Shown here piece after piece: positions 1 through 62,972 of a stretch of DNA of 62,972 nucleotides. A model generated the notes under the pieces. That model was given only the letters and a program-made list of their open reading frames with translations, was not told the DNA's origin and did no database searches. Every line of letters starts with the position of its first letter. Position 1 is the stretch's first letter. The stretch is taken from positions 1 through 62,972 of the forward strand of contig JAYUFK010000270.1 in the NCBI GenBank assembly GCA_043739325.1. The letters run 5' to 3'. Made by a program: the position numbers and the translations under genes. Source of the stretch: Methylocapsa sp. Lineage in GTDB: Bacteria > Pseudomonadota > Alphaproteobacteria > Rhizobiales > Beijerinckiaceae.

Positions 1-83
1 TCAAACTGACCCGATCGTGGCCCCTGAAAAGTCCCTTTTGGACGATTTTGAAAAAGCGATCTGTCGCATGCTAGAATTTCAGG

Positions 84-389
84 TCAGGCTCTAAGCCTCA
101 GGTCTAAAATCTGGGCCACTTCACTGTTGTCGGGATTCAAAGGTATTGAATAATATTTGTGATTGCTCTCATTCACGGCAACAAAAGCGGACACCACGAT
201 GCTTAAGATTGACGCGTAAGAAATATACTTCAATCGGAATGGTCGATTTGATAATTTTGATAAGGCGACTTCTTCCGCTTTCGTCTGTCTGACGTCGCTC
301 ATAATATTGTATGCCATGATATTTGTTGCAATTGAGATATTTGTGATGTCTGGGTTCGTCCGTCTTTCCTGGAGGCTGAGGGTCTTCAC
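84..389 (-). CDS. hypothetical protein in an AT-rich segment (doubtful)
   Basis: 101-aa ORF in a visibly AT-rich stretch with no recognisable motif. Confidence 0.25.
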   Translation of the reverse strand: MKTLSLQERRTNPDITNISIATNIMAYNIMSDVRQTKAEEVALSKLSNRPFRLKYISYASILSIVVSAFVAVNESNHKYYSIPLNPDNSEVAQILDLRLRA

Positions 390-392
390 GAT

Positions 393-683
393 GTGTTGGG
401 CCGGATTCTAAATATATTGATTCTGCTGGAGATAAACTATTCAATCGTTTCAGCGAAAAGGACAAAGTCTGGCGCGGTCCGGGCGCGGATTGTCATCTTG
501 ATCGCCATTCTGGCCCTCGGCAGAAAGCTGATCCTCGTGGTTTACACGTCGGCAGGCGCAGACGTATTGCTCGCGTTACACGGGTTTTCACTGTCGCCCG
601 GCGTGCTCTACTGGCTGTTGACCGACAGCGACCACGGGTGGCAGCGCAATGCGCCTTTATCGACTGGCGAAACATTCGGTTGA
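393..683 (+). pseudogene. truncated phosphate-starvation-inducible PsiE-like membrane protein fragment
   Basis: ILILLEINYSIV...RIVILIAILALGRKLIL...GVLYWLL resembles the C-terminal half of PsiE-family proteins; the N-terminal half and a good start are missing. Confidence 0.5.
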
Positions 684-1207
684 AAGCAATTCAGCTACGA
701 CTTGGCGACCTCACAATCTCGGCCAAGTCACAGGCAAAGTGGAGTCCCCAGTTGGACCTCTTTGAGCGGTGTCGACGATCTTCGGAGAAATCGCTGTTGC
801 TGGTTCCGCAGGTGATCGCGCAGAACCTTATTGCGCGCGATGTAGCCCGCATTCACGCAAGGAACCTAATGGTTCATATGTAGATGCACGCCACGGACGG
901 CCGCGGCGCAAGAACTGCGTGCCGAGTGCATGTTTCGGGCGGACGAAGCGACAGGGACGCTCTACCCAAGAATGATCGGCGCCGCGCCCCATGCTGCTCC
1001 ATCGGTTGGCAACTGAGCGAGACAGCGACCATGCGGTTGGTTCAGACCTTTCGCCAAAAGGCCGCCGACGCCAGGCGCTTGCGGCTGAGGCCGCATGAGT
1101 CGCCAACGCCAAACCCGTAGTTGGGCCAACCGTGCTCGTCAGACATTCGGTAAGCGGTGGTTCGGGGCACGACCACGGATATGAGGTTGCTATCGGTTGT
1201 TTGTTTT

Positions 1208-1560
1208 TCAGGTCGCGCTGGTATTTCGCTGGACCCACGTAAAAGCGTATTGGAGAGCGCTCTTGAACGTGGCGGCCGTCGCCAGCGAAAAGAGCCGGGG
1301 GCCAACACAGTAGGCTTGGCGCGTTCGATGATCGAAGGACCGATTCAAACGCGTGAGTTTTCGTACGGCGATGAGAAACGCGGCACTGGCGCTGTCGATG
1401 AGGTGCCAGCGATCGGCTACTTGAATGGTGTCGAGCAACGTCATTGATGCTGCTTCGCCAAACACGCCGCCACGGTCGAGCGATATGACTTGCACGGTTG
1501 AGTCAGACGCGAAATTGCGCGCCAAACCACTTTCGACACCGACCTCGGACAGGTTCAGGA
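1208..1560 (-). mobile_element. ISL3-family transposase remnant
   Basis: VISLDRGGVFGEAASMTLLDTIQVADRWHLIDSASAAFLIAVRK matches the ISL3 motif SRDRxxxYxxAA...QVADRWHL; degenerate internal fragment only. Confidence 0.7.
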
Positions 1561-1576
1561 TGTCGCAGCAACGGGC

Positions 1577-1876
1577 TGGTGCGGACGGCGGGGGTCGAAC
1601 CCGCACTCTCTTAGAGAAACAGATTTTCTTGCCACTTCGGCTTTCGCCGCCACCATTCGGTGTTCGTGGTCTGGACTGTCCCTTCGCCATGACCTTTCGG
1701 TCGAAGGCGCCACCCGTCCAGTCTCTACACCTTCCCTCTTGCGAGGGCTTGGCTCGGGATTGGCCTGGGGCGAGAGCCCGTTAGCGTTCCCCGACTTTGA
1801 GCGGTTCTACATTGCGGATTTCCCCGCAGGCACTCCAATTGAAGTCTGTTGCGTCTACCAGTTTCGCCACGTCCGC
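1577..1876 (-). tRNA. trnL: tRNA-Leu(UAA) split by a group I intron; exons 1876-1842 and 1627-1577
   Basis: 5' exon GCGGACGTGGCGAAACTGGTAGACGCAACAGACTT and 3' exon AAAATCTGT...GGTTCGACCCCCGCCGTCCGCACCA join to an 86-nt tRNA with ACAGA/TCTGT anticodon stem, CT-TAA-AA loop, long variable arm and encoded CCA. Confidence 0.95.
1628..1841 (-). ncRNA. group I self-splicing intron (IC3-like), 214 nt, no ORF
   Basis: Inserted after U34; IGS GAGT pairs with exon ACTT giving a U.G splice-site pair; core P AAAGTCGGGGAA, Q CAATCCCGAGCCAAG, R GAAGGTGTAGAGACTGGACG, S GAAGGGACAGTCC; P7 GACTG/CAGTC; GAAA tetraloops in P2 and P9; terminal G. Confidence 0.93.
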
Positions 1877-1950
1877 GTTGACGGCGACCTTTTGTCATAC
1901 TTCGCGAGGGAATTAAACTGGGGCGCGTTCCCCGCCCCCAAGACTTGAAC

Positions 1951-2451
1951 TCAGCCGACGCTGCCCCTGGCGATCGGCGGCTGGAAGGTCAGGCCCATAT
2001 CCCAGGGAAAATAGATCCAGGTGTCCTGCGACACTTCGGTGATGAAAGTGTCGATCAGCGGACGCCCGAGCGGCTTGGCGTAGACGGTGGCGAAATGCGC
2101 ATGCGGCAGCATTTCGCGCACGACCTTGGCGGTCGCGCCGGTGTCGACGAGATCGTCGATGACCAGAATGCCCTTGCCTTCGCCGAATTTTGCGACGTCG
2201 GGCGCGATGCCCTTGAGCACTTGCAGCCCACCTTGGGTTTTGTAGTCGTGATACGAGGCGATGCAGACGGTCTCGATCACCCGCGTGCCTAATTCGCGCG
2301 CAACGATCGCCGCCGGCACCAGACCGCCGCGGGTGATCGTGACGATCGCGTCGAACGGCCCCGCCGCGGTCAAGCGCCACGCGAGGGCCCGCGCGTCGCG
2401 GTGAAAGTGATCCCAGGAAACCGGGAAGGCCTTTTGCTGGGGTTCGCTCAT
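1951..2451 (-). CDS. gpt: xanthine-guanine phosphoribosyltransferase
   Basis: [25 protein letters not shown] motif [19 protein letters not shown]. Confidence 0.93.
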
Positions 2452-2539
2452 GTCGGCTCCGCTGCGGTAGGGTCGGCGTCGGCCTTGATAGCAAGCAGCG
2501 CAGCCAATCGCGAGGGGCCAAAAGTCGCGTCAACAGGAA

Positions 2540-3295
2540 TTACGGCGATTGCGTGTGGGTGGACAGCGCCGCAAGCATCGCCTCGACCGCCTTGCGGGCG
2601 GCGCTGATCGCGGCGGCTTCCTTGCCGCGAATAACAATCTGGTTGCGAAACCCGCCGTCGACGAAAGCCGGGTAAGAGCCGATGGAGACGTCGGGATGCG
2701 TTTTCGCCAACTCTTCGAGCGCCGTGCCGTAGCGCCCTTCCGGCACGCCGCCAGCTTCAACAGTCTCGGCGAGAATCTTCCGCCCCGTCTCCAGGCCTCT
2801 GGCGGCTGAATCGAGCATGACCTGCATAATACTGGGCACGCCGGCCATCACGATGACATTGCCGATGCGAAACCCCGGCGCTTTGGAGATCGGATTGTCG
2901 AGAAGATCAGCGCCGGCGGGAATGCGCGCCATGCGCCGCCGCGCCGCGTTGAACTCTCCCGGCGCATATCTGGGACTCATGATGGCGATTGCGCGCGGGT
3001 CTTCGTCAATGGCAACGCCGAACGCCCTGGCGACGGAATCGGCCGTAATGTCGTCATGCGTCGGGCCAATGCCGCCCGTCGTGAAAACATAGGTGTAGCG
3101 CTGGCGCAGGGCGTTCAAAGCGGCGACGATTTCTTCCTCGATATCTCCGACGACACGCGCCTCGCGCAGTTCGATGCCGATGTTCGTGCAATATTCAGCG
3201 ATGTAGCCGAGGTTGCGATCCTTCGTGCGCCCCGAAAGAATTTCATCGCCAATGACAAGCACTGCGGCGGTGACGGTCTTGTTTTGCCCGGTCAT
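2540..3295 (-). CDS. CinA-like molybdopterin-binding domain protein
   Basis: IGDEILSGRTKDRN, TTGGIGPTHDDIT, MAGVP motifs. Confidence 0.88.
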   Translation of the reverse strand: MTGQNKTVTAAVLVIGDEILSGRTKDRNLGYIAEYCTNIGIELREARVVGDIEEEIVAALNALRQRYTYVFTTGGIGPTHDDITADSVARAFGVAIDEDPRAIAIMSPRYAPGEFNAARRRMARIPAGADLLDNPISKAPGFRIGNVIVMAGVPSIMQVMLDSAARGLETGRKILAETVEAGGVPEGRYGTALEELAKTHPDVSIGSYPAFVDGGFRNQIVIRGKEAAAISAARKAVEAMLAALSTHTQSP

Positions 3296-4149
3296 GCGTC
3301 TGAGCCCTTCTTGAGTTCGTAGCCGACGTTTTCGTTCGTCCGCAGGATTTCAGTGTAACCGAGATCGCGTAATCCTTGTTCGAGCGCTGGCCCGCCGCGC
3401 AGCAGCGTATGCTCCATCAACAGCAGGCGCGGCCAAAGAGCGCGCGGCGCTTCGGCGAAGAAAACATCCAGCACAAGATCTTCGGCGCCCTCGATATCGA
3501 GCTTGATAGCGTCAAGCCTTTCGTAGTTCTCATCGCGCATCACCGAAAGCAGGCTCTTGGCTGGAACGCGCAATTGCGCGCCGCCGGCTTCGCCGCTGAC
3601 GACGCGCACCGAGGTTTCGCCACTGTTGTCGGTGTGAACGAACAGCGTGATCTCGCCATCGTGATCGGCCAGCGCGCAAGAGAGCGCCTTGACATTGGTA
3701 AAGTCGTTCTGCCGAATATTGTAGACCAGACGCTCGAATATTTCCGGCGAAGGCTCGATCGCGAGAATGCGCGCGCACGGCCCGACCCGCGCCGCGACGA
3801 ACAAGGCGTAACCGCCAACGCTTGCTCCAACGTCGATAAAAATGCAATCGTCGCGCAGGTGCTGCGCCAGCAACGCACGCTCGCGCGCGTCAAAATACTG
3901 CGGCGTAAACAACAGGCGCTTCTCGGCAACATTGTTGCGCGGATAGAGCCGCATTTTCGCGCCAACCGATTCGATATCGATCGGTGTTTGCCCCATCCGC
4001 TTTATCGCCATCGAGCGCAGAAAAAATGCGATGCGGCGCGACAGCCAGTTCGCCGCGCAGCGCCGCGTGACGCGAATGATCGCGCCGTTCACTCCGGCAG
4101 GCGCGTAGCGCCCAAAGGGCGAGGTCTCATTGGCGGGAATCGGGAGCAT
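3292..4149 (-). CDS. FkbM family methyltransferase
   Basis: FIDVGASVG SAM motif, AIEP, IKLDIEGAE. Confidence 0.88.
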   Translation of the reverse strand: MLPIPANETSPFGRYAPAGVNGAIIRVTRRCAANWLSRRIAFFLRSMAIKRMGQTPIDIESVGAKMRLYPRNNVAEKRLLFTPQYFDARERALLAQHLRDDCIFIDVGASVGGYALFVAARVGPCARILAIEPSPEIFERLVYNIRQNDFTNVKALSCALADHDGEITLFVHTDNSGETSVRVVSGEAGGAQLRVPAKSLLSVMRDENYERLDAIKLDIEGAEDLVLDVFFAEAPRALWPRLLLMEHTLLRGGPALEQGLRDLGYTEILRTNENVGYELKKGSDA

Positions 4150-4348
4150 CGGGCTCGGCTTGAAGGCGCGGAGCTAACCGCGCTGTCCCGCTTATCACAA
4201 CGCGGCGGCCGCGCGCCAGCGTGTCGAGTCCGGTTGCCCGGCTGCCCTGACGCGCACACCCTGGAGCGTGACTTGCGCTGTGGCGAGAGCGTATTAGATT
4301 AGCTGCGGGGTTCGCTTTTTCCAGCCCCTCAGCAACGCGGCCCCGTGA

Positions 4349-5173
4349 ATGACATTTGTTGAATCCGCCACACACGCCGGCCGTAAATCCGGCCAGATAA
4401 AGCTTCATCGCCCGGAGGATTTCGCGGCAATGCGCCGGGCTGGCGCGTTGACAGCGCAGGCACTGGACCTGCTCGTAGAAATTGTGCGCCCCGGCGTCAC
4501 AACGGCGGCGCTGGACAAATTCGCGTTTGAATTCGCACGAGACAATAACGCTTATCCCGCCCCGCTGAATTATCGCGGCTATCGCAAATCGATCTGCACG
4601 TCGATCAATCATGTCGTCTGCCACGGCATTCCTGACGACAAGCCGCTGCGCGACGGCGATATTCTCAACATCGACGTCACCCTGATCGTCGACGGCTGGC
4701 ATGGCGACTCGAGCAGAATGTTTGTCGCGGGGGAAGCGCCGCGGCGGGCCCAGCGATTGATCGATGTAACGCATGAGGCGCTGATGCGCGGCATTGCCGC
4801 CGTAAAGCCCGGCGCTACAACCGGAGACATCGGCTTCGCGATCCAGACTTATGCCGAGGCGGAGCGCTGCTCCGTGGTCCGCGATTTCTGCGGCCACGGA
4901 TTGGGGCGCCTGTTTCACGATGAGCCCAACATCCTGCACTACGGTCGGCGCGGCGAGGGCGTGCCGTTGCGGGCCGGGATGTTTTTCACGATCGAGCCAA
5001 TGATCAATCTCGGCCTTCCCGGCGTCAAGGTGCTGTCCGACGGCTGGACCGCGGTGACGCGCGACCGCTCGCTTTCGGCTCAATTCGAACACAGCGTCGG
5101 CGTAACCGCCGACGGCGTCGAGATTTTTACGGCCTCGCCGAAATTCGCGGCGCATGTTAGTCCGCTCCCTTGA
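4349..5173 (+). CDS. map: type I methionine aminopeptidase
   Basis: [16 protein letters not shown]...[26 protein letters not shown]. Confidence 0.97.
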
Positions 5174-5862
5174 GCGCTGGTGACGAGACGCCAGCCCACT
5201 ATCTGGGACATCGCGAACGCCTCCGCGGTCGGCTGCTGGAGGCTGGTCCGGACGCCGTCGCTGACTACGAATTGCTCGAGCTGGTGCTGTTTCGCGCGAT
5301 ACCGCGGCGCGACGTCAAGCCGCTGGCGAAAGCCTTGATCGCGCGGTTTGGATCATTCGCAGAGACGATCGCCGCCAGCCCGCAACGACTGGCGGAAATC
5401 GACGAGGTTACCGCCGGCGTGGTCGCCGAGTTCAAGATCGTCGAGGCCAGCGCCATACGCTTCGCCAAGGGCGCCGCGAAGAAGCGTCTCGCCCTGGGAT
5501 CGTGGAGTGAAGTGATCGACTATTGCCGCACTTCGATGGGCTTTTCCGAGCGCGAGGAATTTCGCATCCTTTTTCTGGATAAACGCAACTGCCTGATTGC
5601 CGATGAAGTCCAGGGCTCCGGCACGGTCGACCACACGCCGGTCTATCCGCGCGAGGTGATGCGCCGCGCCCTTGAGCTGTCGGCGACGGCGATCCTGCTC
5701 GTGCACAACCACCCCTCGGGCGATCCGACGCCGTCGAGCGCGGACATTAAGATGACGTTAGATATTATCGCCATCGCCAAGCCGCTTGGCGTCAACGTTC
5801 ACGATCATATCGTGATTGGCCGGCACGGGCACGCCTCGATGCGCGGGCTTCGCTTGATCTGA
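5170..5862 (+). CDS. radC: RadC/JAB domain protein
   Basis: GHRERLR N-terminus, [27 protein letters not shown]. Confidence 0.93.
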
Positions 5863-6044
5863 GGTCTCGAAAATCAGTCGAAAACGCGCCCGCCATTGCA
5901 TCAATAGATTTCACCACCTATCTTTACGTAAGATATACGTTATAAGCGCTTGAATATATACGAAAATTTCTGCTTTTCGTTACTCCGGCTTAACTTTGCG
6001 TCGGGCATAGTCGATCGCGTGTCGATCGCCAAAGAGCCCGTATT

Positions 6045-8243
6045 TTGAAATCGCCGCGTCGTAGTAAGAGTTGGACTGACCTCAATACAATGTTGGTTGT
6101 GGTCATTGCCGCTTCGTGCGTGCTTGTCTCCCTGATCTGCGCGTTGCTCGTGATCCGCGTCACCAGGAACAACAACGCCGAAAGCGTTGCGCGCGTATCG
6201 ATTGAGCGCGCGGTTGCTTCCGAGCTTCACGACATCGGCACGGTGCTTTTCGCTTTTGCCCAATCCTATCGCGGCGTCTCGTGGGGCAACCTCGACACGA
6301 TTACCGATGAAGCCGTGACGGAGCGCCTGGCGCGCGAACCGCACCTCGATCTTCTCTACGTCTGGAGCGGCGGCGTGCTGACGCCGTTCGGAGCGGCCGG
6401 CCAGGGCATCGTCGATTCGCCGACCTTGACGAATTCTCTGACAAACTATCTCGTCAATCACCCCGCCGGCATATGGGCGCTGCATGGCAGCCTGAATGAA
6501 ACCGCCGACAACGCGCCTGACGACCCGGCGTCGGCGACGCAAACGACCCTGTTTGCCGCCGGCGACCGATATTACGCTCTTGCGGCCACCGATCTTTTCA
6601 CCGGCCGCGTCCTGATGGCGCAGGGCCGGGAGCCGGTCCTCATCGGCCTCAAGCGTCTGGACAGCGTCTGGCTGGCGCGCATCGCCGCCAGCGCCGGGAA
6701 TACCCTCGTCTCGTTTGCCGCCGACGGCGAGCCCGGCGCGCGCCTCCCGCTGCCAACCGGCGAAAGCGGCGTCACGATGGATCTGGCGTTCGCCGCCGAT
6801 CAACCCGGCGACAGATTTGCCGGCGCCTGGGGTCCGGCGCTGGTCATTTGCGCCGCTGGTTTCTGCGCGCTGTTTGTCTTGCAGATGCGGCGCATCGCCG
6901 AGCGCCTGCGCGAAAGCGAGGATCGGGCCCAAACCATGGCGAGCCGGGATTCTCTCTCCGGGCTGCCCAACCGTTTGCATTTCGACGCGAAGCTCGATGA
7001 GGCGATGGCCGGGGTGCGACAACGCGGCGAGCATCACGCGCTCCTGTGTCTCGATCTCGATCGCTTCAAGGAGATCAACGACAGCTTCGGCCATGAGGCC
7101 GGCGATCAAATGATCATCAAGCTGGCGCAGAGAGTCAGCAGAATTTTGCCGGAAGCCGATTTGTTCGCGCGTATGGGCGGCGACGAGTTCGCCATTCTCT
7201 GCCTCAATGTACTGGGAAAGAGCGATGTCGAAGCGCGCGCCCGCCGGATCCTCGATCAGTTCAGGGAACCGTTCGATCTGGGCGAGCGCAAGTTTATCGC
7301 CTCCGCTTCAATCGGCATCGCTATTGCGCCGGACCACGCGGCGACCCGGCTCGAAATTTCCCAGCTTGCCGATATCGCGCTGTACCGGGCCAAGAACGAG
7401 GGCCGTAATCGCTTCCGCATCTTTGAGCAAAGCATCGGCGAGGAGATGCGCAAGCGCCGCGCCATCGAGCAAGGGTTGCGCGCCGCTATCGACGACGATC
7501 AGCTCTATGTCCATTACCAGCCGATCTACGATGCCGACGCGCGCCGAATGGTCGGCGTGGAGGCTTTGCTGCGCTGGCGCCATCCGACGCTCGGCGCGAT
7601 CGAACCCAGTTTGCTTGTGTCCGTGGCCGAAGAGAGAGGGATGATCCTACGCTTGGGCGAATGGGTGCTGCGGCGCGCGTGCCGCGACGCGGTCGCCTGG
7701 CCTGGCATCAAGGTTGCCGTCAACGTCTCGCCGATTCAGTTTCGCCAGCGCGACTTCGGCGCGCAGGTCGAGAACATTCTATCGCAGACCGGCTTCGATC
7801 CTGGCCGTCTGGAGCTCGAACTCACAGAAGGCGTCATCGTCAGCGACGCCGATCAGGCAGAAGCCGTGATGACAGGATTGCGCGCCCTGGGCATTCGCAT
7901 GGCGCTCGACGACTTCGGCACCGGCTATTCCAGTTTGATCTACCTCCGGCGGTTTCCCTTCGACAAGATCAAGATCGACCGCTCGTTCCTGGAATCGGTT
8001 GAAGCGACCGGTGAAAGCGTCGTGCTGATCGAGTCGGTCGTCAATCTCGGCCGCGCGCTCGGCCTGACCGTCACCGCGGAAGGCGTCGAGACGATCGAAC
8101 AGATGCGTCTGCTGCAGGCGATCGGATGCCACGAGATGCAGGGATATTTGTTCTCCAAGCCGGTCTCGGCGGCCGACATCGCGCTGCTGATCGCCGTTTC
8201 GGAAGCAAGCTCGCGCCGCGAGGTCGCGCGCGCGGTCGCCTGA
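6045..8243 (+). CDS. membrane-anchored GGDEF/EAL diguanylate cyclase/phosphodiesterase
   Basis: Two hydrophobic segments, ARMGGDEF, VEALLRW, DDFGTGYSS; start uncertain. Confidence 0.9.
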   Translation: MKSPRRSKSWTDLNTMLVVVIAASCVLVSLICALLVIRVTRNNNAESVARVSIERAVASELHDIGTVLFAFAQSYRGVSWGNLDTITDEAVTERLAREPHLDLLYVWSGGVLTPFGAAGQGIVDSPTLTNSLTNYLVNHPAGIWALHGSLNETADNAPDDPASATQTTLFAAGDRYYALAATDLFTGRVLMAQGREPVLIGLKRLDSVWLARIAASAGNTLVSFAADGEPGARLPLPTGESGVTMDLAFAADQPGDRFAGAWGPALVICAAGFCALFVLQMRRIAERLRESEDRAQTMASRDSLSGLPNRLHFDAKLDEAMAGVRQRGEHHALLCLDLDRFKEINDSFGHEAGDQMIIKLAQRVSRILPEADLFARMGGDEFAILCLNVLGKSDVEARARRILDQFREPFDLGERKFIASASIGIAIAPDHAATRLEISQLADIALYRAKNEGRNRFRIFEQSIGEEMRKRRAIEQGLRAAIDDDQLYVHYQPIYDADARRMVGVEALLRWRHPTLGAIEPSLLVSVAEERGMILRLGEWVLRRACRDAVAWPGIKVAVNVSPIQFRQRDFGAQVENILSQTGFDPGRLELELTEGVIVSDADQAEAVMTGLRALGIRMALDDFGTGYSSLIYLRRFPFDKIKIDRSFLESVEATGESVVLIESVVNLGRALGLTVTAEGVETIEQMRLLQAIGCHEMQGYLFSKPVSAADIALLIAVSEASSRREVARAVA

Positions 8244-8263
8244 TCGCTCTGCCGCGGCTTGCG

Positions 8264-8545
8264 CTAGTGCAGGCGAAACTCCGCGCCCAGCGTACGAATT
8301 TCCGCCGGGCGGATCAGGCGGGAATGGGCGACGCGCACGGAATGCAGCGGCCCATCCAAACGCTCGCGCCAGAACAACAAGAACTTCTTCAACGCCGGAA
8401 ATTGCGGCGCCAGATCGTAGTCCTGCCAGACGTAGCTCTGCAGCACGGCGGGATAGTCTGGCATGTGATAAAGAATTTCGGCAGTCGTCAGGCTGAACCC
8501 CTGAAGCTGACGCACAAAATCGGGCGACGCGACCGTACGAGCCAT
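8264..8545 (-). CDS. usg: Usg family protein
   Basis: GFSLTTAEILYHMPDYPAVLQSYVWQDYDLAPQFP. Confidence 0.88.
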   Translation of the reverse strand: MARTVASPDFVRQLQGFSLTTAEILYHMPDYPAVLQSYVWQDYDLAPQFPALKKFLLFWRERLDGPLHSVRVAHSRLIRPAEIRTLGAEFRLH

Positions 8546-8669
8546 TTTCGAACCTCCTCAAATCGAGAGGCCGGCGGCGTATTGGAATGCAAACCCAGCG
8601 CTTGCAAGCCGCCGAATCTCACCATTGCGCGCCTGAAACGTTAAAGAACCTCTAGCGCGCGTCCTTTGA

Positions 8670-9299
8670 TCACTTACGGTCTCCCCTCAACGCTTGACGA
8701 GCGCTCGCCAGCGCTTCCGGCGTGTCGATATCGACAATCGCCGCCTCCTCGTCCACCGCGATTTCCACTACGGCGCCGGGCGGCGCGCCCGCTAATAAAT
8801 TGCGCGCCCCTTCGTCGCCATCGAGCGCGCCAATCGCGGGAAAAAGCGCGCGCGATAACAGAACCGGATTGCCGCGTCGGCCATGGAACGTCGGGACCAC
8901 AGCAAGCCTCCCAGAATGACACGCAAATTCGGCGCCAATTCGGTCGAGCAGCTCTGAAGAAACATGCGGCATGTCGGCCAGCAGGATCAGGACGCCGCCG
9001 ACATTCTTGGGCAGCGCCGCAAGACCGGCCTTCAGGGAAGAAGCCATGCCGCTGGCGAACGCGTTGTTGTGCGTGAATTGCACCGGCAGACCCTCCAGCG
9101 CCCGCGCGATCCGCGCCCGCTCATGGCCAGTGACGACGACAACCGGCCGCGCGGACGATCCCAGGGCCGCCTCGACGACATGACGGACCAGCGGCTTACC
9201 GTCTAGGCTCGCAACGAGTTTGGAGGCCTCCTGCCCGCCTGCGTCACGATAGCGCGACGAGCGCCCGGCCGCCAGAATGATCGCCGCGATTCCACCCAT
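8670..9299 (-). CDS. mocA: MocA-like molybdenum cofactor cytidylyltransferase
   Basis: ILAAGRSSR, GMASSL, LADMP, GNPVL, GDEGAR, DIDTPE; sits in a cox cluster; start 9299 or 9323. Confidence 0.8.
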   Translation of the reverse strand: MGGIAAIILAAGRSSRYRDAGGQEASKLVASLDGKPLVRHVVEAALGSSARPVVVVTGHERARIARALEGLPVQFTHNNAFASGMASSLKAGLAALPKNVGGVLILLADMPHVSSELLDRIGAEFACHSGRLAVVPTFHGRRGNPVLLSRALFPAIGALDGDEGARNLLAGAPPGAVVEIAVDEEAAIVDIDTPEALASARQALRGDRK

Positions 9300-9309
9300 C
9301 GCCGAGTCT

Positions 9310-10311
9310 CTAACTCTCGCCAAGCCGCGGCTGCGGCCTCGTTACGATTTCCATCAGCAAGCCGCCGACGCCCATCGCCCTGATATCGGCGCCGCTGATT
9401 GGCACGTCGGCGAGAATGCGGCGCAGCACCCAGTCGAAGCCGTTCTCCTTGGGCGAGCGCGCGCAACCCGGAGCGCCGATGATTGGCTTGGCGCCAAGAG
9501 ACCCCAGCAACAGGAGATTGCCGGGATCGACCGGCATGCCGAAATGCTCGATGCGCCCGCCTATCGCCTCGATCGCGGCGGGTATGACGTCGCGTCGGTC
9601 GGTGATCGCGGAGGCGCCAAAGATTATGGCGACGTCGCATTTTGGCGCCAAAGTCTTGAGTGCGCCCGCAAGCGCATCGACGTCGTGCGGCACGCGCGTC
9701 TCATCGACGATCGTCGCCGCCGCCAGCGCAAGCCGCTCGCTGAGAATGCGCACCGTCTTGTTGACGACGGAAGATTTGAGGCCGGGCAAAATCGTCGAGA
9801 CGACGCCGATGCGCAACGGACGAAAAGGCGCGACGCGGACGCCGCCCTGCCCCGCCGCGATCAGGCTTTGCTCGAGCAAGGCGCCCGAGACAGCAAACGG
9901 AATGATCTTGACGGTCGCGACCATATCCCCCGGCGCGACCGCGCTGAACGGCGCGAGCGTTGCCGCGGTGATCTCTTCGCTGACCGCGTTGACGCCGACG
10001 ATCGCGTCGGCATCGACGACGGCAAGACCTGCCCGCTCCGCGAACAGATTGACCCGCCCGGTGAAGGCGCGATCGCAGCGCAGATTGTCGCCCGCCAGCT
10101 TCGCGGCGAGACGGCGCGCCGCCTCATCCTCGCCAATGTCGCCGGGGGCAAGTTGCGCAACGGTGATTTCGCTAATATTGGCCGCCTGCAGCGCCGCGAT
10201 ATGCTCGGCGGTGATAATCTGGCCCTTCTTCAGCACCAGCGATTCGTGTCTCACGGCATGGGCGGCGATAGCTCCAAGCGCTTGATCGACAGCAACAGGA
10301 CCAAATTTCAA
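9310..10311 (-). CDS. molybdopterin-binding (MoeA-like) protein
   Basis: MKFGPV, ATVKIIPFAV, GMPVDPGNLLLLG, GAPGCARSPKENGFDWVL. Confidence 0.82.
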   Translation of the reverse strand: MKFGPVAVDQALGAIAAHAVRHESLVLKKGQIITAEHIAALQAANISEITVAQLAPGDIGEDEAARRLAAKLAGDNLRCDRAFTGRVNLFAERAGLAVVDADAIVGVNAVSEEITAATLAPFSAVAPGDMVATVKIIPFAVSGALLEQSLIAAGQGGVRVAPFRPLRIGVVSTILPGLKSSVVNKTVRILSERLALAAATIVDETRVPHDVDALAGALKTLAPKCDVAIIFGASAITDRRDVIPAAIEAIGGRIEHFGMPVDPGNLLLLGSLGAKPIIGAPGCARSPKENGFDWVLRRILADVPISGADIRAMGVGGLLMEIVTRPQPRLGES

Positions 10312-11012
10312 GGCGGCGATCCCGTAGCGCGCAGCGGCTTCTTGCGCAGCGCCGCAATGATTTCGCCCATGACGGAAACCGCGATCTCAGCCGGACTGAC
10401 GGCGCCGATGTCAAGACCGATCGGCGCGTGAATGCGCGCTAGGGCCGCCTCGTCGAAGCCGGCGGCGCGCATGCGTTCAAGCCGGCTGGCATGTGTCTTC
10501 TTCGAGCCGAGCGCGCCGATATAAAAGCATTCCGCCCGCAACGCCTGCGTCAGCGCGGGATCGTCGATCTTGGGGTCGTGCGTCAACAGCGCAATCGCGG
10601 TGTAGCGATCGAGCGGCATCGTCGCCAAGGCTTCGTCGGGCCATTGCGCCACAACCCTAGTATCCGGAAACCGTTCCGGCGTGGCGAACGCGGTGCGCGG
10701 ATCCACGATCGCGACATCAAGCCCGGCAATCCGCGCGACCGGCGCCAGCGCTTGCGAAATATGCACCGCGCCGATCATAATGAGCCGCACCGGCGGGACC
10801 TGCACCGTGAGGAAATACTGCTTGCCCGCGCGCTCGACCATGCCGCTCTTGCCCGAGCGCAAGGCGGGCTCGAGCACATCGGCAAGCGGATCGGCGCTGA
10901 CGCCATTGCCTTTGACCAACCGCTGTTCGCCGCCTTCGATCGCGCTCACAAGGATGGCGGCGCGGCGCGCGCGGCGTTCTTCGTTCATGCCTTTGAGAAG
11001 GTCGAGCCTCAT
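10308..11012 (-). CDS. XdhC/CoxF family Moco chaperone, C-terminal part
   Basis: IGAVHISQAL, LTHDPKIDD, YIGALGS, IHAPIGLDIGA, PAEIAVS. Confidence 0.88.
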   Translation of the reverse strand: MRLDLLKGMNEERRARRAAILVSAIEGGEQRLVKGNGVSADPLADVLEPALRSGKSGMVERAGKQYFLTVQVPPVRLIMIGAVHISQALAPVARIAGLDVAIVDPRTAFATPERFPDTRVVAQWPDEALATMPLDRYTAIALLTHDPKIDDPALTQALRAECFYIGALGSKKTHASRLERMRAAGFDEAALARIHAPIGLDIGAVSPAEIAVSVMGEIIAALRKKPLRATGSPP

Positions 11013-11335
11013 CCCTCGAGCTTCTCGACGTAGACCTTGATGCGCCCGCCGCAGGACAATCCGACGCGCCAGGCGGTTTCGTCGGCGACGCCGAATTCGA
11101 GCATCTTGGGCGCGCCGTCGCCGATCACGTCAAGCGCCTCGGTGACAACCGCGCCTTCGACGCAGCCGCCCGACACCGAACCCAGAAAATGCCCGTCGCC
11201 GTCGATGACCAGATGCGAGCCGACGGGACGCGGCGCCGAGCCCCAAGTCTCCACGACAGTGGCGATAGCCACAGCACGGCCCTCGGCGCGCCACTGCTCG
11301 GCTGCGCCTAAAATGTCTTCGTCGGAACTCAACAT
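11009..11335 (-). CDS. XdhC/CoxI family protein, N-terminal domain
   Basis: TWGSAPRPVGS, GSVSGGCVE, GLSCGGRI. Confidence 0.88.
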   Translation of the reverse strand: MLSSDEDILGAAEQWRAEGRAVAIATVVETWGSAPRPVGSHLVIDGDGHFLGSVSGGCVEGAVVTEALDVIGDGAPKMLEFGVADETAWRVGLSCGGRIKVYVEKLEG

Positions 11336-11350
11336 CTCAAGACCCCCTTT

Positions 11351-11995
11351 TCAAGGCGCGACAAATCCCGCGGCCTTATGCGAACCGTCGCAATAGGGCT
11401 TGTGGCCGGAATGGCCGCAGCGGCAAAGCGCCGTCGTTTGGACCCGGTCGATCGTGCGCCCGGTTCCGGACAATATCTCGACACTGCCGCTAATTCCTAG
11501 CGGACCGTTGGGATAAGGCGTAACTGCCAGCGATCCGCCGCGTTGGGCGAGCGGTTCGCTTGGCTTAGTGGAGGGCTCGCCAGTCGCCTGAAAGCCGGCG
11601 GCGACATGCGAGCCATCGCAATAGGGCTTGCTCTTCGATTGGCCGCAACGGCACAAGGTCGCGCGCGTTCCGATCTCCTTGCCGGCCAGAGTAATCGTCG
11701 CGAGAATCGCCAGCGGGCCATTCTCGCGCACGGTGATCGCGTTGACCTTGGGCGGTTGCTCGTCGGCGCCGCCGTCATGGCGCGTCACCTGGATCGCGCC
11801 GGATGGGCAATTCATCGCGACGAACACCAGCTCTTCCGGGCTCGCGGCGTCCGGATCGATCCAGGATCCGACGACATTGGCCTTGAACACGCCGGGCTGC
11901 GAAATCACACAGCGGCGCGCGTGGATGCAGAGTTTGCTGTTGAAGCTGATCGTCGCGTTCTTGCCCCGAACCGTCTCGATGGCGCCGTCGCTCAT
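11351..11995 (-). CDS. CDGSH iron-sulfur domain protein (divergent ferredoxin plus two CDGSH domains)
   Basis: CIHARRC...CPSGAI and two LCRCGxSxxKPYCDGSH motifs; start taken at MSDGAIE. Confidence 0.88.
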   Translation of the reverse strand: MSDGAIETVRGKNATISFNSKLCIHARRCVISQPGVFKANVVGSWIDPDAASPEELVFVAMNCPSGAIQVTRHDGGADEQPPKVNAITVRENGPLAILATITLAGKEIGTRATLCRCGQSKSKPYCDGSHVAAGFQATGEPSTKPSEPLAQRGGSLAVTPYPNGPLGISGSVEILSGTGRTIDRVQTTALCRCGHSGHKPYCDGSHKAAGFVAP

Positions 11996-12068
11996 GCTTC
12001 TCCCCAATCGTGACCTCGCACCCTGCCCCGGAGATGGCGTCGTTCCACGCGTTGCGCAAGAGGCGTCG

Positions 12069-13298
12069 TTACGCCGCCCGCGCCAGCCAGAGCTTTGGAT
12101 CGGCGGAGGTGGAGGCCTCGCCCGATAGCGCGCGTACGAGATCAGCGATGCTGGCGAGATTGTGGATCGGACGGAATTCATCGACGAACGGCAGCATCGC
12201 GCGAATGCCGAGCGCCTTGGCCTGAAACGCGTCGAAGCGCAGCAGCGGATTGACCCAGATCAGCCGACGGCACGACTTGCGCAACCGCTCGACCTCGGCG
12301 CCAAGATGAGCGCCGCCGTCGCGCTCCAGCCCGTCGGTGAACAGGATGACGATGGCGCCCTGCCCGAGAACGCGGCGCGACCATTCGCGATTAAAGCGGT
12401 GCAAGGACGGCGCGATGCGCGTGCCGCCCGACCAGTCCTTCACTTGCGTCGAACAACTCGCCAGCGCCTCGTCGACGTCCCTCGCTTTCATCGCGCGCGT
12501 GACGTTGGTGAGCCGGGTGCCAAACAGGAATGTCGAGACACGCCGCCGTTCGCCCAGCGCATGCAGGAAGTGCAGGAAGATGCGCGTGTATTCGCTCATC
12601 GACCCCGAGATATCGCAGATGGCGACAATTGGCGGCGCGCGCAATGCCGGCGCGCGAAATTCGAGATCGATCATCCCGCCGCCGCGCAGCGAGCGGCGAA
12701 ACGAGCGGCGCGGATCGATGCGGGCGCCGCGCGCATCGGCGATTTGGCGGCGCGTGCGCTTCTTGTCGTCGGCCATCGCCAGACGCGATATCAATTCGCG
12801 CGCGCGGGCGATTTCGGCGGAGCTCATCTGCGCGAAATCCTTGGTCTGCAGGATCTCGCTGCTGGAAACCGTAAAGCGCGCGTCAAGATCGAGCGAAGGC
12901 GCGGCCTTCTCGTCGTTGCGTGTATCCTTGAAGAAGGCGTCGGCGACGCGGCTGGCGCCCGCTTCCGCCTTCTGGCTCTTCTGCTTCTTGGGATCGGCGC
13001 GCGGCGACATCATCGCGATCAGTTTTTCGAGAAATCCCTTACGCTTCCAGAAGATGCGGAACGCCTGATCGAACAGGATCGAATGCTCGCGCTTCTTGAC
13101 GAGCACGGCATGCAGCGTCGCGTAAAAATCCTCGCGATCGCCGATCCCGGCGGCCTCCACAGCGGCGAGCGCGTCGAGAACGCTGCCCGGGCCAACCGGC
13201 AGCCCGGCGTCGCGCAAGGCTCTGGCGAAATACAGGATGTTTTGCGCTAGCTGACCGCCGCCTGGATCGGCCTGTTCGATGTCGTCTTGAACCTGCAT
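12069..13298 (-). CDS. coxE: CoxE-like VWA domain protein
   Basis: CDISGSMSEY MIDAS, FGTRLT, WSGGTRI, TDGLER, WVNPL. Confidence 0.88.
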   Translation of the reverse strand: MQVQDDIEQADPGGGQLAQNILYFARALRDAGLPVGPGSVLDALAAVEAAGIGDREDFYATLHAVLVKKREHSILFDQAFRIFWKRKGFLEKLIAMMSPRADPKKQKSQKAEAGASRVADAFFKDTRNDEKAAPSLDLDARFTVSSSEILQTKDFAQMSSAEIARARELISRLAMADDKKRTRRQIADARGARIDPRRSFRRSLRGGGMIDLEFRAPALRAPPIVAICDISGSMSEYTRIFLHFLHALGERRRVSTFLFGTRLTNVTRAMKARDVDEALASCSTQVKDWSGGTRIAPSLHRFNREWSRRVLGQGAIVILFTDGLERDGGAHLGAEVERLRKSCRRLIWVNPLLRFDAFQAKALGIRAMLPFVDEFRPIHNLASIADLVRALSGEASTSADPKLWLARAA

Positions 13299-13394
13299 CC
13301 ACCAACCTCGTCCGGCAAACGCGTCGCCGCAAAGCAAGTGTAGTCCGGCGCCTGGCAAACAAAAAGGAGAACTTGGCTCTATGCGCCGCTCGCT

Positions 13395-14783
13395 TCAAAG
13401 CCCTGGCCGCGTCATCTTCTCCGGTCGCACGAGTTCATCGAACCTGGTCGTATCGATATAGCCGGACGCCAGGGCCGCTTCGCGCAGCGTCGTCCCATTG
13501 GCCTCCGCGCGGCGGGCGATCGTCGCGGCTTTTTCGTAGCCGATCTCGGGCGCCAGCGCCGTCACCAGCATCAAGGAGCGCTCGACCAACTCGGCAATCC
13601 GCTTTTCGTTCGCGACAATCCCGGCAACGCAGCGGTCAGTGAAGCTGTCGATCGCCGCGCTCAACAGATCGAGCGACTGCAGCACGGCTTCGGCGATGAC
13701 CGGCTTGAAGACATTGAGCTCAAGGTGCCCCTGACTGTTGGCGAACATGACCGCGGAATGATTGCCGAACACGCGGGCGCAGACCATCGTCAGCGCCTCG
13801 ATCTGCGTCGGGTTGACCTTGCCCGGCATGATCGACGACCCCGGTTCGTTTGCGGGGAGGGAAATTTCGCCAAGGCCCGAGCGGGGCCCTGAAGACAACA
13901 GGCGCAGGTCCGATCCAATCTTGAACAACGCCGTCGCCAGATTGGCGAGCGCGGCATGCAGGAACGCCAAGGCATCGTGTCCCGCCAAAGCCTCGAACTT
14001 GTTGGCCGCGGAAGTGAATGGCAAGCCGGTCATCGCCGCAATTTCCTGCGCAAAAAGCCCGGGAAAATCGGGGTGGGCGTTGAGGCCGGTGCCGACTGCC
14101 GTGCCGCCCTGGGCGAGCGCATATGCGCCCGACAGCGCCGCCTCGATGCGGTCGGCGCCCAGACGCGTCTGCGCGGCATAACCGGAAAATTCGTCGCCCA
14201 GTGTAAGCGGCGTCGCGTCTTGCAAGTGCGTCCGGCCGATTTTGACGATAGGCGCGAAAGCGACAGCCTTGCGCTCGAGCGCCGCTTGCAGACGCCGCAG
14301 CGTTGGCAGCAGCCGAGAAGTCGTCGCCGTCACCGCCGCGATGTTCATCGCGGTTGGAAAGCTATCGTTGGAGGATTGCCCGAGGTTGACGTGATCGTTG
14401 GGATGAACGGGCTTGTAGGTTCCGCGCCGGCCGCCCAGCGCCTCGTTGGCGAGATTGGCGATAACCTCGTTGACGTTCATGTTGGACTGCGTGCCCGACC
14501 CGGTCTGATAGACGACGAGCGGAAATTCGATATCGTATTTCCCCGCAGCCACTTGCTTGGCGGCCGCGGCGATAGCATCCGCCATTTCCGGCGCGAGGAG
14601 GGCAAGCCGCTTGTTGACCCTCGCCGCCGCTTGCTTGACCAGCGCCAGCGCGTGGACAATCACGACCGGCATGGGCGGGCCAATGCGAAAATTCTCCAAG
14701 GAGCGTTGCGTCTGGGCGCCCCAATAGCGATCGACCGGCACATCGACCGCGCCGAGGCTGTCATGTTCGCGGCGTAGGGTCAT
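13395..14783 (-). CDS. fumC: class II fumarate hydratase
   Basis: [48 protein letters not shown]. Confidence 0.93.
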
Positions 14784-14867
14784 TTTGTCCGTTCCCGACC
14801 GATGGGCCGATGACTTGTCCGAGCCCTTCGGGATTCCAGGCTCGCCGCCTTGCAGCGATATCGCCGC

Positions 14868-15731
14868 TCAGTGATGATGCATGCGAAGCGTGTCGGGAAT
14901 AGCGGCGCTGTTCAGGCCGCCGGCCTCGATCCAGCCGCGCGTCGCCGCGCCAGCGCGCGCGATCAATTCCCCGCCGCAGGAATAATCATACGCCGAGATC
15001 CCGAGCGGACAAAGCGTCGGCGCGATGCGAATTTCGGCTATTGAGGCGAAACGTTCGATGTCGTTGACCAATTGGCGCGAAACAAGCAGGCCGATCGCGT
15101 GGATCGCCTGGGCCGCCGCGCCGCGAGGCGGATTCTTGAGCGCGCAGGCGAAGCCCGTCGGCAAGACCAGAATGCGTGTCGCACCAAGCTTGATGGCGGC
15201 GGAAATCGGCGCGTTGTTGCTGACGCCCCCGTCGACCAGGAGACGATTCTGAAAGTGAACCGGCGGGAAAACGCCGGGTATGGCAGCGCTCGCCAGCACC
15301 GCCTCGACGACGGGACCGCTGGACATCACAACTTCGTCGCCGGTCAGGCAATCGGTCGCAACAAGATGCAACGGCAGTTGCGCGCTGGCGATGTCGCCGT
15401 AGCGGATATTCGCCTCGAGCAGGCGACGCAACGCCTGTCCGTCGAACACGAACGGGCGCCGCATGGCGATATTGGCGAGGCAGCCGAATTTGTACGGCAT
15501 AATGTGGCGTCGCCGGACGCCTCGCCAAAGGTCGAGCAACCGACGCGCTCCGGCGACGCTTGGGTCCGCCGCGAAATAGGCGCCGTTGGTCGCCCCCGCC
15601 GAAGCGCCCACGACCATATCGAAACGCTCGCCTGCCGACACGACCGCGTCGAGCATTCCCGCTTGCGCGGCGCCCAAGCTGCCGCCTCCGGCCAGCACCA
15701 GCGCATAATTTGCCTGAGTCATGGCGTTCAC
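14868..15731 (-). CDS. patatin-like phospholipase
   Basis: GGGSLG, GASAG nucleophile elbow, DGG motif. Confidence 0.88.
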   Translation of the reverse strand: MNAMTQANYALVLAGGGSLGAAQAGMLDAVVSAGERFDMVVGASAGATNGAYFAADPSVAGARRLLDLWRGVRRRHIMPYKFGCLANIAMRRPFVFDGQALRRLLEANIRYGDIASAQLPLHLVATDCLTGDEVVMSSGPVVEAVLASAAIPGVFPPVHFQNRLLVDGGVSNNAPISAAIKLGATRILVLPTGFACALKNPPRGAAAQAIHAIGLLVSRQLVNDIERFASIAEIRIAPTLCPLGISAYDYSCGGELIARAGAATRGWIEAGGLNSAAIPDTLRMHHH

Positions 15732-15857
15732 ATCGCCTCCCTGCCAAGACTGTCGTCAGGGAAGCGGCAATGTTACATGGCCAAGCAACGCCACGCGGTT
15801 GAGGCGGGGCGCATTATTCAGGCCGGACGCGACTTCCGGGGCGAAGCCGAACCCCGC

Positions 15858-16370
15858 TTACGGACAAGGATGGCGGTAACCGTCATAGCCGACGTAAGTG
15901 CCGCTGCTCGGATCGTACGAGCGATAGCGGCGGGAGCAATAATCCTCGTCGGCGGCGGGCGAATCTTCGCCCTGAACCGGATACGCCTGGACGGGATATT
16001 CCTCGACCGGATATTCCTCGACCGGGGCGCTGTAATATCCTTGCTGCGCGGCCAAAGCCCCGCCAACCAGCGCGCCAGCGACAAGCCCCGCGCCAATTCC
16101 GGCGTCCCTGTAGCGCCAGCGATCGCCGTCATGCCTACCGGCATATTGCCCGTCGCCGAAACCGCCGCCCGGCCCCTGAGCCGGCGCGGCCGGGCGAACA
16201 TTTGGAGCCGGCGGCGGGCGAAGACCTGGAGCCGGCGCCGGTGGTCTCGCGCCATGATGCTGCAACCACCAAAGGTCGGAGCCAGATTGCACGTTCTGCG
16301 CCCAAGCGCCGCCTTGCGAAAAGTACACGGCGCCAGCCAGAGCCACGGCGCTAATCAGTCCTGTACGCAT
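15858..16370 (-). CDS. BA14K family secreted protein
   Basis: Signal peptide, Pro/Gly-rich linker, C-terminal YCSRRYRSYDPSSGTYVGYDGYRHPCP. Confidence 0.85.
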   Translation of the reverse strand: MRTGLISAVALAGAVYFSQGGAWAQNVQSGSDLWWLQHHGARPPAPAPGLRPPPAPNVRPAAPAQGPGGGFGDGQYAGRHDGDRWRYRDAGIGAGLVAGALVGGALAAQQGYYSAPVEEYPVEEYPVQAYPVQGEDSPAADEDYCSRRYRSYDPSSGTYVGYDGYRHPCP

Positions 16371-16586
16371 GAGACTCTCCAATCAAAACCGACGCGAAGC
16401 GCCATCCCTATCCGCTCGCAACAACTTCTTGAGGAGCGACGTCCTGGACGAAAACTTCAAGCGCAATACGTTAGTACCAACGCGACTTTGCTTAATCGCG
16501 TCCTATGACGCATCCCATCAATTTCTTTAAGATTTAAAGCGCCAATAAGGCGCAATCGCGGCGCTAAAATCGCGAGGCGAGCAGTA

Positions 16587-17534
16587 TTATCGCGCCTGGG
16601 CCAGTTTCACTTCGGCGCGCGCCTGCTCGATCAGCTCATTGGCTTTCGCGCCCTGCACCTTCTGAATGTCGTCCTGGTATTTCAGCAGGACGCCCAGCGT
16701 GTCGTTGACCTGCGCCGGGTCGAGGGCCACCGCGTCGAGCTCCGTCAAAGCGCTCGCCCAATCGAGCGTTTCGGCGACGCCGGGCGACTTGAACAGGTCT
16801 TGCTTGCGGATCGCCTGGACGAAGGCGACGAGTTCCTGCGTCAGGCGGGCGGGCGCCTCGGGGGCCTTGGCGCGTACAATCGCGTTTTCGCGGTCCACGT
16901 CGGGATAGCCGACCCAATGATAAAGGCAACGCCGCTTCAGCGCGTCGTGAATTTCGCGCGTGCGGTTCGAGGTGATGACGACGATCGGCGGGTGTTGCGC
17001 CCTGATCACGCCAAGCTCCGGGATCGTCACCTGGAAGTCGGAGAGGATCTCGAGCAGAAACGCTTCGAACGCCTCGTCGGCGCGGTCGATTTCGTCGATC
17101 AGCAGGACCGGCGCGCCGCCATCGTTCGGCTCGAGCGCCTGCAACAGCGGGCGCTTGATGAGGTAGCGCTCGGAGAAAATGTCGTGCTCGATGCGATCCT
17201 TGTCGTGCTCGCCCGCCGCCTCGGCGAGGCGGATCGCCATCATCTGGGCCGGATAGTTCCACTCGTAAACCGCGGTCGCGACATCGAGGCCCTCGTAGCA
17301 TTGCAGGCGAATGAGCTTGCGGCCGAGAGTCGACGCGAGAACCTTGGCGATTTCGGTCTTGCCGACGCCGGCTTCGCCCTCGAGGAAGAGTGGCCGGCCA
17401 AGGCGCAGGCTGAGGAACAGCACGGTCGCCAGCGAGCGCTCGCCGACGTAATTGGCGCGGGCGAGCAGCGCGAGCGTTTCATCGATCGATGCGGGAAGTG
17501 CGAGGGACTGCGTTTGATTGTGCAAATTGACCAT
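16587..17534 (-). CDS. coxD: CoxD-like MoxR AAA+ ATPase
   Basis: LEGEAGVGKT, RLQCYEG, LIDEIDRAD, TSNRTRE, LKRRCLY; the upstream ORF-track extension runs through a repeat, so start moved to 17534. Confidence 0.9.
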   Translation of the reverse strand: MVNLHNQTQSLALPASIDETLALLARANYVGERSLATVLFLSLRLGRPLFLEGEAGVGKTEIAKVLASTLGRKLIRLQCYEGLDVATAVYEWNYPAQMMAIRLAEAAGEHDKDRIEHDIFSERYLIKRPLLQALEPNDGGAPVLLIDEIDRADEAFEAFLLEILSDFQVTIPELGVIRAQHPPIVVITSNRTREIHDALKRRCLYHWVGYPDVDRENAIVRAKAPEAPARLTQELVAFVQAIRKQDLFKSPGVAETLDWASALTELDAVALDPAQVNDTLGVLLKYQDDIQKVQGAKANELIEQARAEVKLAQAR

Positions 17535-17557
17535 GTCCCCGCTGATGTGCTGCTTGC

Positions 17558-17667
17558 CGTCATGGCCGGGCTTGTCCCGGCAATCCACGCTGTCAGACTG
17601 GGCGAAACCCTGGTCGATTACAAGCTGAGCGAAAGACGTCGTGGCCGGGACGAGCTCGGCCATGACG
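17558..17667. repeat. rhizobial REP/RIME-like palindromic element
   Basis: CGTCATGGCCGGGCTTGTCCCGGCAATCCAC at one end and GTGGCCGGGACGAGCTCGGCCATGACG at the other form an imperfect long inverted repeat. Confidence 0.75.
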
Positions 17668-17684
17668 TTTCGATCATTTTAGAT

Positions 17685-18479
17685 TCAGCCTGCCGCCGCG
17701 ACAGCGCGCTTCGCCATCACGACAATCAGATGCGCGCGATAGGCGGCATCGGCATGCATGTCGGCGTTCAACCCGTCGGCGGGAATGCTGGCGTTCGCCA
17801 GAGCCGCGGCCGAGAAGTTGGCGTCGAGCGCCGTCTCAAGCGCCTTGGCGCGGAATACGCCGCTCGAACCCGCGCCCGTCACCGCGACGCGCACGCCTTG
17901 CGCGGTCTTGGCGACAAACACGCCGACGATCGCATAACGCGACGCCGGGTTCGGGAATTTTGCGTAGGCCGCCTTCTGCGGGATCGGGAAGCTGACTTCC
18001 GTGATGATCTCGCCCGCTTCAAGCGAAGTTTCGAACAAGCCGTGAAAGAAGTTTTCGGCCGCGATCTTGCGCTTGTTGGTGAGCACCGTCGCGCCAAGCG
18101 CGAGGACTGCCGCGGGATAGTCGGCGGCTGGGTCGTTGTTGGCGAGCGAGCCGCCGATGGTGCCGCGATTGCGCACCTGCGGATCGCCGATGCCGCCGGC
18201 CAGCGAGGCCAGCGCCGGAATGGCCTTCTTCACTTCGGCGCTTGTCGCGACGTCGGCATGCCTGGTCATCGCGCCGATGACGATCGCGTCACCTTCGCGG
18301 CGAATGCCGGTCAGACCGGCGACATGGGCGAGATCGACGATCGCGGCCGGGGATGCCAGCCGCTGTTTCATCGTCGGCAGCAGCGTCTGGCCGCCGGCGA
18401 GCAGTTTGGCGTCCTCATGCGCAAGCTCGGCGGCGGCGGCTGAAACGCTGTTGGGGCTGACATAGTTGAATGCGTACAT
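17685..18479 (-). CDS. coxM: FAD-binding medium subunit of a CO-dehydrogenase-like/xanthine oxidase family enzyme
   Basis: [25 protein letters not shown]. Confidence 0.9.
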
Positions 18480-18543
18480 GGCGATTCTCCCAAAATTACT
18501 GTCCAGCGGCGCCTCGCCCGAAGCGAGGTGCAATCGCTTCGTT

Positions 18544-20910
18544 TCATTCCGCGGCGCGTTTAACCCTGGCCTGCTGGGCGGCGCGCCAGACGACTTGCGG
18601 CGTCGCCGGCATCGTCACGTTTTCGTGCCCGACCGCGTCGGTGATCGCATTGATGACCGCTGGCGGAGCGGCAATCGCGCCCGCTTCGCCGCAGCCTTTG
18701 ATCCCCAACGGATTGGACGGACACCAAGTCTCGATGGTCTCAACATGAAACGACGGCAGATCGTTGGCGCGCGGCATGCAATAATCCATGAAGCTTGCCG
18801 TCAGCAACTGTCCATCCTTGTTGTAGATCGCTCCCTCGAGCATCGCCTGGCCGACGCCCTGGGCGATACCGCCGTGCACCTGGCCTTCGACGATCATCGG
18901 ATTGATCAGCGCGCCGAAATCGTCGACCGCCGTCCACTTCTCGATCGTGGTGATGCCAGTTTCGGGATCGATCTCGACTTCGCAGATGTGCACGCCTGCC
19001 GGGAAGGTGAAGTTCGTGGGATCCCAGAAAGCGCTCTCTTTCAGACCGGGTTCAAGCTCCTGTCCATTGAACTTGTGCGCGATGTAAGCCTGCAAGGCGA
19101 CGCCGCCAAAATCGATCGACTTGTCGGTGCCCTTGACCGTGAACTTGCCATCCTTGAACTCGATGTCGCCTTCGGCGGCTTCGAGCACATGGCCTGCAAC
19201 CTTTTTCGCCTTGGCCTCGATCTTGTCGAGCGCCTTGGAGATCGCCGACATGCCGACAGCGCCTGAGCGCGAGCCGTAGGTGCCCATGCCCATCTGCACC
19301 TTGTCGGTATCGCCGTGGACGATCGACACGTTGTCGATCGGAATGCCCAGGCGATGCGAGACCAATTGCGCGAAGGTCGTCTCGTGGCCCTGCCCGTGAC
19401 TGTGCGAACCGGTGAGGATCTCGACGGTGCCGATCGGGTTGACCCGCACTTCCGCCGATTCCCAGAGGCCGACGCCGGCGCCGAGCGAGCCGACCGCCGC
19501 CGACGGCGCAATGCCACACGCTTCGATATAGGCGGAGATGCCGATGCCACGCAGCTTGCCCTTGGCGGCCGAGGCCGCCTTGCGTGCGCCGACGCCCTTG
19601 TAGTCCGACAAGGCCAGCGCCTTGTCGAGCGCGCCAGCGTAATTGCCAGCATCATAGGCGAGGATCACCGGCGTCTGGTGCGGGAACGTCGTCACGAAGT
19701 TCTTGCGGCGGAACTCAGCCGGGTCCATGCCAAGCTCGCGCGCCGCGACTTCGACGATGCGCTCGACAAGGAATGTCGCTTCCGGCCGGCCAGCGCCGCG
19801 ATAGGCGTCAACCGGCGCGGTGTTTGTATAGACCGCGTCGACTTCAGCGTAGATGTTGGCGATGTTGTATTGGCCCGACAGCAGCAGCGCATAGAGGTAA
19901 GTCGGCACCGCCGACGCGAAGGTCGAGAGGTACGCGCCCAGGTTGGCGATCGTATGCGCGCGTAAAGCGGTGATCTTGCCCGACGCATCGATTGCGATCT
20001 CCGCATGCGTCGCGTGATCGCGCCCATGGGCATCGGAGAGGAAGGACTCAGTGCGATCGGCGGTCCACTTCACGGCGCGATTGATCTTGCGCGCGGCCCA
20101 GACGCAGACGGTTTCCTCCGCGTAGATGAAGATTTTCGAACCGAAACCGCCGCCAACATCGGGGGCGATAACACGCAACTTATGCTCGGGCGCAATGCCG
20201 ATGAAAGCGGAAAGCACGAGACGCGCGACATGCGGGTTCTGGCTGGTCGTGAACAGCGTCAGGCAATCCGTGCCGGAATCGTATTCGCCAACCGCGGCGC
20301 GCGGTTCCATCGCGTTAGGGATCAGGCGATTGTTGACGAGATCGAGCTTGGTGATGTGCTTGGCCGCGGCGAAAGCGGCGTCGGTCGCGCTCTTGTCGCC
20401 GAGGTGCCAGTTGTAAACCGTATTATTCGCCGAGATTTCGTGAACCTGCCCAGCGCCGGGCTTCGTCGTCTCGTGAAGATCGATCGCGGCAGGCAGAACG
20501 GTATAGTCGACGACGATCGTCTCGGCCGCTTCGCGAGCCTGCGCATAAGTGTCGGCAATGACGACGGCGACGTGATCGCCGACATAGCGCACCTTGCCTT
20601 GCGCCAACGCGGGATGCGGGCCGGCCTTCATCGGCGAGCCGTCCTTGGAATGGATCATCCAGCCGCAAATCAGGCCGCCGATCTTGTCCGCGGCAATGTC
20701 ATCGCCGGTATAAACCGCGACGACGCCTGGAGATTTCAGCGCGGCGGAAGCGTCGATCTTGTTGATCGTCGCATGCGCGTGCGGCGAGCGCAGGAAATGC
20801 GCGTAGGCCTGGCCTGGGCGATTGACGTCGTCGACGTAACGGCCCTTGCCGGTAATGAAGCGGTAATCTTCCTTGCGCTTGACGGAGACGCCAATGCCAG
20901 TCGCACTCAT
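18544..20910 (-). CDS. coxL: molybdopterin large subunit, form II CoxL-like
   Basis: DVGGGFGSK, active-site loop AYRGAGR (form II; form I is AYxCSFR), [16 protein letters not shown]. Confidence 0.92.
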
Positions 20911-21014
20911 TATTCTCTCCCTTTGGCCGAAGCGCCGGTCGTTGCGCGACCGGCTGATCGTCTAATCCTTGGTCCGCATCGGTGGAGGCGGGCCATAATT
21001 GTTGACTGAAACGA

Positions 21015-21506
21015 TTATTCCGCGGCCTTGGGGGCAGCCGCCGCCATCTCGCGAGCGCCTTGGGCGATCGATTTGACGATGTTGTGATAACCAGTGCAGC
21101 GACAGATATTGCCTTCGAGCTCGTCCCGGATCGTGTGCTCGTCGAGCTGATGACCCAGGCGGTTGACGATGTCGATTGACGACATGATCATACCCGGCGT
21201 GCAGAAGCCGCATTGCAGGCCGTGATTGTCCTGGAAAGCCTGTTGCATCGGATGAAGCTTGGCGCCCTGCGCAATGCCCTCGATCGTCGTCACATGCGAG
21301 CCGTTGCACGATACCGCCAAAGTCGTGCAGGATTTTATCGCCCGGCCATCGACATGCACGACGCACGCGCCGCACTGCGAGGTATCGCAGCCGACATGCG
21401 TCCCGGTGAGGCGCAGATTTTCGCGGATAAACTGGACGAGAAGCGTGCGCGGATCGACTTCGGCCGCGACGGCTTTGCCGTTCACGGTCATGGAAACATG
21501 AACCAT
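21015..21506 (-). CDS. coxS: 2Fe-2S small subunit
   Basis: [24 protein letters not shown]. Confidence 0.93.
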
Positions 21507-21664
21507 AGTTTGACCTCCCGGTATCTATGCCCGCGGTCTGTTCGACCGCTGGTTATTTGCTGCTGGCGCCCGAAACTCAAGCGTTCGTCCCGGGCGGCTT
21601 TCGCATTGCACGAACGCCCTGACCGCGCTGCCCGGCAGAATGTCGAAACGCTCGTTCAAGGTCA

Positions 21665-21692
21665 AGCCCTCGACCTACAGCCCTCGACCTAC
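21665..21692. repeat. 14-bp perfect tandem duplication
   Basis: AGCCCTCGACCTAC x2 between coxG and coxS. Confidence 0.8.
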
Positions 21693-21716
21693 GACTTTAG
21701 TCCACCTCGCTTTTTT

Positions 21717-22175
21717 TTACGCTGCTGGAGGCGCGCTGGCGGCGGCGGCGAAGTTGGCGAAGAACTGATCGGCCATCTTTTTCGCCACCCCATCGATCAG
21801 GCGCGAACCCAGTTGGGCGATCTTGCCGCCGACATTGGCCTGGACGTCGTATTTCAGCAGCGTGCCGCCCGGCGCATCGCTCAGCGCGACTTTGGCGCCG
21901 CCCTTGGCGAAGCCCGCAATGCCGCCTTCGCCCTCGCCGTTGATTGTATAGCCATTGGGCGCGTCAATGTCTGACAGTTGCACCTTGCCTTTGAAAGTTG
22001 CGCCGACTGGCCCGATCTTGATCTTGGCGACCGCCGCGAACGAAGTGTCGCTCGTCTTGTCCAGCGATTGGCAACCAGGAATGCAGGTTTTGAGCACCGT
22101 CGGATCGTTCAGCATCGCCCAGACTCTTGGCCGATCCGCCGGCAACGTCACTTCGCCCGTCATCGTCATCGCCAT
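21717..22175 (-). CDS. coxG: CoxG (SRPBCC) protein
   Basis: VWAMLNDPTVLKTCIPGC, GGKIAQLGSRLID. Confidence 0.9.
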   Translation of the reverse strand: MAMTMTGEVTLPADRPRVWAMLNDPTVLKTCIPGCQSLDKTSDTSFAAVAKIKIGPVGATFKGKVQLSDIDAPNGYTINGEGEGGIAGFAKGGAKVALSDAPGGTLLKYDVQANVGGKIAQLGSRLIDGVAKKMADQFFANFAAAASAPPAA

Positions 22176-22881
22176 GTGCGTGGTCCCTCCCTGATTGTGC
22201 CGCTGGCGCGCGTCGCGAACGCATTTCGCGCCGCACGTGGTTGGCTGAACTTGCAGCTTGGGTCAGCTTCCTCCTCGTAAGGTCGCCGCCGCCAAATGTC
22301 TCTGGCGCCAAAGTACACCTCATCTCCCGGCGTCGACACAATAGCGGAGGCGCCGCGACGATGCCCGCAGGAGAGGGCGAGCATATGTCTGACTATTTAT
22401 TTCGTTCAGGCTGCAGAAATTCGAAAGGCTTCAGTCTGTCTTCCCGCTTCCTCCCGGTTTGACGCAACTTAACGCGAATAATTTCGACTCTTCACACAAT
22501 TTTTGTGCACGCCGACCAAGAAAACGTTTGAATTTCGCAGGACATTTGCCGCGACTTCGTTGAGTATCCATTCAACGATAAGGTGGCCAATCAATAGCGG
22601 CCGGGCCAGAACGGGGGGGCAGAGTGGACGTCGACGGCATCGAGCTGTTGTCCGGATATTATCGCAAAGGCGTGCCGCAGACGTCACGCGAACCAATCCC
22701 TGTTTGACAAAATTATGAATTCTGTCGATTGCCGCTTACGCTGGCGGCGGATATGAAACGCTGGGGTAGGCGGAAGACGGCGTGGGCTCGCGCTCACGCC
22801 AAAAAGAAACGACAGGGTCGCCGTCGGTAGGTGGCGCAGATCCTGTATATGGGTGAGAAACTTTCGGGGGCGTGACAGCGC

Positions 22882-23796
22882 ATGGATAACTTCCTGCAAC
22901 AGTTGATCAATGGGCTTACGCTCGGTTCACTCTACGGCCTGATCGCCATCGGATACACAATGGTTTTCGGCATCATCGGCATGATCAATTTCGCCCACGG
23001 CGATTTGTTCATGCTCTCGGCCTTCATCGCGCTGCTGATCTTTCTCTTCCTGACCAAGATCCTCGGCGTCGCCTCGCTGCCGCTTGCCTTCGTCGTCGTG
23101 CTTGTCGTCGGGATGGTGCTGACATCGGTGTGGAACTGGACCATCGAGCGCATCGCCTACCGCCCGCTGCGCGGCTCGTTCCGGTTGGCGCCGCTGATTT
23201 CGGCGATCGGCATGTCGATCTTCCTGTCGAATTTCGTCCAGGTCGTGCAGGGCCCGCGCAACAAGCCGGTGCCCCCGATGTTTGGCGACTTCATGCACTT
23301 AACCGCAGGTGGACTCGACGTGCGCCTGCAATACAAACAAATCGTGATATTCGTCGTAACCGGCGCTCTGCTATTCGCCTTCTGGTGGCTGGTGCAGAAA
23401 ACGGCGCTGGGACGCGCGCAACGCGCTTGCGAGCAGGATCGCAAGATGGCGGCGCTACTGGGCGTCGATGTCGACCGGACGATCTCCATCACCTTCGTTA
23501 TTGCCGCCGCCCTCGCCTCGGTCGCTGGCGTTCTCTACATGATGAAATACGGCGTGGTGAATTTCTCCGACGGCTTCCTGCCCGGCGTCAAAGCCTTTAC
23601 GGCGGCGGTTCTGGGCGGCATCGGCTCGCTTCCCGGCGCGGTGCTTGGCGGGTTGCTCATCGGCCTCATCGAAGTTTTCTGGGCAGCTTATTTTTCCAGC
23701 GATTACAAGGATGTGGCGGCATTTTCTATCCTGGCGATCACGCTGATCTTCATGCCCTCGGGCATTCTGGGCCGCCCTGAAATCGAGAAGGTTTAA
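22882..23796 (+). CDS. livH: branched-chain amino acid ABC permease
   Basis: [25 protein letters not shown]...[18 protein letters not shown]. Confidence 0.95.
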
Positions 23797-23798
23797 TA

Positions 23799-25196
23799 AT
23801 GGCCGCGACCGCTCAAAACATCGACGCCGCAGCCACTGGCGGCTATTTCGCCAAGACGCTCAAGGATGGTCTGGCCGCAGCCGTCCTGACCTTCTTCCTG
23901 GCGTTTCCGATCATCATGCTGCATGCGGAGGCGGACAACGACGGCAACCTGTTCCTGACCTGGCGCCCCTGGGCCGTGCTGATCCTATGCGCCCTCGCGT
24001 TCGTCGGCCGCGTTCTCGTCACGCAATATCAAAGCCGCCCGATTGTCGATCGCCCCGTCGTCGCGGTTGGCGAGCCATCCGCGGCATCCGCCTTCCTCGC
24101 CCGCTACATCGGCCTGATCGGGCTGGCGGTTCTGTTCGTCTTTCCGTTCGCATCGCTGTTCTTTTTCGGCAAGGCCGGCTCGCTCAAGTGGATCGACTCT
24201 TATGGCATCCAGATCCTGATCTATGTGATGCTGGGCTGGGGCCTCAACATCGTGGTCGGCCTCGCCGGCCTGCTCGATCTCGGCTACGTCGCGTTCTACG
24301 CCGTCGGCGCCTATTCCTACGCCTTGCTGGCGACGACGTTCGGGCTTTCGTTCTGGATTTGCCTGCCGCTGGCGGGCATTCTAGCGGCGATGTGGGGCAT
24401 GATCCTTGGCTTCCCCGTCTTGCGCCTGCGCGGCGACTATCTCGCCATCGTGACGCTGGCGTTCGGAGAAATGGTCCGCCTCGTGCTGGTCAATTGGGTG
24501 CCATTCTCAGGCGGCGGCGCCGGCATCGCGTCGATCCCCAAGATCACGTTCTTTGGCATCCCCTTCCGGGACCAGCCCGGCGGCTTCGCTGAATTCTTCC
24601 ACCTCGACTACGCGTCCGTGCACGCCAAGATCTTCCTCTATTACGTCATTCTCTGTCTCGCGCTGATCACCAATTTCGTTACGTTGCGCCTGCGCCGCCT
24701 GCCGATAGGCCGCGCCTGGGAAGCGTTGCGCGAGGATGAGATCGCCTGCCGTTCGCTCGGCATCAATACGAGAAACACCAAGCTGACGGCCTTTGCGCTT
24801 GGCGCGTTTTTCGGCGGTCTTGCGGGCTCGTTCTTCGCCGTCCGTCAGGGCTTCATCAGCCCCGAGAGCTTCACGTTCAACGAATCCGCGACGGTTCTCG
24901 CGATCGTCGTGCTGGGCGGCATGGGCTCACAGATCGGCGTTGCGCTGGCCGCGGTGTTTCTGATCGGCGGTTTCGAACTGTTGCGGGAGCTCGACTGGCT
25001 CAAGCAATTGATGAATTTCGTTTTCCACATTCCCGACTTCGATCCGGCGCAATATCGCGGACTGCTGTTCGGGCTGTCGATGGTGGTGATGATGGTGCTG
25101 CGGCCCAGAGGCTTTATCTCGACGCGCCTGCCGTCAATCTTTCTCAAGGAGCGGAAATCCGTGTCGGGCTCGCTGGTTAAAGAGGGGCGCGGCTGA
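23799..25196 (+). CDS. livM: branched-chain amino acid ABC permease
   Basis: [45 protein letters not shown]. Confidence 0.95.
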
Positions 25197-26100
25197 TGCG
25201 CTGGCAATCCAATCCGCTGCTCGTCATCGAGCATCTGACAATGCGCTTCGGCGGCCTTGTCGCCGTCAACAACCTCACCTTCCAGGTCGGTCGCGGCGAC
25301 ATCACGGCGCTGATCGGACCGAACGGCGCGGGCAAGACGACCGTCTTCAACTGCGTCACGGGCTTTTATAAACCGACCGAGGGCCGGCTGGCCCTAGCGC
25401 GCGAAGGCATCGCCGCGACGGCGGATGTCGAGGCCTTGACGCGCTCCTCGGCGAAACACGCCAATACCGCTTCGGGCGACCTGTTTCTTCTCGAGCGCAT
25501 GCCCGGCAACGAAATCGCCAAGAACGCCAAGGTCGCGCGCACGTTCCAGAACATCCGGCTGTTCCAGGGCATGACGATCCTGGAAAATCTGATGGTCGCG
25601 CACCACAACCGGCTGATGCAGGCGAGCGGCTTTACGGTGCTCGGCATGTTCGGCGCGTCGTCCTATCGCGCCAGCGAAGCTCAGGCGGTCGATCGGGCCA
25701 AATACTGGCTCGACAAGATCGGACTGATCGATCGCGCCGACGATCCCGCCGGCGAATTGCCGTATGGCGCGCAGCGCCGTCTGGAAATCGCCCGGGCGAT
25801 GTGCACCGACCCGATCTTGCTTTGTCTCGACGAGCCCGCCGCGGGACTTAACCCGCGCGAATCGGCCGATCTCAACACACTGCTGAATTCCATCCGCGAC
25901 GATCACAAGACATCGTTGCTGCTGATCGAACACGACATGTCTGTGGTGATGCAGATCTCCGACCATGTCATCGTACTCGACTACGGCACCAAGATCGCCG
26001 ACGGCACGCCCGTCGACGTCCGCAACGATCCAAAGGTCATCGCCGCCTATCTCGGCGTCGCCGATGAAGAAGAACTCGCGGTCGCAGAAGCGGAGATCGG

Positions 26101-26104
<4 letters not shown>
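25196..26104 (+). CDS. livG: branched-chain amino acid ABC ATPase
   Basis: GPNGAGKTT, ARTFQNIRLF, LDEPAAGLN, IEHDM. Confidence 0.95.
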
Positions 26105-26870
<766 letters not shown>

Positions 26871-26874
<4 letters not shown>

Positions 26875-27218
26875 TGCACGGCATCATCTGGGCGGACACG
26901 GACTACGGCCTGCTCTCGTTCGTCATCCTCACCATACTGGGCGCTGCCGCCGCTTGGGCGATCGGCAAAGCCTTCGCTACGTCCTGGAGCCCGCTCTGGC
27001 TGATCCTCCCGGCCACGGCGTTGCTCTCGGCCGGCGTTCGCTTCCTGCACTTTTCCCTGTTCCAGGAGAAGCTGCTGTCCATCCATTTCTACCTCATCAT
27101 CCTGATCATCACGCTCGCCGTAAGCTGGCTGAGCTACAACTCGACGCGGGCCAAGCAGATGGCGACGCAATATTCATGGGCTTTTGTTCAATCCGGGCTG
27201 GCTTGGCGCGAGCGCTAA
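26871..27218 (+). CDS. small membrane protein of rhizobial liv operons
   Basis: Three hydrophobic helices, VRFLHFSLF, QMATQYSW; overlaps the livF stop. Confidence 0.75.
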
Positions 27219-27383
27219 GCGACTCAACCGCCAAATTCACCTATTAGACGAAAGATTCAGCAATGGCGCCGCCGTTTTGGGATGACTCTTGTTTAGAAAC
27301 AGGCTTCTATACCCACAAGCGGTGGAATTGATGTCTACCGACGGACGCCGGTTTTCTAGCGTCCGGAAACAAGGGAGTGACGT

Positions 27384-28499
27384 ATGAAAAAGTATTTGTT
27401 GTCCGGCTTGATTGTCGCCGCTGGTCTCGCTTTCGCGGGCGCAGCGAGCGCGCAGATCAAGATCGGCGTCGCCGGTCCGATCACCGGCCCTAACGCATCT
27501 TTCGGCGCGCAGCTGACCACGGGCGTCGCGCAAGCCGCCGCCGACTTCAACGCCAAGGGCGGCATCCTCGGCCAAAAGATTGAAGTCGTGCAAGGCGACG
27601 ACGTTTCCGATCCCAAGCAAGGCGTTTCGGTCGCCAACAAGTTCGTCGGCGACGGCGTCAAGCTTGTTGTGGGACACTTCAACTCCGGCGTAACCATCCC
27701 CGCCTCCGAAGTCTACGCCGACAATGGCATCCTCTTCATCACCCCCTCGGCGACGAACCCGAAGGTCACCGACCGCAAGCTCTGGGACGCTTTCCGCACT
27801 TGCGGGCGCGATGACCAGCAGGGCAAGCTCTGGGCCGATCTCGCCCTTGGCCAGTTGAAGGACAAAAAGATCGCCATCGTCCATGACAAGACCCCATACG
27901 GCCAAGGCCTCGCCGACGCCGCCAAGGGCTTCATGAACGCCGGCGGCAAGAAGGAAGTCCTCTACGAAGGCGTCAATGTCGGCGAGAAGGACTATTCGGC
28001 GATCGTCTCGAAGATCAAGGCTTCCGGCGCCGAATATCTGATGTGGGGCGGCCTGCATACTGAAGCCGGTCTCATCATCCGCCAGATGCGCGACCAGGGC
28101 ATGAACACCATCATGATCTCCGGCGACGGCATCACCGACAACGAGTTCGCCTCGATCGGCGGCCCAGGCGTTGAAGGCACGTTGATGTCGTTCGGCCCGG
28201 AACCCCGCAACAACCCGGCGGCCAAGGAAATCGTCGCGGCGATCAAGGCGAAGGGTTTCGAACCGGAAGGCTACACGCTCTATTCCTACGCGGCGATGCA
28301 GATCTTCCAGCAGGCAGCGGAAAAGGCCAAGTCGCTTGATTCGAAGAAGATGGCGGAAGTCATGCACTCCGGCATGGCCTTCAAGACCGTCATTGGCGAT
28401 ATCGCCTATGACAAGAAGGGCGACCGCACCACTGTCGACTATGTCTGGTACGTCTGGAAGAAGGACGACGCAGGAAAGATCACCTACAAGCAGATGTGA
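27384..28499 (+). CDS. livK: branched-chain amino acid ABC substrate-binding protein
   Basis: Signal peptide, GPITG, GHFNSGVTIPAS, RTCGRDDQQG. Confidence 0.93.
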   Translation: MKKYLLSGLIVAAGLAFAGAASAQIKIGVAGPITGPNASFGAQLTTGVAQAAADFNAKGGILGQKIEVVQGDDVSDPKQGVSVANKFVGDGVKLVVGHFNSGVTIPASEVYADNGILFITPSATNPKVTDRKLWDAFRTCGRDDQQGKLWADLALGQLKDKKIAIVHDKTPYGQGLADAAKGFMNAGGKKEVLYEGVNVGEKDYSAIVSKIKASGAEYLMWGGLHTEAGLIIRQMRDQGMNTIMISGDGITDNEFASIGGPGVEGTLMSFGPEPRNNPAAKEIVAAIKAKGFEPEGYTLYSYAAMQIFQQAAEKAKSLDSKKMAEVMHSGMAFKTVIGDIAYDKKGDRTTVDYVWYVWKKDDAGKITYKQM

Positions 28500-28532
28500 T
28501 CATTCGTCGCTTCTGGCGATCGGAATGAAACC

Positions 28533-28565
28533 TGAAGCCCGCCCTCACCGGCGGGCTTCATTTTT
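28533..28565 (+). terminator. intrinsic terminator after livK
   Basis: TGAAGCCCGCC-ctcacc-GGCGGGCTTCA followed by TTTTT. Confidence 0.85.
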
Positions 28566-28804
28566 GGGATCACACGAAATCCTATTGTGGATCATGCAAA
28601 AAGCGTCAATCTAACATATAATTTATGTTATATTTGGTCCTGAAGGAACCGCCGCACGCGTGGGTGCGCGGAAAAACCGCACTCATCGCCTTGATTTCAT
28701 TTGAAACCCCGCGCGGATTGTCCGTCGGCTATGATCCGGCTGATCGGAGCGCCGCCGCCCTCGGCTCAACGATAAATCGGACGAACGATTGAGCCGGAAG
28801 CCTA

Positions 28805-29533
28805 TCACCCGATCTGCCCCAGGCCGGGAAATGTCTCCAACAGCCAGAACGAAGCGCTCTGGACGCCGCCGCTGAGAAAGCCGATGCCGGTGAGCACCAG
28901 AAGAGCTCCCACAAGCTTTTCCAGCCGCGCGAACTGGCCGCGAAAGCTCTTTGCCCAGGCCAGAAACGGCTCCATCAGGAAGGCCGCGATGATGAACGGC
29001 GCGCCAAGGCCGATCGAGTAGGCGAGCAGCAAGAGCGCGCCCCGGCCCGCGGTCTCCTCAGACCCCGCGACGGCAAGGATCGCGGCCAGGATAGGGCCGA
29101 TGCACGGCGTCCAGCCGAAGGCGAACGCCAGGCCCATGAGATAGGCGCTCCACAGGCCAGGCGGGCGGGCGATCTCGAGCCGCTTCTCGCGGAACATCGC
29201 GCCGATGCGCAGCGCGCCGAGAAAGTGCAACCCCATCACGATAATGCCAAGTCCGGCGGCGATCGACAGAACATGGCTCCACTGGCGCACCAGCGCGCCG
29301 AATACCGACGCGGTGGCGCCGAGCGAGACAAATACCGTGGAGAAGCCGAGCACGAACAGCACGGCGGCGAGGATCGTCTTGCGCCGCGCCTGCGCCTCCC
29401 CTTCGTCGACGAGTTCCTCAAGCGTCGTGCCGGCGAGGTAGCACAAATACGGCGGCGCCAGCGGCAGCACGCAGGGGCTCAGGAAGGAAATCAAGCCGGC
29501 GGCGGCTGCGGCGGGAAGCGAAATATCAGTCAT
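28805..29533 (-). CDS. ccdA: cytochrome c biogenesis protein CcdA
   Basis: SFLSPCVLPL and FGWTPCIGPILA cysteine motifs. Confidence 0.92.
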   Translation of the reverse strand: MTDISLPAAAAAGLISFLSPCVLPLAPPYLCYLAGTTLEELVDEGEAQARRKTILAAVLFVLGFSTVFVSLGATASVFGALVRQWSHVLSIAAGLGIIVMGLHFLGALRIGAMFREKRLEIARPPGLWSAYLMGLAFAFGWTPCIGPILAAILAVAGSEETAGRGALLLLAYSIGLGAPFIIAAFLMEPFLAWAKSFRGQFARLEKLVGALLVLTGIGFLSGGVQSASFWLLETFPGLGQIG

Positions 29534-29663
29534 GTCGGCCCTTGTGGCCCACCCGTTCGAACCGGGCAAGATGCGTTGTGTTCAAACATCCTTCGCTGGC
29601 GGCGGGAGTTTGTTTCAAGCGCCGCGCCAAAGCCCATCAATGCTTCGGCCGATAAAGGCGGCG

Positions 29664-29921
29664 CTACTGGCGCGAGCGTACGGAAAATTCGCCAAGCCGC
29701 ACGCGCTCCGAAAGGCGTTCCGCCAGCGCCACGACTTTTTCCTCGCCGTGCGCCGCGATCAGTTCGCGAAAGGCGGCGCAAAATGCCGCTTCGGCGAAAG
29801 CATCGACGCCAATACCGTCAAGCACCGCCTCCGCGAAGGCTTCGCTCACGTATGTGAGCGCGGCGCGCCGGGCGTCCGCGGCGGAGAGTTCGTCAAGCGA
29901 AAGGGCAAAGACGGCATGCAT
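29664..29921 (-). CDS. conserved small hypothetical protein
   Basis: AALTYVSEAFAEAVLDGI...HGEE...GEFS resembles a recurring alphaproteobacterial helical protein. Confidence 0.65.
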   Translation of the reverse strand: MHAVFALSLDELSAADARRAALTYVSEAFAEAVLDGIGVDAFAEAAFCAAFRELIAAHGEEKVVALAERLSERVRLGEFSVRSRQ

Positions 29922-30057
29922 GGCCAGCCACTCTATTGCGAACCCACGCCCCGCGCGACTTGCGTCTTTAAGAAGGGTTAATTTGCGACAGGTCTGGATT
30001 CGGCTCGAATTAGTGTCTCGTCAACCGCAGCATGGCGCGCGCCGCGAGCCGTCATCG

Positions 30058-32352
30058 TCACAAGATGGCTGGCGAGCGAAGCAATTGCTCAATTTTGGCA
30101 GGTGGAACCGGCCAGCTGAAATACATCCCCTGCATTTCATCGCAGTCGTTTTCGCGCAGGAACGTCAGTTGCTCCGCCGTCTCGACCCCTTCCGCGATGA
30201 CGCGCAGGTCGAGTTTGTGGCCCAGCGAAATCACCGCGCCGGCAACCGCCTTGACGTTCGTGCTGGCCGCCCCGATGTCATGGATAAAAGACTTATCGAT
30301 CTTCAACCGCCCAACCGGGAAATTCTTCAGCGCGCTGAGGCTGGAATAGCCTGTTCCAATATCGTCGATCGAAAATTGCACGCCGCGCGCTCGCAGGTGC
30401 TGCATTGTCGCCACGGCCTTACCGACGTCCTGCATGATCAGACTCTCTGTCAGCTCAAGTTCGAGACAATTCGGGTCGAGCCGGCTTTGCTCCAGCGCCT
30501 CAAACACGCGCGCGATCCAATCGGCCTGCGAGAATTGACGCGCCGATACATTGACGCTCATCGCTATGGGCGGCAGACCGGCGTCGCGCCATGCCTGGTT
30601 CTGACGACATGCGGTGTGCAACACCCAATCGCCGATTTGTTCGATAAGGCCGACTTCCTCGGCCAGCGGGATGAAATAGGCGGGCGATATGCGGCCCATT
30701 TTGGGGTGATTCCAGCGCACGAGCGCTTCGACGCCGAAGATGCGCGATGTTCGGAGATCGACGAGCGGTTGATATTCCAGGCTCAGCTGCGAAAGAGCGA
30801 TGGCGTCGCGCAACTGCTCCTGAACCAGCAACTTCTTCTGCATCTCGGCGTTTAACTCGGGCGAGAAGAACTGAAAGTTGTCGCGACCGAATGCCTTGGC
30901 GCGGTACATCGCGGCGTCAGCGTTGGCCAACAGCATTTCCGCGTTGCCGCCATGATCGGGATAGTTCGCCACGCCGAGGCTCCCAGTGATGCGGATCGTG
31001 TGCCCTCTGAGGAGCATGGGCTTGGCGATCGCGGCGCGTATCGAACGCAACGCCGCCGTCAACGCGCCCTTGTCGTCGCGTTGATCGGCAAGCAGAATTG
31101 AAAATTCATCGCCGCCGATGCGCGCTACCAGATCGCCCGCGCGCACGCTTGCCGCCATGCGATCGGCGACGCACTTGAGCAATTCGTCGCCGGCGCCGTG
31201 CCCAAGGCTGTCGTTTACCAGCTTGAAATTGTCGAGATCGACAAACACTACGGAGGCCGAACCACCGTAGTCGCGCGCCTGCGCCATTGCCACGTTAACC
31301 CGATCCTTGAAAACCGAACGAACCGGAAGCCTGGTAAGAGCGTCGTGGGTCGCGAGAAACTGAATGCGATCTTCGGTCTTTTTGCGCTCTATGGCGACGC
31401 CAGCGAGACGAGAGCCCCGGGCAATGATTCGCATTTCAGCCGGCGTCGGTTCGCGCACCGATTTCAGATAGATCGCAAAAGCGCCAAGCACCGCGGCGTG
31501 TTGCGAAAATGTCGGCGTCGACCAGCACGCGCGATAGCCATGCACGAGCGCCAGATCGCGATAGTCTTGCCACAACGGATCAGTCAGGATATCGGCGGCG
31601 ATGACTGTCTCGCGCCGATAAACCGCCGTGCCGCAAGACCCGACGCTTGGGCCAATTTCAATACCGTCGATGGCCTTGAGATAGGCCGGCGCCATGCTTG
31701 GCCCGGCGCCATGTCGCAAGTGAACGGCTTCGTTGTCCCGCAGGAGAATTGCGCACGAAGCGCCGCCTAACTGCGATTCAACATGGAGTGCGACATGATC
31801 GAGAATCGCTTCGAGCGGCGCGCCGATGGCGATCATCTCCATGATCTTGGCTTCGTCATCACGCAAGCGATCGAGGATTTTTCGCTCGGTTATATCGCGC
31901 GCGATGCCAACGATGCCGACAATTGCGTCGCGCTCGTCGCGCAATGGAGCCTTGGTCGACAACAGCCACTTTTCGACGCCCCTGGAATTGATAATATTCT
32001 CGAGCAATCCAGACACGCCCACGCCGCTCTCGACGATGCCGAACTCCACGTCGCGAAAGGCCTGGGCGACGTCAGCGGTGTGAATGTCAAAATCTGTCAA
32101 GCCGATCATTCGGTTGGGTTCGGCAAAACCTGAATCGGCGGCGATCGCCCTGTTGGCGACAATGAACCGACTTTCCACATCCTTGACCCACAGATAGTCT
32201 GGCACTTGGTCGATCAGCGTCTGCAGCGAAATGCGCTCCGCCGATTGATCGAGCGTCAGCCGCCGCAGCCGGGCGAGTTCGCTCAACAACCCTCCGCTCG
32301 TTTCATCCGCGTCAACCAGCGCAAATTTTGTCGAAGTGGTCGCGCGAATCAT
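30058..32352 (-). CDS. PAS-GAF-GGDEF-EAL protein
   Basis: PAS (WVKDVESRF), GAF (GSCGTAVYR), ARIGGDEF, VEALVRW, DDIGTGYSS. Confidence 0.92.
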   Translation of the reverse strand: MIRATTSTKFALVDADETSGGLLSELARLRRLTLDQSAERISLQTLIDQVPDYLWVKDVESRFIVANRAIAADSGFAEPNRMIGLTDFDIHTADVAQAFRDVEFGIVESGVGVSGLLENIINSRGVEKWLLSTKAPLRDERDAIVGIVGIARDITERKILDRLRDDEAKIMEMIAIGAPLEAILDHVALHVESQLGGASCAILLRDNEAVHLRHGAGPSMAPAYLKAIDGIEIGPSVGSCGTAVYRRETVIAADILTDPLWQDYRDLALVHGYRACWSTPTFSQHAAVLGAFAIYLKSVREPTPAEMRIIARGSRLAGVAIERKKTEDRIQFLATHDALTRLPVRSVFKDRVNVAMAQARDYGGSASVVFVDLDNFKLVNDSLGHGAGDELLKCVADRMAASVRAGDLVARIGGDEFSILLADQRDDKGALTAALRSIRAAIAKPMLLRGHTIRITGSLGVANYPDHGGNAEMLLANADAAMYRAKAFGRDNFQFFSPELNAEMQKKLLVQEQLRDAIALSQLSLEYQPLVDLRTSRIFGVEALVRWNHPKMGRISPAYFIPLAEEVGLIEQIGDWVLHTACRQNQAWRDAGLPPIAMSVNVSARQFSQADWIARVFEALEQSRLDPNCLELELTESLIMQDVGKAVATMQHLRARGVQFSIDDIGTGYSSLSALKNFPVGRLKIDKSFIHDIGAASTNVKAVAGAVISLGHKLDLRVIAEGVETAEQLTFLRENDCDEMQGMYFSWPVPPAKIEQLLRSPAIL

Positions 32353-32456
32353 CGTGCCGGTCCAAACTGTCTCGCTGCAGAGCTTTGGATTAAACTCGTC
32401 TGTGCAATCTATAGTTGTATTTCTAACAAAGGCTTAAAGCCGATCAGGGACATGAA

Positions 32457-33161
32457 ATGTGCGGACGTTTCGCCATAACCTTGCCTCCAGAGGCCGTGCG
32501 CGGCTTCTTTGCGTATGTCGAGCAGCCGAACTTTCCGCCGCGCTACAACATCGCCCCGACGCAGCCGATCCCGATTGTCGCCGCGCAAGCGCACGCTGGC
32601 GGCATGACGCGACACTTCACTTTGATGCGCTGGGGGTTCTTGCCCGGTTTCGTCAAAAACCCCAAGGAATTCCCGCTCATTATCAATGCTCGCGCTGAGA
32701 CGATCCTCGAAAAAGCCAGCTTCCGCGCCGCGGTCAAACGCCGGCGTTGTCTCGTCATCGCCGATGGTTTTTACGAATGGCGGCGTGGGCCCGGACCAGG
32801 CAAGCGGCCGTTTCTGATCCGCCGCGTCAACGGCGAACCAATGGGCTTTGCCGGCCTCTACGAAACCTGGAGCGATCCGAGCGGCGGCGAGATTGACACC
32901 GCCTGCATCATCACGACCCCGGCCAATCAATTGATGACGCAGGTGCATGACCGGATGCCGGTCATCATCGGCCGCGCCGATCATTCGCGTTGGCTCGACA
33001 ATGACGGCGTCGAGGCGGCGGATGCGATGGCGCTGGCGCGCCCCGCCCCGGAGGAGGCGCTCGAACTGATCGAGATTGCCGTCGCGGTCAACAAGGCGGC
33101 AAACGACGGGCTGGAACTGCAGGCGCCTTTGGGCGAACCGATCCGCGCTCCGGCTGCTTGA
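32457..33161 (+). CDS. SOS response-associated peptidase (SRAP/HMCES/YedK family)
   Basis: MCGRF N-terminus, RYNIAPTQ, INARAET, GFYEW, HDRMP. Confidence 0.93.
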   Translation: MCGRFAITLPPEAVRGFFAYVEQPNFPPRYNIAPTQPIPIVAAQAHAGGMTRHFTLMRWGFLPGFVKNPKEFPLIINARAETILEKASFRAAVKRRRCLVIADGFYEWRRGPGPGKRPFLIRRVNGEPMGFAGLYETWSDPSGGEIDTACIITTPANQLMTQVHDRMPVIIGRADHSRWLDNDGVEAADAMALARPAPEEALELIEIAVAVNKAANDGLELQAPLGEPIRAPAA

Positions 33162-33207
33162 ACACAGGGCGTCGACGCGCGATCCTGTTCCCAGCAAGGA
33201 AAGACAA

Positions 33208-33831
33208 ATGGCCGAGAAGCCCAAGCCGCCACGCCAGATCGACCCCATTCGCCACGCGGACGGGCGCTGCCGCTGCCCGTGGCCGAGCCTCGACTCGCTT
33301 TATGTCGCGTATCACGACACGGAATGGGGAAAGCCGGAGCGCGACGACCGCGCGTTGTTTGAAAAACTCATTCTCGACGGCTTTCAGGCCGGACTTTCGT
33401 GGATCACGATTTTGCGCAAGCGCGATGCGTTTCGCGCCGCTTTCGATGGCTTCAAACCCGAGAAGATCGCGCGCTACAGGCCGGCGCAAATCGAGGCGCT
33501 GATGCGGGACGCCGGCATCGTGCGCAATCGCGCCAAGATCGAGGCGGCAATCGCGCTGGCGAAGATCTATCTCGATCTTCAAGGACGCGAGGGTTTTGCC
33601 AAATACATCTGGGGCTTTGTCGACGGGCGACCGATTCAGGGAAAGCGCAACAGCATGGGCGACATCCCCGCGCAGACAGATCTGTCCGTCGCGCTGGGCA
33701 AGGATCTGCGTCAGCGCGGCGCAAATTTTGTTGGACCGACCATCGTCTACGCCTTCATGCAGGCGACCGGCATTGTCAACGATCATCTCACCGGCTGCTA
33801 TCGTTGCGCCGAATGCGCGGCGCTGGCCTGA
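33208..33831 (+). CDS. tag: DNA-3-methyladenine glycosylase I
   Basis: RCPW, YHDTEWG, FQAGLSWITIL, IVRNRAKI, FVGPTIVYAFMQATGIVNDH. Confidence 0.93.
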   Translation: MAEKPKPPRQIDPIRHADGRCRCPWPSLDSLYVAYHDTEWGKPERDDRALFEKLILDGFQAGLSWITILRKRDAFRAAFDGFKPEKIARYRPAQIEALMRDAGIVRNRAKIEAAIALAKIYLDLQGREGFAKYIWGFVDGRPIQGKRNSMGDIPAQTDLSVALGKDLRQRGANFVGPTIVYAFMQATGIVNDHLTGCYRCAECAALA

Positions 33832-34448
33832 TGCGCGCAAAAACCAGCCCGCGCGCGTGGCAGCGCATGTTGTCGGGCCGACGGCTCGATCTCATCGACC
33901 CCTCGCCGCTCGACATCGAAATCAGCGATATCGCGCATGGTCTGGCGCGCGTTGCGCGCTGGAATGGCCAGACGCATGGCCCGGAGATATTTTCCGTCGC
34001 GCAGCATTCGTTGCTGGTCGAGGCGCTGTTTGGCGCGCTGGCGCCAGAATGCAACAGACAGGCGCGCCTCGCTGCCCTACTGCATGACGCGCCGGAGTAT
34101 GTCATCGGCGACATGATCTCGCCGTTCAAGGCGGCGATCGGCGGCGACTACAAGCGGATCGAGGAACGGCTGCAGGCAGCCACGCATATGCGCTTTGGTC
34201 TGCCGGCAAAGACGTCTGCGGAAATAGCGGCGCAAATCAAGAATGCCGACCGCGCCGCCGCCTATTTCGAGGCAACGAAACTCGCCGGCTTCGCGATTGC
34301 CGAGGCGCAAAAACTGTTCGGCGCCCCCAAAATTGCGCCGCGTGCGATTGCGGACTATCTGACAGCGATGCAGCCGGGCGAAGCGCAGGAGCTGTTCTTG
34401 CGCCGTTTCGCCGACCTGTTCGACGAAACCCACGCCCTGGCGTTTTGA
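33831..34448 (+). CDS. HD-family hydrolase (YfbR-like)
   Basis: DIAHGLARVARWNG, SVAQHS, LLHDAPEY; TGATG coupling to tag. Confidence 0.88.
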   Translation: MRAKTSPRAWQRMLSGRRLDLIDPSPLDIEISDIAHGLARVARWNGQTHGPEIFSVAQHSLLVEALFGALAPECNRQARLAALLHDAPEYVIGDMISPFKAAIGGDYKRIEERLQAATHMRFGLPAKTSAEIAAQIKNADRAAAYFEATKLAGFAIAEAQKLFGAPKIAPRAIADYLTAMQPGEAQELFLRRFADLFDETHALAF

Positions 34449-34461
34449 AACGAGTTTGAAT

Positions 34462-34974
34462 ATGCCGCGTCTCCACGTTTGTTCGCTCTCTCTGATCGGC
34501 GCTAAAGTCGAGGAAACCGGCGCCCGCCGGCTTGTGACCCTGCTCAGCACGGGCACGCATGTCGAGCGTCCCCGCGCCATCGCCCCGGAACATCATCTGT
34601 ATATCGCCATGTCCGATATCGTTGAGCCGGCGGTCGGTCAGATCGTGCCCGGCAAGCGCCATGTGCGAACGCTGCTCGAATTTGTCCGCGACTGGAATCG
34701 CGCCGAGCCGATGCTGATCCATTGCTTCGCTGGAGTCAGTCGCTCCACCGCCGCCGCCTTCATCGCCGCCTGCGCGCTCAATCCGTCGCGCAGCGAAGCC
34801 GAGATCGCGCGCGCCATTCGCGCTGCTTCGCCAACCGCGACGCCCAATTCGCGCCTCGTCGCGCTAGGCGACGCGATTCTTGAACGCGACGGTCGCATGA
34901 GCGCCGCGATTGAAGCGATCGGACGCGGCGAGGAATGTTTTGAGGGCGTGCCGTTCGCGCTGGAATTGGCGTAA
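34462..34974 (+). CDS. protein-tyrosine phosphatase family protein
   Basis: HCFAGVSRS (CX5R) motif. Confidence 0.88.
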   Translation: MPRLHVCSLSLIGAKVEETGARRLVTLLSTGTHVERPRAIAPEHHLYIAMSDIVEPAVGQIVPGKRHVRTLLEFVRDWNRAEPMLIHCFAGVSRSTAAAFIAACALNPSRSEAEIARAIRAASPTATPNSRLVALGDAILERDGRMSAAIEAIGRGEECFEGVPFALELA

Positions 34975-34998
34975 GCCGTCGACACTGCGCCCGCAGTT

Positions 34999-35442
34999 TC
35001 AGCCAAGCCGCTTGGTCATCTTCCAGTGCGGGATTGTCACTCCAATAAAGCCTTCGCCGTACGCGGCGTATCCGGCCTTCTGGTAGAACCCCAGCGCGCT
35101 CTCGCGGGCATGGAGCGTGATCTGCCTGTATCCGCGAGAGCGCGCCAGAGTTTCCGCGAAATGCAGAATCTCGCGGCCAATATTGTGGCCGCGATGTTCC
35201 GGATCGACGACCATTTGGCGAAGTTTCAGCTTGGCCTCCCCGGATGAATTATCGGGAGTCAACACGACGCAACCAACAAGCGCGCCATCGAGATAGCAGC
35301 CAATATGAATATCTGATTGCTCCGCCTTGAGTTGCTCCGCAGTGAAATCCAGGCCGAGCGGCGCGCGCAGGACGCGACGGCGCAAATCGACAATCGTCTG
35401 GTATCGCAAAGAACTGAAATCGACTTCGCGTATCTCCAGCAT
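34999..35442 (-). CDS. GNAT N-acetyltransferase
   Basis: LRQMVVDPEHRGHNIGR, LHARESALGFYQKAGY. Confidence 0.88.
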   Translation of the reverse strand: MLEIREVDFSSLRYQTIVDLRRRVLRAPLGLDFTAEQLKAEQSDIHIGCYLDGALVGCVVLTPDNSSGEAKLKLRQMVVDPEHRGHNIGREILHFAETLARSRGYRQITLHARESALGFYQKAGYAAYGEGFIGVTIPHWKMTKRLG

Positions 35443-35565
35443 ATTCCCTGCCTGATCCGGATATTCGTCACGCAATCATACTCGGCCCCCCAATTCTCAG
35501 GCTGTCGCGGCGAACGGCGGCCAAGAGAGCGACTCGATTGCCTCGCCACGCCCGGCCAAAATTGC

Positions 35566-36414
35566 CTACAACATCGCCAGCGGCGATTTACTTCTTGGCG
35601 GCGCGAACGCGCGATCGAGCGCGGTCAGATCACCCGCGTCGAGGCGCAATTCCAGAGCTGCGCGGTTTGCTTCGACATGCGCAAGCGTCGCGGCCTTGGG
35701 GATGACCATCATGTTGGACCGCTTCAGCAGCCACGCCAGCGCGATCTGAAACACCGAGGCGTCGTGGCGTTGCGCCACCTCAAGCAGCGGTCCCGATTTC
35801 GGCAGCCTCCCCTGCTCGATCGGGCTGTACGCCATCCCGGGAACCTTGCGCCGCGCCAACCATGGCAAGAGATCGAATTCCGGACCTCGGCGCTCCAGAT
35901 TGAACAGGATCTGATTGGCCGCGCATGTCGTTCCGCCGACCGCCCAAAGCTCCTCCATATCGTCGACGTCGAAATTGCTGACGCCCCAGTGACGGATTTT
36001 GCCCTGGCGCTGCAATTCCAGCATTCCGTCGATCGTCTGCTTGAGCGGGATCGAGCCGCGCCAATGCAGGAGATAAAGATCGAGCCGATCGGTCGTCAGC
36101 CGCTTCAAGCTGCTCTCACAAGCCCGGCGCAAGCCTGCGCCGCCGGCGTTCTGCGGATAGACTTTGCTGACCAGAAAAACCTTGTCGCGCAATCCGTCCA
36201 GCGCCTGCGCCAGCATGCGCTCGGCGCCGCCGTCGCCATACATCTCGGCGGTGTCGATGAGCGTCAGGCCGAGTTCGACGCCGCGGCGGATCGCCGCGAC
36301 TTCAGTTTGCAATTCAGCGGCGCGCTCGCCCATCCGCCAGGTGCCCTGTCCAAGCTTCGCAACGCGCTCGCCGTTGAGCAGCACGATTGTCGGCGGGGCT
36401 GTCGTCGGAGACAT
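35566..36414 (-). CDS. aldo/keto reductase
   Basis: GQGTW, IDTAEMYG, LVSKV, DLYLLHW, GVSNF, IPKA. Confidence 0.92.
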   Translation of the reverse strand: MSPTTAPPTIVLLNGERVAKLGQGTWRMGERAAELQTEVAAIRRGVELGLTLIDTAEMYGDGGAERMLAQALDGLRDKVFLVSKVYPQNAGGAGLRRACESSLKRLTTDRLDLYLLHWRGSIPLKQTIDGMLELQRQGKIRHWGVSNFDVDDMEELWAVGGTTCAANQILFNLERRGPEFDLLPWLARRKVPGMAYSPIEQGRLPKSGPLLEVAQRHDASVFQIALAWLLKRSNMMVIPKAATLAHVEANRAALELRLDAGDLTALDRAFAPPRSKSPLAML

Positions 36415-36685
36415 CAATGACCTCTCAATCGCCCGGGCAGGTTGGCGCAATTGCTGGCGCCCGACGCGTCGAATCTGGCGCCAAAACCGGTCGACCACAA
36501 GATCATCCCGGCCTTGCGCTCACGCCGTCCGAATCCGCCCCGATTCCTTGAAATATATAAGTCGGTCGGATAGAATATTAGCCGATTTGCTTGCCTCGGC
36601 CGTCACTGGCATGTTAGCTTTCACGCGGCCGTTTCGCCCGACAAAAGTCAGGCGCCATCTTGAGCCGAATATGGGAGGATCCCTA

Positions 36686-37648
36686 GTGAAGAAGCTTCTA
36701 TTCGCGACCGCCATTGCCTCTATCGCAGCCCTCAGCGCCCCGGTTTTCGCCGCTGACGCCCCGACCATCCCCATCATCGTAAAGGACACGACTTCGTTCT
36801 ACTGGCAGATCGTTCTCGCTGGCGCGCGCAAAGCCGGCAAGGACCTTGGCGTCAACGTTCCGGAACTCGGCGCACAGTCCGAATCCGACATCAACGGCCA
36901 GATATCGATCCTCGAAAACGCCGTCGCCGGCAAGCCCGCCGCCGTCGTGATTTCACCGACCGAGTTCAAGGCGCTCGGCAAGCCGATCGACGAAGCGGCC
37001 AAGAAGACCAAGATCATCGGCATCGACTCAGGCGCCGATTCGAAGGCGTTTACCTCCTTCCTGACGACAGACAACGTAGCGGGCGGACGTATCGCCGCGG
37101 ACGGTCTGGCCGAGGCGATCACCGCCAAGTACGGCAAGGCGGAAGGCGATGTGGCGCTCATCACGTCGCTGCCGGGCGTCGGTTCGCTCGATCAGCGCGC
37201 CAAGGGCTTCAAGGAACAGCTCGCCGCCAAGTATCCCGGCCTGAAACTCGTCGCCGACAAAGTGGCGGACGGCCAGGCGACGACTGGTCTCAACATCATG
37301 ACCGACCTGATCACCGCCAACCCGAACCTGCGCGGCGTCTTCGCCTCGAACCTGATCATGGCTCAGGGCGCCGGCCAGGCGATCGCGGAGAACAAGAAGG
37401 CCGACACGATCAAGGTGATCGGCTTCGATTCCGACGACAAACTGGTGAAGTTCCTCGGCGACGGCACTCTCTACGCGCTCGTCGTTCAGGATCCCTATCG
37501 CATGGGCTATGACGGCATCAAGACCGCTCTCGCCGCTTCCAAGGGCGAGAAGGTCGACGCCAACGTCGACACCGGCGCAAACCTGATCACCAAGGCCAAC
37601 ATGGGCGGCGAGAAGCAGAGCGCCTTGCTGAACCCGAAGGTCAAGTAA
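36686..37648 (+). CDS. sugar ABC transporter substrate-binding protein (RbsB-like)
   Basis: GTG start after GGAGG, signal peptide, TDNVAGG, IGFD, QDPYRMGY. Confidence 0.9.
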   Translation: MKKLLFATAIASIAALSAPVFAADAPTIPIIVKDTTSFYWQIVLAGARKAGKDLGVNVPELGAQSESDINGQISILENAVAGKPAAVVISPTEFKALGKPIDEAAKKTKIIGIDSGADSKAFTSFLTTDNVAGGRIAADGLAEAITAKYGKAEGDVALITSLPGVGSLDQRAKGFKEQLAAKYPGLKLVADKVADGQATTGLNIMTDLITANPNLRGVFASNLIMAQGAGQAIAENKKADTIKVIGFDSDDKLVKFLGDGTLYALVVQDPYRMGYDGIKTALAASKGEKVDANVDTGANLITKANMGGEKQSALLNPKVK

Positions 37649-37689
37649 TAGACTGACGAGAAGCCGATCCGTCAGATTCGCGAGGCGCG

Positions 37690-39228
37690 ATGCAAACGCA
37701 GACATCTCCCGAATCTTCGACGGCTATGAATATCAGCGGGGCGGCCAACGCCGCTCCGCTGCTCTCTCTAAAAAATCTCGATAAGCGCTTTGGCGCGACC
37801 CATGCGCTGAAAGCCGTCGATCTCGAATTCGAGCAAGGCGAAATCCACGCCATCGTCGGGGAAAACGGCGCCGGCAAGTCGACGCTCATCAAAGTGCTGA
37901 CGGGCGTCCATCCGCGCACCAGCGGAGAAGTATACTGGCGCGGCCGGGCCGTGGCGCTGGCCAGTCCGCACGAAGCGATCGGGCTTGGCATCAACGCCGT
38001 GCATCAGGAGGTCGTGCTGTGCCGTCACCTGACAGTGGCGGCCAATATTTTTCTCGGCGACGAACACACCAACGGCGGATTGCTCAAGCACGCCGCGATG
38101 GTGAAGGAGGCGCAGGCGCTTCTCGACGATCTGGGCTTCGACCTGCCAGCAGGCGCGGTGCTTTCGTCGCTTACCATCGGGCAGCAGCAGCTTGTCGCCA
38201 CGGCCCGCGCCGAACGGCGCGGCGCGAAATTTCTCATCTTCGACGAACCGACGGCGTATCTGACGCGCCAGGAAGCCGCGGCGCTGTTCAAGCTGATCCG
38301 GCGGTTGAAAGCCAATGGCGTCACGATCGTTTATATCAGCCATCGACTTGAGGAAGTCTTCGAACTCGCCGATCGCGTTTCCGTGCTGCGCGACGGCGCG
38401 CTGGTCGCCACATTGCGTATTGCCGACACCAACGAAAATGCGCTGATCGCCTTGATGATCAATCGCTCGATCGAGCAGATTTATCACAAGGACAAAGTGC
38501 CGCTCGGCGAAACAATCTTTGAGACAAAGGGCCTCAGCGGCAAAGGCTTCAACGACATATCGCTGAGCGTGCGCGAGGGCGAGATTGTCGGCCTGTACGG
38601 CCTTATTGGCGCGGGCCGAAGCGAATTCGTGCAAAGCGTGTTCGGGCGTTTCCCCGCGTCCTCGGGCGAGATCACCTGGAAGGGCGAGAAGGTCCGGATC
38701 CGCAGCGAACGCGACGCAATGAACCTCGGCATCGCGCTTGCTCCGGAAAGCCGCAGGGATCAGGGCCTCTGCCTCAATCTCGGCGTCGGCTTCAACCTCA
38801 ACCTGCCGATTTTCGATCGCCTGACGATGGGCCCGATCATCAACCTTCGAAAAGAGGCCCGCAGCGCCGACCAGCAGATTCGCAACGTGCAGATAAAGAC
38901 CGCGTCGCGCGCCGCCAACGCATCGAGCCTGTCGGGCGGCAATCAACAGAAAATCGTGATCGGCAAATGGCTCAATCACGGCGCCAAGCTTTTCATCTTC
39001 GACGAGCCAACGGTCGGCGTCGACGTTGGCACGAAGGCCGAAATCTATCGCCTGCTTGGCAAACTTCTGCAGCAACGCGCCGGCATTATCATGATCTCGT
39101 CCTACTTGCCGGAAGTCTATGAACTGGCCGATGCGCTGCACGTGTTCAGACGCGGCAAGCTTGTCGCCACCCACGGCTATAAGGATGCCACGCATGAGGC
39201 GGTCTTGACCGAGGCGATCGGCGTGTAG
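37690..39228 (+). CDS. sugar ABC transporter ATPase (two ABC domains)
   Basis: GENGAGKST, DEPT, YISHRL, LSGGNQQK. Confidence 0.93.
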   Translation: MQTQTSPESSTAMNISGAANAAPLLSLKNLDKRFGATHALKAVDLEFEQGEIHAIVGENGAGKSTLIKVLTGVHPRTSGEVYWRGRAVALASPHEAIGLGINAVHQEVVLCRHLTVAANIFLGDEHTNGGLLKHAAMVKEAQALLDDLGFDLPAGAVLSSLTIGQQQLVATARAERRGAKFLIFDEPTAYLTRQEAAALFKLIRRLKANGVTIVYISHRLEEVFELADRVSVLRDGALVATLRIADTNENALIALMINRSIEQIYHKDKVPLGETIFETKGLSGKGFNDISLSVREGEIVGLYGLIGAGRSEFVQSVFGRFPASSGEITWKGEKVRIRSERDAMNLGIALAPESRRDQGLCLNLGVGFNLNLPIFDRLTMGPIINLRKEARSADQQIRNVQIKTASRAANASSLSGGNQQKIVIGKWLNHGAKLFIFDEPTVGVDVGTKAEIYRLLGKLLQQRAGIIMISSYLPEVYELADALHVFRRGKLVATHGYKDATHEAVLTEAIGV

Positions 39229-39299
39229 CGCTATTGGTCGAGACCGGAAGAAATAACAGGCGCAGCAAAAAGCGCGACTTGGCGCTGGGGAATCATCGG

Positions 39300-40331
39300 A
39301 TGAGCGTTCAAGATGCGACAGTCGTCAAGAAGAGCGGCACGAACTTCAGCGGCCTGCTTGGCCTGACGCTTCTAGCGCTTCTCGCGGTGATGTGGATCGC
39401 GCTCAGCTTCAAGACGCAGACGTTTTGGACATCCAACAACATGGCCAACCTGCTGCGCCAGGGCTCCATGATCGCCATACTCGCCATCGGCGAGACCTTC
39501 GTCATCATCACCGCCGGCATCGACCTGTCCGTCGGCGCCGTCGCCGGCTTCACCAGCATGTTCGTCGCGCTGTTGCTGACGTCGGGCGACTGGTTGACCG
39601 CGCATAGTCTAGGCTTTCTCGCCAGCATCCCCGGCGCGATCATCCTGACCTTGCTGATTGGCGTTTCGATCGGCTTGTTTCACGCCTTCGGCATTGTGCA
39701 GATGGGACTGCCGCCGTTCATCATGACGCTGGCGACAATGTACGCGTTGCGCGGCATCGGCCTGCTCATCACCAATGGCGCCACAATCTCCATCACCAAC
39801 GACGCTTTCACCGGATTCTCACGCCAGTCATTCCTCGGCTTTCCCTGGACGGACGGCACATGGTTCGAAATTCCCATCCTGTTCTGGATGGTGCTGCTGG
39901 TCGCTATTCCGGGCTACATATTTCTCAGCCACAGCCGCTGGGGTCGCTATCTCTTCGCAATCGGCTCGAACATGGAGGCGGCGCGCCTGTCGGGCGTCAA
40001 TGTCGCATATATCACCTACATCGCTTTCATCCTGTCGTCATTCTGCGCCGCCTTCGTCGGCATCCTGCTGGCGATGCGTATCGGCATCGGCAATCCGACG
40101 CAGGCCGAGGGCTGGGAACTGCAAGCCATCGCCTCGTCGGTGATCGGCGGCACCAGCTTGTTTGGCGCGGTCGGGTCGATCCACGGCCCCGTCATCGGCT
40201 CGTTTATCCTGACGACGATCAACAATGGCGCCAACCTGATGAACCTCAATGCGTTCTGGCAACGCATCATCACCGGAGCGCTGATTATTTTGGTTGTTTA
40301 TCTCGACAGCCTGCGCCGGCAAAAGCGCTGA
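39300..40331 (+). CDS. sugar ABC transporter permease
   Basis: GIDLSVG, PPFIMTL, WELQAIASSVIGGTSLFG. Confidence 0.92.
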   Translation: MSVQDATVVKKSGTNFSGLLGLTLLALLAVMWIALSFKTQTFWTSNNMANLLRQGSMIAILAIGETFVIITAGIDLSVGAVAGFTSMFVALLLTSGDWLTAHSLGFLASIPGAIILTLLIGVSIGLFHAFGIVQMGLPPFIMTLATMYALRGIGLLITNGATISITNDAFTGFSRQSFLGFPWTDGTWFEIPILFWMVLLVAIPGYIFLSHSRWGRYLFAIGSNMEAARLSGVNVAYITYIAFILSSFCAAFVGILLAMRIGIGNPTQAEGWELQAIASSVIGGTSLFGAVGSIHGPVIGSFILTTINNGANLMNLNAFWQRIITGALIILVVYLDSLRRQKR

Positions 40332-40361
40332 TCGCGATGGCGGTGGGCGCCTTTCGACCCC

Positions 40362-41312
40362 TTGAAGACTGCGAGCGCGCCGGATTTGCGCATTGGCCGA
40401 ACATTGGATGATCTCGCAAGCTCCGGCGACATGATCGCCGACAGCCGCTATGCCTATGCCCGCTCCGCCGCGGCGGACGGCGACTGGCGCGCGGCGGCCG
40501 AGGTGCTAGAGCAGGCGCTGGAGCGCGCGCCGAACTGGGCTAGCGCGTGGTTCTCGCTGGGCGAGGCCCGGCTGAAATTAGGCGAGACAGCCCACGCCGC
40601 AGCCGCCTTCGACGCGGCGCTGACCGCCGATCCCGCCGACACGCATGGCGCCGCCAACCATCTCGCGCTGCTGCGCGGCGGAGCACCCCACAGCGTTCCT
40701 CCGGCCTATGTCGCGCGGCTGTTTGACGATTACGCCGCGCGCTTCGATGATCACCTCGTCATCCAGCTTGGTTATCGCGGCCCGGAATTGATCGTCAGCG
40801 CGCTCGAACAAGTCGCCGGCGCGCGCCGCTTCGCGCGATGCCTCGATCTTGGCTGCGGCACGGGCCTCGCGGGCGCGGCGCTGCGCTCGCGCGTTGATGT
40901 ATTGCGGGGTGTCGATCTCTCCCCGGCGATGACCGCCAGGGCGCGCGAAAAGAACCTCTACGACCTACTGGATGTCGGCGAACTCGTCGGTTTCCTCATC
41001 GCGGGCGAACATGGAAACGCCGACCTCATCGTCGCCGCGGATGTGCTGATGTATATTGGCGATCTCGGCGCAGTCCTCGCCGCTGTGAGCCGCGCCCTGG
41101 CGCCGCGCGGCCTGTTTGTCTTCACGCTCGAAACCCACGCCGGCGATGGCGCGCGGCTCGACGCGCACTTGCGTTTCGCTCACGCGCCGGCCGGCGTTAT
41201 TGCGGAAGCAGCGAAAGTGGGGCTCGCGGTCCGCGCCGCGATTGAAGTCTCGATGCGCCGCGAAACCGGAGTGGACGTTGCCGGAATGGTCGGCGTGTTC
41301 GAGCGTGTGTGA
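40362..41312 (+). CDS. TPR-containing SAM-dependent methyltransferase
   Basis: N-terminal TPR-like helices, LFDDYAARFD, LDLGCGTG, GVDLS; start uncertain. Confidence 0.85.
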   Translation: MKTASAPDLRIGRTLDDLASSGDMIADSRYAYARSAAADGDWRAAAEVLEQALERAPNWASAWFSLGEARLKLGETAHAAAAFDAALTADPADTHGAANHLALLRGGAPHSVPPAYVARLFDDYAARFDDHLVIQLGYRGPELIVSALEQVAGARRFARCLDLGCGTGLAGAALRSRVDVLRGVDLSPAMTARAREKNLYDLLDVGELVGFLIAGEHGNADLIVAADVLMYIGDLGAVLAAVSRALAPRGLFVFTLETHAGDGARLDAHLRFAHAPAGVIAEAAKVGLAVRAAIEVSMRRETGVDVAGMVGVFERV

Positions 41313-41323
41313 GGCGGGCGACA

Positions 41324-41349
41324 CCTTCTCCCCGCTCTCGGGGCGAAGG
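41324..41349. repeat. REP-like hairpin between convergent genes
   Basis: CCTTCTCCCCG-ctct-CGGGGCGAAGG. Confidence 0.55.
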
Positions 41350-41351
41350 GC

Positions 41352-42014
41352 TCACCTTCCAACATTCTTCAGCAATTCCTCGACGCTCGGCATGATGTTG
41401 GCGACGATCCTCTCCACGCCTTCGCGCGTCGGGTGCAGCCCGTCGCGCTGATTGAGCTTGGGATCGGCCGCGACGCCTTCAAGAAAGAACGGGTAGAGCG
41501 CGACAGCGTAGGTCTTCGCGAGTTCGGGATAGATTGCGTCAAAACGCCGCTGATAGTCGGCGCCCAAATTTGGCGCCGCGCGCATTCCGGCGAGCAAAAT
41601 CGCCATCTTCGCGGACTTGGCGCGGGTCAGTATCTCGCCGAGCGCCTTCTTCGCGGCGTCGGGATCGAGACCGCGCAGCATGTCATTGGCGCCGAGTTCG
41701 ACAATCAACGCATCCGTTCCCTCCGGCGCCGCCCAGTCGAAGCGCTCTAGCCCGTCGCCCGCCGTCTCGCCCGACACGCCGGCGTTGCTGATCGCGACAT
41801 CGTATCCCTTGGCGCGCAGCGCTTTCTCCAGCACTTCGGGAAACCCCTGCCCCGGCGGCAGGCCAAGCCCCGCCGTCAGACTGTCGCCAAGCGCCACGAC
41901 ATGCAGCGTGCGCGCCTGCGCCGGCCCGACCACGACCAGCGCGGCGAAGACGGCGAGAACCGCCAACTGGACGCGCCGCAATAAATCCCCATATGAGGCG
42001 CCATACGCCGCCAT
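41352..42014 (-). CDS. tesA: GDSL arylesterase/acyl-CoA thioesterase I
   Basis: LGDSLTAG, NAGVSG, ELGAND, DGLHP; divergent from ybbA-like gene; start uncertain. Confidence 0.85.
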   Translation of the reverse strand: MAAYGASYGDLLRRVQLAVLAVFAALVVVGPAQARTLHVVALGDSLTAGLGLPPGQGFPEVLEKALRAKGYDVAISNAGVSGETAGDGLERFDWAAPEGTDALIVELGANDMLRGLDPDAAKKALGEILTRAKSAKMAILLAGMRAAPNLGADYQRRFDAIYPELAKTYAVALYPFFLEGVAADPKLNQRDGLHPTREGVERIVANIMPSVEELLKNVGR

Positions 42015-42030
42015 CTGGAATGATCCCTCA

Positions 42031-42717
42031 ATGTCCCCTGCCATTGCCATCCGCGACCTCGATCTCAGTTTGGGGCGCGGCGCGGCGCGCGTTCATATAT
42101 TGCGCAAAATCAGTCTGACAATCGCGCGTGGCGAAACTGTGGGCCTCGTCGGCCCGTCCGGCTCGGGCAAATCGACGCTGCTGATGACATTGGCGGGGCT
42201 GGAGCGCGCCGACAGCGGCACGATCGCGATCGACGGCGTCACGCTCGACAAATTGAGCGAGGACGAGCTGGCGAAGTTTCGCGGCCAGAGAATCGGCATC
42301 GTGTTTCAGGCGTTTCATCTGATCCCGACAATGACCGCGCTGGAGAATGTCGCCGCGCCGCTGGAACTGGCGAACGCGCCCGACGCCTTCGATCGCGCGC
42401 GCGCCGAACTCGCGCTAGTCGGACTTTCCGACCGCCTGTCGCACTATCCCGCGCAGCTCTCGGGCGGCGAGCAGCAGCGTGTCGCGCTGGCCCGCGCCCT
42501 CGCCCCGCAACCCTCGCTGCTGATCGCTGACGAGCCCACCGGCAATCTCGACGAAGAAACCGGCCGCGCGATCATCGAACTGTTGTTTGATCTGCCTAAG
42601 CAGCGCGGCGCAACGCTTGTGCTGGTGACGCACGATGCGTCGCTGGCGGCGCGCTGCGATCGCACGATCCGCATGCATTCCGGAATCATCGAAGCGCCAG
42701 AACCGGCCTTCGCTTGA
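42031..42717 (+). CDS. ABC transporter ATPase (YbbA-like)
   Basis: GPSGSGKST, LSGGEQQRVALARA, ADEPTGNLD. Confidence 0.9.
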   Translation: MSPAIAIRDLDLSLGRGAARVHILRKISLTIARGETVGLVGPSGSGKSTLLMTLAGLERADSGTIAIDGVTLDKLSEDELAKFRGQRIGIVFQAFHLIPTMTALENVAAPLELANAPDAFDRARAELALVGLSDRLSHYPAQLSGGEQQRVALARALAPQPSLLIADEPTGNLDEETGRAIIELLFDLPKQRGATLVLVTHDASLAARCDRTIRMHSGIIEAPEPAFA

Positions 42718-45272
42718 ACGCGACCCTGACGTTCCTCCCGCCCATCGTCCGCCTCGCCTTGCGCGATCTACGCGGCGGCCTCGCGGGCCTGCGCATCTTT
42801 CTCATCTGCATCGCGCTCGGCGTCGCCACAATCGTCGGCGTCAACGGCCTTTCGCGCTCGCTCGGCGATGGCTTGTCGCGCGACGGACGCGTCATCCTCG
42901 GCGGCGATGCGTCGTTCTCGGTTATCCACCGCGAGCTGACGGACGAGGAAATTGCATTCCTCGGCGCCCACGGAAAGCTCTCGACCGTCGGCACGATGCG
43001 CGCGATGGCGAGGAAAGACGATGGCGCGGCGACGCTTGTGGAGATCAAGGCGGTCGAGCCGTCCTGGCCGGCAATGGGGCAGGCTGTCTTCTCGCCGGCA
43101 ATGAGCGTACAGGACGCCATCGCCAAGCAGGGTGAAAGCTATGGCGCGGCGGCGGACGAAGCATTGTTGCCGCGTCTCGATCTCAAGATCGGCGACGTGT
43201 TTGAACTTGGCGGCTTGCGCCTCACCTTGCGCGTAACGCTTGCAACAGAGCCGGACCAACTCGCCGCTGGTCTGGGCCTTGGTCCGCGCGTGCTGATCTC
43301 GCGCGAAGCGCTCGACGCCACGGGCCTCGTGCAGCCTGGATCGCTCGTGCGCTGGACCACACGCGTGCTGATCAACCCCGCTGGCGAGCCGCCCAGCGAA
43401 GGCGCGGTGAAGACCTTCATCGACGACGCAAAGAAGGCGTTTCCCGAGGCTGGCTGGGAGACGCGAACGCGCTCCAGCGTCTCGCCGCAATTCTCCAAGA
43501 ACATCGACAGTTTTACTGAATTTCTCTCGCTGATCGGCTTGACCTCGCTCATCGTCGGCGGGGTCGGCGTCGCCAACGCGGCGCAAGGTTTTGTCGAGCG
43601 CAAACGGCAGACGCTGGCGATTCTCAAATCCATCGGCGCCAGCGGCGGCTCGATCTTCGCGCTGGCGTTGATGGAATTCATCGCCGTGGCGGCGCTCGGA
43701 ATCATCCTCGGTCTGATCGTCGGCGCCGCGCTGCCTTTCGTGGTGAGCGGATTTTTCGGCGGGCTGATTCCGTTCCCGCTCGCGCCGGCGATCTTTCCCG
43801 GCGGACTGGCGCTCGGCGCGCTGTACGGCCTGCTGACGGCTCTGCTGTTCTCGATTCCCTCGCTCGGCCGCACGCACGATCTGCCGGTGTCGGCGCTGTT
43901 TCGCGACCTCGTGGAAAGCTCGGGATGGCCGCGTCGGCGCTATCTCGTCGCAGCTTTCATCGCGGCGCTGGCGCTTTCCGGACTGGCGATCCTCGCCAGC
44001 CCCAACAAGACCGTGGCGGTGACAATCGTCGGCGCGACAATCCTTGGCTTTCTTGCGCTGCGGCTCGTCGCGCTCGGCTTGATGGCGCTGGCGCGCCGCG
44101 CGCCGCGTGCGAAAAGCGTCGAGTGGCGCATGGCGATCGCCAACATTCATCGCCCCGGCGCACTGACGCCTTCCATCGTGATGTCGCTCGGCCTTGGCCT
44201 GGCTGTGCTAGTCACGTTGACGCTGATCGACGCCAACTTGCGTGGGCAATTGCGCACCGCATTGCCGGGGGAGACGCCGAGCTTCTACTTCCTCGATGTG
44301 CGCAGTGCCGAGATCGTGGATTTCCGCGCCTTTCTCGCGAGCAAAAGCCCGACGGCAAAACTCGAGGAGGCGCCGATGATGCGCGGGCGTTTCATCAAGA
44401 TCGCCGGCGTGCGCGCCGAGGACGTCAAGGTCAGCGAGAACGCCGCCTGGGTGCTGGAAGGCGATCGCGGAGTCACCTATGCCGCGACCTTGCCGGAAGG
44501 CTCAGAGATCGCCGAAGGAAAATGGTGGGCGGCGGATTACAGTGGGCCGCCGCTCGCGTCTCTGGAACAGGAAGTCGCGACCGGGCTCGGCCTCAAGCTT
44601 GGCGACGAGATCGTCGTGAATGTGCTCGGCCGCAATGTTACGGCGAGCGTCGCCAATCTGCGCAAGGTCAACTGGCGCAGCTTCGCCATCAATTTCGTCA
44701 TGGTGTTTTCACCCAACACTTTCAGGGGCGCGCCGCATACTGTTCTCGTCACCGCCGCGTACCCGCATGAAATCGGCACGCCGGCGGAACTCGCGCTGCT
44801 GAGGCAGACGTCGCAGAAATTCCCGTCTGTCGTTTCGCTGCGCGTGCGCGAAGCACTCGACGCGATTGAAGCGCTGCTCGCCAAGCTCGCGGTGGCCATC
44901 CGCTCGGCGTCGGGCGTTGCGCTTTCGACATCGGTGTTCGTGCTGGCCGGCGCGCTCGCCGCCAACCAGCGCTCGCGCATTTACGATTCCGTCGTGCTGA
45001 AGATTCTCGGCGCGACGCGGCGAAGGTTGCTCGCGGCGTTCCTGATCGAATACGCCCTGCTCGGCGCCGCCACCGCCGCCTTCGGGCTCGCCGCCGGAAT
45101 CGGCGCGGCGTATCTGATCGTCACCCGCGTGATGAAGCTGGAATTTGCGTTCTACTGGCCGGCGGCGCTCGGAGCGGCACTGGCGGCGCTTGTGCTGACG
45201 GTCGGGCTGGGACTGCTCGGGACATGGCGGATATTGGAGTTGAAGCCATCGGGGGTGTTGAGGGAGCTGTGA
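42714..45272 (+). CDS. FtsX-like ABC permease (YbbP-like)
   Basis: LALRDLRGG, two FtsX-type TM blocks, LRKVNWRSFAINF. Confidence 0.88.
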   Translation: MNATLTFLPPIVRLALRDLRGGLAGLRIFLICIALGVATIVGVNGLSRSLGDGLSRDGRVILGGDASFSVIHRELTDEEIAFLGAHGKLSTVGTMRAMARKDDGAATLVEIKAVEPSWPAMGQAVFSPAMSVQDAIAKQGESYGAAADEALLPRLDLKIGDVFELGGLRLTLRVTLATEPDQLAAGLGLGPRVLISREALDATGLVQPGSLVRWTTRVLINPAGEPPSEGAVKTFIDDAKKAFPEAGWETRTRSSVSPQFSKNIDSFTEFLSLIGLTSLIVGGVGVANAAQGFVERKRQTLAILKSIGASGGSIFALALMEFIAVAALGIILGLIVGAALPFVVSGFFGGLIPFPLAPAIFPGGLALGALYGLLTALLFSIPSLGRTHDLPVSALFRDLVESSGWPRRRYLVAAFIAALALSGLAILASPNKTVAVTIVGATILGFLALRLVALGLMALARRAPRAKSVEWRMAIANIHRPGALTPSIVMSLGLGLAVLVTLTLIDANLRGQLRTALPGETPSFYFLDVRSAEIVDFRAFLASKSPTAKLEEAPMMRGRFIKIAGVRAEDVKVSENAAWVLEGDRGVTYAATLPEGSEIAEGKWWAADYSGPPLASLEQEVATGLGLKLGDEIVVNVLGRNVTASVANLRKVNWRSFAINFVMVFSPNTFRGAPHTVLVTAAYPHEIGTPAELALLRQTSQKFPSVVSLRVREALDAIEALLAKLAVAIRSASGVALSTSVFVLAGALAANQRSRIYDSVVLKILGATRRRLLAAFLIEYALLGAATAAFGLAAGIGAAYLIVTRVMKLEFAFYWPAALGAALAALVLTVGLGLLGTWRILELKPSGVLREL

Positions 45273-45283
45273 GATGAAGGCGT

Positions 45284-45408
45284 CTCCCCTCTCCCGTCTA
45301 GCGAACGCGCAGCGTTCGCGGGAGGGAGAGGGGCCGGGGGTGAGGGGACGGCGGCGGGCAATCCGCTCCATAGGCGCCCTCACCCTGCCCTCTCCCGGAG
45401 GGAGAGGG
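45284..45408. repeat. composite REP-like element (CCCTCTCCC/GGGAGAGGG type)
   Basis: CCCCTCTCCC...GGGAGAGGGG-CCGGGGGTGAGGG...CCCTCACCC-tg-CCCTCTCCC-gga-GGGAGAGGG nested hairpins. Confidence 0.75.
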
Positions 45409-45491
45409 TTCAAACCCTGCGCGATTACACCTTGCGCCCCGCCCCGATCCGTCCAACAATACCAAGAAAACACGAGAGGCGCGGCGCGGCG

Positions 45492-47180
45492 ATGTTGACC
45501 CAAAGCTATGTCCATGGCGCCAGCGCCAGGGCGCTGCTGGGCGAGACCGTCGGGGCGCTGTTGGATCGCATCGCGGGCGAAAATCCCAATCGCCCCGCCC
45601 TCGTCGCGCGCCATCAGGCTGTTCGATGGACCTATACCGATCTGCGAGAGCGAGCCGACGATCTTGCCGCCGGCCTCATTGCGCTTGGGCTGAAACCGGG
45701 CGAGCGCATCGGCATCTGGTCGCCCAACACAGCGGAATGGGTGGTGACGCAATTCGCCAGCGCCAAGGCCGGGCTGGTCCTCGTCAACATCAATCCGGCC
45801 TATCGCACGCACGAACTAGAATACGCGCTCAACAAGGTCGGCTGCCGGGCGCTGATCCTTAGCCCGGGTTTTCGCGGCAACGATTATCTCGCCAGCCTGC
45901 GCACGCTCGCGCCCGAGATCGACGCGGCGGCGCCCGGCGCGCTTGTCGCGAGCAAACTGCCCGAACTTAAATTCGTCATCCGGCTTGGGCGCGAGAAGAC
46001 GCTGGGCATGCTCAACTACGATGAGATCGCCGCGCCCGCGACGCATGCGCAACTCGCGGAAGTCGCAGCGCTCGCGCCGAGCTTGCAGTTCGACGATCCG
46101 ATCAATATCCAGTTCACCAGCGGCACGACGGGCGCGCCGAAGGGCGCGACGCTGACGCACCACAACATCGTCAACAACGGCTATTTCATCGGCGCGGCGA
46201 TGCGCCTGACGCCCAACGACAAGCTGTGTATTCCCGTGCCCTATTATCACTGCTTCGGCATGGTGCTGGGCAATCTCGCTTGCGTCACGCATGGCGCCTG
46301 CATGGTGTGTCCGGCCGAGGGGTTCGATCCGCTGGCGACATTGCAGGCCGTCGAAGAGGAGCGCTGCACCGGGCTGCATGGCGTGCCCACCATGTTCATC
46401 GCGATGCTTGGCCATCCCGAATTCCAGCGCTTCGATCTGACCTCGCTGCGCACCGGCATCATGGCCGGCTCGCCCTGCCCGGTCGAGGTCATGCGCAAGG
46501 TCGTTACGCAAATGCACATGCGCGAAGTCACGATCGCCTATGGCATGACCGAGACGAGCCCGGTGAGCTTCCAGAGCGATTGCGACGATCCGCTCGAGCG
46601 GCGCGTTTCGACGGTCGGGCGCATCCACCCGCATATCGAAGTGAAGATCGTCGACGCCAAGGGGCGCATCCTGCCGCCGGGCGAGACGGGCGAATTGCTG
46701 ACGCGCGGCTACAGCGTCATGCAGGGCTATTGGGGCGACGCGGAGGGCACCGCCAAGGCGATCGACGCCGCCGGCTACATGCACACCGGCGATCTCGCCA
46801 CGATTGACGCAGAAGGCTTCTGCAACATCGTCGGGCGGCTGAAAGACATGGTGATCCGCGGCGGCGAGAACATCTATCCCCGCGAAATCGAGGAGTTCCT
46901 TTATACCCACCCCGCTATCGCCGACGTGCAGGTTTTTGGCGTGCCCGATACGCACTATGGCGAGCAATTGTGCGCGTGGATCAAACTGCGGGCTGGCGCG
47001 ACGCTGAACGAGGCGGAAGTCGTGGCCTTCTGCAAGGCCTCGATGGCGCATTACAAGGCGCCGAGATACGTGCGTTTTGTCGAGGCGTTCCCGATGACCG
47101 TCACCGGCAAGGCGCAGAAATTCCTGATGCGGCAGGCGATGATCGACGAACTTGGCTTGAAGCTGGAAAAGACGGCTTGA
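45492..47180 (+). CDS. AMP-dependent acyl-CoA synthetase
   Basis: [40 protein letters not shown]. Confidence 0.92.
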
Positions 47181-47349
47181 GCGGTTTGGCGAGGGATGGC
47201 CAAAAAAGCCTGATTTACCCTCTTCACTCCGTCTTCAGCAAATTTGTCGCATATGTACTTCACTTGGCAATTGGGCGCGGCGCGCTTAAATGATGGGTCG
47301 AAGCAGCGGGGCCGCTCTATGAAAACAGGCCCGAAGACGCTGCAGTGGG

Positions 47350-49284
<1,935 letters not shown>

Positions 49285-49294
49285 GCAGCGTTTG

Positions 49295-49321
49295 CCCTTC
49301 TCCCACTAAGCGGGAGAAGGG
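49295..49321. repeat. REP-like hairpin, possible bidirectional terminator
   Basis: CCCTTCTCCC-actaagc-GGGAGAAGGG between convergent ftsH and SPFH-like gene. Confidence 0.65.
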
Positions 49322-49330
49322 TCGCTTGGC

Positions 49331-51148
49331 CTATTTGGCCGGCGAACTCTCTGTCGGCCGCAAGAACGAGCCAAGGATCGCCGCTGGCCCATCCAGCGCG
49401 CCGCCCGCGCCGCCGACATAGACCTGCGGCAGCTTGAGATTGGCGACAAGTTCTGGATGCGCGCCAAGCAGGTCGAGCATCAGTTTGAGCTGCTGCAGCT
49501 TCAACACGCTATCCTTGCCCAGCACTTCGGCTTGCGCCGTTTGGCCCGCCGCCTGTTCTTCAAGGTAGAGGCGCTCGGCGTGGCCTTCCGCTTGCCGGCG
49601 ATCCTGCGCCAGCTGCGCGACTTTCACGGCCGTCTCGGCGGTGACGATGTCACGCTGCTGATCGGCGGTGGCGCGCGCTTGCTCGGTCTTCTGGCGCTGC
49701 TCTTGAGCGGTTTGCTCCTGGATATAGGCGGCGCGAAGCTGACCGGCGAGTTGCTCGCGTTGGCGCGCCAGCAACAGCTCGGGCGGAATCGCCGATTCGC
49801 CTAAGCGGATTTCCTTGATGTCGACGCCGGCGCGCCGCCCATCGATTTGGGCAAGCGCAAGGATCGCCTGTTCCAGCGCCGTGCGGTTTTCCACCGTGTC
49901 GAGCACCCGCGTCGGGCGCGTTGTCGATTTTGCCACGCCCTTGTCGTTGACATCAGCGACCGTGATCGCCCCGCCGTAGACGTTGCGCACAAGCGAGCGG
50001 ATCGAGGGTACAAGAATCCGCTGGTCGACGGCGTCCTGACCGCCGACCGCGGCGACAACGATAGGCGCATTCTCCGGCGTGATCTGCACGATGGCGCGCA
50101 GCTCCTGCGGAGTTTCCCAACCTTCGATCTTGGTGTTGATCGCCACATCGGCGGAATCGTTTGGCTTGGGAAATGACGCGCTGCGTTCGGTAACGGTGAT
50201 ATCGCCCTTGGCGTCGACTTTAAGATCGAGGTAGCGGCGGGTGAACCCGCCCTTGAATTCCAGCGTCGTTACACGCGTCGATACCAGCGTCACGTCAAAC
50301 GCATCGCGATTGAGATAATAGTCATTGGGCGGCAGCGATGTGTCCCATATCCCCTTGCAATATTGCGGCACAAGTTCGGCGGTCAGTCCGCCCTCATCGG
50401 TCTTGGCCGTTCTCGGTTTACAATCGACGCCAGCGCTTTGGACCGAGGATCGCACGACGCCGACGGAGCCGGCGGGCACACGCGTGATCGACGTATCGAG
50501 CGGCGTGTCCTCGTGGGTCAAGCCGCGAAGGTCATATATGTCGTCGTTGCTGGTGGTGACGTCGCGGCCATTCTTGACATAGCCGATCTTGACCTGAAAC
50601 AGCGCCAGATTGAGCGGATAGACGCCCGGCCTCAGCAGACTGAGCTGCAGCCCCTTCTGGCCGCCGTGGGTCATGAAATATTCCGCGTCGAGGAACTTTT
50701 GCTGCTCCGCTTCGGGCCAGGCGTCGGCCATGATCTGCCCGACGCCCAGCGAGTCGCCGTCATTTGCGACGATACGACCGTAAAAGCCATTCGGAACCGT
50801 GACAATGGGGACCAGATCGACGCGATTGAGCACGTTGAAGAACACCGAAATCCGGAACGTGCCGGGCGGGATAATCTCCGCCTGGTAGCCGGTCTCGCCG
50901 CGCGCCGCGATGATGTGTCCGGGCGGGATGTTTGACAGGCCATAGATCTTGCGGACGATCCCCACCTCATTGGCGGGGATTGTAATGATGCTGGTCGCCA
51001 GAACCTCGTAAAGCGTCACCAGCCCGAACAGAAGCCGCAGGCCGCCGATCGCCCCGGTGCGCCGCCAACCGGTGATCGCGTCGGGCACCACGCGGGGCGC
51101 GAACAAAAGCGCCGCGATTGCGGCGAAAGCGATCAGGATTTCCAACAT
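49331..51148 (-). CDS. SPFH/band-7 (flotillin-like) membrane protein
   Basis: N-terminal TM, IPANEVGIV, GQKGLQ...PGVY, ILVPSIRSLVRN, GVDIKEIRLGESAIP, EQ-rich coiled coil. Confidence 0.7.
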   Translation of the reverse strand: MLEILIAFAAIAALLFAPRVVPDAITGWRRTGAIGGLRLLFGLVTLYEVLATSIITIPANEVGIVRKIYGLSNIPPGHIIAARGETGYQAEIIPPGTFRISVFFNVLNRVDLVPIVTVPNGFYGRIVANDGDSLGVGQIMADAWPEAEQQKFLDAEYFMTHGGQKGLQLSLLRPGVYPLNLALFQVKIGYVKNGRDVTTSNDDIYDLRGLTHEDTPLDTSITRVPAGSVGVVRSSVQSAGVDCKPRTAKTDEGGLTAELVPQYCKGIWDTSLPPNDYYLNRDAFDVTLVSTRVTTLEFKGGFTRRYLDLKVDAKGDITVTERSASFPKPNDSADVAINTKIEGWETPQELRAIVQITPENAPIVVAAVGGQDAVDQRILVPSIRSLVRNVYGGAITVADVNDKGVAKSTTRPTRVLDTVENRTALEQAILALAQIDGRRAGVDIKEIRLGESAIPPELLLARQREQLAGQLRAAYIQEQTAQEQRQKTEQARATADQQRDIVTAETAVKVAQLAQDRRQAEGHAERLYLEEQAAGQTAQAEVLGKDSVLKLQQLKLMLDLLGAHPELVANLKLPQVYVGGAGGALDGPAAILGSFLRPTESSPAK

Positions 51149-51368
51149 TGGCGGGTTCTCGGCGGTGAAGGCGGCGCGCTATCCCTACGACGCGCCAGCT
51201 TAACTTACCCCAGACTTATTTGCATATCGCGCGAAATTACATTGCGGAATGGCTTCAAAACGTCTGGACTCCGTTTACGCTTTGCAAAGAATTTTGAACC
51301 ATCGAGACCGTAAAATGCTCTATGGAGAAAAGCCTGCGAAGGCGGGGAAACCGTTGCGAGGACTTCCA

Positions 51369-52718
51369 ATGGCGCGCAAATATTTCGGCACGGACGGTAT
51401 TCGCGGCCGGGCCAATGGCAAGATCACCGCTGAACTGGCGATGAAAGTCGGTCAGGCAGCTGGCCTCGCCCACCGCAACGGCGAACATCGCCATCGCGTC
51501 GTCATTGGCAAGGACACGCGCCTGTCCGGCTATATGATCGAATACGCCCTCGTCGCTGGCTTCACTTCGGTCGGTATGGACGTTCTGCTGCTCGGCCCGG
51601 TGCCGACCCCGGCCGTGGCGATGCTGACGCGCTCGATGCGCTGCGATCTGGGCGTGATGATTTCCGCCTCGCACAATCCCTTCGAGGACAATGGGATTAA
51701 ACTATTCGGCCCGGACGGATTCAAGCTGTCGGATGGAAACGAGATTGAAATCGAAACATTGATGGACAGCGAAATGACGCCGCGTCTGGCCAAATCGCGC
51801 GACCTTGGCCGCGCCCGCCGCGTTGACGACGTGCAGGCGCGCTATATCGAATTCGCGAAAGGCACACTGCCGCGCAACGTCTCGCTCAGCGGCCTGCGCA
51901 TCGTGATCGATTGCGCGCATGGCGCCGCGTACAAAGTGGCGCCCGAGGCGCTGTGGGAGCTCGGCGCGGAAGTCTTCAAGATCGGCGTCGAGCCGGACGG
52001 CATGAACATCAATCTCGATGTCGGTTCGACTTCGCCGGAGGCCTTGTCGCGCAAGGTGAGGGAAATGCGCGCCGACATCGGCATTGCTCTCGACGGCGAC
52101 GCCGACCGCGTGCTGATCATCGACGAGAAGGGCCGTATCGTCGATGGCGACCAGTTAATGGCGGTGGTCGCCGAAAGCTGGCAGGCAGACGGGCGGCTGT
52201 TAAAGCCTGGCATTGTCGCAACGATTATGTCGAACCTCGGTCTCGAGCGGTATCTGGAAAGCCTCGGTCTGACGCTCGAGCGCACCGCTGTCGGCGACCG
52301 CTACGTGCTTGAGCGCATGCGCGAGAAAGGCTATAATGTCGGTGGCGAGCAATCCGGCCATATCATTCTTTCCGACTACGCCACGACCGGCGATGGGCTC
52401 GTCGCCGCCTTGCAGGTGCTGGCGGTGGTTCAGCGCAAGAACAAACCCGTCAGCGAAGTCTGCCACCGCTTCGACCCACTGCCGCAACTTCTGCGCAGCG
52501 TGCGTTTCAACGGCGGACGACCGCTGGAGGCCGCGCATGTGGTGAAGGCCATTGCCGACGCCGAGGCCAGGTTGGGCAAGCACGGCCGCCTTGTCATCCG
52601 CCCATCGGGCACCGAGCCGGTGATCCGCGTTATGGCCGAAGCCGACGATCGCGCGCTGGTCGAGACTCTCGTAAACGAAGTTTGCGACGCGGTGGCCGCA
52701 TCGGCGGAGGCGGCTTAA
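51369..52718 (+). CDS. glmM: phosphoglucosamine mutase
   Basis: [36 protein letters not shown]. Confidence 0.97.
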
Positions 52719-52842
52719 CCGGGAGTTTCCCAACCCTGATGCAATTTTGCATCCGGTTGACGAATTATCCGCCCGGCTCTTTTCAAAACCGGGAATCGTC
52801 GTATTCTCGAGGGGTAGTCAACAACTGAAAGGAGGTGATCCA

Positions 52843-52914
52843 GTGTCTCATTGTCTATCGCCACAAGTGACGAGCAGGGCCTGGGTTATTGTCCGTGCGG
52901 AGCACTACGCATAG
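52843..52914 (+). CDS. 23-aa small ORF MSHCLSPQVTSRAWVIVRAEHYA
   Basis: GTG 7 nt after GGAGG inside GAAAGGAGGTGATCCAG; TAG at 52912-52914. Confidence 0.45.
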   Translation: MSHCLSPQVTSRAWVIVRAEHYA

Positions 52915-52966
52915 CAGACACCCAGTTGAGTTAGTCCTGAGCGATCTCTGCGTGGTCGCGACAATG

Positions 52967-53002
52967 GAAAGGCCGCCCCCGAAGGCGGCCTTTCTTCTTT
53001 TC
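52967..53002 (+). terminator. intrinsic terminator
   Basis: GAAAGGCCGCC-cccgaa-GGCGGCCTTTC followed by TTCTTTT. Confidence 0.85.
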
Positions 53003-53106
53003 GGCGTCTATTAGTCGAATCTTTTCAATGGTCATCGACAATTTCTTTTCGAATATCCGAATTGCGGATAGTGTAACTCCGTGAACAATTCGCGAGGGAC
53101 GAGGCT

Positions 53107-53532
53107 TTGCCCGAACTGACTGACGCCAGCGGAAAGAAATCTTCCGCCCGCTCGGCAGCGGTCCGGGCGGCGGCGCGCCTTGCCAGGGAACGGCGCGACC
53201 AGCGCGTCATCAGCGGCCTTGCCCTTGGCGTCGCGATGGACAAGCTCGCCAGCCAAGAGAACGTTTCTGTCAAACGGCTTCGGATCATTGCGCGCGCTGC
53301 GCTGGCCCGGCGCGGTGTGGGCCGCTGGGATGACCGGCGGCATCTCGAATTGGCCCGGTTGAATAGCGCTATGCGAGTTGCGACTGCCGGGCTGATGGCG
53401 GGCGAGCTGAAGGCTGTCGATCGCGTGATCGAACTCGTTCGCGCCTTTGACCGCGCGGCTGAGCCATGGTCGGCCCGCCGAAAGCTCTTTGGAGAAAAGA
53501 AGTTCAACGGCGGGAAATCGCTTCGCAAGTAA
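53107..53532 (+). CDS. basic hypothetical protein, possible helix-turn-helix
   Basis: GVAMDKLASQENVSVKRLR resembles an HTH; C-terminal AVDRVIELVRAFDR. Confidence 0.5.
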   Translation: MPELTDASGKKSSARSAAVRAAARLARERRDQRVISGLALGVAMDKLASQENVSVKRLRIIARAALARRGVGRWDDRRHLELARLNSAMRVATAGLMAGELKAVDRVIELVRAFDRAAEPWSARRKLFGEKKFNGGKSLRK

Positions 53533-53732
53533 CTGAAAACAATCGGCCTACTCTGTGAATGGCGCCGGTCGTCCTTCCACCATGCGGGATTGCCGAACTC
53601 TACCGCTTGGCGAACCCGAAGCAAACGTATAGCTTTTGTTGACCGCAACCAGCCGAAGGCCGTGCGGCGAAATGGCCCGACCGTATCCAGCCCTGGCTGC
53701 GATTGGGCAAACAACACTAGCGGGAGGATACG

Positions 53733-54986
53733 ATGAAATTCGCCACAGCCACTGCCCTGGCTCTGCTAACAATCACGACCGGCTCGATCGCGGCCCATGC
53801 CGAGGATGCTCTCGACATGCTTCAGTCCATGCATAAAACCCCGCCGATAGACTGGCCGACGATCCCGCAGACTGGGCCCAAGGCCGATCAGGTCAGGCAG
53901 ATCCTGACCAAGATCAAAATGCCGCCGGGATTCCATATCGATCTCTACGCGCTCGTGCCTGACGCCCGCCACATGGCTGTGGGCACGCAGGGCATCGTGA
54001 CGTTCGTTGGCACCCGCAAAAACAAGATCTACGCGGTGACCGATCGCGCCCGCAGCGGCGTCGCGGAGGAGGTCAAGGAATTTGCTCCCTCGATCCAGAA
54101 GAACCTGCCAAACGGGCCGTGCTTCTCCAAGGACGGGTTCCTCTACGTCGCCGAACAGAATCGCGTGCTACAGTTTCCGGCCGCCGAGTTCTTCTACGAA
54201 GGCCAAGACGTTGCGGTCGGCGTTGTCGTCCCTGAAGGTCAGCTGATTCCCAAGTCGGAAGAGAGCTTCAACCATACCGCGCGCGAATGTCGCGTTGGTC
54301 CCGACAACAAGCTCTATATCCAGCTTGGCCAACCCTACAATGTGCCGCCGAAAGACAAGCTCGATTTGTATAAGAAGGTCGGCATCGGCGGCATCATCCG
54401 CATGGACCAGGACGGCAAGAACCGCGAAGTCTTCGCGACGGGCCTGCGCAACCCCGTAGGCATGGACTTCAACCCGAAGGACAAGTCGCTTTGGTCGAAC
54501 GACAACCAGGTCGACGGCATGGGCGACGACATTCCTGCTGGCGAGATGAACCGCATCGACAAGGCGGGCTTGAACTTCGGCTTCCCGTGGTACGGCGGCG
54601 GACATACGCGCACCAAGGAATACGCGTCCGAGACGCCGCCGGCTGATGTCGTATTCCCTGAAGTCGAGCAGGCCCCGCACGCGGCTGACCTCGGCCTGAC
54701 GTTCTATACCGGCAGCATGTTCCCGGCGAAGTACCAGGGCGCGATCTTCTCTGCGCAGCACGGGTCCTGGAACCGCACCGTGCCAGTCGGCGCCCGCGTG
54801 ATGGTCACCTTCCTCAAGGAAGACGGCCATGTCGCTGGTCCGTCGATTCCCTTCGCGGAAGGCTGGAATGAGAGCGGCCATTATCTCGGCCGTCCGGTCG
54901 ACGTCGCTGTGTCGTGGGATGGTTCGCTGCTGGTCTCCGACGACCTTGTCGGCGCGATCTATCGCATCACCTACGACGGCAAGTAA
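53733..54986 (+). CDS. secreted PQQ-dependent sugar/sorbosone dehydrogenase family protein
   Basis: Signal peptide, MPPGFHIDLYA, FATGLRNPVG, NFGFPW, HGSWNR, GRPVDV, LLVSDD. Confidence 0.88.
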   Translation: MKFATATALALLTITTGSIAAHAEDALDMLQSMHKTPPIDWPTIPQTGPKADQVRQILTKIKMPPGFHIDLYALVPDARHMAVGTQGIVTFVGTRKNKIYAVTDRARSGVAEEVKEFAPSIQKNLPNGPCFSKDGFLYVAEQNRVLQFPAAEFFYEGQDVAVGVVVPEGQLIPKSEESFNHTARECRVGPDNKLYIQLGQPYNVPPKDKLDLYKKVGIGGIIRMDQDGKNREVFATGLRNPVGMDFNPKDKSLWSNDNQVDGMGDDIPAGEMNRIDKAGLNFGFPWYGGGHTRTKEYASETPPADVVFPEVEQAPHAADLGLTFYTGSMFPAKYQGAIFSAQHGSWNRTVPVGARVMVTFLKEDGHVAGPSIPFAEGWNESGHYLGRPVDVAVSWDGSLLVSDDLVGAIYRITYDGK

Positions 54987-55005
54987 GCAGACCTGATCAA
55001 GTCGG

Positions 55006-55038
55006 ACAGCTCCGGTGCAAGCCGGAGCTGTTTTTTTT
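55006..55038 (+). terminator. intrinsic terminator between dehydrogenase and cytochrome c
   Basis: ACAGCTCCGG-tgcaag-CCGGAGCTGT followed by a T-run. Confidence 0.8.
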
Positions 55039-55071
55039 GAGCGACTGTCGGCGGGCCAAATGGAGAGATTG

Positions 55072-55428
55072 ATGATCGCGCGGAAGCTGGCGAGGCACGT
55101 TGTATTTTCAGTTGTTGCCGCTGTTGTCCCCGCGGTGGCGAGCGCGCCCGCCTTCGCCGACGGCGATGTCACCGCGGGACGGGAGGCAGCGCATCAATGC
55201 GAGGTCTGCCACGGCCTCGACGGCCTGTCGAAAACGCCGGAGGCGCCCAATCTCGCCGGCCAGAACCAGAACTATCTGATCAAGCAGTTGGGCGATTTCA
55301 AAGCTGGCAAGCGCGAGAACGAGATGATGTCGGTGGTTGTCCCGTCGCTCACCGATCAGGACATCGAGAACCTCGCCGCCTATTATTCGGCGATCGAAGT
55401 CAAGATCGGAAAAATTCCGGGACAGTAG
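55072..55428 (+). CDS. c-type cytochrome (c553/c4-like, monoheme)
   Basis: Signal peptide, CEVCH, PNLAGQ, axial Met in ENEMM. Confidence 0.9.
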   Translation: MIARKLARHVVFSVVAAVVPAVASAPAFADGDVTAGREAAHQCEVCHGLDGLSKTPEAPNLAGQNQNYLIKQLGDFKAGKRENEMMSVVVPSLTDQDIENLAAYYSAIEVKIGKIPGQ

Positions 55429-55442
55429 CGTTCGGTCGGCGC

Positions 55443-56579
55443 CTAGACCGTGACAACCGGTTCCGCAACGGTTTCCATCCGCCGATAGACATACGCAACT
55501 TCGCCTGCTGGCGCGCTGTCGCGCCGCGCAATCTCCGCCATGATCGCGTGATGCGGCGACAGATGGCAGGCGGGATCGGTCGCGCTGGCATCGCCAACAA
55601 GCGCCAACGCCTGGCAACGACAACCGCCGAAATCGATCTCGCGCCGATCGCAACTGCGACACGGTTCGGGCATCCAGTCCGTGCCGCGAAACGCCTTGAA
55701 AGCCGGCGCGTTCACCCAGATATCGCCAAGCGAATGATCCTGCACATGCCAGAATTCCAGCCCTGGAATCGTCTCCGACGCATGACACGGCAAGACCTTA
55801 CCGGTCGGTGAAACGTTGAGTGTTTGCCGACCCCAACCGCCCATGCAGGGTTTGGGCGTTCGCGCGTGATAATCCGGCGCGACGTGATCGATAACGATCT
55901 GGTCCTTGACCCGCTCGCGCAGCGCCTCGACCTCGTTCCAGGCGCCATCCGCCTGCTCGCGCGACGGCATCAGCGCCGCCCGATTTTTCAGCGCCCAGCC
56001 GTAATATTGCGTATGCGCGATCTCGACGCGTCGCGCGCCATAGGCGATCGCCAACTCGACCATCCGCGCCGCACGCGAAACGTTAGCGCGATGAATGACG
56101 GCATTGATCGTCAACGGCATGCCGCTGGCTACCACCCATTTCGCCACTTCGCGCTTCCGGGCAAACGCGCCCTTGTACCCCGCGATATGGTCGGCGCTGG
56201 CTTCCTCGCAATCCTGCATCGAAAGCTGAACGTGATCGAGACCAGCCTTGTCGAGCTGCGCGACCAACGCCTCGGTCACGCCAATACCGGACGTGATCAG
56301 GTTCGAGTAAAGTCCAATTGAGGCGCAGTGGGCGACGAGTTCAACCAGATCGCGGCGCGCGGCAGGTTCGCCGCCGGACAAGTGGACCTGCAACACGCCA
56401 AGCGCGTTGGCTTCATCGAAAACCCGCTTCCACGTCGCTGCATCCATCTCGCCGCTGCGCTTGTCCATAGAGAGCGGATTGGAACAATACGGACACCCCA
56501 GCGGGCAACGGTGCGTAAGCTCTGCAAGCAGACCGATGGGCGCCGGCGGAGCGGGTGTTGCAGCGATTGGCGTGTTCAT
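55443..56579 (-). CDS. pqqE: PQQ biosynthesis radical SAM/SPASM protein
   Basis: [37 protein letters not shown]...GGCRCQA...DPAC. Confidence 0.95.
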
Positions 56580-56872
56580 ATCGCGACCATCCGTTTGGCG
56601 ATAAGATCGGCGAGCAGCGCCCGCACGTCCGTTTCGATGCGCATCCGCTCACCCTTATAGACGGCGCAGAGATCGTCGACGATGTCAGTCAGACTGCGCA
56701 CGCCATCGCAACGTTCGAGGACCGCGACAGCAACCGGATCGGCGCGAACGACACGCTCAGGCGCAAGCAGCACATGCCCGCCGCGAACCTCGTCATGCTT
56801 CAAACGGACACCACGCAGCAGTCTCGGCTTCGAAGTCGCGACGAAGTCCACGGGAATTTCCACAGTGCTCAC
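56576..56872 (-). CDS. pqqD: PQQ biosynthesis peptide chaperone (RRE)
   Basis: [15 protein letters not shown], overlapping the pqqE start. Confidence 0.9.
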
Positions 56873-56977
56873 CGGCCTTGAAACCCGTTGTGATCGCTAC
56901 CCCGCGCAAAACCAGTCGGCAACGTTCGATCGGATCGCGAACCAAAAAGCAAAGGGTTAAATTCTAGCCAGCCGCAA

Positions 56978-57055
56978 TCAGATCGCCGCCGAAACATAGC
57001 TCGTGACTTCCATGCCAACCAAAACTTCCCAAACTTCAGGAGTTGTCCAGCTCAT
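56978..57055 (-). CDS. pqqA: PQQ precursor peptide MSWTTPEVWEVLVGMEVTSYVSAAI
   Basis: 25 aa, MxWxxP start, G-x-E-V-T-S-Y (ExxxY) core, GAGG RBS, upstream of pqqD; below the ORF-track length cutoff. Confidence 0.92.
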   Translation of the reverse strand: MSWTTPEVWEVLVGMEVTSYVSAAI

Positions 57056-57266
57056 TGACGTTTTCCTCTATCTGTCAGCGCGGCTCTGCCGCGTCTGCCT
57101 GTTCAAGCCGTTTAATCGCCGGCCCAGCCCCACACAACGCGGGATTCATAGCGCGCAAACCTGTCTATCACAAGCCCGGACCCTTAGCCAACGGCACGTG
57201 GCCAAGACCCCTGCTACATTGGACCACATGCCGCAGGAGTTCACGCTGTAACGCCGTTTCCAAACA

Positions 57267-58139
57267 TCATATCGGTCGGAGGCGTATTGGTCGGCTGAAG
57301 CGATGATGGATATTGGCGCCGAAGGCGAGCGTCAGCTCGTCGGCAATCGAGCGCACAAGCGAGCCCAATTGCGGCAATCTCTCGCGCGATACGCTCCGTG
57401 TCGGACCTGAGATCGAAATTGCGCCGATCGGTTCGCTATTCTGGTTGAGCACAGCCGCTGCCACGCAACGCAGGCCCAAAGTATGTTCTTCGTTATCGAC
57501 GGCATAGCCGGACGCCCGCACATCGCTCAGATTGAAAGCCAGTCGCGAAGGCGTGTCGACGGTATTGCGTGTGAACCGTGTCATACCCTTCTCGGTCAGG
57601 ATGCGACACACCTCATGCGGCTGCATGGCGGCAAGCATGCTCTTGCCGAGCGAAGTGCAATGCAGCACCACGCGCCCGCCGGGCTTACACAATGCGCCCA
57701 GTGTCAACGGACTTTCCACTTGTTCGAGATAGACCGCCATGTCGTTGTTCAAAATCGCAAGATTGGCGGTTTCCCCGGACTTCTCCGCCAGTCGGCGCAA
57801 GTATGGTCGAGCTGCCTTGCCCAGTTCGCCGACAGCCGAAAATGCGCTCCCGACTGTAAAGGCATCTCGGCCCACTTGCCAGCGTGATCCCTCGGAACGG
57901 AACTGGACAAACTGCTCCTGCTGAAGTGTCGCGAGGAGACGATGGACGGTCGACGAAGCAAGGTTCGTTGCGCGCGCAATCTCGGTCAACGTCATGCCGT
58001 CGCGCCCGGCCGCGATCACCTTCAGAATCGCCACCGCACGCGTAATCGATTGGACGCTATCTGACTTCTCTTTTGGAACGAGAGGACGTTTTCGGCCCCC
58101 CACTGGCGCACTCTTATCCTCAACCTCTTCGCGCACCAT
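57267..58139 (-). CDS. IclR family transcriptional regulator
   Basis: VQSITRA, HTH LTEIARATNLASSTVHRLL, GETANLA, HCTSLGK, GLRCVAA, AISISGP. Confidence 0.92.
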   Translation of the reverse strand: MVREEVEDKSAPVGGRKRPLVPKEKSDSVQSITRAVAILKVIAAGRDGMTLTEIARATNLASSTVHRLLATLQQEQFVQFRSEGSRWQVGRDAFTVGSAFSAVGELGKAARPYLRRLAEKSGETANLAILNNDMAVYLEQVESPLTLGALCKPGGRVVLHCTSLGKSMLAAMQPHEVCRILTEKGMTRFTRNTVDTPSRLAFNLSDVRASGYAVDNEEHTLGLRCVAAAVLNQNSEPIGAISISGPTRSVSRERLPQLGSLVRSIADELTLAFGANIHHRFSRPIRLRPI

Positions 58140-58292
58140 GGACTGGCCTCGACCCCTAATCTGCCCGACTAACGCCTATCATACTATGGCCATTTCTCCT
58201 TGTTCTTCAAGCCTGTTGCGAAACGGAACACCGGATCAAAGACCTCGCGCGCTCGGCAAGAACGTGGTCTGCAATCCCTCTCGTCGCGCCTT

Positions 58293-59408
58293 TCAGTTGA
58301 CCACGCTGGCCGCGGGGGTGTGCGGCAGGCCATGGGCGTCGGCGACGGGCTTGCACGTGATCTTGCCATCGTGGACGTTTAGCCCTTCGCGCAAGTGTGC
58401 GTCGTCCTTCAACGCCTGCTTCCAGCCCTTATCGGCGAGCGCCAGGGTGAACGGCAAAGTCGCGTTGTTGAGCGCAAACGTCGAAGTGCGCGCAACGGCC
58501 CCCGGCATGTTCGCGACGCAATAATGCACAATTCCGTCGACAACATAGGTCGGGTCCGAATGCGTTGTCGCACGCGAGGTCTCGCAACAGCCGCCCTGAT
58601 CGATAGCGACATCGACGATCACCGCGCCGGGCTTCATCGTCGACAACATTGCGCGCGTCACCAGCTTGGGCGCGGCCGCTCCTGGCACGAGCACGGTGCC
58701 GATCAATAAATCCGCTCGCTTTGCAAGCTCGGCGATCGCCGCGCGCGTTGAAAAGATCGTGCGCACGCCCGTTCCGAACTGCGCCGACAAGCGACGCAAT
58801 ACTTCCGCCGAGCGATCGATGACGGTGACATTGGCGCCCATGCCGAGTGCAATCGTCGCGGCATGCGTGCCTGATACGCCACCACCAAGGATGACCACTT
58901 CAGCGGCAGGCACGCCCGGCACGCCGCCAAGCAAAATGCCGCGCCCGCCGGCCGCCTTCTCAAGTGCGTGAGCGCCAACTTGCGGCGCGAGCCGTCCCGC
59001 AACTTCCGACATCGGCGTCAGAAGCGGCAGACCGCCAAATGGCGATGTCACAGTCTCGTAGGCAATGCAGGTCGCGCCGCTGGCGATGAGATCTGTGGTC
59101 TGCGCCAGATCTGGGGCGAGATGCAGATAAGTGAACAGCAATTGCCCGCGACGCAACATCTTGCGCTCCGCAACCAGCGGCTCCTTGACCTTCACGATCA
59201 TTTCGGCGCGGGCAAAGATCTCCGATGCGTTATCGACGAGGGTCGCGCCTGCCTGGACATATTCATTGTCCGACAGACCAGAGCCGATGCCAGCAGATTT
59301 TTCGACAAGAATTTGATGGCCGTGGTGCGCAAGCTCGGCGACCGACGATGGCGTCAGGCCGACGCGAAATTCGTTGTCCTTGATTTCCTTCGGAACCCCG
59401 ACCAGCAT
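58293..59408 (-). CDS. ald: alanine dehydrogenase
   Basis: [45 protein letters not shown]. Confidence 0.97.
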
Positions 59409-59492
59409 GAGCGCCTCCCTTTAAGCTGTCATCTTGGCGCAGATCCGACGCAACAAGGCGCCAAAGTGTGGCTCAACCCGCGACAATATGAC

Positions 59493-59530
59493 AGAATATT
59501 CAGTTAGAACATTCAAGGCCAAAATATTAT
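59493..59530. promoter_or_regulatory. AT-rich repeated motifs between ald and its Lrp regulator
   Basis: AGAATATTCA, AGAACATTCA and AAAATATTAT; candidate Lrp/AldR sites (inference). Confidence 0.35.
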
Positions 59531-59996
59531 GCGAATCGACGACATCGACGAACGCGACCGGGCGATCCTGCGCGAGTTGATGCGCGAGGGGCGTCTCACC
59601 AACAGTGAACTGGCGGCGCGCGTCCATCTGTCGGCGTCGGCCTGCCTGCGGCGCGTGCAGATTCTTGAAGAAGGCGGGATTATCGCAGGCTACGTGATGC
59701 TGCTCGATCCGGCCAAGGCGGGCCTTCTCGGCGCGGCTTTCGTTTCGGTAACGCTGGACCAGCAAGGGCGCGGCTCGCTGGATCGCTTTGAAGTCCAGGC
59801 GCGGCGCCACCCGGAGATTCTGGAGTGCTACCTGCTGGCGGGTTCGGCCGACTATCTCTTGCGCATCGCCTACCGCGACTCGCGTGATTTCGAGCGTATT
59901 CATACGGATATTCTGACGCAACTTCCCGGCGTTTCGCGCGTCCAGTCGACGCTGGCGCTACGCACTGTCAAGAAGACCACGGAGCTGCCGCTGTGA
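59529..59996 (+). CDS. Lrp/AsnC regulator (AldR-like), divergent from ald
   Basis: DRAILRELMREGRLTNSELAARVHLSASACLRRV, GSADYLL. Confidence 0.92.
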   Translation: MRIDDIDERDRAILRELMREGRLTNSELAARVHLSASACLRRVQILEEGGIIAGYVMLLDPAKAGLLGAAFVSVTLDQQGRGSLDRFEVQARRHPEILECYLLAGSADYLLRIAYRDSRDFERIHTDILTQLPGVSRVQSTLALRTVKKTTELPL

Positions 59997-60051
59997 GGCT
60001 GCAATTGACGACCGCTTGTGCTAGAGGGGCGCAATGAAAAGGAACGATTCC

Positions 60052-60300
60052 GTGACCGACACGCCATCCGATATCAGCAAAATGCCGTTTGAGGCCGCGT
60101 TGGCGGAACTCGAAGCGATTGTCGCCAAGCTCGAACAGGGCGCCGTAGCGCTCGAAGAATCGATCAAGATTTACGAGCGCGGCGAAGCGTTGAAGGCGCA
60201 TTGCGACAAGCTGCTCAAGAACGCCGAAATGCGCATCGAGAAGATCACGCTTGGCGCGGACGGCAAGCCGAAAGGCACAGCGCCGCTGGACGTCGACTGA
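60052..60300 (+). CDS. xseB: exodeoxyribonuclease VII small subunit
   Basis: [18 protein letters not shown]...[11 protein letters not shown]...[11 protein letters not shown]. Confidence 0.93.
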
Positions 60301-60737
60301 TGCCGGGCGACCGGTCGACGGGCCTCAAGTTTGAAGTTACCGATCAGCCCTCGCGCGGCGATGTCGCCTGCGTGCATGACGCGTTGGCGGCGTTCAACGT
60401 CGAGCGGGCGCGTCCCTATGACAAGCGACCGCTGCATGTCTTCCTGCGCGACGAGAATGGCGCGACGATCGGCGGCGCCACCGGCTTCACCAACTGGGAG
60501 TGGCTCTATATCGACTGCTTCTGGCTGCCGGAGGAGCTGCGCGGCTCCGGTTGGGGCGCTCTCTTGCTCAAGGCGGCCGAGGACGAAGCCCGCCAGCGAG
60601 GTTGTCGCCATTCGCACCTGTATTCCTATAGTTTCCAGGCGCCCGAGTTCTATCGCAAGCAAGGTTACTCCGTTTACGGAGCACTCGATGGCTATCCGCC
60701 CGGTGAAAAGCGCGTCTTGTTGCGCAAAAGCCTCTGA
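60300..60737 (+). CDS. GNAT N-acetyltransferase
   Basis: WLPEELRGSGWG, SFQAPEFYRKQGY; TGATG coupling to xseB. Confidence 0.88.
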   Translation: MPGDRSTGLKFEVTDQPSRGDVACVHDALAAFNVERARPYDKRPLHVFLRDENGATIGGATGFTNWEWLYIDCFWLPEELRGSGWGALLLKAAEDEARQRGCRHSHLYSYSFQAPEFYRKQGYSVYGALDGYPPGEKRVLLRKSL

Positions 60738-60809
60738 TCGTGAGTTTCTTACAAGATCGATACCGAAAAACTGTCAGCATTACCTGCGCGTCCCTGAAAC
60801 AGTTACAAT

Positions 60810-60852
60810 TCATTAACCATAACTGGGCGATGACTGGAATCGTCATTAACCA
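60810..60852 (+). promoter_or_regulatory. direct repeat TCATTAACCA x2 (CtrA half-site-like)
   Basis: Identical 10-mers at 60810 and 60843, 33 bp apart, upstream of parA-like gene. Confidence 0.45.
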
Positions 60853-60908
60853 CTTGCGCCAGCCGCGATTCGCAGCGACCGCGCGATAAATGTCAAGGGG
60901 CGGAGTCC

Positions 60909-61559
60909 ATGCGCACGATTGCTTTCGTAACTCAAAAAGGCGGCTCTGGAAAGAGTACGTTGGCTTCCTCGCTGGCTGTTGCCGCACACGAAGCGGGTGA
61001 AAAGGTTTTCGTCATCGATATGGACCCGCAGAACGCCCTGGGCCATTGGGCCAAGACCCGTGGGCAGGATGACGTGCCGGTCGCCGCGGTGACGCCTGGT
61101 CGCCTCGCCGCGACGCTGGCGAGCCTCGCCAAGAATGGCATTACGCTGGCAATCATCGACACGCCGGGCGCCGAAGGCCCGATCGCCGCAGCCGCGATGA
61201 AGGCCGCCGATCTCAACATCATTCCCTCGCGCCCCAACGTGTTCGATCTCTGGGCCAGCGAACAGACGCGCAAGACGCTCAAGGAGCTGCGCAGCGACTT
61301 CGTTTTCGTGCTCAACCAGTGCCCGCCGGCGCAGCAGACGGCGCGCGTGTCGGAAGGCGCGGCAGCCCTCGAAGCGATGGGCGGGCTGATCACGCCTCTG
61401 GTTCTGACCCGGGTCGATTACCAGGAAGCGGCGCGTCACGGCTGCGGCGTCACCGAAGTCAACCCGCACGGCGCCGCCGCGGCTGAAATCAAAGCCCTAT
61501 GGTCGTCGATCAAGCGCCGTCTCGCTCGCGGCAAACCGCAGGCGCGAAAGGCGGCGTGA
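60909..61559 (+). CDS. ParA family ATPase (orphan, short type)
   Basis: Deviant Walker A KGGSGKST, IDMDPQ, IDTPG; no parB adjacent. Confidence 0.9.
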   Translation: MRTIAFVTQKGGSGKSTLASSLAVAAHEAGEKVFVIDMDPQNALGHWAKTRGQDDVPVAAVTPGRLAATLASLAKNGITLAIIDTPGAEGPIAAAAMKAADLNIIPSRPNVFDLWASEQTRKTLKELRSDFVFVLNQCPPAQQTARVSEGAAALEAMGGLITPLVLTRVDYQEAARHGCGVTEVNPHGAAAAEIKALWSSIKRRLARGKPQARKAA

Positions 61560-61769
61560 AGCGCTGACCACGTCGAAATTGTTTCTTGTGTTCAACGCCC
61601 TGCGGACATCTGTCCGCGGGGCGCGCTCTTTTGGCGACCGGTCAATCCTCTTGTGAAATCGTTCACTCGCAGCGTCTGGGCGCGTGGCCAACCAAAATAA
61701 ATAGTTTGTCGCGCCGAATTTCTGGCGCGCGCGGCGTGTTCTCCTCCCGACGCAACCAGGGAGGATCGA

Positions 61770-62852
61770 ATGCAAAAAGCTCGCGACGTTTCGAATCCAA
61801 TTGCAAATCGCCGTTCGTTCTTGAAGGGCGGCGCGCTGGCGGCCAGCGCCGCGACAGTCGGCGCTGGAGCCTTGATCAGCGACGTTTCGGCGCAAAACCG
61901 CGACCGCGACGACGGTCCGCTTTCGCCCGGCGATGCGGCGATCCTGCGTTTTCTCACCGCCGCGGAAATTATCGAAAGCGATCTGTGGCAGCAATACAAC
62001 GAACTTGGCGGCGTCAATGGCGGGAGCCAGCCGTATATCAATGCCTTGCTACAGCTCGATGGCGATATGCCGCAATACATCACGGACAATACCGACGACG
62101 AGATCAGCCACGAAAATTTCCTGAACGCCTACCTGCAGATGCGCGGCGCGCATCAGGTCGATCTTGACATGTTCCGCAACCTGCCGAGCAGCAAGGCGAC
62201 TGGCGCCAAGCAGATCGGGCGGCTCACGAACCTGATGAATCTCACCGTCGATACGAGCTGGTGGACGCGCTATCGCAGCGAAACCAATCCGGATCTTGGC
62301 GCAAAATTCCCGCAAGTCGTCAACATCGTCAACCGGCCGGCGATTCCGCGCAACGACGCCGAACTCAGCGATTCAAACCATGTCCAAGCGATCGCCAATA
62401 CGGCTGGATTCCACTTCGCATTCATCGAACAAGGCGGCACAAGTCTTTACACGACGATGGCGCGAAAGGTCAGCAGCCTCGAAGTGCTGCGCATCGTCAC
62501 CAGCATTGGCGGAACGGAAATCGCGCATTTCCAGACCTGGCATGACAAGGCGGGAAACGCGCCGCCCTTGACCGACAATACCGGCAACCCAGTGACATTT
62601 CCGGACTTCACGCTACCGCCATTCAATGGCGAGACGTTTCAGAAAAACAAGATCATGCCGGAACCCTGCCAGTTTATCAGCCCGCATCTTCCGCTTTGTT
62701 CGATCATCCGTCCCACAAACACCGAAGGCATCGCCAAAGGCGCGGTCACGGCGTTAACCAACGATGGGTTGTTCATTGGCCAGTCAGCCCAATTCTTCGC
62801 CTATCTCAAGGAGCTAGCTGAAGAAGCCGATGCCGCAAGACGGCGTGGTTGA
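61770..62852 (+). CDS. Tat-signal ferritin-like domain protein
   Basis: NRRSFLKGG twin-arginine motif; LTAAEIIE, DEISH, IEQGG and TEIAH metal-ligand-like motifs. Confidence 0.78.
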   Translation: MQKARDVSNPIANRRSFLKGGALAASAATVGAGALISDVSAQNRDRDDGPLSPGDAAILRFLTAAEIIESDLWQQYNELGGVNGGSQPYINALLQLDGDMPQYITDNTDDEISHENFLNAYLQMRGAHQVDLDMFRNLPSSKATGAKQIGRLTNLMNLTVDTSWWTRYRSETNPDLGAKFPQVVNIVNRPAIPRNDAELSDSNHVQAIANTAGFHFAFIEQGGTSLYTTMARKVSSLEVLRIVTSIGGTEIAHFQTWHDKAGNAPPLTDNTGNPVTFPDFTLPPFNGETFQKNKIMPEPCQFISPHLPLCSIIRPTNTEGIAKGAVTALTNDGLFIGQSAQFFAYLKELAEEADAARRRG

Positions 62853-62880
62853 AGCAGAACCACTCCTGAGGCGTCCGTCA

Positions 62881-62972
62881 TATGTGGACGGCCCCGGTTG
62901 GCAAGCTGTTTTTGACGTAACCAACGATTTGGTCTGCTGCGGTCATATGTCCGGCCTGTTGGCGCGGCGCAA
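62881..62972 (-). mobile_element. right non-coding end of an IS110-family (IS1111-type) element, truncated by the window edge
   Basis: Minus strand CAACAGGCCGGACATATGACCGCA...CTTGCCAACCGGGGCCGTCCACATA resembles IS1111-group 3' ends; the transposase is not in the window. Confidence 0.7.

Follow-up and report, generated by a model that had tools for sequence, protein, structure and literature searches.

The window, a 62,972-nt stretch of DNA from Methylocapsa sp., carries on its plus strand (52814..53001) a predicted small transcription unit which, on sequence comparison, almost certainly belongs to the rre/CC2171 family of small mRNAs. The predicted transcript is ~188 nt long, as judged from its match to RF01867 and from a 5' end deduced from the promoter. 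The locus is real, conserved and already described in kind, that is, a new copy of a published family. We estimate a probability of roughly 55% that this unit, with its rre/CC2171 anatomy, is a weakly translated, self-limiting mRNA in which the fold of the RNA and the passage of the ribosome outweigh the peptide.

The ribosome site of the unit is an extended Shine-Dalgarno (SD) sequence of 17 nt, GAAAGGAGGTGATCCAG (52827..52843, +), which is an exact complement of the 16S rRNA tail and whose final G opens the GTG of a 23-aa ORF (MSHCLSPQVTSRAWVIVRAEHYA, GTG...TAG; 52843..52914, +). Both the complement and the overlap with the start codon had been pointed out in a sequence-only reading of this DNA, and both were confirmed. 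The 17-mer occurs once in the 4.15-Mb assembly, where 4e-4 copies are expected from base composition, and its sub-words of at least 13 nt are likewise unique. Its predicted duplex with 16S rRNA has an energy of -31.0 kcal/mol, compared with -8.6 kcal/mol for AGGAGG alone. Since the 16S gene of the source organism is absent from the assembly, the match was tested on the 16S tails of congeners. A 16S end was found in 11 of 15 congeners and all 11 read CTGGATCACCTCCTTTCT, matching the 17-mer; overall, the tail survey searched 80 of the 97 intended genomes and gave a match in 61, among which a single genome (G260) had a different tail beyond CCTT. Departures from the 17-mer seen in a relaxed search mostly leave a G-U pair in place (by hand count, A became G in 21 of 24 cases and C became T in 9 of 10). 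However, such departures are transitions too, and they were not counted as proof. We also considered, and rejected, that the start codon (GTG or ATG) covaries with the 16S base facing it, as the matched 16S ends all have the same base at this position. The absence of other rRNA sequence around the site, also claimed earlier, was borne out: at the Rfam gathering score no family, rRNA included, was found in the whole window.

A sigma70-type promoter is predicted on the basis of conservation at 52779..52807 (+), with a -35 box CTTTTC (52779-84), a 17-nt spacer and a -10 box TATTCT (52802-07). These boxes align by eye across the loci of the genus, and the -10 box places the start of transcription near 52814. 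A scan with the E. coli consensus returned no promoter at the locus; it also gave none on the minus strand, where an antisense antitoxin might start, but it had missed the plus-strand promoter as well. The spacer contains GAATC (52793..52797, +), an instance of the CcrM methylation motif GANTC. GANTC is found here in 30 of the 33 loci of genus type versus 25 of 141 other loci, and 2-15 of the 141 loci have it in other upstream windows. It is possible that this motif could link transcription to CcrM methylation or to GcrA in this genus. Control by GcrA/CcrM as a family-wide trait was rejected, as the motif is conserved in the genus and absent from the Caulobacter promoter region. Downstream, an intrinsic terminator (52966..53001, +) consists of a 12-pair stem (52966-52995) and a T tail, in agreement with the strong terminator that had been noticed after the ORF; terminator-like sites follow 124 of 142 homologous loci, compared with 9 of 142 control stretches. 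The unit is single-copy in the genome. It begins 95 bases after glmM (51249..52718, +; TIGR01455, 627 bits), which is an upstream neighbor outside the unit and is found within ~1.5 kb upstream at 25 of 29 congener loci versus 0 of 29 loci of other genera. A coupling to glmM was rejected, given a gap of at least 0.66 kb in 13 of these 25 congeners and the absence of the link in other genera. Two further observations concern the neighborhood. A 141-aa ORF after the terminator (53107-53532, +) has no Pfam or NCBIfam match and none in the flanks of 58 related loci, and a 605-aa protein encoded between ftsH and glmM (49331-51148, -) resembles SPFH/Band 7 weakly, at 22.3 bits, which is below the cut-off.

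The assignment to the family rests on both covariance models and anatomy. Positions 52819-52992 match the full RF01867 (CC2171) model with 70.8 bits and an E-value of 1.3e-14, a link that emerged only when an E-value threshold was applied. The gathering cut-off of this family is 75 bits; the copy in the window, ~4 bits lower, is thus not formally a member, but it is a clear CC2171 homologue. Among 20 homologous loci, six were above the cut-off (82.9-120.2 bits), and the copy of the same type in Roseiarcus fermentans scored 82.9 bits. The 5' motif, the long-range helix (CATTGTC/GACAATG) and the terminator hairpin of RF01867 are all present. The original Caulobacter screen is reportedly that of Landt et al. 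in 2008. Two defining features of rre units were also observed, namely a 16S complement of at least 16 nt (17 nt here, judged on congener tails) and its end on the first nucleotide of a GTG or ATG that opens a small ORF. As to a third, a stand-alone organization, the terminator was found and a promoter was deduced from conservation and not from a consensus scan. The unit is neither rreB proper, having a 23-aa MSHC-type peptide and a glmM context versus a 14-aa RreB and tRNA-Gly, nor rreR proper, as the 18-aa RreR peptide is missing. The sequence-only reading had suggested a catalogued rhizobial family of the alpha-r kind. The unit is indeed of a catalogued family (RF01867 CC2171, or rre); however, it is not alpha-r, since none of the alpha-r covariance models matched the window unit at E <= 1.

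DNA matches were found in 34 of 36 same-genus genomes, the two misses being 75% and 52% complete, and all 30 genus loci fetched, including that of the window, preserve the 17-mer without change, start at GTG and have ORFs of 23-25 codons; the two features singled out earlier are thus conserved in homologues. The closest named records among the matches listed are from Roseiarcus (L042 and L080). Within the order, the exact 18-base site was detected in 83 of 301 genomes, once in 82 of these 83 and with no control matches, and a relaxed pattern detected the site in 64 of 121 genomes but not in the other 57. For GTDB as a whole, ~3900 stretches were estimated from 2 of 64 parts, and at least 120 loci were listed. 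Among the loci listed, peptide types follow lineages: MSHC..W of 21-26 aa (the type of the window), MSSE..EQP of 21-27 aa, a 14-aa type in Bradyrhizobium and an 18-aa type in Rhodobacterales. Copies of alphaproteobacterial type were also seen in records labelled Parcubacteria, Hydrogenophaga, Woeseiaceae and Gammaproteobacteria (L140, L132, L128 and L076), a placement that may reflect either mis-binning or transfer. In addition, a pattern match in Methylomirabilis (L118:123-325, -) coincides with RF02471 Ms_IGR-5, above its cut-off.

A search outside Alphaproteobacteria, seeded from Phycisphaerales and Bordetella records, detected the exact site in 8 of 61 genomes of the Phycisphaerales order and in 19 of 81 genomes of a Burkholderiales family, once in each and with no control matches. 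The eight ORFs on the Phycisphaerales side have 10-19 codons, and those on the Burkholderiales side have 24-34 codons in 13 of the 15 loci fetched and 48 codons in two. GGATCA lies inside the ORF of 11 of the 13 short-ORF Burkholderiales loci (counted by eye). At the Rfam gathering score, 20 loci from the two groups gave nothing but a tRNA. An extended SD, a GTG or ATG, a short ORF and a terminator-like hairpin were observed on the Burkholderiales side (L207-L221, L054 and L061) and, with the same anatomy, on the Phycisphaerales side (L199-L206, L052 and L136), the peptides being clade-specific on both. The rreB/rreR family was described in 2016-17 and is reported there from Alphaproteobacteria only (PMC5711450); judged from sequence, the same anatomy in Burkholderiales and Phycisphaerales genomes is outside this published range. 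Our literature search, which mostly did not reach subscription journals, found no paper on these copies and no follow-up on rreB/rreR, and the main text of a S. meliloti Ribo-seq paper (PMC10117765) does not mention rre. Seventeen viral stretches also had the site. Six of them look like rreB or MSHC copies from hosts, and in most of the rest a long SD stands before an unrelated ORF; thus, the 17-mer alone is not diagnostic. In viral contigs L185, L187 and L190 the site precedes Lys-rich peptides of 11-13 aa ending in Cys. In L066, L086 and L146 (Azospirillum) and in L084, L213 and L214 it precedes ORFs of 48-60 aa, unlike the short-ORF types, with a signal-peptide-like start and a Cys.

Previous studies provide experimental data on homologues. 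In Bradyrhizobiaceae, rreB is a 165-nt mRNA that co-sediments with 30S subunits (Hahn et al., RNA Biol 14:1353, PMC5711450). The long SD and the GTG keep its translation weak. The RNA has a half-life of 10 min, or of 37 min when the start codon is removed, and its numbers are far below those of ribosomes. A 20-fold overexpression, also of a translatable variant, left growth unchanged. Stable fragments of ~60 nt and ~120 nt were seen, the RreB and RreR peptides are unstructured, the SD of rreB was predicted to stay in a hairpin, and the peptide was called conserved (PMC5711450). In Caulobacter, a single probe bears the two labels CC2171_CC2172 and R0051 'Translated CCNA_03965' (Schrader et al. 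2014, PMC4117421). CCNA_R0051 is 193 nt long with a mapped triphosphate (PPP) 5' end, and CCNA_03965 is an 87-nt ORF whose chromosomal YFP fusion gave a band, one of four that did. In the same study, with one data set for each medium, the Ribo-seq signal of CCNA_03965 was 0 RPKM in rich versus 2049 RPKM in minimal medium, with RNA values of 1334 and 1696, respectively. This medium dependence could reflect either regulation or a library artefact. At the Caulobacter locus (L092) an in-frame CTG six codons before the GTG gives the same 87-nt length as CCNA_03965, and by this comparison the CTG start in the annotation probably lies six codons upstream of the true one. After mitomycin C, R0051 was up 4.4-fold, in a non-specific, growth-state-like manner (PMC6237742), and it is listed as G1-enriched (PMC5988900); CC2171 was Northern-positive in Methylorubrum (10.1101/2022.01.24.477521). 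By analogy with rreB and CC2171/R0051, the proposal of a mini-mRNA with strong 30S binding is supported for the window unit.

The predicted fold of the unit is more stable than that of most shuffled sequences (z = -3.0; 2 of 200 shuffles fold as well). A long-range helix, P2, joins CATTGTC over codons 3-5 (52849..52855, +) to GACAATG before the terminator (52960..52966, +), and is present in the minimum free energy (MFE) structure, in the RF01867 consensus and by covariation. In an alignment of 36 sequences P2 is paired in 100% of cells, and of the six pairs in the helix that extends it, four show two-sided changes, so that covariation, which had been proposed as a check, was indeed found in homologues. 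The named structure scored 0.171 for covariation versus 0.118 for shuffled alignments (0 of 500 shuffles) and beat all slid versions, a shuffle result that kinship among the sequences can inflate. These comparisons support a covarying long helix P2 that would close the body of the RNA. From a plain MAFFT alignment of the genus, RNAalifold retrieved P2 and otherwise only short local stems. The stop-codon hairpin noted in the sequence-only reading (CTGGGT 52881-86 with ACCCAG 52920-25, and GTGCG with CGCAT) is in the MFE structure. The second hairpin proposed with it (GCGATC/GGTCGC) is possible by sequence but is not in the MFE structure, where its bases join a longer helix, that of P2, which the sequence-only reading had overlooked.

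A second pairing, P1, is formed by the 3' half of the SD and a CTGG segment at the Trp codon. It crosses P2, so that the two must be either alternatives or a pseudoknot. The Trp codon region contains an internal mimic of the 16S tail, CTGGGTTATT (52881..52890, +), for which folding predicts two partners, namely the 3' half of the SD (P1) in nascent RNA and 52920-25 in RNA of full length. P1 is paired in 91.7% of cells without a two-sided change, because its SD side is invariant. It was predicted in the nascent RNA of 33 of 34 genus loci and 36 of 41 other MSHC loci, but in the full-length RNA of only 6 of 34 and 4 of 41, respectively; in the window copy, predicted pairing of the SD 3' half falls from 0.94 to 0.36. 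The internal mimic is thus predicted to hide the ribosome site while the RNA is nascent. In full-length RNAs of the genus, 74% pairing is still predicted for the AGGAGG core. Within the genus, the SD self-duplex does not surpass shuffles (mean z -0.76, 0 of 34 below -1.64), and it beat shuffles in 27 of 49 non-genus MSHC, 7 of 14 rreB, 12 of 21 rreR and 8 of 35 MSSE loci, where upstream controls gave 1-3 per set. A 10-nt P1 test failed for the RreR18 (z 0.05) and MSSE (z -0.34) types. In two Caulobacteraceae loci (L072 and L093) the 3' UTR has a nearly exact copy of the 16S tail, GGGATCACCTCCC, which could pair with their own SD.

An ORF of 12-27 codons was found in 141 of 148 pattern-selected loci and was never shorter, compared with 47 and 20 loci in the other two frames; this count disregards peptide classes, which are defined partly by length. 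Of 84 loci examined for the Trp codon, 77 had it, 74 of them in frame. Within the ORF, 5 of 6 distinct gaps of the 36-sequence alignment are multiples of 3, versus 9 of 33 in the 3' UTR. Length, Trp frame and gap pattern together indicate selection for a translated frame whose length is fixed. Each peptide class uses all three stop codons, and the distance between the stop and the P2 strand is found in all three frames. Selection on the amino acids is another matter. In 26 genus sequences, all with 24-codon ORFs and thus not including the 23-codon copy of the window, pN/pS was 0.72 (1.28 and 0.72 in the other frames), and it was 0.94, 0.86 and 0.98 in three further sets of 17, 20 and 13 sequences; these are rough values from ungapped, spanning-tree pairs with no significance test. 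Changes in the ORF are spread evenly over codon positions. On these sequences the amino acids show no clear coding-type selection. Because RNA pairing suppresses synonymous change, these values lower a role of the peptide but do not remove it, and a pN/pS near 1 is also expected for a functional peptide under an overlapping RNA constraint.

[quoted passage not shown] We consider this explanation unlikely, although conservation of ORF length and frame, the translation observed in Caulobacter and Bradyrhizobium, and the Caulobacter Ribo-seq difference between media, which could be regulated synthesis, are all in its favor. The near invariance of MSHC and W across several orders would fit a peptide too; however, the conserved codons are those that sit in helices P2 and P1, third positions included. 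The pN/pS values and their lack of codon-position bias also argue against it, as do the unrelated peptides of different clades, the unstructured RreB and RreR, and the lack of a growth effect of RreB overproduction. Pfam gave no match for the 23-aa peptide. Of the regulatory or toxic micropeptide suggested in the sequence-only reading, the toxic form finds no footing, with the longest hydrophobic run being five residues (AWVIV), no membrane-spanning run and no growth effect of RreB; for the regulatory form, clear protein-level selection was not seen.

For the preferred reading of a self-limiting mRNA, we propose an RNA-centred mechanism, to which we give even odds at best. Transcription of the unit would run from a promoter to a terminator of its own, as shown for homologues. 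In the nascent RNA, the 16S-tail copy at the Trp codon would fold back and mask the ribosome site, and once the 3' end is made P2, seen by covariation, would form and the P1 pairing would be released in a predicted switch. The 30S subunit may then bind through up to 17 bp, the last two of which would compete with the base of 16S helix 45, and start slowly at GTG, in line with the 30S co-sedimentation and weak translation shown for rreB. Initiation or translation would promote decay of the RNA (as with the 10 min versus 37 min of rreB), perhaps by the ribosome opening P2. The RNA level might in this way report the initiation readiness of ribosomes with an intact anti-SD tail, and it would go up when growth slows.

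The same strong pairing could instead serve to trap or store 30S subunits, as a ribosome sponge or hibernation aid. The predicted -31 kcal/mol duplex, the co-sedimentation of rreB and the rise of the Caulobacter RNA with growth state are consistent with this idea. However, the unchanged growth under 20-fold rreB overexpression and the scarcity of the RNA relative to ribosomes (Hahn et al.) leave the bulk trapping that had been suggested earlier unsupported, and a trap does not need a conserved ORF length; we find this explanation quite improbable.

Another possibility is a trans-acting base-pairing sRNA, or a sponge for sRNAs with CCUCC (anti-SD-type) motifs, with the ORF acting as a stability timer. 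Alphaproteobacteria have many CCUCC-bearing sRNAs, Rfam lists the family as sRNA, and the ~60-nt and ~120-nt rreB fragments are stable. However, there is no conserved single-stranded seed besides the 16S complement, and the unit matches the 16S tail along 17 nt, well past CCUCC, which makes such a role very improbable. A guide or check for 16S 3'-end maturation, the other ribosomal effect raised earlier, appears more doubtful still. The complement does cover the tail up to ...CCUUUC as well as two bases of helix 45 (its last two, by inspection of one congener's 16S), and the site is single-copy in all but one of the 83 genomes with a match. However, the complement stops at ...CCUUUC with no extension into the 16S precursor trailer, and its end near the mature tail argues against a role on the precursor; in no more than 15 of 148 loci could the base 5' of the 17-mer pair with the 16S base that comes next, and a site not found by the relaxed pattern in 57 of 121 order genomes fits a core biogenesis step poorly. 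Finally, the unit is reminiscent of type I toxin mRNAs in having a long-range helix and an SD predicted to be masked in the nascent RNA, but a toxin mRNA or an inverted rRNA remnant is hardly credible for a single-copy unit at a stable glmM-linked site whose peptide has no membrane-spanning stretch and whose relative RreB has no growth effect, and a chance remnant is ruled out because ORF, promoter and terminator are conserved.

Returning to the self-limiting mRNA, these comparisons sharpen the question of what the family does, and a test of peptide versus RNA is now well defined; public Caulobacter data already hold a medium-dependent ribosome signal. As a tentative generalization, possible but not probable in our view, rre/CC2171 units may be cross-phylum translated RNA switches with the 16S tail as ligand, in which the mimic and P2 gate a 16-17-bp grip on the 30S subunit, an ORF of fixed length and free sequence resets or destroys the RNA, and the RNA level reports free intact 30S. 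If this sensor reading were true, a natural ribosome site of maximal strength would limit translation and would have been kept in several bacterial classes.

Among known systems, alpha-r sRNAs resemble the unit as stand-alone Rhizobiales RNA genes of ~100-200 nt with terminators. The rreR units of Rhodobacterales share the ribosome site and the overall layout, but have an unrelated 18-aa peptide and carry the anti-SD mimic in the 3' UTR and not in the ORF. With rreB the unit shares the identical 17-nt SD (the last base of which is the G of GTG), a Ser second codon, a small ORF, a terminator and a predicted promoter of its own, and an internal sequence pairing with the SD; the rreB cloning primer continues GTG TCT TAT versus GTG TCT CAT in the window (PMC5711450). 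However, RreB has 14 aa (MSYxKRCHLAGIAR type) versus 23 aa here, the peptides being alike only at the first residues, and rreB is 165 nt long and lies beside tRNA-Gly whereas the window unit lies beside glmM; Bradyrhizobium loci match RF01867 weakly (41.7 and 28.3 bits). The middle of the RNA in the window aligns poorly to the RF01867 model. Caulobacter CC2171/R0051, which Rfam catalogues as sRNA, differs in genomic context and in a promoter region without the GANTC of the window, but shares the 17-mer, GTG TCT CAT TG, helix P2, the terminator and a similar length (193 nt).
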